Below, piece after piece: positions 1 to 60,000 of a stretch of DNA of 60,000 bases (positions within the stretch are counted from its first letter, which is position 1; each line of letters starts with the position of its first letter). The DNA is taken from contig CM075989.1 in NCBI GenBank assembly GCA_038087875.1, forward strand, positions 10,232,001 to 10,292,000. Direction: 5' to 3'. Under the pieces are notes generated by a model. The model did not search any database. It had not been told where the DNA came from and saw only the letters and a program-made list of their open reading frames with translations. The position numbers and the translations under genes were made by a program. This DNA is from Malacoraja senta (lineage: Eukaryota).

Positions 1-159
1 GCCTGCATTTCACTGAAAAACTGCTGGCTAGTTGTCAGTACAATCCAGCGGTGAATCTCACCAAATAACTCCCACCTTTCTTCATTATCGTGTTCATACG
101 TACAATGTCCCCTTTGGTAACAGGTGAAGGTTGCAGTAAACAGAGACCGAATAGCTCAC

Positions 160-324
160 CGCCCACCCACTATACTTGGCATGTGGTGACTTGGGCAAAC
201 TGCTGCAAGTTGGCCAAGTGACAATTTCTGGGTGAGCGCTCTTATCGATGCTTTCAAGGAAAGGGGCGTCTAACCCAAGAGACAGAGATGGCATGGCACC
301 ACTTGTGAACTGCCGAGGTGAGGT
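160..324 (-). CDS. Candidate internal coding exon (55 aa, phase 0-0) of an unidentified gene
   Basis: Minus strand ttgcag|ACC...GCG|gtgagc; 165 nt; only one frame is open (TSPRQFTSGAMPSL...KYSGWA). Weak polypyrimidine tract and no recognised homology. Confidence 0.3.
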
Positions 325-651
325 CTGCAATATGATTTTACCGTGTTTCATGCAAAACAAGGGAGTTCACTGTACCTAGGTACCTGGGACAATAAAATAT
401 CATTGAATCATCAAATGGAATAAATCAGATCAAAGAAGATAAAAGGAATCGGTCGTCAAATCGAAACATGCATAAATCTCAGAAGTAGTTCATAAAGATA
501 GTTACTGCGAAAATTTGCTTCTTTATAATTGCTTTATTGTAATTATAAATACAATATGCCAGTAACTTTAAAGAATTCCTGAGGCTGAAATGAATTCTGA
601 AGGGTCACTTGGAATTTAAGCAGAGTTTTAGGAAGCACTATATCACAAAGT

Positions 652-665
652 CCACTAGATGGCAG
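652..665 (+). promoter_or_regulatory. CTCF-type motif
   Basis: CCACTAGATGGCAG matches the CTCF core consensus CCASYAGRKGGCRS. Confidence 0.5.
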
Positions 666-934
666 AGGTTATTGAGAAATGTCCTATTCTCTGAGCATTC
701 ATGAAGTGTTTTTGAACTGAGGGATCAGTCCTGGTGTTGCCTGGGAATGGAATGTTTCCACTGTGTATTTAATGATTCCATTCTGTTGGCAGGCTGCACA
801 ACACTAACATTGCTTAATCAATGTACCTTAAATGGCAGCCTCTCAAAAGCTGCCCTCTCACCGGGGCCACACTGAGTGACATTTGCTTTCATCGGGAACA
901 TTACCACAAATAAGCTCTTTCACACAGCTGAACA

Positions 935-1160
935 GTGTCGAGTCGAGTGGGCGGTGCCGGCACGGGGCGCTGAAGTTGCTGAGATTGAGCAGTTATCAGT
1001 AAAAGGTGGAGAGGCGGTGGGGGTGGAGTAGGAGGGGGCGCTGACTTTGTTCTTGTGCTCGGCTGAAGTTGGACTCGCGATACAAATAGTTCACGGTGCA
1101 TGCCGCGCTCCTGATGCTCCGTCCCCTCCCCTCCCTCCCTCCCTCCATCGAGCCCCAAAC
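935..1160. promoter_or_regulatory. CpG/GC-rich non-repetitive patch, possible promoter or first exon
   Basis: Retained CpGs, GC boxes (gggcgg, ggggcg), a CTCF-like aggagggggcgctg and a (ccct)n tract. Confidence 0.3.
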
Positions 1161-1372
1161 ATCAGGTTGGCTTAATGGTGCCGTTTAAAGATTGAAAGAG
1201 GCACTCTGCAGAGTGGGACCCACACTAGCTGAGAAGGTTAGACCTCATTCCACAGTTCTCAGTCTACGATGCGAGAGAGCGCAGAGGACAGCAAGTGTGC
1301 ACAGTCTGGTATCGTCCAAGGTCCTGTAACATCCTCTGATAACAAAAAGCACTCCAGAGATAATGAATCAGT

Positions 1373-1400
1373 CTGAAGAAGGGTCTCGACCCGAAACGTT
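1373..1400 (+). ncRNA. Minimal hammerhead ribozyme core in a Penelope-like terminal repeat
   Basis: CTGAAGA-A-GGGT(CTCG)ACCC-GAAACGTT. Confidence 0.7.
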
Positions 1401-1716
1401 CTTCTTGTTCTTGTTCTAAACTTGTTCTTCTCATCCACCCAACAGTTCGGTGGATCTGAAGATAGACACAAAGTGTTGGAATAACTCAGCAAGTGAGGCA
1501 GCATCCATGTACACTTTTGTTTGTTAGTGCATTTATATAGCTTCTATAGGGCAAGAAAATATCCCAATTACCTTGGCATATTTTTTTCACCCTCTTACGT
1601 TCTCTCTAAATCCAGGCGTTATAATGCAGAGATGATATGAGGCAGGGTTGAATTCACCAAATCAACTGGCAAAATGGTGATACAAGGGGACATGCACAAG
1701 GTTGCTGGGGAGCAAA

Positions 1717-1850
1717 CTTCTTCTTACTTATGGCATGCACAGCCTAAAGTTGAAGACACCAAAACACTACATCTATTTGTTTGTGCACGTCAGGTTGATT
1801 GCATTAGTCGAAACAGGGTGGACCACGTGAAGGTTGCCATCTCCCACCCC
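1717..1850 (-). mobile_element. HDV-ribozyme-headed short retroelement (SIDE/SINE-like), copy A
   Basis: Homologous to 4236-4375 with the same 5' end; (AAG)n tail; flanks ggagcaaact/ggggcaaact look like a TSD. Confidence 0.8.
1797..1850 (-). ncRNA. Minimal HDV-like ribozyme, copy A
   Basis: GGGGUGG-GA-GAUGGCA-ACC-UUCACGU-GGU-CCACCCU-GU-UUCGA-CUAA-UGCAAUC; P1, P2, P3, L3 and J4/2 can all be assigned. Confidence 0.8.
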
Positions 1851-3267
1851 AGGGGCAAACTGGAACAGGACCCTCATTAAAAGGTATCAAGCTGTGAATG
1901 TGATCTGAGGAAACACATATGGATGCCTCCAAAAGTCACAAGATTAACATTTTTGCACAAAGTTGAGGGTTTCACATTTTCATTCTGTTATGAAGTTCGT
2001 GCTCGTTGTGAAAAACTAAAACCAGGGACTTACCGTGCAGACAATTTATTGCACAGGAAATTCCTAAGAGCAATCTTCCATCGCGCCCTACCAGTGGCCT
2101 TTAACCAAAGTGTTTCTGCCAAGGACTGAATAGGTTATATCTGGAAACAATTGCTTCAAGTACCCGAGGTATACCTTGATACCAAGGCTAGTGTACTGAC
2201 TGTGAGGGCAGGTAATCGATTTGCATTCTACATCCTTCCCTGTCCAGCTGGCAATACAGAAGAATGTAGGGAATGTTTGTGACAGAAATTAAATTTGACA
2301 ATAAGTAAACAATGAAAAGTGTCCTTGTTAACAATGGAAGAGTAGAGGATTCATTTGGAAATACAGAAATAATTATGATCAGAGTGTCGTAACGCAAAAA
2401 CCAAAGTCACTCAAAATTGCTTCGTGAAACTTTTCCCTGTGGGAAGTTACATGTAGAAGAAATAATGTATTGGAGTGAACAAGAGCAAAATGGTCATGAG
2501 TGATTCTGCGATACTCCAGTACACCAGACACAATACCTATGGAATGGAAGAGTCCCATTTCCTCTGGATGACAGTGAATAAATCACCCAATGTCTTTCTA
2601 CTATCTACAAGGCAGGCTTACCTGGATGAGTGTAAATTCTTCACCATTTAAGAAACATCCAGGATGAAGCCACATCCCATGCACCAGCCAAAACATGGCT
2701 TCTCTCCACCATCAGAGCTTACTGTCCACAAGGTACAGTCCAGCAGCTTGCTGAGAGTCTTAAAGCATCCCCTTTACTGTCTGGAATGGCAAGTGCAGTA
2801 AGCGGATGGAAAAGTTGGCAGCTGATAGAGCTGCTGCCTCATACCAGATGAGGAGAATAAATTGGGTTACGAAGGGATTGGTATGAAAATATGTCTTTGA
2901 TGGTCAGTGTGGACTCAGTGGATTGTTGATGAGTGTAACTCCTAACACTGTAACACTGGGGAGAGGGAGGGTGTGTAGCTTCCACATAAGATTGGAGTGC
3001 AGGGATAGGATGACACACTACCAACTTCTCAAGACAAACTTCGAGACAAGCATCCTTTCCAGCATGCCTTCATTCTGACAGAGTATAACAGAAAGATGTC
3101 AAGTCCTTATTAATGCCTTCTCACATCAGACCTGCAGTGGAGTTCCTATCATTGGAGGTTATCTCTAAAACAATGTTATGTATGATGTGGTTATATCTAG
3201 AAAAAAAAAAGGTAACATGCACATAGGGATGGCAACTTTGAAGAAAAGAACAGTGTAAATATTCCTA

Positions 3268-3832
3268 AAGGGGCTGTCCCACTTGGGCGACCTAATTGGC
3301 GAGTTTAGAAGAGTTTAGGAGAGTTTGAAAAAATGCCATGTTGTAGACCTCCTTCGACTATGTAGAAGACCTCCTTCGACCTCCTTCGACTATGTTGAAG
3401 ACTAGCTTCGACTAGCTACGACTAGCTACAACTAACTTCGGGAAAATTGGACAAAGAATAGTGGAGAGTGAAGATGACCTCCTTCAATCACCTTCGACCT
3501 CCCTTCGACCTCCCTTCGACTATGATGAAGACTATCTACGACTACCCTCGATTACCTACGACTAACATGCCGACCTACTACAACTAAACCTACGAGTAAA
3601 AAAAGTATAGATTTTTTCCATGGCGACCTTTTTTTACTCGCGGGCATTTTTCAACATGTTGAAAAATATGCCGCAACCTAGCTGAGGCCTCGAGTAGGCG
3701 GAGACCACTCTCGAGCATGAAGGAGAGTTACAAAGACCACGTACGACCTCGTGTCGACCATGCTGCGAGTATGAGTCAAGGGCAAACTAGCCAGAACTCG
3801 CGGATTAGGTCGTCCAAGTGGGACAGCCTCTT
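3268..3832. mobile_element. MITE (non-autonomous DNA transposon), AAGGG[G/C]CTGTCCCAC TIR family
   Basis: About 28 bp TIRs (aaggggctgtcccacttgggcgacctaat / attaggtcgtccaagtgggacagcctctt), TA on both sides, internal CTTCGAC/CTACGAC heptamer repeats. Confidence 0.85.
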
Positions 3833-4235
3833 TAGTTGTACATCTTCTTAAGTCCCTCACCCCTGGTAAAATCTTTCCCTGCATCCTTTCTAAGGTTGCA
3901 ACGTCACACCAAATCGTGGGGCTGGAATTATCCACAAACTCCAAATCGAACTGGGAAACTCTCACTGGACAATATTTATCCCAGAACCAAATGGATTATC
4001 TGGCCCTTAGTGGGAGATGGTTGCGTACAAACTGGCTGCTGTGCTTTGTACAGTGCTACAATAATGGCTCTTCAGAAATCATTCACTAGTACAATCACTG
4101 GGTGATTTTGGTGGGGGATTTTGGTGGGGAATCAAGAAAGTCAGTGTGTAGATTCAAAACCTGATTTCCTAGTAATCAACAATCTGTGATGCACATGCGT
4201 GAGAATGTAGAAACAAAGAACTGCAGACAGTGGTT

Positions 4236-4375
4236 CTCTTCTTGTTGCGTGTGGCGTGCACAGCCTAAAATTGTAGGACAACTTGTTCTATTTGATCTTA
4301 TTTGATTGTGCACGCCAGGTTGATTGCATTCGTCGAAACAGGGCGTACCACGTGAAGGTTGCAATCTCCCACCCC
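4236..4375 (-). mobile_element. HDV-ribozyme-headed short retroelement (SIDE/SINE-like), copy B
   Basis: Ribozyme head, 11-bp hairpin (4252-4262/4307-4317), AAG-rich tail, degenerate 12-bp TSD cagacagtggtt/cagatagttgtt. Confidence 0.8.
4322..4375 (-). ncRNA. Minimal HDV-like ribozyme, copy B
   Basis: GGGGUGG-GA-GAUUGCA-ACC-UUCACGU-GGU-ACGCCCU-GU-UUCGA-CGAA-UGCAAUC. Confidence 0.8.
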
Positions 4376-4445
4376 CAGATAGTTGTTAATATACAAAAAG
4401 ACACAAAGTGCTGGTGTAACTGGGTCAGGCAGAACATAGATAGAT

Positions 4446-4574
4446 TGTTAAAGAAGGAACTGCAGATGCTGGAAAATCGAAGGTACACAAAAATGCTGGA
4501 GAAACTCAGCGGGTGCAGCAGCATCTATGGAGCGAAGGAAATAGGCAACGTTTCGGGCCAAAACCCTTCTTCAG
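4446..4574 (-). mobile_element. Young Penelope-like pLTR fragment with hammerhead core
   Basis: Reverse complement of CTGAAGAAGGGTTTTGGCCCGAAACGTT at 4547-4574; 12-bp duplication ACATAGATAGAT; near-identical copy at ~4675-4784. Confidence 0.8.
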
Positions 4575-5202
4575 ACATAGATAGATGATGTTTCGGGTTG
4601 AGACCTTTCTTCAGAATGAAGTGTGACTTCATAATCCCTATGCTTTTTAAACCCAGTTTACCATCTTTAATGTTTTAAAGAAGGAACTGCAGATGCTGGA
4701 AAATCGAAGGTACACAAAAATGCTGGAGAAACTCAGCGGGTGCAGCAGCATCTATGGAGCGAAGGAAATAGGTAACGTTTCGGGTGCGTCCACAGGCTGT
4801 CCCTGGGTTAAGAATGCCCAACGTGCATTACGAACAAGCTCCCATAATATTATTAAATTCAAACGTCTGACGAGCAAACATATGTATGTTCCTTTGAGTG
4901 GCAGAGTAGTTACTACACTCTCTTCACTTTTGGTAATAGTTCGTTATTATAAGCATTCTATGGTTAGGATGCCATTCATTACAGAGGCATATTGAGTGAT
5001 ATTTGTGCATTTTCCAACTTATGAATGACTATAAAAACAGAACGTATTTGTTACCCAGGGCATCGGCAGCAAGATCGTGTTTACACTTGGAACAGTTTGC
5101 ACTTTACATTGTTGAGGTTACCAACATGATTTAATAGATTGTCCTGAGCGATACATTACTAATCCCAAAAAACAGGATGAGACCCATTCAACCTCTCAAC
5201 CT

Positions 5203-5925
5203 TACATAAAATATAGGAATGGGCCCTTTGGCCACAATGTTTGTTGCGAACACGATGCCCAGCTGAACTGATCTCGTCTGCCTGCAAGTGATCCATGCCC
5301 CTCCATTCCCTGCAAATCCATGTGCCCATCTAAAAGCTTCTTAAATTCCGCTATTGTATCTGCCTCCACCAACACACCTGGCAAAGTTGTCCAAGCCTCC
5401 ACCACCCTCTGTGTGAAAAACTTGCTCCGCGCATCTCCTTTAGATTTTCCCTCTCTCACCTTATAGCTATGCTCACTGGTGTTGGATATTTTCACCTTGG
5501 GAAACAAAGTTCCGACTGTCTATCCTATCTATGCCTCTCATAATGTTACGTACGTCTATCAAGTTTCCACTCAACCTCCAACATTCCAGAGGAAACAATC
5601 CAAGTCTATCCAACCTCTCACGGTAGTTGAAACCCTTTAATCCAGGCAGCATTCTGGTGTACCTCCTCCGCGCCCTCTTCAAGCTTTCATATCTTTCCTG
5701 TAATGTGGCAACCAGAATTGCACGCAATATTCCAAATACGGCCTAACCAAAGTCCTATGGACCTGCATCAAGACTTCCTGACTTATATTCAATGCTCCTA
5801 GCAACAAAGGCAAGCATAGCATATGCCTCCTTTAGTCACCCTATCCACTTGTGCTGCCATCTTTAGTGAGCTATGAACTTGGTCTCCAAGATCCCTCTGC
5901 ACATCGATGCTTTTAAGGGTCTTGC
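5203..5925 (-). mobile_element. CR1/HER1-type LINE 3' fragment
   Basis: Frameshifted RT C-terminus (YTRMLPGLKGFNYRERLDRLGLFPLE..RL.GNLI; FFTQRVVEAW..LP) followed by the 3' UTR. Confidence 0.9.
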
Positions 5926-6179
5926 CAAAACCCAAGAACTTACTTCCAGCATTCATGGCTGATGTGTGATTTATCTTCATATTCCTGCCTTTTCCCCATA
6001 TCCATTAGAACCTTTGGCTGAAGAAAATTGACCAAGCTCAGGTTTAACATGAAACACTGACCTGACTTCATGAGCTTTTGGCAGAAGAGAATTCTGCATT
6101 CCTTACATCCTCTGCTTGTCCTGGTTTCCCAGTTCCACTCCTGAATAGAGTCCAAGTCACCAACACTTCTAGACTTGTC

Positions 6180-6268
6180 CTGAAGAAGCGTCCCGGCCCG
6201 AAACGTCACCTACTCATATTCCCCATGGATGCTGCCTGATCTGCCGAGTTACTCCAGCATTTTGTGAC
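6180..6268 (+). mobile_element. Penelope-like pLTR fragment with hammerhead core
   Basis: ctgaagaagcgtcccggcccgaaacgtc followed by the family tail. Confidence 0.75.
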
Positions 6269-6384
6269 CTTTAGAATCTCAACTGGTTGTGTTGTCAGAG
6301 GCAAGGGCTAACCTCTCCCCAAAAATACAAAATAATAGCCAGCCAAGCTTTCCGTTGTACATCATGCTAATGAAAAATAATCAT

Positions 6385-6826
6385 CAAAGATGTTACCAGG
6401 ATTCGAGTGCCAGAGCTAGAGGGAGAGATTGGGCAACCTAGGACTATATTCCTTTGAACGCAGGAGGCTAAGGAGTGATGTTATGGGGGAATTGATAGGG
6501 TGAATGCCCAGAGGCTTTTACCCAGAGTAAGGGAATCAAGAACCAGAGGATAGAGTTTTGAGTTGAGAGGGCAAAGATAGTAGGAAGTTGAGGAACACCT
6601 TTTTTCACTCAAGGGGTGGTAGTCCATAGAATGAGCTGCCGGAGGAGTAGTTAAGACAGGTACTGTTTTAAAGACACTTGGACAGGTTCATGAATAGGTG
6701 CATATCAAAGTTTTAGAGAGAAATGGGCCAAACGTGGGCAGATGGGACTAGCTTAGCTGGGGCATCTTGGTTGGCATGGGCGAGCTGGCCTGAAGAGTTT
6801 TGTTTCCGAACTGCACGACTCTATCT
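6385..6826 (+). mobile_element. CR1-type LINE 3' fragment
   Basis: Degenerate RT C-terminus and 3' UTR similar to 5203-5925. Confidence 0.8.
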
Positions 6827-7457
6827 GTTGGTTTTAAATTCAATAAAAGTGCTCCCCTCGGAAGAGGCCACAAACAGTAAACAAAAAACAAAAAGAATAG
6901 CTATCAAATTAAATTAAAATGTTTGATGGCACTCCAGTGCCCAGGTAACCACCTTTGCAGAAGGGCACTAAGTATTATTAAGTGCTCAATTCTTTGTTAT
7001 TCATTAGTTCATCTTTGCTGTTCATTTCACCCCTGAGTCTACCTATTGGTCTTGATTGGTATCCATTGGGCCCCTGCTTATTTTTCATTAACTTCCAATT
7101 ATTTAGCCAATAACCTCTGGCTGTTTTTCATTTGGCTTTGACAAAAAGTACTCCTGTATGAATAAGGCTTAAAATCAACATGAGCCCACTGTGTTTCAGA
7201 AGCTGCCCAAATTTGCGGTGTACACATAAAAAATGACCACTTGGAATGGGTCACTGATACTCTGAGAACTGTGACATCGATACTGATCAACACCTTCAAC
7301 CTTCGCCACAATTTACACTTCAAAAGCAGTTCATCAGCTGCAATCGGTATTGTGATATACAGAGATGTCGTGAAATGATGGGAAGATGCAAGGGAAGAGG
7401 AGAAAAGATTAAGACAAGGAGATCTGGGACTATTCTTGACCATTCTTTTGCCATGAG

Positions 7458-7760
7458 GTTTAGCTTTAGAGATACAGCACGAAAACAGACCCGTCGGCCC
7501 ACCGGGTCCACGCCGACCAACGATCTCCGTACACTAACACTATCCTACACACCAGGGACAATGTACAATCCTGACCGAGGCCAATTAACCTGCAAACCTG
7601 TATGTCTTTGGAGTGTGGGGGGAAACCGGAGCCGCCGGAGAAAACCCATGCGGTCACGGGGAGAACGTACAAACTCCGTACAGACAGCACCCATAGTCAT
7701 GATTGAACCCGAGTCTCTGGCACTGTAAGGCAGCAACTATGCTGCGCCACCTTGTCACCC
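7458..7760 (-). mobile_element. HE1-type V-SINE
   Basis: tRNA-like head, V-domain core and CR1-like tail. Confidence 0.88.
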
Positions 7761-8687
7761 ATGCCAGTCTAATATTAAAAATTGGTTTATTTTTACTAAA
7801 ATAAAATCAAATTATCTGGTGGCACCAATTAACCAATTTCAAATCCTAAAGAGATACAACATGGAAACAGGCCCTTCAGCCCACTCAGTTTACACTGACC
7901 ATCATGTGTCCATTTACATAAACTCTACTTTAATCCCATTATTTTTATTCTCCTAAATTTTCAACAATTCCCACCTCTTTCCCATCCTCATTTCCCACAA
8001 TTCCCAAACTCTACCTCTCACCTACACACACAAGGGTCAGTTGCCAACCTATACGTTTTTGGGATGTGGGAGAGAACCTGGATGTGGTACCCACATAGTC
8101 ACTGGGAGAACGTGCAAACTCCACCCAGGCAGTACCGGAGCGTCAGCGTTGAACCTAGGACCCTGGAACTGAGGCCAAGGCTTTACCAGCTATGCAATTG
8201 TGCTATTTAAAATCCACACATTTGTGAATTCAACATTGGTAACATTTGAGTTAGTAGATCATTTGATTAAAGTAACCAAATGTAATGTAAAGAATATAAA
8301 GAGAATATGTTAGATACTGCAATAGTCTGTTATAATGGATAGTCCTTTGCTACATGGCTAAACAAGTTGTCCAGCCTAAACAACACCGAAAAAAATGAAA
8401 AGGCCCCAGGATCAGGATAGCGTTGCTTTAATTATGAACAGTGTAATGAGTCACACTTACATTGCTGTGCAGAGGCAGATCAAAGATTAATATCAGGTGC
8501 ACTCTGCCCACTGCACTAGGAATTGATAACAATCAGAGATGGCATGTGGAGGCATGTGTGATAAATAACACAGATTTCGTACATCACAATGGAAAAAAAA
8601 CCATGAGAATACTCGGACAAATATTTACAGAACCATCTTTAACTCTCTGAGAGCTGCCAAGCGCAAAACTGCAAGGACATTAGTTTG

Positions 8688-8806
8688 TGTAGGAAGGAAC
8701 TGCAGATGCTGGTTTACGCCGAAGTTAGACACAAAATGCTGGAGTAACTAAGGCAGCATCTCTAGAGAGAAGGAATGGGGAATGTTTCGGGTCGAGATTC
8801 TTCTTC
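8688..8806 (-). mobile_element. Penelope-like pLTR fragment
   Basis: Family tail plus degenerate hammerhead core; flanked by the 11-bp duplication ACATTAGTTTG. Confidence 0.8.
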
Positions 8807-9512
8807 ACATTAGTTTGGTAGGTATATCCTCCTGATCTACCCAAGTCCTCTCACGCACACCCTCCTTTCCACTCCCTCCTCCACCCTCCCATCACCCGGT
8901 ACCTGTCCCTTACTCCACCTCCAAGCTTCTGCTCATCACCCTCCCTCCCCCTTTTCTGTGTCCTTTATTCCTCCCCCCCCCCTCCCCACCACTGTTCCCA
9001 TCCAACCACCATCCCTCCCCCTTCTGGGTCCATTATTCCTTCCCCCCTCCTCACCCCGGTTCCCATCCACCCACCATCCCTCCCTCTGGTCCTACATTTC
9101 ATTTTCAACCTTTCATTCCCATCAGATTCCATCATCTGCATCCTTTGTCTTCTCCACATCACCTCCAGCCTTGGTTACTATCTCCACCATCCGCTTCCCC
9201 ACTTGACTCGTGTATCAATCAACCCCCTCCTTACCAACATCTACTTGCCAGCTCTTGCCCAACCCCTTCCCTTCACCTGTATCTACCAGCCTCGATTTCT
9301 TTTTACATTTTCCTCCTCTTAAGCAAAGTGAGACCATCTGAATGTAACACAAAGCCATCAAGAAAATCTGAGGTTTTGTGCAATATCATAAAGGCAGCAA
9401 GAATTGTTCCCAAGACCATAAGACACTGGAGCAGTGTGGGGCCATTCGGCCCATCGAGTCGATTCTGCCATTCCATCATGGCTGATCTACTTTTCCCTCT
9501 TAAACCCATGCT

Positions 9513-9712
9513 NNNNNNNNNNNNNNNNNNNNNNNNNNNNNNNNNNNNNNNNNNNNNNNNNNNNNNNNNNNNNNNNNNNNNNNNNNNNNNNNNNNNNNNN
9601 NNNNNNNNNNNNNNNNNNNNNNNNNNNNNNNNNNNNNNNNNNNNNNNNNNNNNNNNNNNNNNNNNNNNNNNNNNNNNNNNNNNNNNNNNNNNNNNNNNNN
9701 NNNNNNNNNNNN
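9513..9712. other. Assembly gap (200 N)
   Basis: Run of n characters. Confidence 1.
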
Positions 9713-9736
9713 AGGGACAATTTGTAGCACACACAG

Positions 9737-10011
9737 TGGCACGGTGGCGCAGCGGTAGAGTTGCCGCCTTACAGCGCTTGCAGCGCCGGAGACCCGGGTT
9801 CGATCCTGACTACGGGTGCTGTCTGTACGGAGTTTATATGTTCTCCCTGTGACCGCATGGGTTTTCTCCGAGATCTTAATTTCCTCCCACACTCCAAAGA
9901 CGTCCAGGTTTGTAGGCTAATTGACTTGGTGTAAATATAAATTGTCCTTAGTGTGTGAAGGATAGTGTTAATTGGTGACCTGAAGGGCCTGTTTCTGCGC
10001 TGTATCTCTAA
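9737..10011 (+). mobile_element. HE1-type V-SINE
   Basis: A box tggcgcagcgg, B box ggttcgatcc, V-domain, tail gggcctgtttc..gctgtatctcta; an inverted 5' fragment follows at 10037-10115. Confidence 0.9.
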
Positions 10012-10763
10012 GAAAAATGGACAAATTCTGTATTTCCAGCACCCGTAGTCAGGATCAAACCCAGGTCTCTGGCACTGTAAGGCAGCAACTCTACCACTGT
10101 GCCACCGTGCCGCCCTATATCATATTTTGTTCTCTCCACATTCCCATCAGCTCCTCCCAGATTCCATCACTCACCTACAAAATCGGTGCAATTTACAGTG
10201 GCAATTAATCTGTCAACCAGAACAGTTTTGGTATGTGGGAGCTAACCAGAGCAGGGTGTTCATTTGGACAGGTACTTGGATAGGAAATATAGAACACAGA
10301 GCAATACAGCAGAGGAATAGGCCATTCACCCCGTAATGTGTGTGCTGAACATAATGCCAAGATAAATTAATCTCATCTGCCTGCTTGTGATCCATACAAC
10401 CTGCATTCGCAGCATATCCATGTGCCTATCTAAAAGCCTCTTAAACACCACTATTGTGGGATTTAGAGAGATATAGGCCAAATGCAAACAAAATGCTGGA
10501 GAAACTCAGCGGGTGAGGCAGCATCTATGGAGAGAAGGAATTGGCGACATTTCGGGTCGGGACCCTTCTTCAGACATGTGGGACTGATTCAGGAATATAC
10601 CTTTGTTGTCATGGGCGATTTGGGCCGAAGGGTCTGTTTCCATGACTCCGTGCTCTATGACTCCATGCCACCCGGGATAGCTCAGGCTGCCACAGGGAGA
10701 ATGTGCAAACTCCTCCACTCACAGAGGGCAGCAGAAGTCAGCATCAAACTCCAGGTCAGCGGA

Positions 10764-11080
10764 GGCACAGCGGTGCAGCGGATAGAGCTGCTGCCTCACA
10801 GCGCCAGAGACACAGGTTCGATCCTGAGATTGGGTGCGGAGTTTACACATTCTCCCTGTGACCAAGTGGGTTTCCTCCAGATGCTCCAATTTCCTCCCAC
10901 ATCCCAAAAGATGTGCAGGTTTGTAGGTTAATTGGCTTCTGCGGAAATTGCCCTAGTGTGTGGGGAATAAGTGAGAAAGTGGAATAACACAGAACGAGAG
11001 TGAATGGCTGATGTATGGTTGGCCTGGACTCAGTTGGGCATGGGACCTGTTTCCATGCTGTGTCTCCGAGTTATACTAAA
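10764..11080 (+). mobile_element. HE1-type V-SINE (older subfamily)
   Basis: Full head-core-tail similarity to the other copies. Confidence 0.85.
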
Positions 11081-11141
11081 CCACCATTGTGCCATCCTGA
11101 AGAGTAGAGGCATTCGGGAGACACAAGGAATTGGAGATGCT

Positions 11142-11273
11142 GGTCTGTAAAAAAAAGTCACAAAGGGCCGGAGTAACTCATGGGGTCTGTAAAAAAAAGT
11201 CACAAAGTGCTGGAGTAACTCAGGGGGTCTGTAAAAAAAAGTCACAAAGTGCTGGAGTAACTCAGGGGGTCTG
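11142..11273 (+). repeat. Tandem triplication of a 42-bp unit within a Penelope-like tail
   Basis: ggtctgtaaaaaaaagtcacaaagtgctggagtaactcaggg starts at 11142, 11184 and 11226. Confidence 0.95.
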
Positions 11274-11329
11274 GAGAACACGGATAGGTGATGTTTTGGG
11301 TCGGGGCCCTTCTTCAGATCTCTGGTTTA

Positions 11330-11957
11330 GAATGCGATCTGAAAGGTACTTCCCCCAGTACTAGAGGTGCTGTTGAGTGTGCTACAACCTTCTCAACAAC
11401 ACTCCGGCCAGACATGGTCCTGTGGTCCACAACAGCCAAGTTGGCATACGTTGTGGAATTGACAGTTCCATGGGAAGATGGTGTTGAAGAAGCTTATGAG
11501 AGGAAAAAGACCAAGTACTCTGAACTGGCAACTGAAGCTTCCCAGAACGGCTGGATGACCAAGATTTTCCCTGTCGAAGTGGGATGCAGGGGATTTGTTG
11601 CTACATCTATGACCAGGCTATTAAAGAAAATGGGGGTGAGGGGTTGCTCCCTCCAACAAGCAATCAAGTCATTATCAAATTCTGGGGAAATACTGCAATT
11701 GGATCAAAAGGAGAGACAACAATTGGGCTGCAAGATGAAGACAGGAGGGTATGGAATTGAGAGGGGTTGTACCTCGGACACCAGGTATCACCGTTGAGCC
11801 CTCTGGAGATGTTGTGGGCTTATCAATGAAACGTCAAAGAAGGAGGGTGCCCACCTGATGACCCCGATGACGTACCTACCCTACCTTTCACCACTCCAAT
11901 CCCACTGCAAATAACAAGAGTGCCGACTTATTACAGGGATTGAAACATCAAGTCCTA
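11330..11957 (+). mobile_element. HERO-like (RLE-bearing, R2 group) non-LTR retrotransposon 3' fragment
   Basis: LRPDMVLWS..VVELTVPWED..ERKKTKYSEL..PVEVGCRG is a PD-(D/E)xK restriction-like endonuclease domain; 3' UTR follows. Confidence 0.85.
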
Positions 11958-12533
11958 TTAGCTCTACTGACCCTGAGACAGAGGGACTGCTCAGGAGATG
12001 CGGCTGGTGCCTCACCAGCAATAATCACATCCTGTGGTCTGTGGACATGGTGGAAACTTCTGGGGGAGGAACCAGAGCTGGGAGCATATTCTTGGACTAA
12101 CCCTAAAGCAGCGTTGAACTTTCTGTGTTTTATCTGGCACAGACGGATTCCTGATCCCTATCTGACAAAGTGAGAATAGATTGCACAATACAAGGAAGTT
12201 TTTGAAAGATTCTTCAAAATAATTGAAAATCTCTCACGCCATGACTGATTTCACAAAAATTCAAAAAGATGGAATGATAAGGCAGAAGAATTAATATGAC
12301 TCATTTCAGAGAATACAATATACACAGACAGATTGTGATCTGGTAGCTTGTTCAACGGGACTATGAGTCTCCCTTGTTAACTCTCATTACTCAGAAAGTT
12401 CTGAGCTGTGGGGAGTCTGAATGAATTCTGCTCACTTTCCTGCCCCAGTTCTCCCTGAACTCTGCAGGAAGGAACTGCCGATGCAGGTTTAAACCGAAGA
12501 TAGACACAAACAGCTGGAGTAACTCGAAGGGCT

Positions 12534-12905
12534 TAGTTTAGTTTAGTTTAGTTTAGAGATACAGCGCGGAAACAGGCCCTTTGGCCCTCCGAATCCGCGC
12601 CGACCAGCAATCCCCGCACACTAACGTTATCCCAGGGACAATTTACGTAAATTTTTATACCAAGCCAATTAACCTACGAACCTGTACGCCTTTGGAGTGT
12701 GGGAGGAAATCGAAGATCTCTGAGAAAACCCAAGTTTAAAAAAAGTAAAGTATCCTTTATTGCAATTCAAACTTTTGGTTTGAACGAAATTACGAAATCT
12801 CTCCCCAGGTCACGGGGAGAACGTACAAACTCCATACAAACAGCATCGAACCCAGGTTTCTGGCGCTGTAAGGCAGTAGCTCTACCGCTGCACCATCGTG
12901 CCGCC
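12534..12905 (-). mobile_element. HE1-type V-SINE with a small internal insertion
   Basis: (tttag)n tail, core and head; foreign ~70 bp at ~12733-12800. Confidence 0.88.
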
Positions 12906-13710
12906 TCAGGTAGAACTCTGTTCGTGATGCAGTGCAACGTGGAGCTCAGGACCACAGGCAGGTTCTGATTCCCCACAAGAGGGCCTTGTCAGTGGGCCCA
13001 CAGCTCCATCGCACACACCTTGGCCTTGCCTCATCTGCCGGGGACCAGAGACAGCCCTGATTATTGTATACAATTTTTCACATCTTTCACATCAAAGGCA
13101 TTTCACTCAGCCAATGCACTGCACATATCCCCCTATTGCATGCACCCACCCCCTGGATTGTGCATAGCTTTACGTTGCACACACTTTCACACAAACACCC
13201 TTACTTTGAAACATTCTCCATTCTTCCACGATTTTCAATCCATGAGCTATTAATCTTAGAACCAAGCCCTTCAGCCGTTTCACCAGTTGTTAATCTTTCT
13301 CTTTATAACTGTGATGGAAACTGGGTGGTACATTGACCTGTCATCTCTTGAGGCTAGACTCACATCTAGCCTCTGACAGAGAGAACAATGTGCCTCTTTG
13401 CTGCATCTTACGACTGAAATTAGTCTCAATCATGTCCCTAGCAGTGTTGGCACACAGGCATGAGGCCAGAACAACTCCATTCATGGTAAATGGTTCCAGG
13501 AAATAGAAAGTGACTACTTGGAGACTACTGGAGAGCAATAGCAAGACTGTCTCCATACAGTGCAATGGTTGGGCAATAAGGACTCTTTATACGAGAATTG
13601 ATCTGGAATTAACTATATTTTCTACTGCTGGCATTTCCACTTGCTTAACCAAAAATCTGCATTTTCCTAACTTTAAGTTAATGTAACTTTTAATCTCCAT
13701 GGCAACTCCA

Positions 13711-14035
13711 GGGCGCCACGGTGGCGCAGCGATAGAGTTGCTGCCCGACAACGTTTGCAGCGCCAGAGACCAGGGTTCAATCCTGACAGGGTGCTGTCTG
13801 TACGGAGTTTGTCCGTTCTCCCCGTGACCGCGTGTGTTTTCTCCCAGATCTTCAGTTTCCTCCCACACTCATAAGACGTACAGGTTTGTTGGTTAATTGG
13901 CTTCGTACAATTGTAAATTGTCCCTAGTGTGTGTAGGGTCGTGTTAATGTGCTGGGATGGCTGGTCGGTGTGGACTCGGTTGGGTCGAAGGGCCTGTTTC
14001 CATGCTGTATCCCTAAACTAAACTGAACTAAACTG
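13711..14035 (+). mobile_element. HE1-type V-SINE
   Basis: Full length with (taaac)n tail. Confidence 0.9.
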
Positions 14036-14364
14036 AGGTGAATCATATGGTGCAGGCTTCACACCTAGCTCCCTGTAACTTGATCCCACTGTATTTCTGA
14101 TCCATACATTAATCAGGCTGCACACGCATATTACAGCGAAGCATTAGAATGTGTTTTAACTTTTATATATGCTTCAGATTTAGGAAGGCTTTAAAGATTT
14201 TCACCCGACCATGCCAAACACAGTGATATGTATTTGTGTGTCCAACTGGAGTAAAAGTCTGGGAGTACCTGTAGACGTGACTTTGCAGTTAAAGTGGGAA
14301 CCATTCGTCAATAAAGAGCTGCAGATATTGGAGAAAACATTGCATATTCGAAAAGAAGTTCTGA

Positions 14365-14640
14365 AGAAAGAAAGATTAGTTCTATACGACCTCTTCAAAT
14401 CCTAAAGTACTTTAAGCCAATGGAAACCAGTCTAGTGTTGGAATTATTGATCCCATCTTGCACGCGGCAAGCTCTTGGGAGAGATAATGACCAGTTAATG
14501 AAGCTAATTGAGAGTCTAATGTTAAACAGGGTACTGAGGATTAGCCATGCTCCTTTTAAATGATGCATTATTTACATCCACTCAAGATGTTAGTTTTGGC
14601 TTTGGTTTAACATTTCATCCAATCATCTAGTTCCTTTGGC
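14365..14640 (-). mobile_element. Ancient DeuSINE/SacSINE1-like relic
   Basis: Degenerate reverse match to the Deu-domain-type sequence seen at 15445-15780 and 50960-51305. Confidence 0.5.
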
Positions 14641-14649
14641 ACAACTAGT

Positions 14650-15180
14650 AATAGAAACAAGGAACTGCAGGTGCTGGTTTACAAAAAAAAGTCACAAAGT
14701 GATGGAGAACTCAGCGAGTCAGGCATCATCTCTAAAGAACGCCAAATAGTGACGTTTTGGGTTTAGACCCTTCTTCAGGCTGACCCCATCCCCAGAACAG
14801 GGCAAGGCCTTGCAAGTGATAGATAGATACAGACAGGTGAGGGGTTGGGGGGGGGGGGGTTGATAGGCAAGTGGCAGGAGAGGGTGGGAGGAAAGGTGCC
14901 AGGCCAGGTGGGGTAAAGGGAAGGGGGAGAGAAGGGGGATGGGGGAATTAGAGATTTCAATGTTAATACTCTTGGGTTGTAAGCAGCCCAGTGAAGTATG
15001 AGGTGAAGACAGACACAAAAAGTGGGAGTAACTCAGTGGGTCAGGCAGCATCTCTGGAGAAAAGGAATCAGTGACGTTTCGGATCAAGACCTTTCCCCAG
15101 ACTGAGAGTCAGGGGAAAGGGGGACGAGAGATATCGACGGTATTTGGGACAAATGAATGAAAAATATGTAGAAAGCAACG
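14650..15180 (-). mobile_element. Stacked Penelope-like pLTR fragments
   Basis: Two family tails with reverse hammerhead cores (~14751-14778, ~15073-15100), a purine-rich tract and a GIY-YIG C-terminal remnant (LGCLQPKSINIEISN). Confidence 0.75.
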
Positions 15181-15444
15181 ATAAGCCTTTCTATGAATGA
15201 GATTGGCTAATGATGGGAATATTACAGGCAGCATTTGCAACCTTTTCTAATTACTGTTCCACCGCAGGAGGATGCCTTACCAACTAACCAGACCCATAAA
15301 TTGTTCCCCTCTGTCAAGTTATGCATTCTTTTAAGCCATGTGCCATCTATATTCAGAACTGAGAAACAAAAGCCATCTATTTTCTGGAGATCAGTCTTGT
15401 ATAATTCAGGTTCCACAGCATCATTTAGTTCCGATTTGCTTCTG

Positions 15445-15780
15445 GTTCTGATTAAGTCCTGTTCTACGATTAGAGCACAACATTCCAGGTTGATATACGG
15501 TACTGAGGGAGCGCTGTGCTGTTAGATGTCCTGGCTTTCAATCGTAACATTAAACCAAGTGTACTTACATTGCTTGGTGCTGCACTATGTTAATGAGAAA
15601 CAGAGGTATCTCCCTCCTGTTCTGCTCAAGATGTCCTCAATAAATGTCACAAAATCAGATTATCTGGACATTATCACATTGTGGTTTATGGGGCTTTGCT
15701 CTGCACAAACTGGCTGCAGCAAATCCTATGATAGAACAGTGACTACACTTCAAACGTCATTGACTGATGGTGCTTTGAGT
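15445..15780 (+). mobile_element. Ancient DeuSINE/SacSINE1-like relic
   Basis: gtactgagggagcgctg ... cagattatctggacattatcacattg ... aacagtgactacacttcaaa motifs recalled from Deu-domain SINEs. Confidence 0.6.
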
Positions 15781-16000
15781 CATAGAATCATGCAGCATGC
15801 AAACACACGCTTTGGCCTTTGCCCATGCCAACCAAGATGCCCCACCTGCCTGCAATTGGCCGATATCCCTCTAAACCTGTCCAAACGCCTTTTAAATGTT
15901 GTTATAGTACCTGCCTCAACTACCTCCTCCGGCAGCTCATTACACCACTGTATAACATGTAACGATAGTGAAGTGGAACTGTGTTTGGGTACTATTAGCA

Positions 16001-16338
16001 GTTTAGTTTAGAGAGTTTATAGATACAGCATAGAAACAGGTCCTTCAGTCCACCAAGTCCACGCTGATCATCGTACACCAATTCACACCAGTTCTTAGTA
16101 TATTATCCCACTTTCTCACCCATTCAATACACCAGGGATCAATTTTACAGAGGCCATTTAACCTACAAACCCGCACGTCTTTGGGATGGGAGAAGAAACC
16201 AGAGGACCTGGAGAAAACCCATGCAGCCACACAGAGAACGTGACAGACAAACTCCACACAGGCAGCACCCAAGATCTGGATTGAACTCAGGTCTCCGACA
16301 CTATGAAGCAGCAACTCTACCAGCGGTGCCACTCTGCC
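16001..16338 (-). mobile_element. HE1-type V-SINE
   Basis: Head-core-tail similarity. Confidence 0.85.
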
Positions 16339-16954
16339 TCATATGTCCAATCGTTGAGAAAACCTTCTACAAGGGTTCCAAATTATCGGACTTTTACTGT
16401 AATATATTACACTCTACGTGGAACTCAAGGTATTTTCATGCTGACAACCTGAGGAAAATAATTATTTTTCAGTTGAAATATTACACTCCTTTCTGCAAAA
16501 CAATCGGAGATAAGGGCATCATCGTCTGTGGGCTAGGAGGTGTCAGTGAGGGAGATGACATTGTGATAAAGGGGATTAAACAGAAAGCCCTCACCATTCT
16601 GATTATCCTCAATGTGAGCAATTGAAATAAAGAGCGTCTTTTGGCTGCAAGAATTTGTTATTATTGGGAACACAAAAGAGGAAGAGGGTCTGAGGAGGCG
16701 AGAACATAAGGGTTGAGATCTCATTTTCATCAGTTTTGTTAGCCTGCTGTTATCTGCTCATTCAAACTGTCCTGGTTTATGTTTTGTCTTGCAGGCAACA
16801 GGCTAGGGGCAAAATGAGATAAGGGTGCAGACTTCAGATTCAAATGCTGGGCATTTAGGGATTTCGTCATCCTTAGCAGTGACAGGCAATTTCTAAATTC
16901 AGCACTTTAAAAAAAACCATACAATGACAAATCTTCTTGCACGATTTTGTTTGT

Positions 16955-17420
16955 GTCATAGAGTCATACAGCACAGAAACAGGCCATTTGGCCCAACTCA
17001 CGCATGCCGACCAAAATGCATCATCTAAGCTAGTCCTATTTACCCACAATATCCATGTAAATCATTCCTACCCATGTACCTGACTTAATGTCCCTTAGAT
17101 ATTGTTATTGCACCAGCCTCAACTACTACCTCTGGCAGTTTGTTCTATATATTTACCGCCCTTTGTGTGAAAAAGTTGCCCCTCAAGTTCCTCTTAAATC
17201 TTTGACCTTAAACCCTCTAGTTCTTGGTACTCATATCCTGGGGAAATGATTCTGTGCATTCACCGTATCTATTCCCATGATAATTTTACACACATCTCCA
17301 CCTCACAGCATCCTGCACTCCTAGGAAGAAAATCCTAGCCTGCCCAACCTCTCCCTACACCTCAGGCCCTCAAGTCCTGGCAATATCTTCGTAAATCTTC
17401 TCTGCACTCTTTCCAACTGA
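16955..17420 (-). mobile_element. CR1-type LINE 3' fragment
   Basis: catagagtcata tail plus RT C-terminal remnant. Confidence 0.8.
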
Positions 17421-17769
17421 GTACTATCCAAAATTGAGCAACTGTAACTTAATGCCCCAACTTATTGACACAAATGCAAAGTTCCTTCACTTCCTATCTT
17501 TATGAAGAGTATATAAGGACATAATAAACAGAAATAACATAGAGACACAAGGAACTACTGATGTTGGAATCTTGAACAAAGCATAAAGTGCTGGAGGAAC
17601 TCAGCAGGTCATCTGTGGAGGGAATATGAGGACAGACGAGGTTTCAGGTGGGGACCCTTCTTCAGACAGTTCTGGTCATTCAACCGGAACTGCCATTGCA
17701 TTTAAGAAACACAACAGCAAGTCTGTGCACAGCAAGATCCCCAAAAAAGCCACTTGATAATGACTGAAT

Positions 17770-18881
17770 AGGTCAACTCTCTCAGACAACATTGAGCTGC
17801 GTACAATCGTGTCGAGAAGTATTAATTTTCCAAAACTCGATTGAAGGGTAAATACTGTAAGGCAGAACACTAAATTGTCCCTAGTGTGTAGAATCGTGCT
17901 AGTGTACGGAGACCACTGGTCCGCAGACTCGAAGGGCCTGTTTACACGCTGTCATTATAATCAGAAAAAATGGCTTTGTCAGTCACATTCCTGTGATCTG
18001 GGGTAACGTATAAGCAAAGATTTAATTTTCAATTTTTCTTCAGTTTAGGATTGTTTTCTCTGTCTTGGCAATATTGGATATTTTCAGAGATTAGAAAAGA
18101 ACCCGCTCAGTTTCAGTCTGTGTAAAATCACAACTAAATTGAAGTTAGTAAAGGAAACTACACCAGATTTTACCTGAATCTTTTTTTGGCAGAATCTTCA
18201 TTTTCTTACCTGTGATTATTACAGCACTTTGTTTTATCAACCACCGCATGTTCGCTGTTCTCTCCTTTCACCCCTACCAGTCCACTGACCAACACATCTC
18301 AGGGGCAGATAGGACTGTCCAGGTGCCTCTTAAAGGTCTTGTGCGGCACTCTGGAAGCAAATGGAAAGAAAATGAAAATTCTGCAGGATTATTGCCAGTC
18401 ACAGGTTTGCTCAGTGGAACAAAGATAAATAAAACAAATATCTTCCAGGTAAGGATGTTTTTATTTAACATTTATCAATGAAAGTGATAAAGAACAAATC
18501 CCACAGAATCGGAAAGAACGGCAAATTTCTTTCCGTCACTCAGCTCCTCCAGCTTTTTGTATCCATCTTCGGTTTAAACCAGCATCTGCAGTTCCTTCTT
18601 ACACTGATACTAGTCAGCTTACTTTGTATTTCGTTCATTCAAGTTTGTGATTCCCCAGCTGCCTTGGTGGGATTTCAACTCCTGTCTCCAGAGCATTCAT
18701 CCAAGCTACTGGAGAATTGGTGCAGTCAAAGGCCACCATTGCCGGTACTTGGCCAAGCCCAACACATGAAGGTTAGCACTTCAACACTTGAGCAACATCT
18801 GGTTTGCAGGCGCGCACTTTTAGTAATAATACTTCTCGACATGATTGTACGCAGCTCAATGGTGTCTGAGAGAGTTGACCT
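17770..18881. mobile_element. Unit bounded by ~55-bp terminal inverted repeats with AT flanks (possibly ISL2EU/PIF-like)
   Basis: 17770-17824 is the reverse complement of 18827-18881 with 2 mismatches; AT|AGGTC...GACCT|AT. Confidence 0.6.
18281..18448 (+). CDS. Candidate 56-aa symmetric exon
   Basis: ttctctcctttcacccctaccag|TCC...CAG|gtaagg; open frame STDQHISG...KTNIFQ; no recognised homology. Confidence 0.25.
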
Positions 18882-20268
18882 ATCTGGGAACAATATTTCC
18901 CCCTCTGGCTCTGTGTGCCTTTCCCCTTTATATTGCTGCCTCACAAATATCTTTTTGTCAGGACGCAGAAGATAAATGGAGGCGTTTGACTGCAGGCAAA
19001 TGAAGCACTTAGCAAAGACTAAAGGCCTTCTTGATAAAGAAAGGATCTGAATACATTTTGTTTGAAACGAATAAAGCCCATTGGCAAATTACATTTAGCG
19101 GCATATTGCTGAAGAGAAATATGTTTACCAAGTATCTGAGAGATGAATGGGGATTATTGGACTGCAGATCCAGGGATTAAACACAGCTGGGTAGATTTTC
19201 AACACTGCTTGAGTATAAAGGGATTGGGGATCTATTAATGGAAATAAAAATCAAATGCTTTCCTTAATGAGTGCTCAACCGATTTATTACTTGAAGGATG
19301 TGGAAAATCTATACAGTCATTCTGTCCACTTAGGGCAGCAAGAGACGACTTTTGCCTTTGTGTCAGTACGATTATGCTTCCAGGACACCTTTCTGGAGTC
19401 TGTGCAGCCCTCTTGGTGCCGGCACTGACACAGTGCGGCTGAAGGTGCCATCTAACCGATGTGAGGCCCCAGTGATGGTGGTGGGGGCAGGAGGATTCGC
19501 CCCGCTGTGTTTAGACTTTAGAGATACAACGCGGAAACAGACCTTTCGGCCCACCAAGTCTGCGCCGACCAGCGATCACACCAGCACTATCAGATTGCTA
19601 TTTGCTGGGGCCTTCTGCGCACATAATGGCTGCTGTATTTCCACATAACTTACCCCGCTCCACCTGGCCGTTCATCTCGCCCTGCCTTCCCCGTCCGATG
19701 CTTCTCTCCCGTGGTTTGAATGTGAAGATTTGTCATTCATAGAACAAATTCATTCTGTTTATCTTAGAATAATGGAGTGCAAACTATCGAACTGAAACTG
19801 AAAATCATCAACTGGATTAAAAGGGATGCGACAGCCTCTCTGGAACGTCGGAAGCTGACAGAAGTATAAAAAATTCGGAAAGGTATAGATAGGGTAGACA
19901 GAATATTTTTCTCAAGGTGGAAATGTCAAAGACTAAAGGGCATAGCTTTCAGGTGACAGGAGGTTAAAGGTTAAGGTTACGGAGGTCGTTTGGTTTAGTT
20001 TAGAGATACACTGCCGAAACAGGCCCTTCGGCAGTGTACCATCCCCGCACACTAACACTACCCTACTAGGGACAATTTACAATTATACCAAGCCATTATT
20101 TTATAGGGGAATAAAATAATTAAAAAAAAGAAAAATAATAGCATTTTACAGAGTAATACTATTTATTGTGTGTGGCTGTGTGAATATCAAATTGTACTTT
20201 GCATTTGTGTGTGTGATGAATCTAATTGTGTACAAGTCACAGTGTATCAAATGATATGTGATTGTGTA

Positions 20269-21149
20269 GAAAGAACTGCAGATGCTGGAAAAATCGAAGG
20301 TAGACAAAATAGCTGGAGAAACTCAGCGGGTGAGGCAGCACCTCATTTTTGCTTCGGTAGTTTACACCCCAGCGGTATGAACATTGACTTCTCCAATTTC
20401 AGGTAGTCCTTGCTTTCTCCTTCCTTCCCCTCCCCTTCCCAGCTCTCCCACAGCCTACTGTCTCCGCCTCTTCCTTTCTTTCCCCCCCCCCTCGACAATT
20501 CCCTCCATAACTCCCTGGTCAATTCGTCCCTTCCCAGCCAAACCACCCCCTCCCCTGGTACTTTCCCTTGCAACCGCAGGAAATGCCACACTTGTCGCTT
20601 TACCTCCCTCGTCGACTCCATCCAAGGACCCAAGCAGTCTTTCCAGGTGAGGCAGAGGTTCACCTACACCTCCTCCAACCTTATTTATTGCATCCGCTGT
20701 TCCAGGTGTCAACTACTTTACATCAGTGAGACCAAGCGCAGGCTTGGCGATTGCTTCGCCCAACACCTCCGCTCAGTTCGCGATAGCCAACCTGATCTCC
20801 CGATGGCTCAGCACTTCAACTCCCCCTCCCATTCCGAATCCAACCTTCCATGATCAGAGTGAGTCCCACCGCAAATTGGAGGAACAGCACCTAATATTTC
20901 GCTTGGGTAGTTTACACCCCAGCAGTATAAACATTGACTTCTCCAATTTCAGGTAGTCCCTGCTTTCTCCTTCCTTCCACTCCCCTCCCCTTCCCAGCTC
21001 TCCAACAGCCTACTGTCAACGCCTCTTCCTTTATTTTTCCTACCCCCCCCCCAACATCAGTCTGAAGAAGGGTCTCGACCCGAAACGTCGCCTATTCCTT
21101 TGTTCCTTTCCTCACCCACTGAGTTTCTCCAGCATTTTTGTCTACCTTC
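20269..21149 (+). mobile_element. Penelope-like (probably Neptune-type) retroelement 3' fragment with GIY-YIG endonuclease, direct and inverted pLTRs
   Basis: PGTFPCNRRKCHTC zinc-knuckle-like linker, NLIYCIRCSRCQLLYISETKRRL..RF-like GIY-YIG region, LEEQHLIFRLGSLHP..NIDF end; direct repeat ~20336-20490/20886-21050. Confidence 0.92.
21062..21089 (+). ncRNA. Minimal hammerhead ribozyme core in the Penelope-like pLTR
   Basis: CTGAAGA-A-GGGT(CTCG)ACCC-GAAACGTC lies just downstream of the GIY-YIG stop codon and pyrimidine tract. Confidence 0.75.
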
Positions 21150-21941
21150 GATTGTGTACATGTCAATGTGCTAATACCTGTCTTACACTGTATCATCTAT
21201 TGTAAGCCCGTGAACAGGAAGATTGAAATACACGTGTGTGCGTGTGTATGTGTGTGTGTATACATGCACATATGTATAGTTGTGTGCACTCACACACACA
21301 TACAACATGCAAAACATTTACACTGGAACTGTTGAAGAACTGAATCATGAACAATGAAATTAAATGGACAAGTAATTTTGGTGAATCTAAGAGGAATCAG
21401 GATCTACAGAATGTACCCGTCATTATCATGCCCTCTGAATCCCCGAGTACAATGCACGAGAAAATGCTTTCTCAGCTCCTCACTGTATATATGTGAAAAC
21501 ACAACAAGTTTTCTCCACAACATGATTCACCAAACAGCCAGTCGATGAATGATAAATTCTTGTGTCTGGGTCATTGAGGGAGGATATTTGACGAGGAAAT
21601 TCGCTGCTCGTTTCAGATTTTTTTTACAACTTGGCTGAGCCTGACCGCTCTGTAAGGACACTTCTCCTATTGAAGATGAAGTGTTCATCACTGTAAATGG
21701 GTTGCCAGAGGAAAATGCTACAGTCCTGACATGAAGTCAAACACTTTAAAATGTCCATTTTGCAAAAGACCATTCTGATGTTTTAAGTTGGGGAGGATTT
21801 TGTCTGGCACAGGAGGAGATGTGGCTTTGCTCAAGGCCAGAATACGGTTCAAAGAGTTCAAGGCTGACGTTTTCATCTGTCAACCACTTACTGGGGTATA
21901 CTTGAATGAGTGCAGGCACTTCTGTACTACCGCAGAGAGGA

Positions 21942-22110
21942 TCATGTTACCAGGGACAGTGCAGAGGCTCCTTTTGTGGGTGTAGATTCGTAGTTAGCAA
22001 AGAGACTCTTTGAGAACTGCAGCCTTGGTGTTATGGTGGAGAGACTGGTACACTTCGCTGCGTTAGTGCAGAAACTCGTGTTTGCGCAAGAATTGTGTTG
22101 GTGCAGAAAC
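21942..22110 (-). CDS. Candidate terminal coding exon of an unidentified gene
   Basis: ttgcag|G TTT CTG...GTA ACA TGA encodes FLHQHNSC...GASALSLVT*; UTR-like sequence follows, with minus-strand AATAAA at 20162-20167. Confidence 0.25.
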
Positions 22111-22829
22111 CTGCAATTATGCTACATTGGTGCCATGGTATTTGAAGGTAAACAGGTTCTCCAAGGCCAAATTAGAAATCCGAAGCTGGTCAGGCAGCAT
22201 CTGCAGAATGACAATAAGAGCTGAGATCTCAGGTTGGAAACCCTTCATCAGAACTGGGAAAAAGAGAGAGAAGGGCAGCTGAGAAGTTGGTGGGAGAGAT
22301 GCATAGGACAACGGGAATATCTGTGATAGGGTGAGGTCAGATTGAATGGGGCAGTTAGAGGGTGATTATGCTTCATTGTGTGTTAGGCGTGGCTAGTCCA
22401 GGGCAGAGACTCTTACCCAGGAGGTCAGGCTGTACTAATGGAGAGAGCAAACTGAGCCAACGTCACATATGGATGTCTACAACCTGGTCCGACACAGACA
22501 GTGAAGGTGAGTTGCCTGAACTTGGGGAATTCAATATGGAATTCGAGAGCTGCATCATTCCTGAATGGAAAATGAGGTGTTGTTTCTTAATTTGCACCTC
22601 ATGCAGCAGAATGTTCTGATTTAACTCACGGGTGCATCATCAAAATAAACTGATGCTAATTCACCTCAGATGAGATTGTTTTGTTGGAGAAAAGTACAGA
22701 AGCGGGGAGACAAGACTAAGCCAGGATTTAAAAACAAGGGATGTTGTGAGTTGAGACACTGACTGAAGTAGTTTGAATGAAATCAAGATGGGATTCGATC
22801 AGCTGAAAAAAAATCAGTTCTCTCTTTGA

Positions 22830-23247
22830 AGGTAGACAAACATGCTGGAGAAACTCAGCGGGTGAGGCAGCATCTATGGAGCAAAGGAAATAGGCAACGT
22901 TTTGGGTCGAAACCTTTCTTCAGACTGATGGGAGGGTGAGGGGGGCGGGAGGAAGAAGGGAAGAGGCGGAGCCAGAGGGCTGAGGGAGAGCTGAGAAGGG
23001 GAGGAGAAAGCAAGGACTACCTGAAATTAGAGAAGTCAATGTTCATACCGCTGGGGTGCAAACTGCCCAAGCGAAATATGAGGTGCTGCTCCTCCAATTT
23101 ACGGTGGTGTTCACTCCGGCCATGGAGGAGGCCCAGGACAGAAAGGACGGATTTGGAATTTGACGTTGGTGGTGATGTTTCGGTTACTCCAGCATTCGGT
23201 GACTATCTTCGGTGTAAACCAGCATCTGCAGTTCCTTCCTACACAGC
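22830..23247 (-). mobile_element. Penelope-like fragment with inverted pLTR
   Basis: Minus-strand GIY-YIG C-terminus and hammerhead core (22896-22923), plus-strand tail at ~23184-23245, duplication TCTCTCTTTGA on both sides. Confidence 0.88.
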
Positions 23248-24183
23248 TCTCTCTTTGATTGGCTGTTATTTGATTCCCTCATGACGATGAACGAATGAGG
23301 CAGGAAATAATGTGATTGAACCTCCACAAACACATCCAATCAAAGATGGCAACTTTAGTCGGTGCAGTGAAGGCTCGATGGTGAGACAGGTATGGGAACG
23401 CAATCCAGGTGCATCTCTGTCAACTCACCTTAACAAGCAATAGCGCAAACAAAGGAACACTGCCTCAGATTTCACACTTACTCTCTAAGCAATGTAAATA
23501 GATGTTGCAGCAGCTTAATGACAATAGATATCCATGTCCCTTGTGTCTGTTCGCAGTTTTAAAGCAGCAAGGCCATTGGGGTTTGAGAGCCTGGGGTGAT
23601 GAGTCCGCTCTTTGCAACGTACAGTAGCTGTGCCGATTGTTCCATCACCTTGTGGAATTAGCAATCCCACCTGTTGGCAGGCAGCGAGCCTTAATCTCAG
23701 TGACATATGTTAGCAGCTAGTTCATTGCCTTGACCTGTTAACTGTGTGGGGAATACCAACAGCTGCGTTCTGACACCTCCAAGTTGGCTGGTTCTGTGTT
23801 TGAGTTCTGTTTCCAGCGATTTAAACCCAAATTCCAGGGTGACGTTCCCGAAGGGAATGCTGCACGGCCAGCCGCACTGGGGTGGAAGTTAATCCAGAGT
23901 TACATACGCTCAACAAAAGGACACAAAGTGCTGGAGTAACTCAGCTGGTCAGGCAGCGTATCTGGAGAACGTGGATAGATGACGTCTCAGGTCAAGACGC
24001 CAAACGTCACATATATGTTGAGGACAATTTATTTTTGACAGAGGCCAATTTACCTCGAGACTCGCACGTCTTTGGAATGTGGGAGGAAACCGAGCACTCG
24101 GAGGAAAGCCATGCAGAGGCCATGTTGTCAACACTGTAAAACTATAGTCTGCACTCTGTTTATGTTTGTCTTTGCTCTTCCTG

Positions 24184-24535
24184 TGTACGAGGTGGAGAGG
24201 TACCCAGAACCAACATCTCAAAACGGGGGAAGAGAAACTGATGAGCGCGGCGACAGACAAGCGGGCACGCAGAAAGGAGCGCAGCAACTTCAACAAACCA
24301 GAGACCACACACAAATGTGACCTTTGTGTCTGTCACTCCCGCATTGGTCTCTTCAGCCACAAGCGACGCTGCTCTAGCCATGACGCATGATCAGCCATGA
24401 TCACATTGAATGGCAGTGCTGGCTCGAAGGGCCGAATGGCCTACTCCTGCACCTATTGTCTATTGTCTATAGCCGAGGTATGGTGCAAGCAGCCAACAAC
24501 TAGGATGCATCACCCATGGTCAGTCATGGGGCCTA
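24184..24535 (+). mobile_element. RTE-clade LINE 3' fragment interrupted by a CR1 3' end
   Basis: RWR...KRARRKER...HKCDLC-CHSRIGLFSHKRRC zinc-finger C-terminus; CR1 tail at 24380-24469. Confidence 0.8.
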
Positions 24536-25337
24536 CAGTACAGCTCTACCTGTTGTGCTTGCATGCGATTGATTATACTCTCTCTTGTATGATAATATGG
24601 TGGTATAAATAAGGATACGTGCTGGATTCACAAAGCCTCGCTGCCTAGAATTGGAAGAAGAAATTCTTGCCCTGAAAGTGTTGTTGTGGAACGTCCAGGC
24701 ACAAAGAGCTACATTCTACTCAATAATGCCTATTTACAGTGTGTTTATATCATAAAGTGATTCAAGATCTTCCTGAGAGCATTGTCAGCTGGGATTTGAT
24801 ACCGAGCCAAAATCGGTCCAAACACTGAGTTTTAATGAGGAAAGAGGCAGAGAGGTTTGGGGAGGGAATTTCAGAACAGAGAGCCTGATTGCTGAAGAGA
24901 TGGCTGCTCAAGGCAAGGAAATCAAGGAGACACACGTGGTTCAGAGTTGGAGGTGTACAAAGTTTTCGGGGGGGGGGATGGTCTGAGGGGTAGAAGAGAA
25001 AAGGCTGCTGAGCACTGAAAGCCTCCGCAGCGAACGTTCACACAGTTGATTTCAGAAGAGTCAGTTGCCCTGTGGGACTGAGGCATTAACAGATTAACAC
25101 GGGATTCGAGCAACAAAGGCAGCATTAACAGAGCTAGCCACCAAGATTAGCAGTGAATTCCAGGAATTTGGGGATGAGTAGCTACATAATATTGTGGGAT
25201 TTGATAACAAGAGCTGGACAGATGATACTAGGCAGACATATCCAGATCCCAGGATGGGCAAGAGAAGAAGGATAACTAACCCATTGAGAGAAGCCAGCAT
25301 TAAATGCTAGCAATTTTTTTAAAGCGGAGTGAAGTCT

Positions 25338-25655
25338 TAGTTTAATTTCAGTTTGGAGAAACAGCACGGAAACAGGCCATTCGGCCCAACATGTCTGCCC
25401 CGACCAGCGATCCCTGTACATTAACATTATCATACACACACTAGGAACAATGTACAATTTTACCAAGCCAATAAACCTACAAACTTGTACATCTTTGGAG
25501 TGTGAGAGGAAACTGGAGCTCCCAGAGAAAACCCACGCAGGTCACAGAGAGAACGTATAAACCCCGACAGAACATATAGACAGCACCCGTAGTCTGGATC
25601 AAACCTGGGTCTCTGGCGCTGTAAGGCAGCAACTCTATGGCTGTGCCACTGTGCC
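25338..25655 (-). mobile_element. HE1-type V-SINE
   Basis: Head-core-tail similarity. Confidence 0.88.
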
Positions 25656-25974
25656 GTCAGGAATTAACATTTGGCTAATCTATTGATTAAAATATCTAAT
25701 GTGAGGGAGACACAAGGAACTGCAAAGCACAAAGTGCTTGAATAACACAGTGGGACAGGCAGCATCTGTGGAGAAATGGACAGGTGATGTTTGGGTCAGG
25801 ACCCTTCTTCGGACTGATAGTAGTGGGGGGGGGGGAGAAAGCTGGAAAAGAGATGTGGGGCAGAGCAAAAGTCTGGCAGATGATAAGTAGATGCACGTGA
25901 GGGGGGTTTAAATGGCAGATGGGAAGAGGAAATGACAAAGGCTAGAGGTAAAGTAATGCGAGGGTTTGAGCCTG

Positions 25975-26390
25975 CGCTGGGCTGTACTCGCTGGAGTTCA
26001 GAGGATGAGGGGGAACCTCATTGAAACTTACCGAATAGTGAAAGGACTGGATAGAGTGGATGTGGAGAGGAGGAGAGTCCAGGACCAGACGGCATAGCCT
26101 CAGAATAAAAGGACGCACCTTAATAAAAGAAGATGAGGAGGAATTTCTTTTGGTAGAGGGTGGTGAATCTGTGGAATTAATTGCCACAGATGGCTGTGGA
26201 GGCCAAGTCATTAGACATTTTTAAGGTGGTGAATGACAGGTTCTTGATTATTAAAGGGTGCAGGGGTTATGCGGAGAAGGCAGGAGAATGGGGTTGATAG
26301 AGAAAGATAGATTTGCCATGATTGAATGGTGTAGTAGATTTGATGGGCCGAGTGGCCTACTTCTGCCCCTATGAGTAATGAATTTATGAG
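25975..26390 (+). mobile_element. CR1-type LINE 3' fragment
   Basis: LGLYSLEFR.MRG.LIE remnant and 3' UTR. Confidence 0.85.
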
Positions 26391-26867
26391 CATGAGTCTT
26401 AGGGCAATGTTGGATCATCCTTCCTCCTTGCATGCGGCAGCTAAAATCATCCCCTGGAGAAGGGTGACGTCAGCCAAGGCAATCCCTTGAACCAACGGCC
26501 AATTCTATGGAGTTGCTCAGTCCATAAATAAATCCTTTATGGACATCCAAATGAGATGAATCTTTCCGGATGTGGCCCTCACTGGCAAGAACAGCATGTA
26601 TTGGCCTCGAACAGAGGGTGGAAAGACGCCATCGGTTACGGGGCAACTGAATGATCAGATGCGGATGGTAAAAACTAAACTCCGAGCGTCGTTAATCATG
26701 AGATTTAACCAGCGCACCGCCATCACCATTGTAAATCCCATACCCTCCTTGTGATCCCTTCCCACCTGACATTGGCTTTCCTCACCTCAGCATCCTAGTG
26801 ACCACAGAGCAAAGGCCCAGAGCAATGCCCCCCACCGGTCACTCCAACATGGTAGAGCTGGTAGAGC

Positions 26868-27232
26868 TGCTCCTCACATGGCCAGAGACTCCATTTCGAT
26901 CTTGACCCCGGGGGGCTGTTTGGGTGGAGTTTGCACGTTCTCCCTGTGACTGCATGGGTTTCCTCCAACATCCCAAAGAAGTGTAAAGTGTAAGAATCGG
27001 AGTCTGAAGAAGGGTCTCGACCCAAAGCCTCACCTACTCCTTTTCTTCAGAGATGCTGCCTGACCTGCTGAGTTACTACAGCATTTCATGTCCATCACAA
27101 AGAAGTGATGGTTTGTAGGTTCACCGTCCTCCGTAGGCTGCCTCTAGTGTCTAGGGAGTGGATGAGAAAGATGGATAACATAGATCTAGTGTGAATGGGT
27201 GATCAATGGTCAACGTGGACTTGGTGGGCCGG
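26868..27232 (+). mobile_element. HE1-type V-SINE interrupted by a Penelope-like pLTR insert
   Basis: Insert 26984-27097 flanked by the duplication CAAAGAAGTG. Confidence 0.8.
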
Positions 27233-27453
27233 GGGGCTATGAGAAATGTGTGGAGAGATGAGGTTTGCATTTCTATAGCACCTTGCATATCCTGTTCTGG
27301 GTGTCCCAAAACAGTTCACAGTGACGGAAGAATATTCTTGGTACAGGCACTGTTGCCTTGTAAGAGAAGAAGAAGCCTGTTTGTGCATAGCAAGCTTCCA
27401 CAGTCATTGATCTTGACCAGAGGATCTATATCAGTGGTGTTCATTGAAGGGTA

Positions 27454-27909
27454 AAGGGCCTGTCCCACGGGCATGCGACTCCATGCGGCAAGCGCAACCT
27501 AACCGCAAGCGGGTGCCGCGCGGAGGTCGAGTGATCCCCGTACAGGGCCGGTCCCACCAGCATGCGGCTGCATGCGGCAAGCGCTACCAAACTGGAAGCG
27601 GGGGCCGCGCGGAGGTCGGGTGTCGTCAAGACGGTGTGTACGGCGGCGGGCGGTGCGCAAGGCCTCGATGCGGCTGCGTCCGGCGTTGATGCGGCTACGG
27701 GGCGGCAGGCCGTTGCTGCACGGAATTTTTGAACAGTGTCAGTTTTTCGGAGCCCCGCGCGATGTCGGGACCAGCTCCGCACAACTCCATGCGGCTCCCG
27801 CGATCGAAGTGGGACCGGCCCCGCGACCTCCGCGCGGCGCCCGCACTGCCCCCGCTTGCGGTTATGTCGCGCTTGCCGCATGGAGCGCATGCCCGTGGGA
27901 TAGGCCCTT
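27454..27909. mobile_element. MITE, AAGGGCCTGTCCCAC TIR family (CpG-rich member)
   Basis: TIRs aagggcctgtcccacgggcatgcg / cgcatgcccgtgggataggccctt; TA flanks. Confidence 0.88.
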
Positions 27910-28948
27910 TAGTTTTGGTGCAGACACTGGGGATAATCTTCTGCTCTTCTTGAAAATAGCATTGCGAGATCTTTTATAATCACCTTAACATAATGTCAGA
28001 AAGAGATACAGCACAGGAAAGGCTCTTCCCCCATTGAATCCATTCCAACCACCAAACACTCATTTATATTAATCCATCACTAATCGCATATTGAGGAGGA
28101 ATTTCTTTAGCCTGAAGGTGGTGAATTTGTGGAACTTATTCCCTCAGCCAGCGGTGGAGGCAAAGTCAAGGGTCTCGACCCGAAACATCACCCATTCCTG
28201 TCCCGCAGAGTTACTCCAGCATTTTGTGTCTATCTTCTAATGATTTTTAGGTTTGTTTATTATTGTCCCATGTACCGAGGTACAGTGAAAAGCATTTTTT
28301 GTTGCGTGCTATCCAGTCAGTGTAAAGACTATATCCACATTCCCATCTAATCACCCCAGATTCTACTATTGAGCTACGCAACAAGGACAATTTGCAGTGG
28401 CTATTTAACCAACCGGACGGCACATTTTTAGGGGGATGAAGCAAACCGGAAAATCCAGGGGAATCCTATGGAGAGACAGGAAGAAAATGCAAACTCCACA
28501 CAGACAGCATCAGTGGCAAGGATCGAACCTGCATCACTGGAGCTGTGAGGCAATGGATCTATCCGCTGTGCCAGAGCCGATGGCCCATTGAACACGGCGC
28601 CTCTGACTGCACTAACGTTGATGTGGATTTCTGTGCTAAGAGCCCCAGTGTGTGCGAGGGGAAAGGATATTTGTGAAGTAAACCGCCCTCCTCCACCATT
28701 GGGGTGACAAGGGGGAGGGCAATGGGGTATTGATGGAGTTCTCACCAAGGCAGTGGCATCCCAACCTCTCAGTGGGTTCTCCCTCCCCAGGGTAGCAGGT
28801 GGATCTGTGTTACTCAGGCCAGCTCACACGTTTAATCTCAAGGCCTTGCCAATCCAAGTGGCTGCCAGCTGGATTTGAAACCCTTCTTCCTTTGATCTTG
28901 TGCTGGGGGGGTGTGAAGAAATCTCTATACTGAACCGGGAGATGAGTA

Positions 28949-29157
28949 AAGGGCCTGTCCCACTTACGCGACCTTTACAGGTAACTGCCGGGCACCTGTG
29001 AGAGGTCGTGAGAGGTCTCCTGTGGTGGTGAGAGGTCTCCAAAGAGCAGTAGCGTCTTTCTGGTTGCCGTTGAATTTTCAACATCTTGAAATTTTTGGCG
29101 ACCTACCAAGGGTGCCGGCAGTCACCTGTAAAGGTCGCGTAAGTGGGACAGGCCCTT
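28949..29157. mobile_element. MITE, AAGGGCCTGTCCCAC TIR family
   Basis: Perfect 34-bp TIRs extending to ~44 bp with one mismatch; TA flanks. Confidence 0.9.
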
Positions 29158-30345
29158 TAACTTTAAACGACAATACAATGTGGCCCTGCTCTCTCCTGAA
29201 CCAAACTGAATTGTGCCACATCTCCCTGCGTAACACACACCTGGAGTGAAAGGACTCATTGTCCAGTCCACTCCCTTTTCCTTACGCTTCTCAAATGACT
29301 GTACGTGTCTTCTGGTGAACAGGGCTGAGAGTCGACAGTTTTCCCTGAAGTGCTCCTGCTGCAGATGATCATGTTGTCTACTTATTTTCAAGTGATCACC
29401 TATTGAAGGTATTTGTCCAAAGAAACCTGTTCAACTTGCACACTGATCACTTGGCCAGGCTGATTCAGCTGATCTCAGGCTTAGTGGCAGTGGTGAGGGG
29501 TGACTTTGAGGAGGGAGGGGTTGCCAAGGTCTTTACAATTGGCCTCTTCAACCTTTGAGAAAGATGGGTTAAAAACACCAGGCTCCCCGTGACTGGCTCT
29601 TTATCATCCACCATAGAGTCTTCATTATCGGGTGAGTACGATGACTGAACCCTGTTGAAACTTCAAATGCTGGGCATGATGGGCTGAAGGGACTCCTTCC
29701 AAGGTGTAAATAACTATGAATCCTCTTGAGAAGCAGTCCATGCAGTGTGATGTTGGGTTCAAAAACTTGGGGAGTTCCCTTACTCTTGGGCTGTATTGAT
29801 CAATAGGTGATTGTTGTCTTTGAAAGTTCACCGGTTCGCTGGGTTGGGGCAGCCGGGAGCAAAGGTTCAGAGTTAGGATCAGGACCAGCAGCAGTAAAGG
29901 GTGACCAAGGTTCAGTATCCTCAGCTCTGGATGGCCGTGGTTTGTGGGAGTCAGTTAGAGGGTTGAAGACTGAGGTGGATGCGTCAGGGCCATAGGGGTG
30001 AAGATGGCTATGTAGAGCAGGGAAGCAGGTCAGCCACTTTAATGCAGGGCAGGCTCTGGGATATCACCCGCTCCCAACCTGGCAATGACTTAGAGCTGAG
30101 GGAAGCGTGCAGAAGGAACTCTGCAAGGTCATCCTCAACTTCAGCCGGGGGAAGCCAAATGATTTACAGACTGAAAGATTTTAAGAACAAAGGAAGGCCA
30201 TTCAGCCCCTCGAGCCTATCTCATCACTCAGATTGTGATATAATCCTACACGATGATCTGATCAACTACGCAGAGAAATATATGTTCGAAGACCTTTGTT
30301 CTAAGGACTATCCTGTGACTTGTGTACATTAGAATATATATGGAG

Positions 30346-30801
30346 ACTCTGCCTAATAGATAAATATGACCAATTCTTAAGGAGTTGGTCCCCTTTCATC
30401 GACTTTTTGGAATCATATGATGCAGCAGTACCGTAAAGATTACTGATTTCAGGTCAGGTCGTGGATAGATTTACATCTCCAAACAAAGATTTGAAAATTT
30501 CTTTTTTAAGGGTCTTTTTCTACTATTTCTACTTTCTATTTTTTCTTTTCTTATATACACACTTCACGTTTTTCTATTTTCTACTATTTATTTTTCCTCT
30601 TTCTTTTCTCTATTTTTTTCTTTCTTTTAAAAAAAAAAAATTTTTTTACCTCCTTTTCAAAAACATAAAACTAGAGGTTGTACATAGAATGCATTACATT
30701 ATGACATAGTTGGCACCTAAAATTAGGTGCCACTGTATTGTTTTGTATTGTATTAACTTCTAATAAAATAAACAAAACAAAAAAACAAAACAAAAAAAAA
30801 A
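30346..30801 (+). mobile_element. 5'-truncated L1/Tx1-type LINE with poly(A) tail and 15-bp TSD
   Basis: ORF2 end DKYDQFLRSWSPFIDFL..*, T-rich 3' UTR, AATAAA, A-rich tail; TSD AGAATATATATGGAG at 30331-30345 and 30802-30816. Confidence 0.9.
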
Positions 30802-32829
30802 AGAATATATATGGAGTGGGTATTGCTCAAGTTTTATAACAAATACTCCAACAGGTACTTTTCAGGCAGCAACAGCTTATTATTTATAAGTTTGATTACT
30901 CACTCGACAGAATATTCCCCTGGACTCGGTGAACTCTATACCCGAGGGCCAGCACTTCAAGATTGTCAAAAGCACTGGAAATGGTGCAATGAGATTCTTA
31001 CTTGCCGCAGCTTTAGAAGCATATTAATGCCACAACACAACAAATTAATTGAATTGAATTGAATTGAATACATTTTATTAGCCAAGTATGTATACATACA
31101 AGGAATTTGCCTTGGTGCTTTGTTCCCAAGTAACAACACAATATACAGTAGACAATTAAGAATAAAACATTATAATTTTAAAACATGAAGAATGAAATAA
31201 ATATTCCACAATGGAATTCTTACTCGCCGCAGCTTTAGAGGCTCATTAATGCAACAACATAACGAATAAATATACAATAATCATTAATACAATAAATTAT
31301 CAGTAATACTTTATATTATTGTATATTACTTTGTAATACTGAGAGTGCTCTCGTCTCTAACCCATGGGTGCTGAAGTCACTGTGTCTTCCCCTCCTGTGA
31401 ACAGCCTGCTCAGCACAGAATGTGGGTCGACAGGGTTTAACTCAAGACTGGGCGAACCTGCTGACACATCAGAAGGATGCCTGTAGGCAGTGTGTGGCAC
31501 CACACTGACCTAACACAGGCTGTGTTTTCATTCTTTCCCTCCCTCCCTCTTTCTGTCCCCACTCCTGTCCTTGTTTTCTGTGTCAATGCAGCAGACCGCT
31601 TGTCGCCAGGCACTGACAGCTTGCGGCCAGACAGCAGGAGTGTAGGCAGAGCCCCTGCCATAGCGAGACTCTGGGGCGGATGACAAATGCCCATGGGCTG
31701 GCCTGGAGTTGGCAACCGCTGACAGGCCAGAGTCTGTGTGACAATTCCCCCTCGCTTCTTTCCCGCACTTCTTTGTTTTGTTTCTTCAGCAGATGAGCCT
31801 GGAGCAACTGAATAAGCCATAGCACTGCCCAGATCAACATGTTTGCCATCAATGCTCTTTGAGATAAAACAGACTGACATAAAAAGACAACCAAGGACTT
31901 GTTCCTTTGTGCGATCCCCCTTGATGCAAATTGCTGGATCTTATACAACATCAGACGCCCACAACTAAGCAAGGCCATACCTGGCCTTTTGCCAAATGGC
32001 AGGGTCACTGTTTAAAGCAGAATATTAATCCACAGGGCAAACACAATGAAAGGCTATAGCCCAGTTAACGCAAGACATTTGCTGTTTAAAGATGTTGCAT
32101 TTGTACAGCGCCTACCGTCCCTTTAAAAATCAGTACGAAGGAACTGGTTTACACCGAAGACAGACACAAAATGCTGGAGTAACTCAGTGGGGCAAGCAGC
32201 ATCTCTGGAGAGAAGGAATGAGTGACGTTTTGGGTCGAGATCCTTGTTCAGGCCCTGACCTCAGTCTGAACATCACCCATTCCTTCTCTCCAGAGATGCT
32301 GCCTGTCCCGCCTATAAATATCGTCACAGGTTCAGAGAGAGTAAACGGGGGTGGGGGGGGGGGGGGGGGGGGGGGAACCATTTCAATTGCTGGATGATTC
32401 AAGAGACGGGGCCCCAGAGTTAAAGTGACTGGTTAAAGATACAACGGGGTATGTGAGGCAAAGTTTCCCTTACCCCTCGTGCAGCCTGTAAGAATGTGAA
32501 AACAGAGGCAATCGAGGCTTGGAAAGGGGAATTAAATAAATTGAGAAGAAAAATAACTTGCATAGGGCCGTAGGGAAAGACTTGGGGAACGGTTCTTATT
32601 ATAATCCATGTACTCGATAGGCAGAATGGCCTCCTTCTCTGCCGTAATGATTCAATGATTCTAAACTTCTCTGTTTCATCTTAACGATACTCCACAAGTC
32701 CTGTCTCCAGTCTGAATTGTGCGATCGAATCTGTGAGACAGCATAAGGGGCCCAGTTTCATATCTCAGACCTGCTTCAGCCTGTGTGGGAGCTTCAAAGA
32801 CTTTGGCTCTGCCCGCAGTTTCTGAATTT

Positions 32830-33545
32830 AACAAGAAAACCACCCCGCGCATCTTTAAACATTCTCCCTTTCACCTAAAAATTATTCCCTCTAGTTTTTG
32901 ACATTTATAAGTTCATAAGTTATTGGAGCAGAGTTTGGCCATTTGGCCCATCGGGTCTACTCTGCCATTCAATCATGGCTATCTATCTTTCCCTCTCAAA
33001 CCCATTCTACTGCCTTCTCCCCAAAACCCCTGACACCCTGGGAAAAAGATTTGGACTGTCTACCCTATCTATGCCTCTCGTAATTGTATATACTGCTATC
33101 AGGTGTTCTATCTATCAGTCACTAGAGAAAAGAATCCTAGTTTGTCTAACCTATCCTTATAGCTAATACCTTCTAATTTAGGCTGCATCCATGTAATTCT
33201 TTACTGCACCCTCTGCAAAGCCTGAACATCCGTCCTGTAATGGGGCAACCCGCCCGAGCTACAGACAAATCCCAAAATGCAGTCTACAAAGTTCTATAAA
33301 GCTGCAATTTGACTTCCTGACTCTCATACCGATGAGAACAAGCATACCCACTCTGTTTACTAGTGTTGTCACTTTCGGAGATCTATGGACCTGGACACCA
33401 AGAATTCTCTGTACATCGATGCTGGTAAGGGTTCTGTCATTAGCTGTATATTTTCCACTTGGCTTCAACATCGGCAAGTGCAGCTCAGATTAAACTCTAT
33501 TGCCATTTCTCTGCCCATACCTGTAACTGATCTGTCACCTGCTGC
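32830..33545 (-). mobile_element. CR1-type LINE fragments (nested)
   Basis: Similar to 5203-5925 (IDVQR.LGVQVH); a second CR1 tail is inserted at ~32905-33035. Confidence 0.8.
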
Positions 33546-33778
33546 ATTGTTTGACAGTAGAATATAACCCAACAGCATAACTTCTAAAATAATTATGGAT
33601 CACAATAGGTCTAAAAGTTGATATTCTAATTTGGGGGCAAGGCCAATTGTTATGGTATTAGAAGGAATTTTCTAAAGTGGGCTGGAGAATACTGTTTGCA
33701 AGTAAAGGATCTGGCAAATGGGAGGCTTTTAAAAGTGAGACCAGGAGTGTTGAATTGAAGGGCAAGGCTGACCGATCT

Positions 33779-34351
33779 TAGTTTAGCTTAGAGAAAGAGC
33801 AGGGAAGCAGGCCCTTCGGCCCACAGAATCTGTGCCGACCTGTGAGCCCCGCACACTAACACTATGCTATACACACTAGGGACAATTTACAATTATACCA
33901 AGCCAATTAGCCTACAAACCTGTACGTCTTTGGGGTGTGGCTTTTGGTGTCTTCCAAGATGGCGCCCAACCCAGCAACTATTTGCGTGCGAGCCACAGAA
34001 GCAGTTCTACAATCAAATATTACAATCGCTCCACACTCATAAATCTCTACTGCTATAGCAACATTTAAACGTTATTGCCTTATCATGTATCTATACACTG
34101 TAAGTGCCTCTATAGTAATCATGTATTGTCTGACTGGTTAACACGCAATAAAAGCTTCTCTCTGTACCTCAGCACACGTGACAATAAACTAAACTGAAAC
34201 TGAAACTGAGAGTGTGTGGAAACCAGAGCTCCTGGAGAAAACCCATGCAGGTCACGTACAAACTCCATACAGACAGCACCCGTAGTCAGGATCGAACCCG
34301 GGTCTCTGGTGTTGTAAGGCAGTAAATCTACTGCTGTGCCAACGTGCTGCC
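33779..34351 (-). mobile_element. HE1-type V-SINE split by an insertion
   Basis: The SINE sequence resumes at ~34210 after a 270-bp insert. Confidence 0.85.
33940..34209 (+). mobile_element. Short LINE-derived element (Rex1/Babar- or L2-like tail) with a CAAGATGGCG 5' motif
   Basis: 5' caagatggcgcc; 3' ctgtacctcagcacacgtgacaataaac plus (tgaaac)n tail; short g.gtgtg duplication. Confidence 0.6.
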
Positions 34352-34379
34352 CTGGGGCAGCCCATCTCTGGAAGATATT

Positions 34380-34842
34380 GATGCTCTAGTCAAGAAAAAG
34401 GAGGCATATTTTGGGGATAAGCAGCTGGAACCAAATGACTCCCTTGAGGTGTATAGGGAATATAGGAGTCTACTTCAGATGGAAATCAAGAGGGCAAACA
34501 TGGGGCATGAGATAGCTTTGGCAGATAAGTAAAGGAAAATCCAATGAGATCCGAGAAAAATAGTAAGGGCTAAAGAGTAACTAGGGAGAAAATAGGGCCT
34601 ATGTGGAGGAGCCTGTGGAATTCTCTGCCTCAGAGGGCGGTGGAGGCCGGTTCTCTGGATACTTTCAAGAGAGAGCTAGATAGGGCTCTTAAAGATAGCG
34701 GAGCCAGGGGATATGGGGAGAAGGCAGGAACGGGGTACTGATTGGGGATGATCAGCCATGATCACATTGAATGGCGGTGCTGGCTCGAAGGGCCGAATGG
34801 CCTATACACCTGCACCTATTGTCTATTGTTTATTATCTATTG
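34380..34842 (+). mobile_element. CR1-type LINE fragments
   Basis: Internal ORF2 remnant (KKKEAY...EIKRA..GHEIALA) with a young CR1 3' end at ~34612-34842 carrying a (tattgtc)n tail. Confidence 0.8.
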
Positions 34843-36789
34843 AGCCACATGAGATGGACTAGGTGCTAAATGAATATTGTCCCCCATTCCTATGTATTTT
34901 TTGAGCAATTGTTTAATTTCACATCAGTTTATACCTTGTCCAAAAGAACCATTTGGAATAGTGGATAGTGAAGGGATTAATTCAAAGAGCAAATGTCTGC
35001 CCTTTGCCACCAAATACCTTAATTGCTGATCACTTTGAAGCTGGACACTTTACAGTTAGTCATGTCCTCACTTTCCTCACCTATTTCATCTGCTTATCTG
35101 GCGGTTCGGATTACATAGGGCTGTCTCCATCTTTGTAGTCATGCCAGAGAGGATCTATCAAACCGCGTGGCTCGGGGAACAAGAGGTTGTCATTCTTGAG
35201 GAGTTAAAGGCCTTTAATCTGACAATAACCGTTCTCCATTCAGGACTGAGAGGGTGGATCATGACGAAAGCTGCCGTGCTTTTTTGGCAGTGGGAGTTTT
35301 CCCTTCCACTAAAGGACCCTTGATGAGGTCAAATTAAGCGATTGAGTTTCCAGAATCTTCTTTGAACATTGTAGACAATTAGATACAACACCAGCATCAC
35401 TGAACCACTGCCCAAAAGGAGTTTTTATACACTGTTGTTTCATCTAAACTGAACAACTCTCGTGCAATGGATTTTAATTAAGGTTGTTTTCACTTGATGG
35501 AGGCAAAGATGCTGAACCGTTTTGCTTCGTTACCCAGTGTGGTCACATTGGGAAGGGTGAGGGGGGGGGGGGCAGCAGGGGTGCCTTTAGGAGGAAGGTA
35601 AATGCGCACATGTATGTGGGGGATTTAGTATCTATGGTGCCATTTCCCTTGGGATTCAGGAACAAGGGGGTTCTTTGAGCTTGGTGCAGCATGGTTCATT
35701 GAAGCAACACCAGACCAGCAAAGGAACAGCAGATCACAAAAGGACGCGGGGAGAACGTACAAAGTCTGTACAGACAGCACCCGTATTCGGGATCGAACCC
35801 AGGTCTCCGGTGCTGCAAGCACTGTAAGGCAGCAACTCTACCGCTGCGCCACCGAAGTGAAGATGTGGGACTTTATTTCGTGAGGTCTCGTACCAGCACT
35901 GCTCCCCACAGAAGATTAACTTTTTTTTTTAAACTAAAAATCTACAATAAAAACAGAAAATGCTGGAAATACTCAGCCGGTAAGGCTGCGTCTGCATTCA
36001 GAGAACCAGAGCGAATGTTTCAGGCGATTTATCAGGTTAATATCTTTCCCCAGTAATGCTCCAGAAGGTAGCTTTACGTGGCAATAACTGCACTGCACAC
36101 ACAACTAAGCAAGTGCCCAATCAATTTCCCAGAAGGTGCAAAACAACCTGGAAATGATCGCCACCACTTTTCACTCTGTTTATTCTCAATTGTGTAGCAC
36201 TGAAATAAGCAATGCTAAGTGATCTAATTTCTCGGCCCCCAGAAAGAGCAAGGGATAAAAGCACGTATTGAAGGCTTGTCTTGTTATCCTGCACAATTGG
36301 TTTCAGGAAGCATTCATTATGTGACTCTTTTATGTAGCATGCATTGTATGTACTTAATGAAACATACAAAACCCTCTATTGTTGCGCATTCTAACACACA
36401 GTATTCATACAGCATCCATTGCGTGTTGCAAGGAGGAATTGGCGTATTAACTAGTTTCTATGGTTTTGCTTAAGCCTGAATTTGTTTTTATCTGTTTCCA
36501 ATGACACCTGGAGTTGGTAGGAATTTGACAGCCATGTTGTGAGAGGTGTGCATTTCCGATTACATTTCCATATAAAATATCCTTGGTTGCAGGGAAGCAA
36601 ACAAAACATTTCCCACTTTTTTTTAATTGACTTGTTTATTCAGGTTAAATGTTTGGACTCATTTCCCCTTAAGTGGCCTATTTTTCATTTGCAAGCACGT
36701 TGGAAATGTCCACCTGCTCTTCCCATGGTTTTCTGAACGATTTTCGTTGCTATTGAGATTTTCACAACATTAGTATTTCTCGCAGTGAG

Positions 36790-37370
36790 CACAAGAATTG
36801 GGACACCATGATACAACTGTAGAAGTTGTTGGTGTGACCGCACTGGGAGCATGGTGTACAGATCTGGTCACTCAGCTACAGGAAGGTTGTCATTAAGCTG
36901 GAAAAGGTGCGGTAAAAATACACACGGATGGTACTGGGACTGGAGGGCTTGTGTTATAAGGAGAGTTTGGATATACTGGGGAGCCTCTCAGAGCATGAGA
37001 GCTTGAGGGGTGACCTGATAGACGTGTATAACAACACGGGCTTTTTCTCAGGATGGACAGTCCTTTACTTAGGGTAGGGGAATCTAAAACTAAAGAGCAT
37101 CATAGGTTTAATGTGAGAAGTAATTGTATCTAGAAGAAACCCAAGGAACCTTGCACACAGGTTGATGGGTAAATAGAAGAGGCTGCCAGAGGAAGCTGTG
37201 GAGGTGGGCATGATTACAATGTTTTAAAGACATTTGGACAGTTTCATGGGTAGAAAAGGCTGAGTGGTATACGAGCTAAACACAAGCAATGGGGCTAGCT
37301 CATCTTGGTTGGCATGGACGTGTTGAGTCAAAGAGCCTGATTCTGAGCTGTTTAATTCTATGACTCCATG
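36790..37370 (+). mobile_element. CR1-type LINE 3' fragment
   Basis: Degenerate LVRPHLEY.VQ.WS region, RT C-terminus and tail. Confidence 0.8.
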
Positions 37371-37687
37371 ACTCAGGGCAAATGAAAGTAACTTCCAGGC
37401 AGTGGCATATCTTTGACAGAAGCTCATGGTTTTAAACTGGGAAGTATCGTGGTCGTTTTTTTTTGCATAACGTTCTCACAAACATATTTGAAATAGACAA
37501 GATTAATCTTTCTTTTTGTGCTGCTGCTTGTAGGATAAATGTTGGACAAAGCACTGGGCAGGCCTTCCTGCCCTTCTATGAAGTACTGCCATGGGACATT
37601 AGTTGCCCTCTAAGGTGGTCAGATGGGGTCACATCTCTGATGTTGCTGCGCTGTTTTGCTGCAGAGTCCTTCCCAATACCATGCAAT

Positions 37688-37928
37688 GATACGGCCCTGG
37701 GAATGCACTTGGAGTCGCAGTTTTGGACAGTCTATACACTCCCCTACTAAATGCAATGGGGAGGACGAGGGAAAGGGGGAGAAATTGGGATGGAGACAGG
37801 AATTTAAAGATGCACTATAATCTTGAGATTAAAGATCCTCCTCCTTTATATAAATTCCTGTTATTCAATGAGATCATGTTTTTCCTGTGGCATAATTACA
37901 CCCACTCAATACTTAGAACATAGAACAG
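37688..37928 (+). repeat. Direct repeat, copy 1 (~240 bp)
   Basis: Highly similar to 39075-39315. Confidence 0.95.
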
Positions 37929-39074
37929 CCCCTTCACCCCATTATATCTGTGCCGAACATGATGCCAAATTAAACTATGTGATAGATCGCCCTCCTTTCC
38001 CAGCATATCAAAAAGCAGAGTTAAAGAACTTCAGATGATAATTTGCAAAATAAGACACAAAGTGCTAGAGTAACTCAGCGGGACCGGCGGCATCCCTGGA
38101 GAACATGGATAGGTGACGTTTTGGGTCTGGACCCTCCCTGCGGGTGCCGAACAGAAACATCACCTATCCATGTTGTCCCGGGATGCTACCTGACCCACTG
38201 AGTTACTCCAGCACTTTCTGTCTTTGTTAAAATCTAAAACCCTCTTAAACAGCACTATCCTATTTACTTCCATCACCTCCCCAGTCAGCATGTTCCAGGC
38301 ACTGTCTGTGTTTAAAAAAAAAGTTGCCCTGTGCATCTCCTGCAAACTACTCCCCTCTGACCATAAATCTGTGCCCTGCAGTATCTGACATTTCCAGTGG
38401 AGGAAAAAGGTTCTGACTGTCCACCTTATCTATGCTCTCATAATTGTATATAGTTCTATCAGCTCACCCCTCAGCATCCGCCTCCCACAATCACGCAGCT
38501 CCACACTGGGAACTGTACGGGAACATGGGATCACTGGCAGCTATTGCTCATCCACAATTGGCATCCAGCCCCCTTCTTGAACCACTGCCACCTCTCTGGT
38601 CAAAGTGCTTCTTTTGTTTTGATGTGCTGGTTGTGAAGCAACTACAGGGCTTGCTGGGCTGGTTTGGAGGTGGTCCAGGGATGAATCACATTGCTGTGGG
38701 TTTGGAGTTACATACTGGCCAGACTCAGTAAGAATAGCAGCTTTGCTCATTGGAGTGAACCACTTGAGTCCTTCCACCAATAACGCAGTGTCACGGTCAC
38801 CATCACAAGCCATCCCTGCATTAGGATAACAGAAGTTTGCCCTTACAAAATTTACAATTCACTCGCAAAAAATGTGAGAATGTGAGAATAAAGTTCACTC
38901 ACATAATTTTTTGTGTGAAAAAAGTAAATAAATAAACACAAATAAGGAGATCAAAACTCCACATAGTGCAGCAGTCTAATAATCACCTATGCAACACCGA
39001 GCAACATTCCTTCGGCTTTCCTAACTGTTTGTTGTTCCTGCATGCTAACCTCTTGTGCTTCATAGGACACACAC

Positions 39075-39315
39075 GATATGGCCCTGGGAATGGACTTGGA
39101 GTCGCAGTTTTGGACAGTCTATACATTCCCCTACTAAATGCAAGGGGGAGGAGGAGGGAAAGGGGGAGAAATTGGGATAGAGACAGGAATTTAAGATGCA
39201 CTATAATCTTAAGATTAAGGATCCTCCTCCTTTATGTAAATTCCTGTTATTCAATGAGATCATGTTTTTCCTGTGTCATAACTACACAACACTCACTACT
39301 TAGAACATAGAACAG
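39075..39315 (+). repeat. Direct repeat, copy 2 (~240 bp)
   Basis: Highly similar to 37688-37928. Confidence 0.95.
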
Positions 39316-40419
39316 ACCCTTCCTGTTCTATTCTTCCTGCCAAAATGGATAATCTCACACTTTCACAGATTATACTTTGCCCATTTCCTTGACATATCTA
39401 TGACAGTGTACAGATTGTGTGTCCGTCTCACAATTTACTCTGCCACTCACACGTGCACTTAACACAAAGGCAAACTTGCCCTCACCTTAACCCGGCGACT
39501 CCCATCAAGGCAGTGCTGGGGGAGTAACATACTGTCATAGGTGGTATGTCCGAATAGTGGAATTCCCTCTCCAATACGGTGGGAACACCTTTGCCCGAAG
39601 GAAGGACATGCTTTGAAAGACTCCAACTTTGTATAAATTGGCCCATTTCTTGGCCATGATCCCATGAGCTGTGAATCTGACATTCTTCTATCATATTGAT
39701 ATGACAGGATTTAGCATTAAAATCTACCTGCTACAAGGATAAATTCTTAAGCTGGTACCTTAAATAATAAAGTGCGCGCATATTTCAGAGAATATTTGGG
39801 GAATGAAGCTTTCTTTGACTGCCATACAATGATAAAATCCCCTATCCAATTGCTGTGGAATGATATGACATTGTTCTTTTAATTTGTAATAGAGAAGGGT
39901 TTTTTTTTCAGACTGCTCTTTGTAACCTTGGCATTCTGCCATCTCTCTTTGTGTTCTCTTTGTAAACAAGCCCTGTGTTATAGATAAAATCCCCCTCACA
40001 GTGCCCCATTCTGAGCATTCAAAGGCAGAAGTCGTCACAGATATTTGGCATGGCCCCAAGATCTGAAGCAGACTCGTGCAAGTGTCCCACTCAACCCGTT
40101 CTCCTCACAACCGACCACAGACCCTTCAGAAAAGATTATTGTGTAGTTTGACATCCTGAGTGTCCCAGTACACACTTGAGCTGGTCTGATTCCTCTCCCA
40201 ACTTTATCTACCTTAGTGCAGTAATCAGTGAAGATTGGCAATGTCATGCTGTAGTCAAGCACAGAAACAGGCCCTTGGGCCCATCAATGAGTGAGATGAT
40301 AGACCACTCATCCATAGACTGGCACATGGGGCAATCCCAATAGGCCTACCCCAGGCTGCTTTATGAGACAACTCTTCCATTATCAGTCGCTTACATGTTG
40401 CATTCTCCACAGATATACA

Positions 40420-40615
40420 TTAATGTGTATGTGTGTGCGTGCGCATGCAAGTGTGCCTGTGCATGTATGCATGTGCGTCCACGTGTGCGCTTGTATGCCT
40501 GTATATGTATATACAGTGTTTGTGTGTGAATACACATAGGTGTGTGTTTGTTTACATGTGCTTATCTGTCCACGGGATTGTGTATATGTTTGCACATTCA
40601 CATATGTGCATGTGG
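40420..40615. repeat. Degenerate (TG/CA/TA)n alternating purine-pyrimidine tract
   Basis: Seen directly in the sequence. Confidence 0.85.
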
Positions 40616-40734
40616 GGTGGGGTGCAAGTCAGGCTGAAGTTCCTGCTCAAATCTGTCACTAGAATGGGAACCACACTTCCCTCTTCCCAAAATGAGGTGC
40701 CAGATGTTGATCAGAAGTCAGCCAGGCTATCAGA

Positions 40735-41100
40735 ATCTCTTACCCGCAGAACACAATTAGTGAGAATAGGTGACAAAACATCCTCCACGATAATTCTAAA
40801 GCCGCGTAAGAATACGTTCTCAACCCCCTTACTATACTCACGTGTAGGAAAGAACTGCAGATGCTGGTTCAGATCGAAGGAGTTACCTCAGTGGGACAGG
40901 CAGTATCTCTGGAGAGAAGGAATGGGTGACCCAAGGGTCTCGACCCGAAACGTCACCCATTCCTTCTCTCCAGAGATGCTGCCTGTCCCGCTGAATTACT
41001 CCAGCGTTTTGTGTCGACCTTCCTTACTATACTCCCTGGATAGCACAAAAAGCAATGCTTCTCACACATGATGAGTTCGGTACACGTGACAATAATAATC
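40735..41100 (+). mobile_element. Rex1/Babar-like RT fragment interrupted by an inverted Penelope-like insert
   Basis: LT.RTQLVRIGDKTSSTIIL...PLLYSL; insert 40840-41021 with 13-bp duplication CCTTACTATACTC. Confidence 0.7.
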
Positions 41101-42067
41101 CAATATAATCCAAAATGTATTGCCCAGCCCTAATTGCCTTTGAGTGTTGGTGCTGATCTGCCTTGTTGAACTGTTAAAAGTGGTGGAGGGAGCTGAGGTG
41201 ATGGGAGGGAAGATCTGGGATTTGGACCCACCAAAAGTGAAGGAACACCACTAACATTAGAATAATCTCCATGACGAAGTGTGCCGACCTGAAACATCTT
41301 CTGTCCATTCCCTCCACACATGCTGCCTGACCTGCTGTGCTACTCCAGCACGTTGTGGTTTGACTAATATTTGGAATGGTGTGCGGTGGTTCGCTGTTGA
41401 CATATTCACTGATGGAGGTTATGTAGCGTTTGGGTTCTGGGTCAGAAGGGGGACAGAACAAAGGGAGGACAGAGGGCGGGAACGTTAGGTTGCGATGGCA
41501 AGCTGTGTTCTTATCCATACAGATACGAGGCAGTCCTGCACAGGAGGAGGAGGAGGAGGAGGAAGACGATGGTGTCTTAAGTGTGTCTGGCCCAACGTAC
41601 ACAGTCCTGTCTGCAGTGGAGCCCAGGGGCACGGAATTGGCCACTTAAATATATATAAGAAGCCTCTCTTCAGAAGTCAGCAAAATCACAGCTTCTCTCC
41701 AAAACCAGTGACGCACTCGACACGCCGATCAGTGCCAAGGTCAGAGTACTCCAATATCCAGTGGGGGAATCCCAGGTGACATGTTAAATCCTGCTCTATG
41801 GGTCCAGCAGCACTGATTGCAACATAACTGGACAACTGTCTGCTCCAGTTAATTTAATGGCTTGTCACAACATCCCCGTATTTCCTGGGGATGATGGGCA
41901 ACTGGCCTAAAGAACTCAAACCTCCGCATTCAATATCCTGTATTTCTCTTTGAGGATCTCTACTCTGCAGTTGTAGATAGTGCTGCGTGGATCACTTGAC
42001 TTATGTTGTGAGGACTTATGTTGTTCCTGCGTGGCTCTATCATGCAGTAGGGTATGAGAAGAGTTGA

Positions 42068-42372
42068 GTTTAGTTCAGACTTACAACACGGAAACAGGCC
42101 CTTTGGCCCACCGAGTCCGTGCCGACCAGTGATCCCGCACAATAACACCATCCTACACACACCAGGGACAATTTACAATCCTTAACGAACCAAATTAGCC
42201 TTCAAACCTGTATGTCTTTGGAGTGTGGGAGGAAACCAGAGCACCTGGAGAAAACCCACGCAGGTCACGTGAGTGAAGTTAGAAACTCTGTGCAGACTGC
42301 ATCTGTGGTCAGGATCGAACCAGGGTCTCTGGCATTGTAAGGCAGCAACTCTACCGCTGCGCCACCTTGCCA
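42068..42372 (-). mobile_element. HE1-type V-SINE
   Basis: Head-core-tail similarity. Confidence 0.88.
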
Positions 42373-43660
42373 CTCCTCTTGCCTGAGCCTTGTCTTACGA
42401 TGGGCCTGGCATGGCTGGCAGATCTCCTGTCTCTCCCCAGAGCGCCGGCCTTCCTCCTGAGCAATTCGTGGATGTCCCTCAGTGAATGGAGCAGCTCTCT
42501 CCCGTCTCCGCTCTTTCCCCTGCTGAGCGGCTGGGGTCCATTGCTGCTGTGTGGCTATCTTTGAGGGTTGACCCTTCTGTGATTGCTGTATGGGAAGTGT
42601 CAACAGCTGGGCTGAATTGAGTGAGATCCCATCGGGAATCATACAAGCCCCGTTTTAGAGCTTGTTTCTGGATGTCAACCCCCTCCCTAATGCTGTTTCA
42701 CACTGGATTTTGTCGACTTTGCTCTTCTTTTGTGGGGGTCTTGAATTTGGCATTGGTGCTAAAATCAACAATGTTTCAGCTTACCAGAAACAGATGCAAT
42801 TCAATTTTTGAGGATTCATGTTTTATTGCAGTGTTGCTTTGAGCCAATCAACAAGTTGTGATGGGTAAAGTTGCCAGTTTTCTTTCTGAAATGTGCACTT
42901 TAGGTGAGACTTCCACTACAGTCAGATTAGAGACTTTAACAAGAATATCGTCTGCAACTGAACACAACACCATCAGAAACGGCAGTGAAAGGCCATTTGG
43001 CTTCCTAGCTCTGCTCTGCCATTTGATGAAATTGTGATAAACATCTAGAGCAAGACTATCCTGCTGATCCCCATATACTTTGATTTCAACAGTCCATTTA
43101 TTCATCAATCTCCATATATTGAGAAACTGAGTTTCCAGAGACCTCTTGGGAGGGAGGGTGAGGGTGTGGAGCGGGAGGGGGGGGGTGGCGGGGATGTGGA
43201 GGGGTGTATTCCAAAGATTCATGAACTTCTGCATAAAGAATCATCGACGCACCTCAATACCACGTGATGAACCGTTCACCCCCCCCCAGACCTACATCTT
43301 GTTTTGGTCTCTAGGCAGACTCTCAGCATCTCCCTTTCAATGCCTCACAATCTTTTTTTAACTTTGATGACAACATCCTTTATTGTTTTTCTATGACTAT
43401 AGGTCATTCAAGTCAATTTGTTCTTATCAGTTTGACACCACGTCTCCTTGTTTTGGAGCTTGACTGAACATTGAATTTTCTCAATGAGACGTCATTCAAA
43501 GAATCAAACTCGTGAACCTACACAGCACCATCACAAAAGGCACGTACATCCTTCCTTAGCTGAGGAAACCTGAACTATACACAATACTCCAGGCTGATCC
43601 CACAGTGTTCCTTTGTAATTGCAGGATTTTTACAGTAACCTCTTTTCTTTCCTTATCTTT

Positions 43661-43828
43661 AGGCTTTAGAGATGCAGCACGGAAACAGGCCCTTCAGCCC
43701 ACCGAGTCCGCACCGACCCGCGATCACTCCATACACTAACACTATCCTACACACTAGGAACAATTTACAACTTTACCGAAGCCAATTAACCTACAAACCT
43801 GTATGTCTTTGGAGTGTGGGAGGAAACT
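43661..43828 (-). mobile_element. HE1-type V-SINE 3' half
   Basis: Tail and partial core. Confidence 0.85.
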
Positions 43829-46359
43829 CCCGTTTCCCTGCCGCCCTGTAATAGGTTACTGGTACACTAAAGACAACAGCATTAACAGTGTCAATGTCAA
43901 TAGCGCAAAGTGATGATGCCTGGTTCAGAAGGATATTGATTTTCCAATTGGTGGCAAGTGGTGGGTATTGTGTGAAAGCATACAATTAAAAAAGCACTGC
44001 AGATGGTGCAGCTGGCTTAATGTCCAGAGCAGGAAAGAGATCTTGAGATTAAGTTCTTACAGGCACAGAGCAATGTACTAATTTCCAAAGCAGCTCAGAT
44101 ATCTACAGGGCAACTGGGTTGAATGGACAGAGATGCCTGGCATCCTTAAATAGCCCAATCCATCGTTCTCCTGTTCAGTGTGTCTCTCGGGGGACAACAC
44201 CCACCATATCACTGCCTAAGTGGAATGGTAATGGGTGATGCAAGAATGAAGCCACTCGGCTCCAAATAAACAATACCAGCTATAGACGCAAAAAGCTGGA
44301 ATAACTCAGCAGGTCAGGCATCATCTCTGAGTGAATCCAGCTTTTTCTCTCTATCTTCGGTTTAATCCAGCATCTGCAGTTTCTTCCTAACCTATACCAG
44401 CTCACGCGGTGGCAATAGCAGAATGGGACTCTGCCTTGGAGTTTCTTCTACACTAATAGAGTGGGACAGTCCATCTATATTAACAGTGTTCATCACACCA
44501 TGTTACAGAGGAGGCTATTTGTCCGTTCACGTCTATGCCAGCTCCCAGCAACCTGACCAGTCCCATTCCCCTCCTCCTTATCTCCCTGCACCATTGATAC
44601 ATCATTTTTTCCTCTCACATTCCCATCAACTCGCCTCTGCTTTCATTTGCCACTTAGGAAAGATTTACAGCAGCCAATTAACCTGCCAGCATGTCCTTGG
44701 ATATGTAGAGAAACTGGGACACCTGTCTGAAACCACGTAGCCATGGGGAGAATATGACAGACTCCACACTAACAACACCAATGGTCAGGATTAAACATGG
44801 GTCCCTAGGAGCAGTGAGGCAGCAGCACTAACCGCTGCACCACCGCACTGCCTTGCCTTCTTCTAAGTTTGACATCGGATGCCTCCAACTCAGAGCTTAC
44901 CTGAACATTGAATGTTTCTCGAAAAATAAAGGATTGCAACGTTTTGATTCCTGTTTTCCCAAGAAATGCACTAAACTTTTCCAGGAGGATTAAATAAGGG
45001 AATTGCTTAACAATTAAACAAAACAATTGCAGGCAGGAGGGGGAAATGGAACTTTAAATAGAGCAAAAAAGTACTATAGTCTCAAATGAAAGACTTGGCC
45101 AATGTCTCCTGGTCAAGTAAACACAGAAAATAACGAACAATCTTATCATTGACCTTTACCTAAATAATCTGGAAAACTGAAGGTAATCAGTTCCTGAGGA
45201 TACTGAGAGTCACAAAAATATACTTCTGTATCCTGATTTACAATTCTTTGTGACTAATTTATTATGTGCCTTTTCCAATGTTGACTGCGTAAATTGCAAT
45301 GAGCTGATTTGTGATAACCAAGCAAATAGGAGGTTCCAGTTGCAATGCCATCTCAGGTGGGCTTAAACCAGCATCAGCACCAGAGGAGAGGTGAATAGCT
45401 TGGCCAGAAGCAAGCTACTTCTGAGTAGCTTCCACTGGCCCTAGTGGAGAATGTGCAAGACTGTCTGTATGGTTAGGCCTGGTTCTTACCGAGCCTTAAC
45501 TGAACTACTTCACTGGCACAGCTGGTAGAGCTGCTGCCTCACAGCTCCCGCATCCCTGGTTCGATCCTGGTTTCTGGTGGATCCTGGTTTCTCTCTGTGA
45601 CCGTGTGGGATTCCACCGGGAGCTCCGGTTTCCTCCCACATCCCAAAGTTGTGTGCGAGGTGGAGGGTTGGGACGACGCACGTTAATTACCGCTCGTGTA
45701 CAGTTGAGGGGTAGAATCTGCAGGGGAGTTGATGGAAATTTGGGGTGAATAAAATGAGTTGTGGGAGGATTAGCATTAAAATTAAAGCTTACTGGTTAGC
45801 ATGGACTCCATGGGCTGAAGGGTCTGTTTCGGTTCTGCCTCTCACTTCAACCATGGGTTTGTCAATGTATTCTCAATGGACTGAGCATTCTGAATCAGCT
45901 CAGAAAGCAAGGAAGTTATTCTCTTGGATACACAACAATGTTAATCCACCAGTGGGGCATTGGATCCAATTATGTTCAACACACTTCCGGAAGGATGCAA
46001 GGGCCCCAGAGAGGGCACAGGAAAGGTTTGCTGAAATAGTTATAGAGATGAGGGATTTCAGTCAAAATTTTCAACTCGGGAGCCCGAGGCTCTTCTCCTT
46101 CAAGCAAAATAGACTGTGAGCAGATTTACGAAAGGTTTACAAGATCATGGTGAATTAAAAAAGCCGGCTAGAAGGAAGCTGTTCCTGTTCACAGATGGTC
46201 CATGGAGCAGAGACACTGATTGGAAATGAAGGGCAAACGATGGCCGGGGAAACATTTTTGTGCAGAGTTGTTACAATTGGATCTCACTGCCTGGAATTCA
46301 TTCAAGTGGAAACCCAGTCAATGTTGCTTAGCAGAGCCACTTGAGGGAAAATCATTCAG

Positions 46360-46651
46360 GACAGCACAGCGGTGCAGCGGTAGAGTCAATGCCTTACAGC
46401 GCCAGACATCCGGCTTCAATGCTGGCTTTGGGTGCTGTCTGTACGGAGTTTGTATGTTCTCCCTGTGACCACATGGGTTTTGTCTGAGTGCTCCGGTTTC
46501 CTCCCACATTCCAATGGTTTGCAGGTGATTTGGCTTCTGTAAATTGTCCCTTGTGTGTAGGATACGGGTGTAGAGTACGGGTGATTGTTGGTTGGTGCAG
46601 ACTCTGTGGCCGAAGGGTCTGTTTCCACATTGTATCTCGAAACTAAACTAA
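46360..46651 (+). mobile_element. HE1-type V-SINE
   Basis: Head-core-tail similarity. Confidence 0.88.
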
Positions 46652-46876
46652 TCTGCAGGACTTTGTGGAGAGAACAAGAACGGATCAGATTGATTTACTC
46701 CACGAGGTGGCTGTACAGCCTCGATGGGCCATATATCCTCCATCTATGCCATCGCTGCTCAATGATTCCAAACAGGGCGCGCTGTGTGGTCTGTTGGTAT
46801 TTTCTATGTAATCCTCTGGAAAGTTGATGCATCTCAGCTCCACGTGACTTGAGCTTTGACTCCTTACATGGGGGGA

Positions 46877-47170
46877 GGCCCAGTGGTGTAGTGATAGAAC
46901 TGCAGCCTTACAATGCCAGAGACCAGGATTTGATCCTGACTACGGGTGCTGTCTGTACGTTCTCCCTGTGACCGTGCAGGCTTGCTCCGGGTGCTCCAGT
47001 TTCCTCACACACCTCAAGGACGTACAGGTTTGTAGGTTAATCGACTTTGGTAGAATTGTAAATTGTCCCTAGTGTGTAGGATCGTTTTTAGTGTACGGGG
47101 TGATCGCAGGTTGATGCGGACTCGAAGGGCCAAAGGGCCTGTTTCCACGCTGTACCTCTGAAGTCTAAAG
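46877..47170 (+). mobile_element. HE1-type V-SINE
   Basis: Head-core-tail similarity. Confidence 0.88.
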
Positions 47171-47453
47171 TGTAGACACCTTTAGACATCATCTGGAATA
47201 AAATGTAAGTGAATCATTCTGATGCAGAGCTGGATATTGAAGATGTTGATTCTCCTACCACCTATTCGCTGCAGCTCAGAGGTAGCGCTCTTGCCTCAGA
47301 TCAGGAGTCTTTGGGTTCACACCCGACTCCACGTCCCTGGAGCCCCTGGATCCTCAAATAAATGGAGAGCACACTGGTGCAAATCGGTGCCGGCTGTGAT
47401 TCGTTCTGAACCGTTTCATACCTCTACTTTCCCTCTATCCCCTGAGTCTCAGT

Positions 47454-47481
47454 CTGAAGAAGGGTTTCGACCCGAAACATC
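47454..47481 (+). ncRNA. Minimal hammerhead ribozyme core (variant) in a Penelope-like pLTR
   Basis: CTGAAGA-A-GGGT(TTCG)ACCC-GAAACATC. Confidence 0.6.
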
Positions 47482-48653
47482 ACCTATTCCTTTTCTCCAG
47501 AGATGCTGCCTGACCCGCTGAGTTAAAGGAAAATGACACTCCTCGGATATGGTTCCGAGCAGTGCCCAGAGCCCAGTCTCTTTGATTCCAGCCTGTCTCC
47601 CTTTTGCAAGCTGCATTGAGTTGGCAAGGGCTGAGCTGGGTGCCTTTGTTTACTGGATGGGAAACAAGAGCCCCTCAATTTTCAAAGCTTTGCAGACCAT
47701 AACAGTAGCATTGCAGGCACTTACAATGTCCCAGGGCTGCCTGCAAGTTTACAGTACTGACTGTAATTGCCTGATAATGAATATCTAGCCTGGAATAAAC
47801 TGGCCACAGAAAGCACACATCCTTTCTTTTAATCGTTTAGTAAAGCACACTTACGTATCTCTCCTCAGACATCTACTAAACAATCAGGCATTTAAAAAAC
47901 TTTATACATAAACTCCTACGGCAAGCTGTTCTTGATGTAGTGGCTTCAAAACACCCTGCATGGGAGCCATTAACAGTTGACAAACACGAGTTAAAACGAG
48001 TTGGATTTCTCTCTAAAAGGTTTTCAACATCTGGTTTGCGCTGTGCTTTTGAGGTTCCTCCAAGGCCGTCCGTAATTTACAATCCAATTAGAACAGCTAC
48101 TTTATAGTCCCTCTGTCATTACTTACAACTGGCTCCTCAGTCTGAGCTTATTTCCTCTGTAATTGCTTGAAGCTCAAAATCGATCAGCTCTGGAAACTAT
48201 TCTGACAGACGATTCCGTAGAAACAGGGCATGATACAGCAGGAGGAGGCCATTCGGCCCCTTGAGCTGAGGCTGACACTTTGAAAGAGCTCTCCAATTAG
48301 CCCCACTCCAAATAATTATCCAATTTCTCTTTTCAAAGGTTACTGTTGGATCTGCTTCTCAGGCAGTGCGTTCCCGATCACAGCAACCCACAAACAAACA
48401 AAACAACTCAAAAGATGGTTTCCTCATGTCGACTTTGCTCCTTTTGCCAATCGCCTTCAGTAAGTTACTGAACCTTCAGCCATGGGGGAACTGTTCATAT
48501 TATTCGCCCTTCCAAACCCATTCCACTACTTACTGACTTATTTTATGGCTGGCACTGAATCTTCTGTTAAGTTAAATTGGGGTTTGGGGGGGGGTTACAG
48601 TTTTTGATTCATTTAGAGAGTCAGTCAAACTAATTAGCCCTTTTGGAGTTGTT

Positions 48654-48880
48654 AGCGGCCTGTCCCACTTTCACGACCTAATTCACGACCTTTTTTACCC
48701 GTGGACATTTTTCATCATGCTAGAAAAACGCCCCGACCTACTTGATGCCATGAGTACCTACGACTAGCATCACGGCCTGCTACGACCTACCTACGATCTC
48801 CGACGACCTTGTGTCGACCATGCTGCGAGTATGAGTCAAGGGTAAACTCGGCAGAGGTCGTGAAAGTGGGACAGGCCCTT
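48654..48880. mobile_element. MITE, AAGGGCCTGTCCCAC TIR family
   Basis: ggcctgtcccactttcacgacct / aggtcgtgaaagtgggacaggcc TIRs; shares gtgtcgaccatgctgcgagtatgagtcaaggg with 3268-3832. Confidence 0.88.
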
Positions 48881-49015
48881 TACTTTCTTCTTTAAGTGTT
48901 GAACACTGAATGTTAATAGGACTGAAACAGGCAACTCAGCTCATTGAGTTGGCATGATTCTTTTCACAACAACGCTCTCCATCTTTTCTGCTTTCTTAAC
49001 TTTTGTTCTGTGAAG

Positions 49016-49091
49016 AATATCGGCATTAATGAGCCTGGAAACCAGGTCAGAGAGGTGATCGGGGACATGGCAGTACTGGATGATGAGAAAG
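49016..49091 (+). CDS. Candidate exon (76 nt), possibly carrying a start codon (MAVLDDEK)
   Basis: Long pyrimidine tract then gaag|AAT...AAAG|gtttgt; gacATGG at 49067. Confidence 0.25.
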
Positions 49092-50959
49092 GTTTGTATT
49101 TCTGTGTTGTGCCTTGCATCATCGCAGGATGCACCATTGCGTTTCACAACCAATGAAGTACTTTTTTAAGTGAATGCGGTGGTGTGGAATCATGGAGTTG
49201 TATAGAACTGAAACGGGCCCAGCGGCCCACTATGCCTACGCTGACCATTGCACCTGGACTAGTCTCAGTTGCCGCGTTAAGTCCATTCACTGGCGATTCA
49301 AATGTTTGTCTAGATGTATCTATGAAGAACAACTGCCAATTTGTGCAAGGCATGCTCATGAAAAAGAGCACCACAATAATGACCAGGTAACCTGTTTTAA
49401 AGAGTTTGGCTGAAAGATAAATAGTGAGCAGGATACTGGGGATAACTAAAAAAAGCATAAGGTACAAATAAAGAGTGTAATACAGCAGCAGTGATTTAGG
49501 GAGGCTCTAACTCTACCTCATTTGATGATTTGTTATTGTACCGTAGTATTTATTTTGCACTGCTTCAGATTGCACTCCAACCTTTGCACTCTTGTGTTGT
49601 TTTTCATTCATAATTGTACTTATTATTGCAGCTATCATTACCGTGTATATTATTTATTCAGTGAGCTTCATGAGGACAAAGAGTTTTATTGCACACTGGT
49701 GTATATGACAATAAGCCAAACTGAATTTTCATCTTAATTATTAATCTTTATTGCAAACAACAGAGGCCCCAGCACTGATCCTTGTGGAACACCACTGGTC
49801 ACAGATCTCCAGTGAAAAGTTCACCCCTCGACCACTGTCCTCTGCCTTCTACGACCAAGCTAATTTTGGATCCAATTTACTGACTCAACTGACTAACTTT
49901 CCAGACCCCTGAATTACTCACTGTAGGATTTACCACTTACAGAACTGCCTCTTCTCTGGCTGGGTATGGTGCTTCCAGCAGCCAATACCTTCCACTTATC
50001 ACCTCTGGGCAGGTACAAACCTGTCACATCAAATCCCAACCTGACCTTTTAGTGAAATACAACACATCTGGCCAAAAACATGACAGAAACATTCTCCCAG
50101 CGCAGGCAGAGAGAAGCTGGGTCACCGATGCAGTGTGTAAGATTCCAGCCAGGACATTCAAAAGGTGATGTCAAAGAGAACTCTTTGCCCAGAGACTAGT
50201 GGATGCCAAAGCTCTCAAAAAAGAAACCCTTGAGAGTTGTAGTCACATTTCAAAACAAAAGTAGGTAACATTATATTGAGCAAATTTATCAAACCTAAGG
50301 CAACAAATGGTGTGGACAATCAGGACAGATCCTGGCGTGACGTTAGGTAAATCATCATCCCAAAGCAAGCATGACTTTGTCAGATTGTCACAGGGAGCAA
50401 ACTGGTTCATTGATTAGCATGGGTTTCAAAGGTTAAGGGGAGAAGGCAGAAGAATGGGAAGGCAGAGAGGGAAAGATAGATCAGCCATGATTGAATGGTG
50501 CAGTGGACTTGAGGTGCCAAAGGGCCTAATTCTGCTCCGATAACTTATGAATTTATGAATTAAAGCTTCTCCAGTGTAGGGAACCTGTCACTTTTGGCCA
50601 GTCTTGAGTCTGAGTCTACACAACACTCCAGTTCCATGACAATCGCTCTCCAAAATATACCAATCCAGCCCGTTTATCAACCTATACAGTCACCATCCAT
50701 TGAGGGCAGTTGAGATGTGCAACCACTGTGGGTTTTTCAAGCAATGTCCGTCTTCAAAGGACATTATTTGTGTAAATCCCACCTGCATTATTTGCACAGG
50801 ATTCATGCTTTGGTTCAAGGCAGCTGAAGGCTTGACTAAAGAAGTGGATTTTTTTCCCACTGGGCACAAGATAAAAGCTCATGGCAGTCATTTGCTCTTC
50901 ACTCCCATGAATCGTGCCCATGTTGCAAGGTCATTCCTTCAGGCCATGATACTGGTACA

Positions 50960-51305
50960 TAATCTGTGCTGGTCTTTCACTGCAGTACTGAGGGAGCACT
51001 GCATTGTGGGAGGTGCTGGAGTTTTTTAGATATAACATAAAACTAAGATCCTGCCTACCCCATCTGAATGAGAAGCATTGCAAGACACAATTCAAAGAAA
51101 TTGTCTGAGTCAATATTAATTCTTCAACTAAGATCACCCAAACAGATTTTTTTGCTCATGATCACAATATTGATTGTAGGGGGTTTGCAGTGCACATTTT
51201 GGCTGCCAACATTTCTACACGATGACAGTGCCTGCATTGCTTTGGCTATGGTACGCTTTTGAATGATCTGGATCATAAAGACCTTCAATTAATCCACGTT
51301 CTTTC
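50960..51305 (+). mobile_element. Ancient DeuSINE/SacSINE1-like relic
   Basis: gcagtactgagggagcactgcattgt and Deu-domain-type core. Confidence 0.55.
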
Positions 51306-51504
51306 ATCTCATCCGGTGCTCTTTGGAACTCATTGCCTATAGGGCTGGTAGATACAGACATCATCCAGTCTTTCCAAAAGAGAATTAGGGCAGGCATTTC
51401 CAGAAAAAAAAACATTTGCCAGGCTATGTGTAAAGAGGAGGAAAAGGGATGGAGGGCTTCAGTTCTGAAGGAGCCAGTGCAGACTCAATGGCCAAACGAC
51501 TCGA

Positions 51505-51835
51505 GTCATAGAGTCATACAGCGTGGAAACAGGCCCTTCGGCCCAACTTGCCCATGTCAACCAACATGCCCCATCTACACAGGTCCAACCTGCCTGTGTT
51601 TGGCCTATATCCCTCTAAACCTATCCTATCCATGTACCTGTCTAAATTATTTAATGTTGTGACAGGACCTATCTCAACTACTTTCTCTGGCAGCTCGTTC
51701 CATACACCTACCACCCTTTGTGTAAAAAAGTGGCACCTCAGGTTCCTATTAAATCTTAAACCTATGTCCTCTGGTTCTCGATTCCCCTACGCTGGGTGAA
51801 AGTGTACATTTACCCTATCTATTCCTCTAATGATC
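51505..51835 (-). mobile_element. CR1-type LINE 3' fragment
   Basis: FTQRVVGVWNELP...LDRYMD remnant and tail. Confidence 0.85.
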
Positions 51836-52379
51836 GTAAAAATGTATATTTATGGTCATCTCTTCCCAATGGAAGCTGAATTCCAACACCCACCTTTATC
51901 TTCCTGGGGATGTTTATTCAGGCCCATTTTACCAACTCCATTGTAACGTCTATCTTATTAACCATCCTCAGTAAAGACACTATATTGATCCCATTACCAC
52001 CTCTCCCAAGGCCATGTTGCTTACAAATTCTATTTCACCATTCATTAATACACTAAAGAGCACATGTAGGCCTAATCAGATCTCCCCAAAAAAGTTGTCC
52101 GATTCAACAACAACAAAATTCAATTCAACACCGGCATTTCGCTCGTGAGTTTATGCACTAAAGCAGGACTTGAAGTTCCCATCAGGAAGTGTGCAGAGTA
52201 TGAGTGGTAGTCCCATGCACTGGGACCAGGTCCAGCAAGTCTTGCATGAGGTGTGGAGATACAAAGAACTGCTGACACTGGAATCTTGAGCAAAACACAG
52301 CCACTTGGCCTCTCCTCCGTCGTTACGATTCCACCCACCCCTCGCACAGGAAACTGGTCCAGTCTCAAATGAGACCAAT

Positions 52380-52660
52380 TTAGTTTAGAGATCAAAACAT
52401 GTAAACAGGCCCGAAGGCCCACTGAGTCCATTGATCACCCATTCACACTAGTTCTATGATATCCCACTTTCCCTACATATTAGGGGCAATTTACAGAGGT
52501 CAATTAATCTACAAACTCACACGTCTTAGAGATGTGGGAGGAAACCTACACAGCCACAGGGAGAATGTGCAAACTCCAAACAGACAGCACCCAAGGTCGG
52601 GATCCAAACCAAGCCTCTGGCGCTGTGAGGCAGTGGCTCTACCAGCTGTGCCACTGGGCC
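52380..52660 (-). mobile_element. HE1-type V-SINE (older)
   Basis: Head-core-tail similarity. Confidence 0.8.
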
Positions 52661-55600
52661 ACCCTTTGAGTCTTATGCTGAAATAGTTATTCTTCCTGTG
52701 GCTTAGCAGCGCATAAAGCACAGAGTATGCCCTGCCAGTGTAAAGCAAACACGTTCAAACAAACATATGAACATACAAATTAGGAACAGGCACAAGCTCG
52801 TCTACTCTCCAGCCTGAGCTGTTGTAACCTCAACTCTCCATTACTGAACACCCGCAGTAACCTTTCACCCCTTGATAAAACCCTTGAAAAGATATTCAAA
52901 GTCTCTTTTCACCTCCCTTGCCTGATCAGGGATACAAGATTCAGAATGTCAGTGTAATGGGGGAGGAAGGGTGAAGGATGAAAGTAGGAAATTCACCTTT
53001 AATTTTAATTATTGTTAGAGAAATAGACATCTTTTTTTTTTTAAGTTCCCAAGACTCGCAACTCTCAGAGAAACAAAAGTTTGCCACATATTGTGTTAAA
53101 TGGCTGACCCCTTATTTTCAAACTGATGCCTAGCTCCACATTCTCCCACAAAAGGAAACATCCACATCGTCAAACCCCTCAGGATCTTCTATGTTTAAAT
53201 GTCCTCTCACTCTTCTAAACTCCGCTATCAAACCATCTAAGGGTTCTAGACCTGAAACATACCACAGATGCTGTCTGACCTAGAGTCATACAGCATAGAA
53301 ATGGGCCCTTCAGCCCACCAGGTCCGTGCCGACCATCAACCACCTATTGACACTTATCCCATGTTAATCCCTTTTTTAAATTCTCCCCACACTTCCATCA
53401 ATTCGCCCCAGATTCTCCCACTCACTTACACACTGTGGACAATTTAGAGCACCTGTTCGGTACTTTTGTAGACATGGCGATGCTTGTGTACTGTCTAGGC
53501 TGTAGGTAAAACAAACCCAGGTACATGTGACAATAAAGTATCTGCCCACCAATCTATCTATCGAGCTTACAGCAGCCAAGTAACCTACCAACCCACAGGT
53601 CCTGGGAGCAAAGCCGAACACCAGGGTGGAAACCCATATGGTCACTGGGAGAACGTGCAAACTCCACACAACCTGAGGCCTGGATCAAAACCTGGAGCCT
53701 TGAGGCAGCAACTCTGAAACTCCTACTGATCGTTTCCAGCAATCTTTTTTTTTTGGTCAGATTTCCAACATCTGCAAGCTTTTGATTTTCAGTTGCACCA
53801 GAACCCTCTCCTTCTTGTCTTCTACCTACTTGCATTTATTCCCTCTGCGCCAACCACCACCAGACCCCAACATGTTTAGTTTTTTTTTGTAATTCCTCAT
53901 TCTCTGGTCTGTTTCTTTCATTGCAGCCACAGTCCACATATCCCATTCCCCGAGGACCGATGTGTAAACCTCTTTGCAAATAAAACTTGATGTGTTTAAA
54001 TACCTCACCCTTGACGATAGCACGCTATTATAATCGGAAGCTGTCTGTCAACTTCTGTCTGCAGAACAGCTATGAGCCTGTGTGTTTGGCTGGCAATGCT
54101 TTCTGCTCTGCCTGGTCCCAGCACACTCACTTAATAGCTGCCAGTTGTGCCCTTGCAAACTGTTGACCTCTCGGGCTATTTAAGGTAATTTGTTTGCTGG
54201 GCAAAATTGATTTAATGTACTTGTTTTTTTCTTTTATTTCCACCTATTTTGCAACTCCCCTCCCACCAGCAGCATCACGCAATCTCCCGCCCTTCATTTT
54301 GCTGTGGGTCGGTGCACCCCCTCCTCCAAAGGACTGGTCTTTAATGAGGCGGCTTCAAAGTGCGATTGCTCGGCAGCTTTGCATGTTTGGGACGGAGCGA
54401 GGGTTGGAACTGATGCACAGTGACTGCATTTTCACCAGTCTTTCCTCCTTTAGTCTCCACAATGTGGAAAGCATTAGCAACAAAATACACTGATTGCCCA
54501 GGCTTCACTTTAATGTTTGCAGTTCTTTGGATTTTATTATTTTATGACTCTGCAGTAAAAAAGCCTTTCTCAGGTCCCCCAAATTACCTCCTCTCTTGGG
54601 CGAGAGACCGAGAGCTCCATTAAACCCAGCTCTTGTGCTGTGTGTCGTTAACTCGTGTCAAGACCATTGGCTCTGGAATGATGGTGGGGGTGGGAGAGAG
54701 CCGAGTGTCTGACGCGCCCCAGACCAGGGTTATTATTCCCTGTGTACATTTCACATAGTGCGGATAAATCTCAACCTGGTCCGACGCAAGAATCCAGGGG
54801 GGTTCTGCGGATTCTTGGAAGCGGCCGACTCGCCCCGCGTCGTAACTGGGGTATCCAACCACACTGGCCTCAGCTGTGATCCCCGCACAGAGCGAAATCA
54901 TCCGCTGCAGGAACCCGGCGGGTCAGGCAGCATCTGTGGAGGGAATGCACAGACGAAGTTATGGGTCGGGACTCTTCTTCAGACTGGTGTAGCAGGGGGG
55001 CAGAAAGCTGGAAAAGAGAGGCGAGGACGGGACAAAGCCAAATAACTGCAGATAGACACAAAATGCTGGAGTAACTCAGCGGGACAGGCAGCAGCATCTC
55101 TGGAGAACATGGATAGGTGATGTTTCAGGTTGAAATATTTCAGACTAAATGGGATGAGATGGGGGGAAGGGGGGAAGAAAGCTGGAAGAGCCTTATAGAT
55201 AGGTGGATACAGGTGAAAGGGGTTGATTGGAAGTAAGTGACAAAAGTTAGTGAAATGGAGACCAAAGGGCCTCAGACAAGGAGAAAGAGGAGGAAGGAAA
55301 TGTAAAGCCAGAGGGAGGAACGGAGGGAGTTGGGTGGAGAAAAGAAGGAAACTAGAACGCCCGGAGAAAATCCACCAGGAGAACGTGCAAACTCCGTACA
55401 GACAGTACCCGTAGTTGGGATCGAACCCGGGTCTCTGGCGCTGTCAGGCAGCACTCTACCGCTGCGCCACTGTAAATGTATTTGAATATCAAAGCAGCTT
55501 TAAAAAACTATTACAAGCTCTTCAAAATTTTTTTTTAAATGCTGCTACTGGTAATCAGAAATAAAACCAAACAAAAATGCTGGGAAAAACTCAGTAGGAC

Positions 55601-56030
55601 AGGCTGCATCAGTGGAGAGAGAGAGACAAAGTTAAGATTTCAGGTTCAAATTAATAGCCTCAAACCATATTGTCAACTTTCCACTTCCCCCAAAGATGTT
55701 GCCTGATCCACTGAGTTTGTCCAGTGAGTTTATATTTGTTTAAGGTTTCAGGGTGATGACCATTTCCCAGTTGAGATGAAGAGTCTTTGACATAACCCAG
55801 TGTTTCTCTGTTCAGATGCTGCCTTACCTGATGAGTATTTTAAGTCTTTTCCCCTTGTTACAAACCCATTTCAGTTTAGACCGGTGGTGTTGCTCCACCT
55901 CTCCCTTTATCTCCTGTCACAGAGTGCCAGGGGTCCTGGGAACAGGATCTCAGTAACAATCTCCTTAGTCCATGACTGGAGACTCAGCTGGAGTGATCTC
56001 CCACCCTGCCAGATAGGTGTGGTCTAATTT

Positions 56031-56343
56031 GTTTTAGTTTAGTTTAGAGATACAGTGCGGAAACAGGCCATTCGGCCCACCGGGTCCGCGCCGACCAGCG
56101 ATCGCCGCACATTAACACTATCCTACACCCACTAGGGAAAATGTTTACATTTACCAAGCCAATTAACGTACAAACCTGTACGTCTTTGGAGTGTGGGAGG
56201 AAACCGAAGATCTCGGAGAAAACTCACGCAGATCACGGGGAGAACGTACGAACTCTGTACAGACAGCACCCGTAGTCAGGATCAAACCCAGGTCTCCGGC
56301 ACTGCATTCGGTGTAAAGCAGCAACTCTACCACTGCGCCATCG
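56031..56343 (-). mobile_element. HE1-type V-SINE (young, CpG-rich)
   Basis: Near-consensus full-length copy. Confidence 0.92.
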
Positions 56344-59300
56344 TAGGAGGCGCAGCGGTAATTCCAGGGACCTGATCCAAACCGACCCCTGTCCACTCTA
56401 TCCACAGATGCTGCCTGACCCACTGAGTTCCTGCAGCACTCTGTGTTTTGCTCGAGGTTCCAGAATTTACAATTCCTTGTGTCTCCAGATTGAAGTTCCA
56501 TCTGGCCCAAAATATTTGCTCAGCTCTTTGGGAATTTGGGGGAATGACTTCCATCATCTGCACCAAATGGGATCCCGGTCATGAATCTGCAACACCTGGT
56601 GCAAAGAGAAAATCTACCTCTTGCCACAAGTGCATAATGTTGAGAGAAAAGCACACACTTTTTAATGCAGTCTTCAGGAAATTAGTGAGGGCGCCTGCCT
56701 TCTTGAGTCAGATGGTTGTAGATTTGAGCCTTTCTCCAGGGCTTTGATCAGTAAATCGAGGCTAGCAGAGAGGGAGAGTTGTCTGCCAGGAGAGATGGTA
56801 AACCAAGGTCTAGTCTTCTCTCTCATGAGGATGTAAAAAAAAAAATCATTGCATTATTACAAAGAAGAACAGGAGAGTTTTCCCCAGGTTCCTGGCCCCT
56901 ATTTACCCCATCATCTATATTTGTGGTAATCAACATTTGTACACTCCCCATCCAATGATTCAATTGGCTACTAGCGTGGGTTGATCCCTAGGGCCCCGAT
57001 AAGTAGCAAAGGTTTAATGTCTAACGTCTGGTGCATTTTACGGAGCGCAGCCAAGATGACTCAAGGGTCACTCTAACTGTCCTAGCAGTTCTTGCATGAT
57101 TTCAATGCAAGAACAGTGAAAGAAGTTAGTTCCAAGCAATGGCACACATATAATTGATAAGCAATTCCTGTACATTAGGTGTCATCTGCAAGCACTCAAA
57201 CTCAACCTTGATCCGTCCAAATGGCCGTACAATTGACATCTGTCATTGGGTTGTGGTTCTATTACTTTGCATTAAGTGCACAGTTCAATATCCCCTTCTA
57301 TATTAAGCTGCTGACAAGCTGATTTCATACAGCATTTCTATTCTATTGTCAGCGTTGTCCTTGAACCATTAACATCGTGTCTGAAGATTGTTCATTCTTG
57401 GACCTTTACAGAGAATGAAAACAAATGAATCCTTTGAAAATGATAGAAAGAAAGGGCTTTTATTTCTATGACGGTTTCTTGATTTCCCCAACTTCTATTC
57501 AGCCGATGAATTGCTTTTGAAGTGCACTCGTTGTTACAATGCAGGAGAAATGTCAGCCAATTTACACACAGCGACGTGATTAGAAGTGTTGGACTTGTCA
57601 CATATCATGTCATGTCTTCTTCTGATAAGGAAGGTCAGTTGGCAATTTGAAGCGACTCAGGAAATGACAGGTACACACTCCAAGTGCAGCGAGCTATAAC
57701 ATTTCCAAAGGACAGCTCTGGTTGTAATTGTGCACCTGGCAAATGGACGTGAACATCAAGACTTCATACTGCTCAGGCAGAGGTGCTATAATCCCAATTT
57801 TAACTCGATTAGATTAAAACTGACTCATCGGGTCAGGCAGCATCTGTGGAGGGAAACAGTTCAGCCAATGTGCTCCTCCTCCTACACCACGACCAACCTA
57901 GATCCTCCCTCTCATGCCCTTCCTTCCCACAACACCATGCCCCTCTCACCCAGCTTCTTTCCCACCCTCTCCATCTGCCCATCTCACGTGGGCCTACCCA
58001 TCATGTGCCAGCTCTTGCACCACCCATCTCACCTCATACTAGCCATCACCTCTCCAATCCTTTAGTTCAGAGGAAGGGTCTCAACCCGAAACGCGACTGT
58101 CCATTTCCCTCCACAGATGCTGCCTGATCCACTGAGTTGGGTGACCTCTATACTGTAATATTGAGTAATGATTCAAAGGCTGTGAAGGAATAATTATGGT
58201 GAGGTACTGTTAGCATGCAGGAGGATGGTGCTGCTGTGTGTTCAGATGGTGTTGCCAGGAGGTGGCCTGTAGATGATATGTGAAAGGGTCAAAGGCAGAT
58301 GCAGTAACAATGCAGTAACAATGCAGTAACAATGCAGTGGGGAGGAGGGACATTTGTACCAATTTTGCCAGTTTTCCCCTCCAGACTTGTTGGATTATCA
58401 CACACCTTCCCCTTGATCCATGCACCCTTTTTTTAAATCATTGATCACTCCTTGTCTTCCAACCTATTACAGACCTTCCCTTTTCTTCACTCTTCCCCTC
58501 CCATTCTCTGACACTGTGCTGTTTTACTCACCATCCCATCTCTGATTTCCCCAGTCCTGATGAAAAGGCGTGGGCCTGATGCAAGAACTCTGTCTCTCCA
58601 TCAGAATTGCTGCCTGACCTGTGAAATATTTCCACCGCTCTCTCTTTGTTTCTGAAGTGGCCTGCAGCTTTGTTCCAGCCCGGTGCAGTTGTCTATATGA
58701 GTGTTTCTGTTTAGATGGGGGCATGGGTGAAGAGTGACTCATGCACAAAGGCATTTACCGCAGTATATGCACCAGCATGTAATAAAGGCCTTTGAAATCT
58801 ACTAAGCCATCAATTACATGCTTATAGTAAAGTAAATATAGAACGTCAGTGGAAAAGTAGCTTTGTGTGAATGAAAGATAATTGTGGCACTTGGGTGCAT
58901 AATAAGATAATACTGGCATGCAACAGGCAATCTGAAGTGGCTTATTGTGACTTGTTTTGTTTTTGCTTGCTACTAGTAAAACCAACCCATAATAAAGGTC
59001 CTCTGAAAACTCAATAAGTCTATAAAGAGTTATCCCTACTTGATATCCTGTCCCAATCGGTTTCCCCAACTCTGGACTCAATGCAAACAATTTTTTTATC
59101 TAAGTTATCCAACATTTTCCATTTTTTAAACATTGACTCACTCCCTCTTTCTGTAGATGCTCCTTGACCTAATGTACTTGCACTAAACTAGTTGTCACTG
59201 TGACAGCAGTAAGTGTCCACACAATTAGCCATAATAGCCATAGGCAAAACAGGGAGTGGCGGGGTTTGGGAGATTGGAAATGATCCCAAACCTTTCTCCT

Positions 59301-59396
59301 AATGCCTCAGAACGTTTAACAGTTCAGTGAAGTGGCGCAAAGAGAATACCAGGACCAGGAGACCAGAAGCAAAGGGGCAACACATTAAAACTGGAG

Positions 59397-59550
59397 ATAG
59401 ATACAAAAAGCTGGAGTAACTCAGCAGGACAGACAGCACCTCTGGTCTCGACCCGAAACATCACCCATTCCTTCTCCCCAGAGATGCTGCCTGTCCCGCT
59501 GAGTTACTCCAGCATTTTGTGTCTATCATCAGCATCTGCACTTCCTTCAT
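59397..59550. mobile_element. Inverted Penelope-like pLTR pair
   Basis: Self-complementary arms; 17-bp duplication ACACATTAAAACTGGAG. Confidence 0.88.
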
Positions 59551-59659
59551 ACACATTAAAACTGGAGGCAGGCTGTTCTGTGGTGATAAACATGGAGTCA
59601 CAGAGGAGAGTAAAAAGTCAGACAATCCAACGATATCAACATTGAATTCTCCAATTTGA

Positions 59660-59800
59660 GGTAATTAACCAAACCAGGTGGTGAAAATGCCGGAGGATTA
59701 TGCTTTGGATGTGGAGTGAGGCCACATGCAAGCTGAAGGAACAACAGCTCATATCCCACTTGGGTAGCATACAACCCAACGGTATGAACATTGAAATCAC
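59660..59800 (+). mobile_element. Penelope-like GIY-YIG C-terminal remnant
   Basis: SEATCKLKEQQLISHLGSIQPNGMNIE..FR* resembles 20850-20956. Confidence 0.75.
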
Positions 59801-60000
59801 CACTTTTAGATAACTAACCAAACCTGAGCCCCTCTTTCCCTTAAATCAGACTTCCATCCCTCCCTTTCTCTGTGGTCTCCTCCAACCCTTCTTGATAGTT
59901 TGCACTGCAAGGAATGATTTACCCAGATAGTTAACTGTACATTTCTTTGTTGTGTTGCTACATTTAATTTACCTGTAAATGTTTTTGCTGACATCTCCGG

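Follow-up and report, generated by a model that had tools for sequence, protein, structure and literature searches.

The question raised by the 60,000-nt stretch of Malacoraja senta DNA analysed here (the window) is whether a 54-nt segment of its minus strand, 1850-1797, folds as an HDV-like ribozyme beyond chance and, if so, to what kind of element the ribozyme belongs. The original prediction rested on two copies of the motif, the second at 4375-4322, each with a single broken stem pair where the other was intact, and from these complementary mismatches it was concluded that the fold was not a chance match. Features are collected in Table 1, in which ribozyme position n corresponds to window coordinate 1851-n for the 1850-1797 copy on the minus strand.

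Two HDV-like folds in the window

In the copy 1850-1797, P1 (1-7/30-36) is fully paired including the G1.U36 wobble, P2 (10-16/48-54) has a single mismatch, G13.A51, at window position 1838, P3 is ACC/GGU and L3 is UUCACGU. In the copy 4375-4322, P2 is complete and P1 has one mismatch, G7.A30, at window position 4346, U5.G32 is found where the first copy has U5-A32, and J4/2 reads CGAA instead of CUAA. The stem states and both further differences were thus as originally described. The nested double pseudoknot (P1 of 7 bp, P2, P3 of 3 bp and P1.1) is present, the P2 mismatch being private to the 1797 copy, together with the key residues of HDV-like ribozymes, namely the G1.U wobble, U20/G25 and a J4/2 that starts with the cytosine followed by N-R-A. 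P4 is absent from the family, which has 6 nt from position 37 to C44, whereas 24-41 nt separate position 37 from the catalytic C in four sister families. Positions U20/G25, C22-G37, U21/U38 and the first C of the 4-nt J4/2 all agree with the published CPEB3 numbering (PMC4836649).

An HDV descriptor, composed after the motifs in the window had already been seen, matched exactly twice in 120 kb (both strands of the window), at the 1797 and 4322 copies, and gave 3 matches per 2.4 Mb of first-order Markov sequence. Minimum free energy folding with a model lacking pseudoknots gave no signal (z of 0.06 and 1.70 for the two copies), and an Rfam scan of the whole window at E≤1 returned zero ribozyme matches. 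For a 201-nt stretch with an intact copy the best Rfam model was that of CPEB3 (RF00622), where the short-element family fails the 35-bit threshold at 14.8 bits, followed by the F. prausnitzii HDV model with 14.4 bits (threshold 44). The missing folding signal and sub-threshold Rfam scores are what a chance match would have in its favour. This reading is contradicted by the descriptor null, by the covariation across families described below and by the position of the fold at the exact end of an element; it retains next to no probability, and the fold at 1797-1850 is beyond chance.

Table 1. Location of predicted ribozymes, short-element parts and CPEB3-like 5' ends; coordinates without a locus handle refer to the window.
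Feature	Location	Strand	Basis or remark
Predicted P4-less HDV-like ribozyme, 54 nt, subfamily B	1797-1850	-	Descriptor and cross-family covariation
G1, 5' end of the element (1797-1850 copy)	1850	-	Boundary and descriptor match
J4/2, CUAA	1804-1807	-	Sequence layout and CPEB3 numbering
C44, predicted catalytic cytosine, equivalent to CPEB3 C57 and HDV C75	1807	-	Numbering from PMC4836649
G37 (P1.1 with C22), U38 (opposite U21) and 5-nt loop replacing P4	1808-1814	-	Descriptor
LINE 5' UTR-derived part	1755-1850	-	94.7% over 95 nt to full-length L222
LINE 3' end-derived part, with ORF stop codon 1746-1744 and (AAG)n tail 1725-1719	1719-1754	-	
Target-site duplication, upstream copy, 10 bp	1852-1861	-	Extra T at 1851 before G1
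Target-site duplication, downstream copy	1709-1718	-	1 mismatch
Second ribozyme copy, subfamily A (U.G at 5/32, CGAA), C44 at 4332	4322-4375	-	
Entire subfamily-A short element	4236-4375	-	
F2 5' ends passing RF00622	L291:613-690, L293:607-690, L294:607-690		
F2 5' ends passing RF00622	L319:3607-3690, L330:3671-3751, L292:3569-3652, L315:3616-3699	-	
Metagenome LINE head passing RF00622	L350:3261-3344		55.6 bits

The argument drawn from the two stem mismatches is weak. Of the 50 copies whose head was complete, 24 had one or two broken pairs, and 242 of the 276 pairings among these 24 showed non-overlapping breaks, so that complementary mismatches are the default for any two decaying copies. 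Nor are the two copies independent witnesses, both being insertions of one retroelement with private stem breaks. The conclusion, as opposed to the argument, holds on other evidence: 5' ends at G1, sister families with the same fold, and covariation. What had been overlooked is the host of the ribozyme, a non-autonomous Vingi-type retrotransposon.

The fold heads a short retroelement

The segment 1797-1850 is the 5' head of a retroelement of about 130 bp (128-132 bp) with an (AAG)n tail and a target-site duplication. The U.G/U-A and CGAA/CUAA differences mark two subfamilies, A represented by the 4322 copy and B by the 1797 copy, and the two stem breaks are private mutations. The element at 4236-4375 has a degenerate flanking duplication, seen by eye at 4384-4376 and 4235-4228, where the script gave no call.

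Copies were counted as exact pattern matches in the 1.94-Gb genome. A J1/4-P2' pattern found at least 6,465 copies, a 24-nt core 4,113 and a further pattern 2,906, the reversed control being 0 in each case. The family pairs fully, as the two-copy consensus had suggested, since the genome holds 425 A-type 54-mers that are exact and intact. C44 was kept in 94 of the first 100 among the matches listed (by eye), and all four bases were seen at position 45 among the matches listed.

The element boundary was assessed in several ways. When 29 loci were selected by the 3' tail alone (L257 left out as a duplicate), 26 had the head, 23 started at position 1-2 and 11 carried a fully intact ribozyme. The flanking duplications were mostly 9-14 bp and ended between -2 and +1 nt from G1 in 23 of the 25 callable loci (30 examined). 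In contigs from four other organisms the match to the element likewise ended at G1/G2, and at least half of the sampled element words were present in 24 listed sequencing runs from 13 studies and 11 organisms.

Outside CpG sites, ribozyme positions departed from the column majority at 11/741 paired and 4/264 unpaired positions (1.5% each). In the next 43 nt the figure was 44/869, mainly through subfamily differences. The source lineages look constrained in the ribozyme and the inserted copies do not, as far as these sequence comparisons go. In the first 100 among the matches listed, loss of C44 (5) was not significantly less frequent than change of its CpG partner (9).

The ~30-nt middle of subfamily A had no source in 50 LINE loci. 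Additional short-element subfamilies, intermediate between A and B or distinct from both, were recognised by their different middles at L118, L126, L122, L241, L253 and L256. On the minus strand the segment 1755-1796 can pair with 1726-1746, over 8 bp in subfamily B and 11 bp in A. A TIR-type repeat (GGGCCTGTCCCAC-like) was repeatedly found at one TTTA word near the 3' end of the element (L116, L117, L120, L128, L140, L221), and a repeat of the GGGCCTGTCCCAC-like kind also occupies 3258-3840, in the interval separating the 1797 and 4322 copies. Elsewhere in the window, 11288-11797 (+) holds a 169-aa open frame with no significant Pfam match, which we take to resemble the C-terminal restriction-like endonuclease region of an R2/Hero-type retrotransposon, and a run of N at about 9509-9713, seen in the translations, marks an assembly gap or a withheld stretch.

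The partner LINE

The partner LINE was traced via element tails with foreign upstream sequence. Truncated at their 5' ends, the LINE copies have the last ~40 nt in common with the short element, including the ORF stop codon, and the first look gave 482 candidates at the 3' end and 26 mid-element. Other routes were rejected: a search excluding the 5' junction returned mutated short copies only (22 matches), and other LINEs made up the bulk of a Pfam PF14529 search. A recurring upstream word turned out to be another repeat inserted in the element, and L128, one such locus, exposed the LINE.

In the 1797 copy the leading ~96 nt and the terminal ~38 nt of a LINE of ~3.1 kb are joined; this LINE has APE and RT domains and lacks RNase H. 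Its likeness to L222 (94.7% over the first 95 nt) is followed by a jump to the LINE 3' end. L222 is full length, with a duplication, the ribozyme at its 5' end, and APE and RT domains; L221 and L230 are nearly full length. Subfamily B therefore has what defines a bipartite element (SIDE): LINE 5' and 3' ends only, duplications and a LINE-type tail. Judged from its sequence, the short element is an internal-deletion derivative of a Vingi-type LINE.

This bears on the reading of the short element as a tRNA-derived SINE whose head fits the fold by coincidence. The word GTTTCGA at positions 37-43 is loosely B-box-like, but the head has neither an A box nor a canonical B box, a scan of the window for tRNA gave zero calls, and the reading is refuted by the head being the LINE's own 5' UTR, which leaves it only a vanishing probability.

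A 1,019-aa relative, 72% identical, has APE and RT and no RNase H, and RNase H is likewise missing from two intact sister ORFs. The single ORF is intact in P0002 and in copies of the sister families F2 and F5, and broken in all copies examined of the partner LINE (F1). Absence of RNase H distinguishes Vingi from Ingi (PMC13708176, a 2026 review), and the length of ~3.1 kb with target-site duplications is as in Vingi, Vingi-2_Gav being 3,128 bp. In a quick RT tree, which included no named Vingi protein, F1 fell in one clade with F2 and the metagenome LINE L350 against the outgroups, and the 5' ends of F2 and L350 correspond to those of named Vingi elements given in the PMC5786205 supplement. 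The assignment to the Vingi clade, proposed from sequence, is accordingly based on the architecture of the LINE and on this resemblance of 5' ends.

In 4 of 5 copies the LINE ORF is in frame with an AUG that overlaps J4/2 and the 3' strand of P2 (L221:448, L222:467). Inverted pieces of the element's own 5' UTR, or antisense LINE, occur at the 5' junction in L195, L196/L197, L206, L207/L226, L317, L320, L321 and L329; in L226 the inverted piece arose during insertion, because the duplication lies outside it.

Sister families and covariation

Related LINE families found by protein search were 30-41% identical. The families F2-F6, 3.0-3.2 kb where the duplication was callable, have different 5' sequences and the same fold. 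A strict descriptor was passed by 9 of 40 loci, 135-184 nt before the APE motif. In a set of seven representatives (F1A, F1B, F2, F3, F4, F6 and L350), 97.6% of cells were paired, a figure that is partly circular as the representatives were chosen as descriptor-passing, and 13 of 18 pairs were changed on both sides, including a C-G to U-A swap in P1.1. None of 500 shuffles was as good, and slid controls gave 40-49%. F5 was left out of this alignment since an extra base misaligned P1.

A recount over all examined copies gave, for P1 and P2 respectively, 41/49 and 47/49 in F2, 48/49 and 46/49 in F3, 35/35 and 35/35 in F4, and 19/35 and 30/35 in F6, where the weak P1 reflects 5'-truncated copies and a fixed mismatch. 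The catalytic C was kept in 22 of 24 sister copies and was absent from 2 of 5 F4 copies. Across families C44, G1 and the P1.1 pair were kept despite turnover of the helices. Among metagenome LINE 5' regions 1 of 19 passed the descriptor, and a few more, uncounted, resembled decayed versions by eye.

Individual families showed peculiarities of their own. F5 (L305:645-739) has a two-pair P1.1 as in HDV and a bulged A in P2, and in F4 (L318:644-728) a U-A replaces C-G in P1.1. At the 5' junctions of L292, L315, L297 and L317 the first ~26-28 nt of the ribozyme are repeated in tandem, up to 4-6 times, a pattern suggestive of successive template jumps as reverse transcription finishes. Pairing between the region downstream of the ribozyme and that upstream of the tail was equalled by 0/132 internal windows in both F5 copies and by 1/134 and 9/134 in F2. 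It was mixed in F3 (8/136, 57/136) and not found in the F1 LINE copies (85/118, 14/119), F4 or F6. Such pairing of the 5' and 3' ends, significant in the F2 and F5 LINEs only, is a lead and nothing further.

Likeness to the CPEB3 ribozyme

All 7 loci of F2 scored 40.7-64.2 bits on RF00622, and L350, a full-length element of 3.16 kb whose 14-bp duplication stops 1 nt short of G1, also passed the 35-bit threshold (Table 1). Twelve other related loci had no match to this model (10 of other families, and L221 and L222 at E≤5), so the likeness to CPEB3 is a lineage-specific one that the fold does not impose. Compared by eye with the Rfam CPEB3 consensus, L350 agreed at 35/37 of the first and 10/11 of the last positions, and Vingi-2_Gav, as printed in the PMC5786205 supplement, at 38/40 and 14/14. 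From the same supplement, the Vingi-derived part of an alligator SINE also resembles the CPEB3 P4 stem, and lancelet and sea-urchin Vingi heads are similar to CPEB3 at a greater distance. F2 and L350 were sisters in the quick RT tree (SH-aLRT 89), and the likeness starts at G1, which is the element boundary. The F2 copies contain open ORFs of 1,008 and 1,014 aa, and to judge from its sequences the family may have been recently active.

For the CPEB3 ribozyme, LINE-to-gene is the simpler direction. That all 7 F2 loci and L350 pass the RF00622 threshold makes a stranded Vingi 5' end the likely origin of the CPEB3 ribozyme. A wider picture appears probable as a whole: the Vingi clade would start with HDV-like ribozymes, one lineage having reduced the ribozyme to a P4-less 54-nt core and carried it to thousands of sites in a vertebrate genome and another matching CPEB3 almost letter for letter, and the CPEB3 ribozyme would be a domesticated Vingi 5' end in a CPEB3 intron, acquired before the marsupial-placental split.

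The short-element family and the CPEB3 ribozyme have in common L3, a P1.1 of a single C-G plus U.U, G1.U36 and the numbering up to position 38 (PMC4836649). They differ in the sequences of P1, P2 and P3 and in the lack of P4, as reflected in the 14.8 bits above. The short-element family is also on a different branch of the quick RT tree from the CPEB3-like F2/L350, and the CPEB3 ribozyme is single-copy and intronic whereas the short element exceeds 6,000 copies.

Proposed mechanism

The segment 1797-1850 is very probably the 5' end of a ~130-bp non-autonomous deletion derivative of a Vingi LINE, with a predicted P4-less HDV-like ribozyme that likely cuts itself before G1. Copies would be transcribed from flanking host promoters or from an internal promoter, and co-transcriptional cleavage 5' of G1, predicted to depend on C44 and Mg2+, would leave a unit-length RNA with a 5'-OH. 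The LINE protein would bind the LINE-derived 3' end and insert the RNA by target-primed reverse transcription. Under this proposal the 5' junctions lie at G1 because it is the cleaved RNA that is inserted, and the likely job of the ribozyme is to free unit-length RNA from read-through transcripts for reinsertion by the LINE protein.

The main competing explanation is that the fold was kept for another task, such as 5'-end protection, translation start or a Pr77-like promoter, the P4-less form being non-cleaving and transcription starting at G1. An internal promoter starting at G1 would yield the same junctions, and the absent P4, the in-frame AUG in 4 of 5 copies and the non-significant C44 asymmetry all suit it, as do the L1Tc ribozyme that doubles as a promoter and certain well-folded SIDER ribozymes reported inactive in vitro. 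However, C44, G1 and the P1.1 pair were kept while the helices turned over across families, and P4-less HDV-like ribozymes cleave efficiently in vitro according to the theta-ribozyme preprint, so that this explanation is considered unlikely relative to self-cleavage.

Less likely still is that the 1797 copy has been recruited by the host to act locally as a regulatory ribozyme. Co-option of this kind is possible, as CPEB3 shows (PMC10919898), and two copies lie 2.5 kb apart on the same strand, but the 1797 copy has its private P2 break, decaying copies do not spare paired positions, and 0 of 67 non-repeat frames of at least 75 aa in the window had a Pfam match, a count that short exons would escape. 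Co-option here is accordingly rated very improbable. No locus-specific role is indicated for the 1797 copy, which is a decaying insertion, probably slowed by its P2 G.A mismatch, and on its own this single copy is of little importance.

Comparison with known systems

On the sequence comparisons made, the feature at 1797-1850 is with high confidence real, as the head of an abundant short element derived from Vingi and predicted to be an HDV-like ribozyme without P4. In the literature searched, with Ruminski 2011, Webb 2009, Webb and Luptak 2011 and Kojima 2011 lying outside it, there was no link between CPEB3 and Vingi and no report of the short element, and the available parts of PMC5786205 and PMC13708176 attribute no ribozyme to Vingi. 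Kojima 2018, in the part available, lists six clades other than Vingi in a ribozyme context. Lancelet, sea-urchin and lamprey ribozymes have already been described, and these may be heads of Vingi elements classified as Ingi; the statement that Vingi has ribozymes is for that reason perhaps partly anticipated.

The finding would add an animal retroelement to the sources of P4-less HDV-like forms, each of its 425 or more exact intact copies being a potential cut site in host transcripts. Vingi would join the ribozyme-bearing LINE clades, which bears on why it gives rise to bipartite short elements and on gene-insertion tools that are built on Vingi and retain the native 5' UTR (PMC13708176). 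If the CPEB3 connection is true, Vingi 5' ends are the outgroups that evolutionary study of the CPEB3 ribozyme has lacked.

Besides the CPEB3 ribozyme, three known systems come closest. Derivatives of Vingi-1_EE keep only the LINE 5' and 3' ends (Kojima 2011, cited via PMC5786205); the available text of PMC5786205 attributes no ribozyme to them, whereas the short element described here has a predicted one. The drz-Mtgn and theta ribozymes share with the 1797 family the absence of P4 and the catalytic C as first residue of J4/2. In the sections available, the theta-ribozyme preprint describes P4-less forms from metagenomes and phages as active in vitro and reports none from a search of human, mouse and protists. 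The drz-Mtgn and theta forms come from gut metagenomes and phages, many beside tRNAs, whereas the 1797 family heads an animal retrotransposon, and the theta setting, a phage location beside a tRNA 3' end, is not that of a retroelement head in a window without tRNA.

The precedent for a ribozyme-headed LINE with its SIDE is found in R2 and in L1Tc/NARTc (PMC6765202, PMC4035085, PMC8256844). L1Tc/NARTc, ingi/RIME with Pr77 and the R2 SIDEs share with the present family an HDV-like fold at nucleotide 1 of the LINE, of APE type, and its retention in a short, internally deleted derivative with duplications. The short element differs from the trypanosome and R2 systems in its LINE, which is of Vingi type and lacks RNase H, in its setting, the large genome of an animal, and in its 54-nt P4-less core, its length of ~130 bp, its (AAG)n tail and its more than 6,000 copies.

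What the first reader, a model, noticed from the sequence alone, without database searches (positions are those of the whole stretch)
4224..4387. Ribozyme-headed SINE/SIDE: HDV head, hairpin, (AAG)n tail and TSDs
Seen: two independent ~135-140 bp insertions (1717-1850, 4236-4375) begin at the same base, the predicted cleavage site. No Pol III A/B boxes are evident. They continue into an 11-bp stem (UGGCGUGCACA/UGUGCACGCCA), end in AAG repeats and have 10-12 bp degenerate TSDs. Established: HDV-like ribozymes define the 5' ends of R2 and RTE retrotransposons, and insect R2 gives rise to short internally deleted elements made of the ribozyme plus 3' end. Inference: a non-autonomous element that excises itself from read-through transcripts and borrows a LINE RT, probably RTE given the tail. 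I do not know of a description of this in cartilaginous fish. Two copies within 3 kb suggest a high copy number.
Basis: partly seen in the sequence, partly recalled or inferred. Interest (0 to 1): 0.9.

Follow-up and report, generated by a model that had tools for sequence, protein, structure and literature searches.

The report
Ribozyme-headed mini-copy of Vingi retrotransposon
This 135-base jumping element, present in about 9,000 or more copies, is the two ends of a longer retrotransposon joined together and starts with a stripped-down self-cutting RNA fold whose sister versions in the same genome closely resemble the mammalian CPEB3 ribozyme, hinting that the mammalian ribozyme came from such a transposon.

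Summary
Real. Both minus-strand copies (4375-4236, 1850-1717) belong to a family with 8,811 head and 9,613 tail matches genome-wide. 28 of 30 tail-picked copies are full length, start at ribozyme G1 and mostly carry ~12-bp TSDs. The partner is not RTE-like: a ~2.8-kb APE-type LINE with Vingi architecture has the same head and tail and its own TSD. Copy 1850 is that LINE's first 96 nt joined to its last 40 nt. So this is a bipartite, internally deleted LINE (SIDE), a known kind. The head is a 54-nt HDV-like fold almost without P4. Helices covary across related families while L3 and the catalytic C stay nearly fixed. Cleavage is untested and the focal head has no Rfam hit. New, as far as my searches reach: a ribozyme on Vingi-type elements, and a minimal HDV-like ribozyme at high copy in an animal genome. 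Two sister ribozyme families here pass the Rfam CPEB3 cut-off (up to 64 bits), one sitting just upstream of Vingi-type ORFs. That suggests a transposon origin for the mammalian CPEB3 ribozyme. Repbase and Dfam could not be checked.

The parts
4376..4387 (-). 5' target-site duplication of copy A (12 bp)
   Evidence: 10 of 12 identical to 4224-4235
4322..4375 (-). 54-nt HDV-like ribozyme, copy A; G1 = 4375; P1 4369-4375/4340-4346, P2 4360-4366/4322-4328, P3 4357-4359/4347-4349, L3 4350-4356, 5-nt P4 remnant 4333-4337
4332..4332 (-). predicted catalytic cytosine (first base of J4/2)
   Evidence: position inferred from HDV/CPEB3 architecture
4295..4375 (-). part derived from the LINE 5' UTR (71 of 80 identical to L108)
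4307..4317 (-). 5' arm of 11-bp stem (from LINE 5' UTR)
4282..4294 (-). subfamily-specific middle with no match to the LINE ends held
4237..4281 (-). part derived from the LINE 3' end (last codons, stop, short 3' UTR, AAG tail; 39 of 45 identical to L111)
4252..4262 (-). 3' arm of 11-bp stem (from LINE 3' UTR)
4224..4235 (-). 3' target-site duplication of copy A
1797..1850 (-). 54-nt HDV-like ribozyme, copy B; G1 = 1850
1755..1850 (-). copy B, LINE 5'-derived 96 nt
1717..1756 (-). copy B, LINE 3'-derived 40 nt with AAG tail; 2-nt microhomology at the junction
1852..1861 (-). 5' TSD of copy B
1709..1718 (-). 3' TSD of copy B (overlaps the last tail bases)

Best explanation
The element is a bipartite non-autonomous derivative (SIDE) of a Vingi-type LINE. 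An internal deletion joined the LINE's first ~96 nt to its last ~40 nt (shown). The head is a minimal HDV-like ribozyme (fold shown by covariation, activity inferred). Most likely a copy is read through by Pol II from a host transcript, the ribozyme cuts just 5' of G1 and frees a defined 5' end (inferred). The LINE's APE/RT protein then binds the retained 3' end, probably helped by the stem that pairs the 5' UTR with the 3' UTR, and inserts it by target-primed reverse transcription, giving ~12-bp TSDs and slippage-lengthened AAG tails (products shown, mechanism from established LINE biology). A later subfamily (copy A) remodelled the middle and extended the stem from 8 to 11 bp.
For: LINE with both ends and an 11-bp TSD at G000:C8:~19402166-19404966; 3 of 4 probed 5' regions of this family carry the head. 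Copy B aligns to LINE 5' nt 2-96 and LINE 3' end 35 of 40. 28 of 30 tail-picked copies have the head; TSD found in 27 of those 28, 7-14 bp, mode 12; TSD ends at G1 or G1+1 in 22 of 27. In 4 of 4 public runs laid, contigs leave the element at 4375 (141-326 contigs) and 4237 into unrelated flanks (agreement ~0.35). Seven heads from five sequence types: P1 94% and P3 100% paired, 25 cells with two-sided change vs 9.5 shuffled, slid controls at most 5. Descriptor finds 86 heads in 360 kb held, 0 in reversed sequence. Family-level variants in the head fall at J1/2, a U-A to U-G change in P1 and the second J4/2 base; the other variable head positions are G1 and CpG sites.
Against: No cleavage data. 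The focal head has no Rfam hit at gathering or at E up to 10. Only 11 of 30 tail-picked copies keep a perfect fold (expected decay, but it limits present activity), and both window copies have one mismatch. The covariation set is small, picked by me, related, and P2 of L157 and L145 is misaligned in it (P2 78% paired). P4 is only 5 nt, and nt 37-44 could form a 2-bp hairpin that hides the catalytic C. The RT core of this LINE family was not read directly; the clade name rests on architecture, not on a tree with named references.
Confidence: 0.8

Rival explanations
1. The head is mainly an internal Pol II promoter (or a dual promoter-ribozyme like Pr77 of L1Tc/NARTc); transcription starts at G1 and cleavage is secondary or vestigial in the short element.
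For: Pr77 is both promoter and ribozyme in the sister Ingi/L1Tc clade (PMC3383444, abstract start in listing). Sharp 5' ends of a 135-nt template need no ribozyme. No strand bias could be measured.
Against: Helix letters change between families while pairing is kept, which fits selection on RNA structure more than on a DNA motif; G1 coincides with the element start.
Confidence: 0.12
2. The parent LINE is RTE (or another clade) rather than Vingi.
For: AAG-like tails and bipartite derivatives are typical of RTE (PMC5786205; tails recalled). No named Vingi reference was available to align.
Against: C-terminal zinc-knuckle region (zf-RVT weak hit) and full-length relatives of ~1000 aa on ~3.2-kb contigs with APE+RT and no RNase H match the description of Vingi (PMC13708176, passages); lack of a knuckle in RTE is recalled. 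5 of 15 3' ends of relatives shown end in clear AAG repeats.
Confidence: 0.05
3. The HDV-like fold is coincidental or a dead relic; the element is an ordinary bipartite LINE fragment.
For: No Rfam hit for this head; MFE folding does not recover the pseudoknot and is not better than shuffles (the method cannot model it). One Vingi-type family here (L113, L114) shows no Rfam ribozyme.
Against: All three helices, the G-U first pair, L3, the P1.1 G and C-N-A-A are in place; sister heads score over the CPEB3 cut-off; reversed controls 0.
Confidence: 0.03

Closest known systems
R2 SIDEs and R2/R1 hybrid SIDEs of Drosophila (Eickbush & Eickbush 2012, PMC3414825; passages read)
   Same: Non-autonomous, 5' HDV-like ribozyme joined to a LINE 3' end, no Pol III head.
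   Different: Those are ~500 nt, rDNA-specific, low copy and called rare; this is 135 nt, dispersed, about 9,000 or more copies, APE-type parent, P4-less ribozyme.
NARTc, RIME, SIDER of trypanosomatids with the Pr77 ribozyme (PMC4035085; passages read)
   Same: Bipartite derivatives of the Ingi/L1Tc clade (sister to Vingi) with an active HDV-like ribozyme at the 5' end.
   Different: Protist; 77-nt head with P4; here an animal genome and a 54-nt head with CPEB3-type L3.
Bipartite non-autonomous Vingi elements, e.g. derivatives of Vingi-1_EE (Kojima 2018, PMC5786205; 3 of 5 parts of main text read)
   Same: Same construction and probably the same clade.
   Different: [quoted passage not shown]
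Minimal HDV-like and theta ribozymes (bioRxiv 2023.06.13.544163; passages read)
   Same: Lack P4; catalytic C first in J4/2.
   Different: Described from gut phages, often beside tRNAs; that study lists no hit in the human, mouse and protist genomes it scanned. Here at the head of a retroposon.
Mammalian CPEB3 ribozyme (Rfam RF00622)
   Same: Identical L3, one-pair P1.1, G-U first pair; sister heads in this genome score 43.7-64.2 bits, with a 23-nt run identical to the model consensus in L117.
   Different: Single-copy, intronic, with P4; the focal head differs in P1, P2, P3 and does not hit the model.

Membership tests
HDV-like ribozyme | Nested double pseudoknot: P1, P2, P3 in HDV order | tested here: met
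   one mismatch in each window copy
HDV-like ribozyme | G1 paired with U at the cleavage site, at the element's first base | tested here: met
HDV-like ribozyme | 7-nt L3 with U...G, P1.1 C-G pair, catalytic C opening J4/2 | tested here: met
   feature list from established HDV/CPEB3 structure
HDV-like ribozyme | Match to an Rfam HDV-type model | tested here: not met
   focal head:
HDV-like ribozyme | Site-specific self-cleavage lost on C-to-U change | not testable with these tools
   needs in vitro assay
Minimal HDV-like / theta ribozyme | No P4 domain | tested here: met
   5 nt between P1.1 and catalytic C
Minimal HDV-like / theta ribozyme | Phage origin, tRNA-adjacent (theta) | tested here: not met
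SIDE / bipartite non-autonomous LINE | 5' end matches the 5' end of a LINE in the same genome | tested here: met
SIDE / bipartite non-autonomous LINE | 3' end matches the 3' end of the same LINE | tested here: met
SIDE / bipartite non-autonomous LINE | Dispersed copies with TSDs and fixed ends | tested here: met
SIDE / bipartite non-autonomous LINE | Mobilised in trans by the parent LINE protein | not testable with these tools
   inferred from shared ends
Vingi clade (parent LINE) | Compact single ORF with APE endonuclease and RT | tested here: inconclusive
   APE start and C-terminus read in the parent; RT seen only in full-length relatives; middle of the parent not read
Vingi clade (parent LINE) | No RNase H domain | tested here: met
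   0 of 5 relatives scanned have an RNase H hit; parent too short (~2.8 kb) to hold one
Vingi clade (parent LINE) | RT groups with named Vingi elements | not testable with these tools
   no named reference returned
RTE clade (parent LINE) | ORF ends after RT without a zinc knuckle (recalled) | tested here: not met
   Cys/His knuckle region at the C-terminus
Canonical SINE (tRNA/7SL/5S head) | Pol III gene-derived head with A/B boxes | tested here: not met
   head is LINE 5' UTR
CPEB3 ribozyme family RF00622 | Score at or above 35 bits | tested here: not met
   focal head no hit; sister heads L115, L116, L117 do pass
CPEB3 ribozyme family RF00622 | Located in the CPEB3 intron | not tested
   no gene annotation; at least 8 hits are LINE heads instead

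The most novel reading that the evidence does not exclude
Vingi-type LINEs of animals generally start with a CPEB3-type HDV-like ribozyme; this element carries a minimal active form in thousands of copies; and the mammalian CPEB3 ribozyme, said not to occur outside mammals, is a domesticated 5' end of such a retrotransposon.
Probability: 0.55. Interest if true: 0.88.

Novelty: new variant of a known kind. Interest (0 to 1): 0.72.

Why it matters
It supplies outgroups and a testable origin for the CPEB3 ribozyme: Bendixsen et al. 2021 (PMC8233481, section read) state it has not been found outside mammals and that ancestral reconstruction lacked outgroups. It would add Vingi to the ribozyme-bearing LINE clades, which matters for Vingi-based gene-writing templates (PMC13708176). 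It extends P4-less HDV-like ribozymes from phages to an animal genome. If even a third of copies are intact (11 of 30), some thousands of self-cutting sites lie in this genome, which predicts strand bias in introns. The 8-bp match between the LINE's 5' and 3' UTRs, lengthened in the derived subfamily, offers a reason why these clades need both ends.

Tried and rejected
Rfam on the window: 0 hits at gathering, 4 chance hits at E up to 10. MFE folding of the head is uninformative for a pseudoknot. L091, head and tail 3.36 kb apart, is one copy split by an unrelated insertion, not the parent. RVT_1 search: 150 of 159,857 candidates scored, not useful. The RLE-type fragment at 11330-11960 has no AAG tail and is not the parent. 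A pattern for heads diverging right after P1.1 gave 2 deletion copies. Of 14 stretches fetched from 82 atypical tail matches, 1 was the LINE; the rest were short copies or truncations. One of 4 focal-family 5' probes (L112) was truncated. No exact head match in metagenome or viral contigs. Upstream of 22 APE-type starts in unrelated contigs, my strict descriptor hit 1 (L157), Rfam hit 1 of 16 loci below cut-off (L145, 25.2 bits); by eye L139, L169 and, decayed, L153 and L155 show the same core (16 loci viewed); many of the rest are truncated or distant, and L118 has a different 5' region. No RNA holder listed among public runs. No earlier finding of this scan by sequence or place. Ruminski 2011, Kojima 2011, Webb 2009 and Webb & Luptak 2011 were not held, and the supplement of PMC5786205 could not be read; each could already report a Vingi ribozyme or chordate relatives.

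Full report
Observation. The two stretches are minus-strand copies of one ~135-140-nt element (81% identical), starting at 4375 and 1850, with AAG-type tails and degenerate TSDs of 12 and 10 bp. The genome (1.94 Gb) has 8,811 matches to a 27-nt head pattern and 9,613 to a 25-nt tail pattern at up to 2 mismatches, with 0 for reversed patterns; these are lower bounds. I examined the first 30 exact matches of each pattern on contig C1 (not a random sample; the sets overlap and include duplicated loci). 28 of 30 head-picked loci continue to the tail. 28 of 30 tail-picked loci have the head; TSDs were found in 27 of the 28 (7-14 bp, mode 12) and end at G1 or G1+1 in 22 of 27. Twenty public runs from 14 studies and 11 organism labels hold at least half of the element's words, 7 of them possible sources of this DNA. 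In all four runs laid, hundreds of contigs leave the element at 4375 and 4237 into unrelated flanks.

Parent LINE. Among 82 tail matches with atypical upstream letters, 14 stretches were fetched; one (L102) is a LINE 3' end whose frame encodes a C-terminal Cys/His knuckle region. It has 492 candidate relatives, the 40 scored at 91-100%. Protein searches located copies reaching the APE start. Of four 5' probes of this family, three carry the same head. The copy at C8:~19402166-19404966 has head, ~105-nt 5' UTR, APE, the same tail and an 11-bp TSD; I read its two ends, not its middle. Window copy B is LINE 5' nt 1-96 joined through a 2-nt microhomology to the last 40 nt, which include the final codons and stop. 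Copy A has 81 nt of 5' part, a 13-nt new middle and 45 nt of 3' part. Full-length relatives are ~1000-aa APE+RT proteins without RNase H on ~3.2-kb contigs, which fits the description of Vingi (PMC13708176, passages). No named reference was returned, so the clade is an inference from architecture.

Ribozyme. The first 54 nt thread onto the HDV fold: P1 7 bp with G1-U, J1/2 2 nt, P2 7 bp, P3 3 bp, L3 UUCACGU, one-pair P1.1, only 5 nt in place of P4, then C-N-A-A. Rfam does not detect it. Across seven heads I chose (two window copies, the LINE, L116, L117, L157, L145), P1 is 94% and P3 100% paired, with 25 two-sided changes against 9.5 in shuffles and at most 5 in slid controls. The set is small and related, and P2 of two rows is misaligned. 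Among 51 distinct copies, family-level head variants keep the fold; 11 of 30 tail-picked copies are fully intact. Activity is inferred, not shown.

Stem. The two arms come from the LINE's 5' and 3' UTRs, which are complementary over 8 bp in the parent (L110, L111). In the derived subfamily two substitutions extend this to 11 bp and travel with the new middle (22 of 30 classifiable copies with the new middle have the extended G, 0 of 6 with the LINE-like middle). Only copy A folds better than shuffles. Contigs of three relatives at 4-7% flank divergence run into copy B but stop at the edge of copy A, a weak sign that copy A is younger.

CPEB3 link. A probe of another Vingi-type family (L115) hit RF00622 at 52.6 bits (cut-off 35). 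Genome-wide, 39 of 51 hits pass the cut-off, best 64.2, 59 of ~102,000 candidates scored, 0 in 14 control genomes. Comparing the top 21 of those 51 hits with 10 of the 106 APE hits (picked by eye), 8 lie 59-111 nt upstream of the APE match on the same strand; a rough chance expectation is 0.0007. This long-P4 type has 16 pattern matches. A second, P4-less type (L117, 43.7 bits) shares a 23-nt run with the model consensus and has 99 matches; its element was not characterised. Since P3 and P1 letters vary freely among relatives, identity there is not forced by the fold, which favours shared ancestry over convergence. Similar heads precede APE starts in unrelated contigs (L157, L145, L139, L169), though most loci tested showed none. 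Vingi traces exist in the human genome (X12_LINE; PMC5753468, passages). The step to 'CPEB3 ribozyme is a domesticated Vingi head' is inference.

What is known. Ribozyme-headed SIDEs are described for R2 (PMC3414825) and Ingi/L1Tc (PMC4035085); bipartite Vingi derivatives are described, but Vingi is not in Kojima's list of ribozyme-bearing clades (PMC5786205). A review says some non-autonomous SINEs use HDV-like or hammerhead ribozymes (PMC6765202, passages), and HDV-like ribozymes are reported from lamprey and lancelet (PMC13635239, passages), which may prove to be such heads. Ten full-text searches, judged from listings plus passages of 13 papers, showed no report of a Vingi ribozyme, of this element, or of a transposon origin for the CPEB3 ribozyme. 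Four key papers, one supplement, Repbase, Dfam and patents were out of reach, so novelty is provisional.

Verdict. A real, high-copy SIDE of a Vingi-type LINE with a minimal HDV-like head: new variant of a known kind, interest 0.72, mostly for the CPEB3 lead.

Noticed in passing
G000:C21:8958106-8958189 (L116), C8:937615-937698 (L115) and 14 more pattern matches: Second Vingi-type family with a long-P4 ribozyme scoring up to 64.2 bits on the CPEB3 model; some copies have open frames of 926-1014 aa; L115 has tandem repeats of the ribozyme's 5' half.
   Followed up: partly
G000:C13:8596080-8596144 (L117): P4-less head with a 23-nt run identical to the CPEB3 model consensus; 99 pattern matches, with recurring variants; the element behind it was not read.
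   Followed up: partly
L113, L114 (G000:C2:54943510-54943750, C1:165943990-165944220): Third Vingi-type family with near-intact ORFs (886-965 aa) and no Rfam ribozyme in the ~230 nt read upstream.
   Followed up: partly
P0003 vs genome hits: A protein from the eel Synaphobranchus kaupii matches decayed copies of the parent LINE at about 75-88% in the best segments, while other named relatives are below ~60%; possible horizontal transfer.
   Followed up: no
L110/L111 (G000:C2339) and C8:52752077-52754772: Parent LINE copies with an inverted 5' part, as from twin priming.
   Followed up: no
window 3265-3835: High-copy element with ~40-bp terminal inverted repeats and internal short repeats, MITE-like.
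   Followed up: no
window 11330-11960: 5'-truncated RLE-type LINE fragment, HERO-like by recalled motifs.
   Followed up: partly
window 4200-4235 and 4388-4440: Copy A is inserted into another common repeat; contigs of paralogues join the two flanks without it.
   Followed up: partly
G000:C20:6844479-6860549 (L100): Copies of the element carried in a ~3.14-kb tandem array.
   Followed up: no
L060:510-776: Fragment of a more distant Vingi-type LINE (33% aa to P0001).
   Followed up: no

What the first reader, a model, noticed from the sequence alone, without database searches (positions are those of the whole stretch)
4322..4375. Minimal 54-nt HDV-like self-cleaving ribozyme at the exact 5' end of a short repeat
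Seen (minus strand): GGGGUGG[P1] GA GAUUGCA[P2] ACC[P3] UUCACGU[L3] GGU[P3'] ACGCCCU[P1'] GU UUCGA CGAA[J4/2] UGCAAUC[P2']. Established: this is the strand order of the HDV/CPEB3 nested double pseudoknot, with a G.U wobble at the cleavage site, a 7-nt L3 with U at position 1 and G at position 6, a single C-G P1.1 pair beside U.U as in CPEB3, and the catalytic C in CGAA. P4 is essentially absent, as in the minimal HDV-like ribozymes I know mainly from metagenomes and phages. Inference: cleavage 5' of G4375 generates the element's 5' end.
Basis: partly seen in the sequence, partly recalled or inferred. Interest (0 to 1): 0.93.

Follow-up and report, generated by a model that had tools for sequence, protein, structure and literature searches.

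The report
Tiny self-cutting RNA heading a SINE
A 140-base jumping-gene copy begins with a 54-base RNA motif that matches the smallest known hepatitis-delta-type self-cutting ribozymes, so far described almost only in gut phages, and thousands of copies start exactly at its predicted cut site.

Summary
Window 4322-4375 (minus strand) has the strand order, helix lengths and core bases of an HDV-type nested double pseudoknot without P4.

It is the first 54 nt of a ~135-nt non-autonomous retroposon (window 4236-4375). The rest is an 11-bp-stem hairpin and an (AAG)n tail, flanked by target-site duplications.

- The 1.94-Gb eukaryotic genome holds 6,280 near-perfect 3' ends and 3,637 ribozyme heads within 2 mismatches of the family consensus.
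- Homology starts at the predicted cleavage-site G in 30 of 30 young copies.
- The consensus has a perfect 7-bp P1; the window copy has one mismatch.

The core and linker are those of published phage "theta" minimal HDV-like ribozymes. That paper shows four to be active in vitro and places nearly 99% in Caudoviricetes phages (PMC10879173). With the same core, 37 of 117 metagenome loci fold the same way with different, covarying P1 and P2.

Cleavage itself is not shown. PolyA RNA reads run across the site with no pile of starts, and no partner LINE was found.

Verdict: very probably a real ribozyme doing a known job (5' processing of a retroelement RNA), in a new variant and a new host.

The parts
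4236..4375 (-). One full-length copy (young subfamily 'A') of a ~135-140-nt non-autonomous non-LTR retroposon: ribozyme head, hairpin, (AAG)-type tail
   Evidence: Copies 96-100% identical elsewhere in the genome, with homology from nt 1. Reads from other copies of the surrounding older repeat join 4224-4235 to 4383-4399 and skip 157-171 bases, which marks empty sites (table 5).
4322..4375 (-). 54-nt P4-less HDV-like (theta-type) ribozyme motif; predicted cleavage 5' of G4375
   Evidence: Same field-by-field layout as the published theta ribozymes.
4369..4375 (-). P1 5' strand (nt 1-7)
   Evidence: Pairs with 4340-4346. G1.U36 wobble; 6 of 7 pairs in this copy and 7 of 7 in the consensus.
4360..4366 (-). 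P2 5' strand (nt 10-16); J1/2 is 4367-4368
   Evidence: 7 Watson-Crick pairs with 4322-4328. The nested fold of the whole element forms this helix.
4347..4359 (-). P3 (ACC), L3 (UUCACGU), P3' (GGU), nt 17-29
   Evidence: Identical 13-mer occurs 410 times in supplementary file 5 of PMC10879173. L3 is the same as in the Rfam CPEB3 consensus.
4340..4346 (-). P1 3' strand (nt 30-36); 4346 is the window-specific A (consensus C)
   Evidence: In one search table 3, T>G at 4346 appears in nearly all reads of 4 runs.
4333..4339 (-). P1.1 partner G37 and U38, then the linker that replaces P4 (nt 37-43, G-UUUCGA)
   Evidence: The same UUUCGA hexamer is the L4 field of a published theta subgroup.
4329..4332 (-). 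J4/2 (CGAA), with the putative catalytic C at 4332 (nt 44)
   Evidence: The first position of J4/2 is the catalytic C in minimal drzs (PMC10879173). The older subfamily has CUAA.
4322..4328 (-). P2 3' strand (nt 48-54)
4252..4317 (-). 3' hairpin with an 11-bp stem (nt 59-124). The stem is conserved between subfamilies and the apical part is diverged. Probable reverse-transcriptase recognition module (inferred).
4236..4251 (-). Single-stranded 3' end and degenerate (AAG)n tail
4376..4387 (-). 5' target-site duplication (12 nt, 10 of 12 identical to 4224-4235)
   Evidence: Read. Analogous 8-14-nt duplications flank the genomic copies.
4224..4235 (-). 3' target-site duplication
1717..1850 (-). 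Second, older copy (subfamily 'B') with its own flanking duplication. Its ribozyme head is 1797-1850, with CUAA in J4/2 and one P2 mismatch in this copy.

Best explanation
The 54 nt are a minimal (P4-less, theta-type) HDV-like self-cleaving ribozyme that forms the head of a short non-autonomous non-LTR retroposon. Proposed mechanism: a copy is transcribed passively as part of any longer host transcript. The ribozyme folds into the nested double pseudoknot. The cytosine at the first J4/2 position (nt 44, window 4332), together with a Mg2+ ion held near the L3 U20.G25 pair, catalyses scission 5' of G1. This strips off all upstream host RNA and leaves an RNA that starts exactly at nt 1. A LINE-encoded reverse transcriptase, not identified here, recognises the 3' hairpin and (AAG)n tail and copies the RNA into a new site by target-primed reverse transcription. 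Each new copy therefore starts at G1, ends in (AAG)n and is flanked by a target-site duplication. Shown here: the sequence and structure fit, the copy boundaries, the duplications and tails, the copy numbers, the conservation of head and stem between subfamilies, and the identity of core and linker with ribozymes that a paper reports as active. Inferred: catalysis by this sequence, co-transcription, and the role of the hairpin and tail.
For: (1) Fold. P1 is 7 bp in the consensus with G1.U36, P2 is 7 bp, P3 is 3 bp, and L3 is 7 nt with U20 and G25. P1.1 is C22-G37 plus U.U, and the 4-nt J4/2 starts with C. These are the features given for HDV and CPEB3 in PMC4836649 (passages) and PMC4908430 (section 0 part 1). 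The nested MFE of the consensus 54-mer is exactly P1+P3 (-12.4 kcal/mol) and leaves both P2 strands free.
(2) Rfam. On the 63-nt stretch the only two Rfam matches out of 4227 families are HDV-class models aligned end to end, though both are sub-threshold.
(3) Published class. The motif fits the field layout of the published theta ribozymes. The P3-L3-P3' 13-mer occurs 410 times in that paper's supplementary file 5. The UUUCGA linker with CUAA or CGAA is a published subgroup. Three IMG/VR phage contigs carry the same core and linker with different complementary P1 and P2. Four theta ribozymes were Mg2+-dependent self-cleavers that C-to-U mutation inactivated (PMC10879173 section 8).
(4) Covariation in the class. 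37 of 117 metagenome loci that share only the core pattern have the full fold. Among the first 80 loci, 27 fold, giving 24 unique sequences with 21 distinct P1 and 22 distinct P2. A control with shuffled flanks gave 0.02 folds per replicate. 18 of those 27 loci carry a tRNA gene; by my reading of the coordinates, 17 of them end at the predicted cut site.
(5) Boundaries. Homology begins at G1 in 30 of 30 subfamily-A loci (27 independent insertions) and from nt 1-2 in 29 of 30 subfamily-B loci. Target-site duplications abut G1. In a sample taken by genome position, 28 of 30 3' ends have the ribozyme head upstream.
(6) Selection on source copies. The A and B consensus sequences differ at 2 of 54 ribozyme positions. 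One turns U5.G into U5-A. The other changes the variable second base of J4/2 (G to U). The hairpin's apical ~24 nt are scrambled, including an indel.
(7) Chance. 0.075 descriptor hits are expected per 60-kb window.
Against: No biochemical test of this sequence exists.
Rfam scores are far below gathering (10.7 against 44 bits; 8.5 against 35; E-values 3.8 and 6.7).
RNA reads: in polyA RNA-seq raw reads of a related organism (run X24), 761 reads lie on the element. 217 and 34 of them continue past 4375 and 4376 into unlike flanks, and the tool lists no place where many molecules begin. Most transcribed copies in that library were therefore not visibly cleaved. They could also be antisense or decayed copies.
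P1.1 has only one Watson-Crick pair, and the exact 3' core without the A is absent from the published theta table (0 rows) and from IMG/VR (0 loci).
J1/2 is only 2 nt. In a different ribozyme, 0-1-nt spacers were nearly inactive and 3-nt spacers slow (PMC4908430).
No autonomous LINE carrying this head or this 3' end was found.
My descriptor and the metagenome pattern were designed from the motif itself, so they are not independent tests of the core.
Confidence: 0.8

Rival explanations
1. The sharp 5' end is a transcription start. The element would be an ordinary SINE with an internal promoter, and the ribozyme-like fold would be incidental.
For: Sharp 5' ends are what promoter-driven SINEs show, so the boundary evidence does not by itself separate the two readings. 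By eye, nt 5-15 and 36-46 loosely resemble pol III A and B boxes; this compares them with recalled consensus sequences, about 6 of 9 specified positions each, and is my own reading rather than a tool result. RNA reads show no pile of starts from cleavage, but none from initiation either.
Against: The element has no tRNA, 5S or 7SL likeness (Rfam gathering 0 hits; ARAGORN 0 genes). The subfamily-B consensus and several A copies contain a TTTT run inside the element; that such a run would stop pol III is general knowledge, not tested here. The complete HDV-type architecture is unlikely by chance (0.075 per window). Core and linker match a published, partly assayed ribozyme class base for base. 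The head is conserved between subfamilies while the middle of the element is not.
Confidence: 0.07
2. The head descends from a true HDV-like ribozyme but no longer cleaves, or cleaves too slowly to matter, because P1.1 is weak, P4 is absent and J1/2 is short. On this view it is kept as a structured 5' module, for example to bind the partner's protein or to stop reverse transcription at a defined end.
For: PolyA RNA reads run across the site (217 and 34 reads) with no pile of starts. The exact 3' core, which lacks the A that gives theta ribozymes a second P1.1 pair, is absent from the published table and from IMG/VR.
Against: The catalytic C, U20, G25 and G1.U36 are all kept in both subfamily consensus sequences, and the two differences between them fall at tolerated places. 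37 metagenome sequences with the same G-U P1.1 partner dinucleotide keep the full fold. Among the 27 such folds in the first 80 loci, 18 loci carry a tRNA gene, 17 of them ending at the predicted cut site by my reading, as expected of working theta ribozymes. The CPEB3 ribozyme works with one G-C and one U-U in P1.1 (PMC4836649). Something must still create the exact 5' end at G1.
Confidence: 0.1
3. Contamination or misassembly: the motif would really belong to phage DNA in the sample and not to the eukaryotic genome.
For: Its nearest sequence relatives are phage theta ribozymes.
Against: There are 3,637 near-intact heads and 6,280 3' ends spread over the large contigs. They have diverse flanks, target-site duplications, two or more subfamilies and CpG decay. 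The element is present in runs labelled as several related organisms. No tRNA is adjacent.
Confidence: 0.01

Closest known systems
Theta ribozymes and other minimal HDV-like ribozymes (drz-Mtgn-1 type) of Caudoviricetes gut phages (Kienbeck et al. 2024, PMC10879173; Riccitelli et al. 2014, seen only as a citation)
   Same: No P4. Similar size: 54 nt here, 55-60 nt in my metagenome set, and a 56-nt product in the paper. Same field layout. Identical P3-L3-P3' 13-mer. Same UUUCGA linker followed by CUAA or CGAA. G.U at the cut site, and P1 and P2 of 7 bp.
   Different: The host is a 1.94-Gb eukaryotic genome, not a phage. The motif sits at the 5' end of a retroposon, not at a tRNA 3' end (0 tRNAs). 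It lacks the A that makes the second P1.1 pair, and that exact 3' core is in 0 rows of the published table and 0 IMG/VR loci. It is present in thousands of dispersed copies.
HDV-like ribozymes at the 5' ends of non-LTR retrotransposons (R2, RTE, other LINEs, L1Tc) and their non-autonomous derivatives (NARTc; R2 SIDEs)
   Same: The ribozyme is the first module of the element. The predicted cut equals the element's 5' end. Processing from a co-transcript would make a promoter unnecessary. Short non-autonomous forms made of the ribozyme head plus the 3' end are known (abstracts of PMC3185411, PMC3383444 and PMC3414825; passages of PMC7761336).
   Different: Whether those ribozymes all carry P4 is my recollection; I read no structures here. 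This one has none. No autonomous partner with the same head or tail was found in this genome. Insertions are dispersed and not site-specific.
Mammalian CPEB3 ribozyme (Rfam RF00622)
   Same: The L3 heptamer, the last bases of P1' plus GU, and CGAAU are the same as in the Rfam consensus. P1.1 has one G-C and one U-U (PMC4836649). Numbering is the same through nt 38.
   Different: CPEB3 has a P4 hairpin and is a single-copy intronic element. The match here scores 8.5 bits against a gathering score of 35.
Hammerhead- or twister-bearing non-autonomous retroelements (retrozymes; Schistosoma twister variants)
   Same: A small self-cleaving ribozyme built into a short non-autonomous retroelement (abstracts).
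   Different: A different ribozyme class. Retrozymes are tandem or circular-RNA based; this element is a dispersed single unit with a target-site duplication and a microsatellite tail.

Membership tests
HDV-like (delta-like) self-cleaving ribozymes | Nested double pseudoknot in the strand order P1-J1/2-P2-P3-L3-P3'-P1'-P1.1-(P4)-J4/2-P2', with the cleavage site at the first nucleotide of P1 | tested here: met
   Definition from PMC4908430 and PMC4836649.
HDV-like (delta-like) self-cleaving ribozymes | P1 of 6-7 bp with a G.U wobble at its base, and P2 of about 7 bp | tested here: met
   Consensus P1 7/7 (G1.U36) and window copy 6/7; P2 7/7.
HDV-like (delta-like) self-cleaving ribozymes | L3 with U20 and G25 (metal-binding wobble), and a catalytic C in a ~4-nt J4/2 | tested here: met
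   The sequence shows U20, G25 and C44. Their roles are taken from PMC4836649 and PMC10879173.
HDV-like (delta-like) self-cleaving ribozymes | P1.1 mini-helix between L3 and the strand after P1' | tested here: inconclusive
   Only C22-G37 is a standard pair, and U21.U38 is not. CPEB3 has the same arrangement.
HDV-like (delta-like) self-cleaving ribozymes | Score at or above the gathering threshold of a curated Rfam HDV-class model | tested here: not met
   RF02682 10.7 bits against 44; RF00622 8.5 bits against 35. 0 hits at gathering. 16-20 P4 positions of the models are missing from the sequence, and the structure lines printed do not mark P2 as paired.
HDV-like (delta-like) self-cleaving ribozymes | Mg2+-dependent self-scission abolished by C-to-U at the catalytic cytosine | not testable with these tools
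   A bench assay is needed.
Minimal HDV-like / theta ribozymes | P4 replaced by a short linker (5-8 nt in the published table) | tested here: met
   5-6 nt here.
Minimal HDV-like / theta ribozymes | Conserved letters of the published fields: ACC/GCC | T | CC/TC | NCGY | GGT/GGC ... CNAA(N) | tested here: met
   Compared by eye with supplementary file 6 part 1; counts. The descriptor file itself is a picture that I could not read.
Minimal HDV-like / theta ribozymes | Two-pair P1.1 (CC/GG, TC/GA or GC/GC in the rows seen) | tested here: not met
   TC/GT here. 0 rows in supplementary file 5 have this 3' core, but 37 metagenome loci with GT keep the fold.
Minimal HDV-like / theta ribozymes | Cleavage site within 5 nt of a tRNA 3' end (the tRNA-associated subgroup); phage host | tested here: not met
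   No tRNA in window 4100-4500. The genome is eukaryotic, 1.94 Gb.
Retrotransposon 5' HDV-like ribozymes (R2, RTE, L1Tc; NARTc, SIDEs) | Ribozyme at the exact 5' end of a retroelement that shows hallmarks of target-primed reverse transcription | tested here: met
   Boundaries, target-site duplications and (AAG)n tails.
Retrotransposon 5' HDV-like ribozymes (R2, RTE, L1Tc; NARTc, SIDEs) | An autonomous element that shares the head and/or the 3' end | tested here: inconclusive
   None found. 28 of 30 3' ends are the short element and 2 are truncated copies. The negated-pattern scans gave only deletion variants and singletons. By my estimate those scans would catch a given LINE only about one time in three each.
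Retrotransposon 5' HDV-like ribozymes (R2, RTE, L1Tc; NARTc, SIDEs) | Cleaved 5' ends in cellular RNA | tested here: inconclusive
   No pile of read starts at 4375, and 251 reads run through the site. The library is polyA-selected, comes from a related organism, and the element is multi-copy.
Classical SINE (pol III, tRNA/7SL/5S head) | A head derived from a small RNA gene | tested here: not met

The most novel reading that the evidence does not exclude
This is the first eukaryotic family of minimal, P4-less HDV-like ribozymes. A SINE-like element's only 5' module is a 54-nt theta-type ribozyme, so it needs no promoter and rides on any host transcript. Its base-for-base identity with phage theta ribozymes in the core and in the UUUCGA linker reflects common descent, that is, a cross-kingdom transfer of a ribozyme module between phages and an animal retroelement, and not convergence on the same minimal solution.
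Probability: 0.1. Interest if true: 0.85.

Novelty: new variant of a known kind. Interest (0 to 1): 0.62.

Why it matters
Minimal HDV-like ribozymes have been placed almost entirely in phages. The theta paper puts nearly 99% in Caudoviricetes; its search of a limited set of eukaryotic genomes is described without any eukaryotic hit being mentioned (PMC10879173). Here one sits in thousands of copies in an animal-sized genome. It does the job known for the larger HDV-like ribozymes of R2, RTE and L1Tc, which is to trim a retroelement RNA to its exact 5' end.

If it is active, three things follow:
- It would be among the smallest natural eukaryotic self-cleavers.
- It would be a clean example of a promoter-less, ribozyme-headed SINE.
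- It would be a test case for whether the same minimal catalytic core arose twice or moved between phages and eukaryotes.

It also shows that Rfam-based annotation misses this class entirely.

Tried and rejected
- Rfam at gathering on the whole window: 0 hits. Rfam by E-value on 4200-4500: only a chance snoRNA match.
- Partner LINE, not found. (a) 30 loci taken by genome position for the 3' 33-mer gave 28 short elements and 2 5'-truncated copies; one odd upstream stretch (L063) is single-copy. (b) A scan for the ribozyme end followed by three bases unlike the SINE gave 169 matches. The 100 listed are deletion variants or singletons with no recurring foreign sequence. (c) A scan for the terminal 17 nt preceded by non-SINE bases gave 7 matches, 6 of them SINE variants. 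These filters would miss a LINE whose own bases happen to match the SINE at the negated positions.
- No RNA holder was listed for the stretch.
- Earlier findings of this scan: nothing on this genome or this sequence. The three hits by words concern other genomes and did not change my reading.
- Pfam on the six longest ORFs of the window: nothing. I did not determine the organism's lineage.
- The bacterial promoter and terminator scan is irrelevant for a eukaryote.
- A literature search for the L3 heptamer returned only unrelated papers.
- Papers not held: Webb and Luptak 2011, Ruminski 2011, Webb 2009. Riccitelli 2014 was seen only as a citation.
- Searches for a vertebrate or other SINE with an HDV-like ribozyme found only L1Tc/NARTc, R2 SIDEs, retrozymes and twister elements.
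- I did not build a covariance model from the metagenome set, because its core was fixed by my own pattern and a hit would be circular.
Full report
**Observation.** The stretch is unique in the window at up to 3 mismatches, with 0 matches in 100 shuffles.

Numbering from the 5' G (nt 1 = 4375), the segments are:
- P1: nt 1-7 with nt 30-36
- J1/2: nt 8-9
- P2: nt 10-16 with nt 48-54
- P3: nt 17-19 with nt 27-29
- L3: nt 20-26
- P1.1 partners: nt 37-38
- Linker: nt 39-43
- J4/2: nt 44-47

P2 has 7 of 7 and P3 3 of 3 Watson-Crick pairs. In the window copy P1 has 6 of 7 pairs, with G1.U36 at the base and a G7.A30 mismatch at the top.

I wrote a loose descriptor of this architecture after seeing the motif. 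It finds this site and no other in the window, on either strand. Forty simulated windows gave 3 hits in all, a mean of 0.075.

**What the 54 nt belong to.** A self-comparison of the window found a second copy at 1717-1850. It is 81% identical, and its homology ends at the same first G.

The window lies in a 1.94-Gb assembly of 6,182 contigs. Searching that genome with the younger copy gave 558 first-look candidates, of which 40 were scored; all 40 are 96-100% identical and start at query position 1-2. The older copy gave 2,242 candidates, of which 40 were scored.

- In all 30 fetched loci of the younger subfamily 'A', the flanks upstream of the first G are unrelated and homology begins at that G. 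Three pairs of these loci are segmental duplicates, so they represent 27 independent insertions.
- In the 30 loci of the older subfamily 'B', 24 match from nt 1, 5 from nt 2, and 1 is truncated at nt 9.
- Downstream, homology ends after about 132 nt in an (AAG)n run.
- The 8-14 nt that precede the first G recur right after the tail, for example in L002, L004, L006, L010, L016, L029 and L030. These are target-site duplications.

The window copy runs from 4375 down to 4236. Its duplication is 12 nt (4376-4387 against 4224-4235, 10 of 12 identical). Reads from other copies of the surrounding older repeat join 4224-4235 to 4383-4399 and skip the element, as empty sites would (table 5).

The whole-genome pattern counts are exact:
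- The 3' terminal 33-mer occurs 6,280 times at up to 1 mismatch; the reversed-pattern control gives 0.
- The subfamily-A consensus 54-mer occurs 3,637 times at up to 2 mismatches, and the first 100 places listed are all exact.
- Among the first 30 3' ends by genome position, 28 have the ribozyme head upstream and 2 are 5'-truncated.

The element is therefore a short, abundant, mostly full-length non-LTR retroposon.

**Anatomy of the element.** The family consensus has C where the window copy has A30, so the consensus P1 is a perfect 7-bp helix. The nested minimum-energy fold of the consensus 54-mer is exactly P1 plus P3 (-12.4 kcal/mol). Both P2 strands stay free, and P2 plus P3 scores -7.3 kcal/mol.

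Folding the whole element gives two domains. The first is the head, where the nested algorithm forms P2. The second is a separate hairpin at nt 59-124 with an 11-bp stem. A single-stranded 3' end and the tail follow. The z-scores are unremarkable (-1.3 and -1.2).

Between the A and B consensus sequences the head differs at 2 of 54 positions. G32 to A turns the U5.G wobble into U5-A. G45 to U changes the second base of J4/2. The stem strands and the last ~36 nt are nearly identical, but the apical ~24 nt of the hairpin are scrambled and include a 4-nt indel. That pattern is what selection on the source copies would produce if they need the head and the 3' stem and tail.

The common variants seen in reads of four runs fall at J1/2 (nt 8), at nt 32, at nt 45 and at CpG sites (table 3).

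**Is it an HDV-type ribozyme?** The features that the literature gives for the class are all present:
- Two coaxial stacks forming a nested double pseudoknot, with cleavage at the first nucleotide of P1.
- P1 of 6-7 bp and P2 of about 7 bp, joined by a short J1/2 (PMC4908430, section 0 part 1).
- A G1.U36/37 wobble.
- The U20.G25 pair at the base of P3 that holds the catalytic Mg2+.
- The catalytic cytosine in a 4-nt J4/2.
- In CPEB3, a P1.1 made of one G-C and one U-U pair (PMC4836649, passages).

The motif even shares the CPEB3 numbering through nt 38.

Rfam gives no match at gathering. On the 63-nt stretch alone, its only two matches out of 4227 families are HDV-F-prausnitzii (10.7 bits, E 3.8, aligned 4322-4375 over the full model) and CPEB3 (8.5 bits, E 6.7). 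The L3 heptamer, the end of P1' plus GU, and CGAAU are identical to the CPEB3 consensus. These scores are not significant. The sequence lacks the 16-20 model positions of P4, and the structure lines printed do not mark P2 as paired.

**The closest relatives are phage theta ribozymes.** Kienbeck et al. 2024 (PMC10879173) describe minimal HDV-like ribozymes without P4. I read the outline, Results part 1, sections 8 and 13, supplementary file 6 part 1, and searches in file 5.

- The paper reports 1,753 unique tRNA-associated examples.
- Four were tested, and all were Mg2+-dependent self-cleavers that the catalytic C-to-U change inactivated. One product was 56 nt.
- Nearly 99% of these ribozymes lie in Caudoviricetes. 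The paper mentions 12 hits in bacteria and no eukaryotic hit; its eukaryote set was RefSeq 'complete genome' eukaryotes plus human and mouse.

The published tables cut each ribozyme into fields, and the motif here fits them one for one. Its P3-L3-P3' 13-mer occurs 410 times in supplementary file 5. One published subgroup has the same L3, then GA, then the linker TTTCGA, then CTAA or CGAA. That contiguous 3' core is in 117 and 2 rows of file 5.

The SINE head has G, then the same TTTCGA, then CGAA (subfamily A) or CTAA (subfamily B). It therefore lacks only the A that would make the second P1.1 pair. That exact version is in 0 rows of file 5 and 0 IMG/VR loci.

Three IMG/VR phage contigs of 84-93 kb carry the version with A. 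Aligned to the SINE head, they are identical in the core and in the linker plus J4/2, while P1 and P2 differ and are complementary within each sequence.

- 37 of the 117 loci have a complete P4-less fold, as do 3 of 3 viral loci.
- In the first 80 loci, 27 fold. They give 24 unique sequences with 21 distinct P1 and 22 distinct P2, linkers mostly of 5 U/A-rich nt, and total lengths of 55-60 nt.
- Shuffling the 5' flanks gives 0.02 folds per replicate.
- ARAGORN finds a tRNA gene in 18 of those 27 loci. By my reading of the coordinates, 17 of them end at the predicted cleavage site, which marks these as theta ribozymes.

All of them carry the same G-U dinucleotide after P1' as the SINE head, so the one-pair P1.1 occurs in natural theta-type ribozymes. 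One caveat applies: the core was fixed by my pattern, so this tests the helices and the architecture, not the core.

**Evidence on cleavage in cells.** The run index listed no RNA holder (noted under Tried and rejected). I laid raw polyA RNA-seq reads of a related organism (X24) and contigs of three other organisms on window 4180-4440.

The element is present in all four runs. In X24, 761 reads lie on it. 217 reads continue beyond 4375 and 34 beyond 4376 into flanks that differ from read to read. The tool lists no place where many molecules begin or end.

So most element-bearing transcripts in that library are read-through RNA. They are either uncleaved or come from antisense or decayed copies. 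This counts against efficient cleavage of the bulk of copies. It does not test the consensus sequence, and polyA selection and the multi-copy nature of the element both blur the signal.

**Partner element.** I found no LINE that shares the head or the 3' end. The reverse transcriptase that moves the element is therefore unknown, and the roles of the hairpin and tail are inferred by analogy with other LINE-dependent short elements.

**Rivals.**
- A promoter-defined 5' end would also give sharp boundaries. But the head has no small-RNA likeness. TTTT runs lie inside many copies. A chance match to a complete architecture of a published, partly assayed ribozyme class is very unlikely.
- A catalytically dead relic is harder to exclude, given the read-through reads, the single standard P1.1 pair and the 2-nt J1/2. 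Against it, all catalytic-core positions are kept in both subfamily consensus sequences.
- Phage contamination is excluded by the thousands of dispersed copies with target-site duplications.

**Comparison and novelty.** In function the element matches the known 5' HDV-like ribozymes of R2, RTE, other LINEs and L1Tc, and their short non-autonomous derivatives NARTc and R2 SIDEs (abstracts; passages of PMC7761336). In form it matches phage theta ribozymes.

Four full-text searches found no report of a P4-less HDV-like ribozyme in a eukaryotic retroelement, nor of an HDV-like ribozyme heading a SINE-like family outside trypanosomatids and R2. Repeat databases were not available to me, so prior annotation of this family cannot be excluded.

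I rate it a new variant of a known kind. I put the confidence that the consensus self-cleaves and thereby sets the element's 5' end at about 0.8.

Noticed in passing
window 4440-4580, with about 20 further copies, e.g. 22828-22925, 10490-10577, 20268-20343, 21060-21153: An unrelated short repeat just upstream of the element is scattered through the window on both strands (70-91% identity). A 110-nt stretch at 4448-4557 recurs at 4675-4784 with 99% identity. It is probably another SINE family.
   Followed up: no
window 4198-4233 and 4385-4422: The ribozyme-headed element is inserted into an older repeat. Reads and contigs from other copies of that repeat join the two sides and skip 157-171 bases, as empty sites would (table 5).
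   Followed up: partly
genome-wide, e.g. G000:C1:31737618, C1:170364477, C2:59635425 (one search list): A recurrent variant of the element lacks the ~18 nt after the ribozyme, which is the 5' strand of the hairpin stem. The deletion lies between two AATC repeats. About 20 of the 100 listed places show it by eye, so it may be a subfamily that retroposes without the stem.
   Followed up: no
L104 and L138 (metagenome contigs): Two theta-type ribozymes resemble the SINE head even in P2: a 19-nt run through P2, P3 and L3 is identical, and 42-43 of 54 positions match overall, against a median of 37-38. This could be chance or a preference for G-C pairs at the base of P2.
   Followed up: partly
L104, L113, L115, L117, L120, L123, L138: In these metagenome loci a theta-type ribozyme sits between two tRNA genes on the same strand, so it would separate tRNAs in a cluster.
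   Followed up: no
table 3, window 4332: The putative catalytic C is changed to U (a CpG transition) in about 7-16% of the RNA reads of run X24, but in only 1-2.5% of the contig depth in X1 and X5. This suggests many transcribed copies are decayed ones.
   Followed up: no

What the first reader, a model, noticed from the sequence alone, without database searches (positions are those of the whole stretch)
21055..21150. About 20 minimal hammerhead ribozyme cores dispersed across 60 kb
Seen: CUGAAGA-A-GGGU(NNNN)RCCC-GAAACGUY, intact or nearly so at 1373(+), 4547(-), 6180(+), 21062(+) and 47454(+). Degenerate or partial copies lie near 4587, 8781, 10546, 11290, 14751, 15073, 17640, 22896, 25786, 27004, 28168, 32225, 38115, 40933, 54955, 58066 and 59445. 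The stem II loop varies (CUCG, UUCG, UUUG, CCCG) while the stem is mostly kept. Established: Penelope-like elements carry minimal type I hammerheads with a palindromic stem III (ACGU/AACGUU) that cleave as dimers. Caveat: stem I is only about 2 bp here. Inference: this genome may hold a very large ribozyme reservoir able to act on pre-mRNAs.
Basis: partly seen in the sequence, partly recalled or inferred. Interest (0 to 1): 0.72.

Follow-up and report, generated by a model that had tools for sequence, protein, structure and literature searches.

The report
Penelope retrotransposon hammerheads, mostly dead copies
The motifs are real minimal hammerhead-ribozyme sequences of a known kind, carried in the end repeats of a very abundant Penelope-like jumping gene; most scattered copies are damaged and the rest likely cannot cut host RNA, but about half of the intact ones begin sharply at the ribozyme's front edge, which likely records how the element is copied.

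Summary
Observation confirmed, reading only partly. All 22 listed sites are copies of one ~100-nt repeat. The window holds 41 copies; 3 keep core, helix II and ACGU, and 2 also keep helix I, on opposite strands. The repeat is the 3' pseudo-LTR end of a Neptune-type Penelope-like element (RT plus GIY-YIG; closest named proteins from skate, rays, sharks), with the motif in both flanking repeats of long copies. It fits the minimal hammerhead described in 2014. This scan's notes report the same kind in other (shark) genomes. The genome holds 54,342 exact copies and roughly 0.8 million remnants. A host 'reservoir' is not supported: helix I is 2 bp, the hammerhead is not the predicted fold, same-strand partners are rare (2 of 100 within 500 nt), and the catalytic core decays as fast as its flanks (5.2 vs 5.3%). 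Not found in the papers searched: 50 of 92 intact copies start within about 7 nt upstream of the core, there is no pile-up at the cleavage site, and 1,059 exact fold-back junctions sit at that edge. This suggests that the RNA template ends, or reverse transcription stops, at the ribozyme's 5' edge.

The parts
20260..20268 (.). Left target-site duplication (9 bp) of the insertion that holds the finding
   Evidence: sequence: same 9 bases at 21150-21158
20269..20343 (-). Inverted copy of the element's 3' end with its ~35-nt tail
   Evidence: tail seen
20344..20497 (+). Partial tandem piece of the pseudo-LTR, stops before its hammerhead
   Evidence: one search compared
20500..20956 (+). 5'-truncated end of the element's ORF: Cys linker and GIY-YIG endonuclease, broken by a frameshift near 20850, stop at 20954-20956
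   Evidence: 83-90% identity to the 149 other scored genome copies, 58,778 candidates
20957..21056 (+). Pyrimidine-rich 3' UTR of the pseudo-LTR
   Evidence: shared with loci
21057..21061 (+). TCAGT: 5' arm of helix I (last 2 nt); reverse complement of the core's first four bases; site where about half of intact copies begin
21062..21069 (+). Core C3-A9 plus the extra A between positions 9 and 10.1
   Evidence: consensus in PMC4209133
21070..21081 (+). Helix II, 4 bp with G10.1-C11.1, 4-nt loop
21082..21089 (+). G12-A14, ACGU palindrome (15.1-16.1, no loop III) and C17; predicted cut after 21089
   Evidence: sequence; cut position inferred from hammerhead numbering
21090..21091 (+). 3' arm of helix I (2 bp only)
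21092..21149 (+). 3' end of the element, with a short internal deletion in this copy
21150..21158 (.). Right target-site duplication
4547..4574 (-). Second fully intact motif (UUUG loop, GUU triplet) in a short copy with tail
4587..4614 (-). Damaged same-strand neighbour (10.1-11.1 mismatch, G16.2>A), 40 nt from the 4547 copy
1373..1400 (+). Intact core and helix II, 3' arm of helix I missing
6180..6207 (+). Core intact, helix II mismatch, no helix I
10546..10573 (-). Near-intact copy, C15.2>U
47454..47481 (+). Copy with G16.2>A, palindrome lost

Best explanation
The motif is the minimal type I hammerhead carried in both flanking repeats of a Penelope-like retrotransposon (reverse transcriptase plus GIY-YIG endonuclease); it likely cuts only the element's own RNA, as a dimer and likely with help from the element's protein, while the scattered copies are truncated insertions that decay like their flanks and are predicted to be inert. 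Shown: sequence anatomy, position in the element, copy numbers, decay rates, insertion ends. Inferred: in a transcript running from repeat to repeat the two ACGU palindromes pair to form helix III and the RNA is cut after GUC/GUU. Inferred: reverse transcription starts just downstream (copies end about 95 or about 130 nt after the core, i.e. without or with the tail) and in about half of cases stops at the ribozyme's 5' edge, which is why so many ribozyme-only copies exist.
For: GIY-YIG coding sequence directly upstream of 21062. RT (YIDD-type motif) and GIY-YIG in one open frame of 572 aa in L054, 490 aa in L032. Motif in both flanking repeats of long copies, 3,835 bp apart in L221 and 4,360 bp in L222. 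Partial tandems, inverted 5' copies, tail and target-site duplications, all described for PLEs (PMC8557442, passages). Fit to the min-HHR consensus (PMC4209133, main text parts 1-2 of 4 and supplement parts 1-2 of 3). Non-CpG divergence core 114 of 2,192 vs flank 476 of 8,989, p=0.92, in 219 classified of 241 spanning copies; 63 of 1,008 vs 213 of 3,054, p=0.47, in the unselected sample. In one young subfamily G12>A is the commonest of five CpG variants counted: 1,163 vs 717 for a loop control, against 18,581 intact. Active dimer about -6.7 kcal/mol vs -25 to -29 for other dimer folds. An Anolis Penelope hammerhead cleaved only with the element's protein and was not needed for insertion (PMC11167929, main text parts 1-2 of 4).
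Against: No cleavage was measured. Helix II shows no two-sided compensatory change among five subfamilies of this genome, only a U-A/U-G change, so function rests on homology, not covariation. Pfam scores are below the curated cut-offs (RT 25.1 vs 29.6, GIY-YIG 20.0 vs 22.6). With a 2-bp helix I the ribozyme may be dead even in the master elements. Tens of thousands of intact cores exist and the repeat is abundant in RNA of a relative, so rare cutting of host RNA is not excluded. The 1.6-fold excess of G12>A and G16.2>A is unexplained.
Confidence: 0.85

Rival explanations
1. One reading: the dispersed intact cores form a working reservoir that cuts host pre-mRNAs (as trans dimers or with protein help), and the excess of inactivating G>A changes is the footprint of host selection against them.
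For: 54,342 exact cores. Repeat end abundant in polyA RNA of a related organism, in both directions. G12>A 1.62 times the loop control and G16.2>A 1.65 times C15.2>U in a nearly symmetric context; the same direction in the sampled copies. Tandem retrozymes are reported to be excluded from genes in Xenopus (10.64898/2026.07.22.740005, abstract and Discussion).
Against: 2-bp helix I; hammerhead not the predicted monomer or dimer fold; 1 same-strand pair within 500 nt among 100 intact copies, 0.67 expected by chance; head-to-head pairs would form long hairpins; overall core decay equals flank decay; no pile-up of read ends; published single min-HHRs showed no cleavage and dimers little (PMC4209133). 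CpG rates differ with wider sequence context (recalled), which could give a 1.6-fold spread.
Confidence: 0.06
2. The motif descends from a hammerhead but is no longer catalytic even in active elements; it is kept as a promoter or protein-binding signal (TCAGTC resembles an initiator, with ACGT about 27-30 nt downstream).
For: Helix I only 2 bp; no compensatory change; copies start at TCAGT; the Drosophila Penelope promoter has an initiator and a downstream element RGACGTGY (PMC2377424, passages); cleavage was dispensable for insertion in vitro (PMC11167929).
Against: All core positions, G10.1-C11.1 and ACGU are the majority base in four of the five main subfamilies whose flanks differ (in the oldest, C, G12 is outnumbered by its CpG decay product), and 2-bp helix I occurs in listed PLE hammerheads of Culex, D. 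virilis and Oikopleura (PMC4209133 Fig. S3). In D. virilis the start site lies 46 nt before a 75-nt intron, not at the ribozyme (PMC2377424; PMC4209133).
Confidence: 0.2
3. The short ribozyme-only copies are an independent SINE-like family, transcribed on their own and mobilised by the Penelope protein.
For: Discrete ~95/130-nt units, several with 7-16 bp target-site duplications; non-autonomous PLE derivatives are proposed in 10.64898/2026.07.22.740005 (Discussion).
Against: Short and long copies share the same subfamily letters; 5' ends are ragged over 0-7 nt; 4 of 24 copies attached to the element body also start at the same edge.
Confidence: 0.1

Closest known systems
Minimal hammerheads (min-HHR) in pseudo-LTRs of metazoan Penelope-like elements (Cervera and de la Pena 2014, PMC4209133)
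   Same: CUGANGA plus one extra base, G10.1-C11.1, GAAA, palindromic 15.2-16.2 without loop, UH triplet; present in both flanking repeats; mostly single dispersed copies from truncated elements.
   Different: Helix I (2 bp) and helix II (4 bp) are at the short end of the published range. 54,342 exact copies against about 4,000 (coelacanth) and 9,000 (Xenopus), counted there with another method. No cartilaginous fish in their Table S1 or Fig. S3 as read; supplement file 1 could not be searched.
Poseidon element of Anolis (PAc) and its protein-assisted hammerhead (Frangieh et al. 2024, PMC11167929)
   Same: Hammerhead near the repeat-ORF junction; two 3' end points separated by a 30-40 nt tail; no RNA-seq ends at the cut site.
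   Different: In PAc the ORF starts at stem II; here no start codon lies in the ribozyme in the body's frame (L070). This element has the Neptune-type Cys linker. No strong 5'-end hotspot is described in the parts read.
Neptune clade of EN+ Penelope-like elements (Craig et al. 2021, PMC8557442, passages)
   Same: C-terminal GIY-YIG, CX2-5CxxC linker between RT and endonuclease (CNHRKCYTC in P0001), partial tandems, inverted 5' copy, tail.
   Different: Clade placement was not tested with a tree.
Lunse, Weinberg and Breaker, small hammerhead variants that cleave as dimers (PMC5785218)
   Same: Shrunken stem III, link to Penelope elements, dimer cleavage, as summarised in the review PMC6765202 (passages).
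   Different: The paper itself was not available; it may already list cartilaginous-fish examples.
Non-LTR retrozymes (10.64898/2026.07.22.740005)
   Same: Type I hammerhead related to PLE pseudo-LTRs; found in the one cartilaginous fish sampled there.
   Different: Those are tandem arrays; here nearly all copies are single. One ~98-nt tandem array with damaged cores was seen (L052/L063).

Membership tests
PLE minimal hammerhead (min-HHR) | Core CUGANGA ... GAAA ... UH | tested here: met
   21062-21089; majority bases in subfamilies A, A2, B, D
PLE minimal hammerhead (min-HHR) | Extra base between 9 and 10.1 and a G10.1-C11.1 pair | tested here: met
   consensus in PMC4209133
PLE minimal hammerhead (min-HHR) | Palindromic 15.1-16.1 with no loop III | tested here: met
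   ACGU in intact copies
PLE minimal hammerhead (min-HHR) | Short helix I closing the motif | tested here: met
   2 bp; the published alignment runs from 2 to 6 bp
PLE minimal hammerhead (min-HHR) | Compensatory changes in the helices | tested here: inconclusive
   only one-sided changes among subfamilies of this one genome; other species not aligned
PLE minimal hammerhead (min-HHR) | Located in both pseudo-LTRs of a PLE | tested here: met
   L221, L222, L217; L070
PLE minimal hammerhead (min-HHR) | Self-cleavage as a dimer | not testable with these tools
   energy estimates only
Rfam hammerhead families | Match to a covariance model | tested here: not met
   no hammerhead family among 12 matches at E<=1
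EN+ Penelope-like element | RT and C-terminal GIY-YIG in one ORF | tested here: met
   L054, 572 aa: RVT_1 E=1.7e-5 and GIY-YIG E=8.7e-4, both below Pfam cut-offs; motifs visible
EN+ Penelope-like element | Partial tandems, inverted 5' copies, 30-40 nt tail | tested here: met
EN+ Penelope-like element | Retained spliceosomal intron in the pseudo-LTR (some PLEs) | tested here: inconclusive
   pyrimidine tract and CAG precede the core, but the candidate GT donor is missing in subfamily A2 and no clean splice joint was listed
Neptune clade | CX2-5CxxC linker between RT and EN | tested here: met
   P0001; feature named in PMC8557442
Neptune clade | Phylogenetic placement with Neptune RTs | not tested
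   no named reference set at hand
Non-LTR retrozyme | Tandem array with an intact hammerhead in consecutive units | tested here: not met
   2 of 100 intact copies have a same-strand intact neighbour within 500 nt

The most novel reading that the evidence does not exclude
[quoted passage not shown] Reverse transcription, primed internally 95-130 nt downstream, runs off that end and gives a retrovirus-like 'strong-stop' cDNA; this is either inserted as a ribozyme-only unit, folds back on the TCAG-T-CTGA palindrome, or jumps to the downstream repeat, which the ribozyme dimer holds close. That would explain the 2-bp helix I, the flood of ribozyme-only copies and the tandem and inverted insertions of Penelope elements in one model.
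Probability: 0.33. Interest if true: 0.6.

Novelty: new member of a known kind. Interest (0 to 1): 0.3.

Why it matters
As a ribozyme finding it is ordinary: the kind was described in 2014, and this genome adds a very large count. The decay data give a direct, genome-scale argument against host use of the copies. The sharper point concerns Penelope biology, where the role of the hammerhead and the origin of the tandem and inverted insertions are open. Here tens of thousands of young insertions mark where copying starts and stops: copies pile up at the ribozyme's 5' edge and not at its cut site, which argues that cleavage does not define the template's 5' end and makes a strong-stop model testable.

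Tried and rejected
Rfam scan: no hammerhead match; the miRNA-type hits are simple repeats or inverted copies of this repeat. Cleavage sets the 5' end of insertions: rejected, 11 of 190 copies start in model columns 29-40 and 2 at column 36 (alignment edges are imprecise). Intron with the donor at the ORF stop and acceptor just before the core: 0 intron-less DNA copies, donor not kept in subfamily A2, one contig joint within 1 nt of the expected one and none from raw reads among the joints shown, 59 not shown; left unproven. Cap-derived extra G at the 5' junction: 10 of 26 against 7.2 expected, p=0.16; no support. Longer or bulged helix I: not found, 7 of 132 cores have 3 or more pairs. Host gene in the window: 150 of 303 non-repeat frames scanned, two weak hits below cut-off, nothing convincing; the strand-bias test was therefore not run, and the window's 27:14 strand ratio is not interpreted. 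No RNA holder on record was listed for this organism. Contig-based runs X1, X4, X6 give presence only. Literature: searches found no paper on this family in cartilaginous fish or on a 5'-end hotspot; the Lunse paper and supplement file 1 of PMC4209133 were not seen, bioRxiv supplements are closed, and Repbase/Dfam entries could not be checked.

Full report
Observation. The motif lies at 21062-21089 on the + strand as described. Only three copies (1373+, 4547-, 21062+) keep every core base, the four pairs of helix II and ACGU. The one at 1373 lacks the 3' arm of helix I, so two are complete, on opposite strands and 16.5 kb apart. Thirty-six 10-kb stretches taken at round coordinates held 143 copies, which scales to about 0.77 million remnants (standard error about 14%). 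In 460 kb, 13 of 201 copies had an intact core. Rfam lists no hammerhead family here.

What it is. Directly upstream of 21062 the window encodes a GIY-YIG endonuclease end, with 58,778 candidate matches in the genome, 150 scored. Longer copies carry a reverse transcriptase and the endonuclease in one frame (490 aa in L032; 572 aa in L054 with both Pfam families, each below its curated cut-off). The linker has the CX2-5CxxC motif that PMC8557442 (passages read) assigns to Neptune elements; no tree was built. The closest named proteins come from a skate (83% over 57% of the query), rays (67-74%) and sharks (64-69%), with coral, mollusc and urchin proteins near 47-51%, so the host is likely a skate-like cartilaginous fish. 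Of 15 long loci examined, three had the motif at both ends of RT/EN coding sequence (3,835 bp apart in L221, 4,360 in L222, 3,193 in the deleted L217). The insertion that holds the finding runs from 20269 to 21149 between 9-bp target-site duplications and consists of an inverted 3' end with tail, a partial repeat and a truncated body, the arrangement described for these elements.

Anatomy of the ribozyme. Core C3-A9, one extra A, a 4-bp helix II opened by G10.1-C11.1, G12-A14, ACGU with no loop, then C or U. This matches the consensus of Cervera and de la Pena (PMC4209133; main text parts 1-2 of 4 and supplement parts 1-2 of 3 read). Helix I has two pairs, as in their Culex, D. virilis and Oikopleura entries. 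Among five subfamilies the helices differ only by one-sided changes, so there is no covariation evidence from this genome. The hammerhead is not the lowest-energy fold of any monomer tested, and the active dimer (about -6.7 kcal/mol) lies far above other dimer folds (-25 to -29). Such energies omit tertiary contacts and proteins. Published single min-HHRs did not cleave and dimers cleaved weakly (PMC4209133); the Anolis one cleaved only with the element's protein and was not needed for insertion (PMC11167929, main text parts 1-2 of 4 read).

Is it a reservoir acting on host RNA? Against: among the first 100 exact copies on the largest contig, one same-strand pair lies within 500 nt (0.67 expected by chance) and 8 within 3.5 kb (4.7 expected). 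Non-CpG divergence of core and flank is the same: 114 of 2,192 against 476 of 8,989 (p=0.92) in 219 classified copies, after leaving out loci L001-L011 and 22 unclassified copies, and 63 of 1,008 against 213 of 3,054 (p=0.47) in the unselected sample. Two CpG sites lie on G12 and on the palindrome. In one young subfamily there are 18,581 intact copies, 1,163 with G12>A, 890 with C11.1>U, 832 with G16.2>A, 717 with the loop control and 504 with C15.2>U. The catalytic base is therefore not protected. The 1.6-fold excess of the two inactivating G>A changes is real in the counts and unexplained; mutation context is the plainer cause (recalled), selection against activity the bolder one. No host gene was identified in the window, so the strand test was not run.

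An added result: where copies begin. I took 92 copies chosen only for an exact 28-nt core, in 90 loci from the lists. Fifty begin within about 7 nt upstream of C3 (15 of them against an inverted partner), several with 7-16 bp target-site duplications. Forty-two extend 20 nt or more; of these 5 end between -20 and -50 and none between -51 and -110. This selection cannot see ends inside the core. In the unselected sample of 190 copies, 58 share under 20 nt upstream, 27 abut an inverted partner, 36 start in columns 14-28, and only 11 start in columns 29-40 around the cut site (old copies may be misclassed). The genome holds 1,059 exact head-to-head junctions centred on the TCAG-T-CTGA palindrome. 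Four of 24 copies attached to the element's body also start at this edge (two triplets among the 24 are near-identical). The 3' ends fall at two points, without and with a tail of about 35 nt, like the two start sites of reverse transcription in Anolis. The simplest reading is that the RNA template ends at the ribozyme's 5' edge (TCAGTC resembles an initiator, recalled consensus) and that many insertions are strong-stop products. Rivals are a stall before the pyrimidine tract, a splice acceptor at the same CAG, or a separate SINE. A cap-derived G was not significant, and in D. virilis the start site lies upstream of an intron and not at the ribozyme (PMC2377424, passages), which counts against generality.

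Comparison and novelty. The motif is a member of the PLE min-HHR kind on every feature that could be tested, except covariation (inconclusive) and cleavage (not testable). Three earlier notes of this scan reached the same reading on other shark genomes; they are unchecked and I tested the claim only on this genome. Searches found no paper on this family in cartilaginous fish or on a 5'-end hotspot; the Lunse paper was not available and is known to me through a review (PMC6765202, passages) and recall, and repeat databases could not be checked. The 2026 preprint (abstract, part 1 of 5, passages and Discussion read) reports tandem retrozymes in one cartilaginous fish.

Verdict. New member of a known kind; interest 0.3.

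Noticed in passing
G000 genome-wide; L142; window 40883-41018, 59396-59526, 38052-38224: Head-to-head inverted pairs of the repeat end are common; 1,059 are joined exactly at the TCAG-T-CTGA palindrome. They would form long RNA hairpins and produced some of the miRNA-like Rfam hits.
   Followed up: partly
G000, UUCG/GUU subfamily: Inactivating G12>A and G16.2>A changes are about 1.6 times as common as their CpG controls; cause unknown.
   Followed up: partly
L070:2025-2100 and window 4450-4520(-): The tail repeats CCAGCAU from the element's 3' end, so one upstream strand has two alternative partners; this may relate to the two 3' end points.
   Followed up: no
loci: At least four subfamilies with different 3' UTRs all end in a pyrimidine tract and CAG one base before helix I, which fits either a splice acceptor or an initiator.
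   Followed up: partly
L052:8571-9165 and L063:86-582: A tandem array of about 98-nt units of the hammerhead end with damaged cores, resembling a retrozyme-type array.
   Followed up: no
window 11288-11797 (+): A 169-aa frame that looks like the restriction-like endonuclease end of a non-LTR retrotransposon (motif recalled; no Pfam hit).
   Followed up: no
window, families D2, D3, D7, D12, D14, D17 (e.g. 7450-7762, 25337-25658, 56028-56346): A second abundant repeat of about 330 nt, likely a tRNA-derived SINE on the minus strand (resemblance to elasmobranch HE1 SINEs is recalled, not tested).
   Followed up: no
window 22184-22256(-), 35952-36054(-), 58554-58622(+): Older, more diverged relatives of the repeat, two with a CUGAUGA core, suggest a long history of this family.
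   Followed up: no
window 9513-9712: A run of 200 N.
   Followed up: no
P0004, P0031, P0070: Pieces of this element's ORF appear inside annotated ray and skate gene isoforms; these may be exonisation or annotation errors.
   Followed up: no
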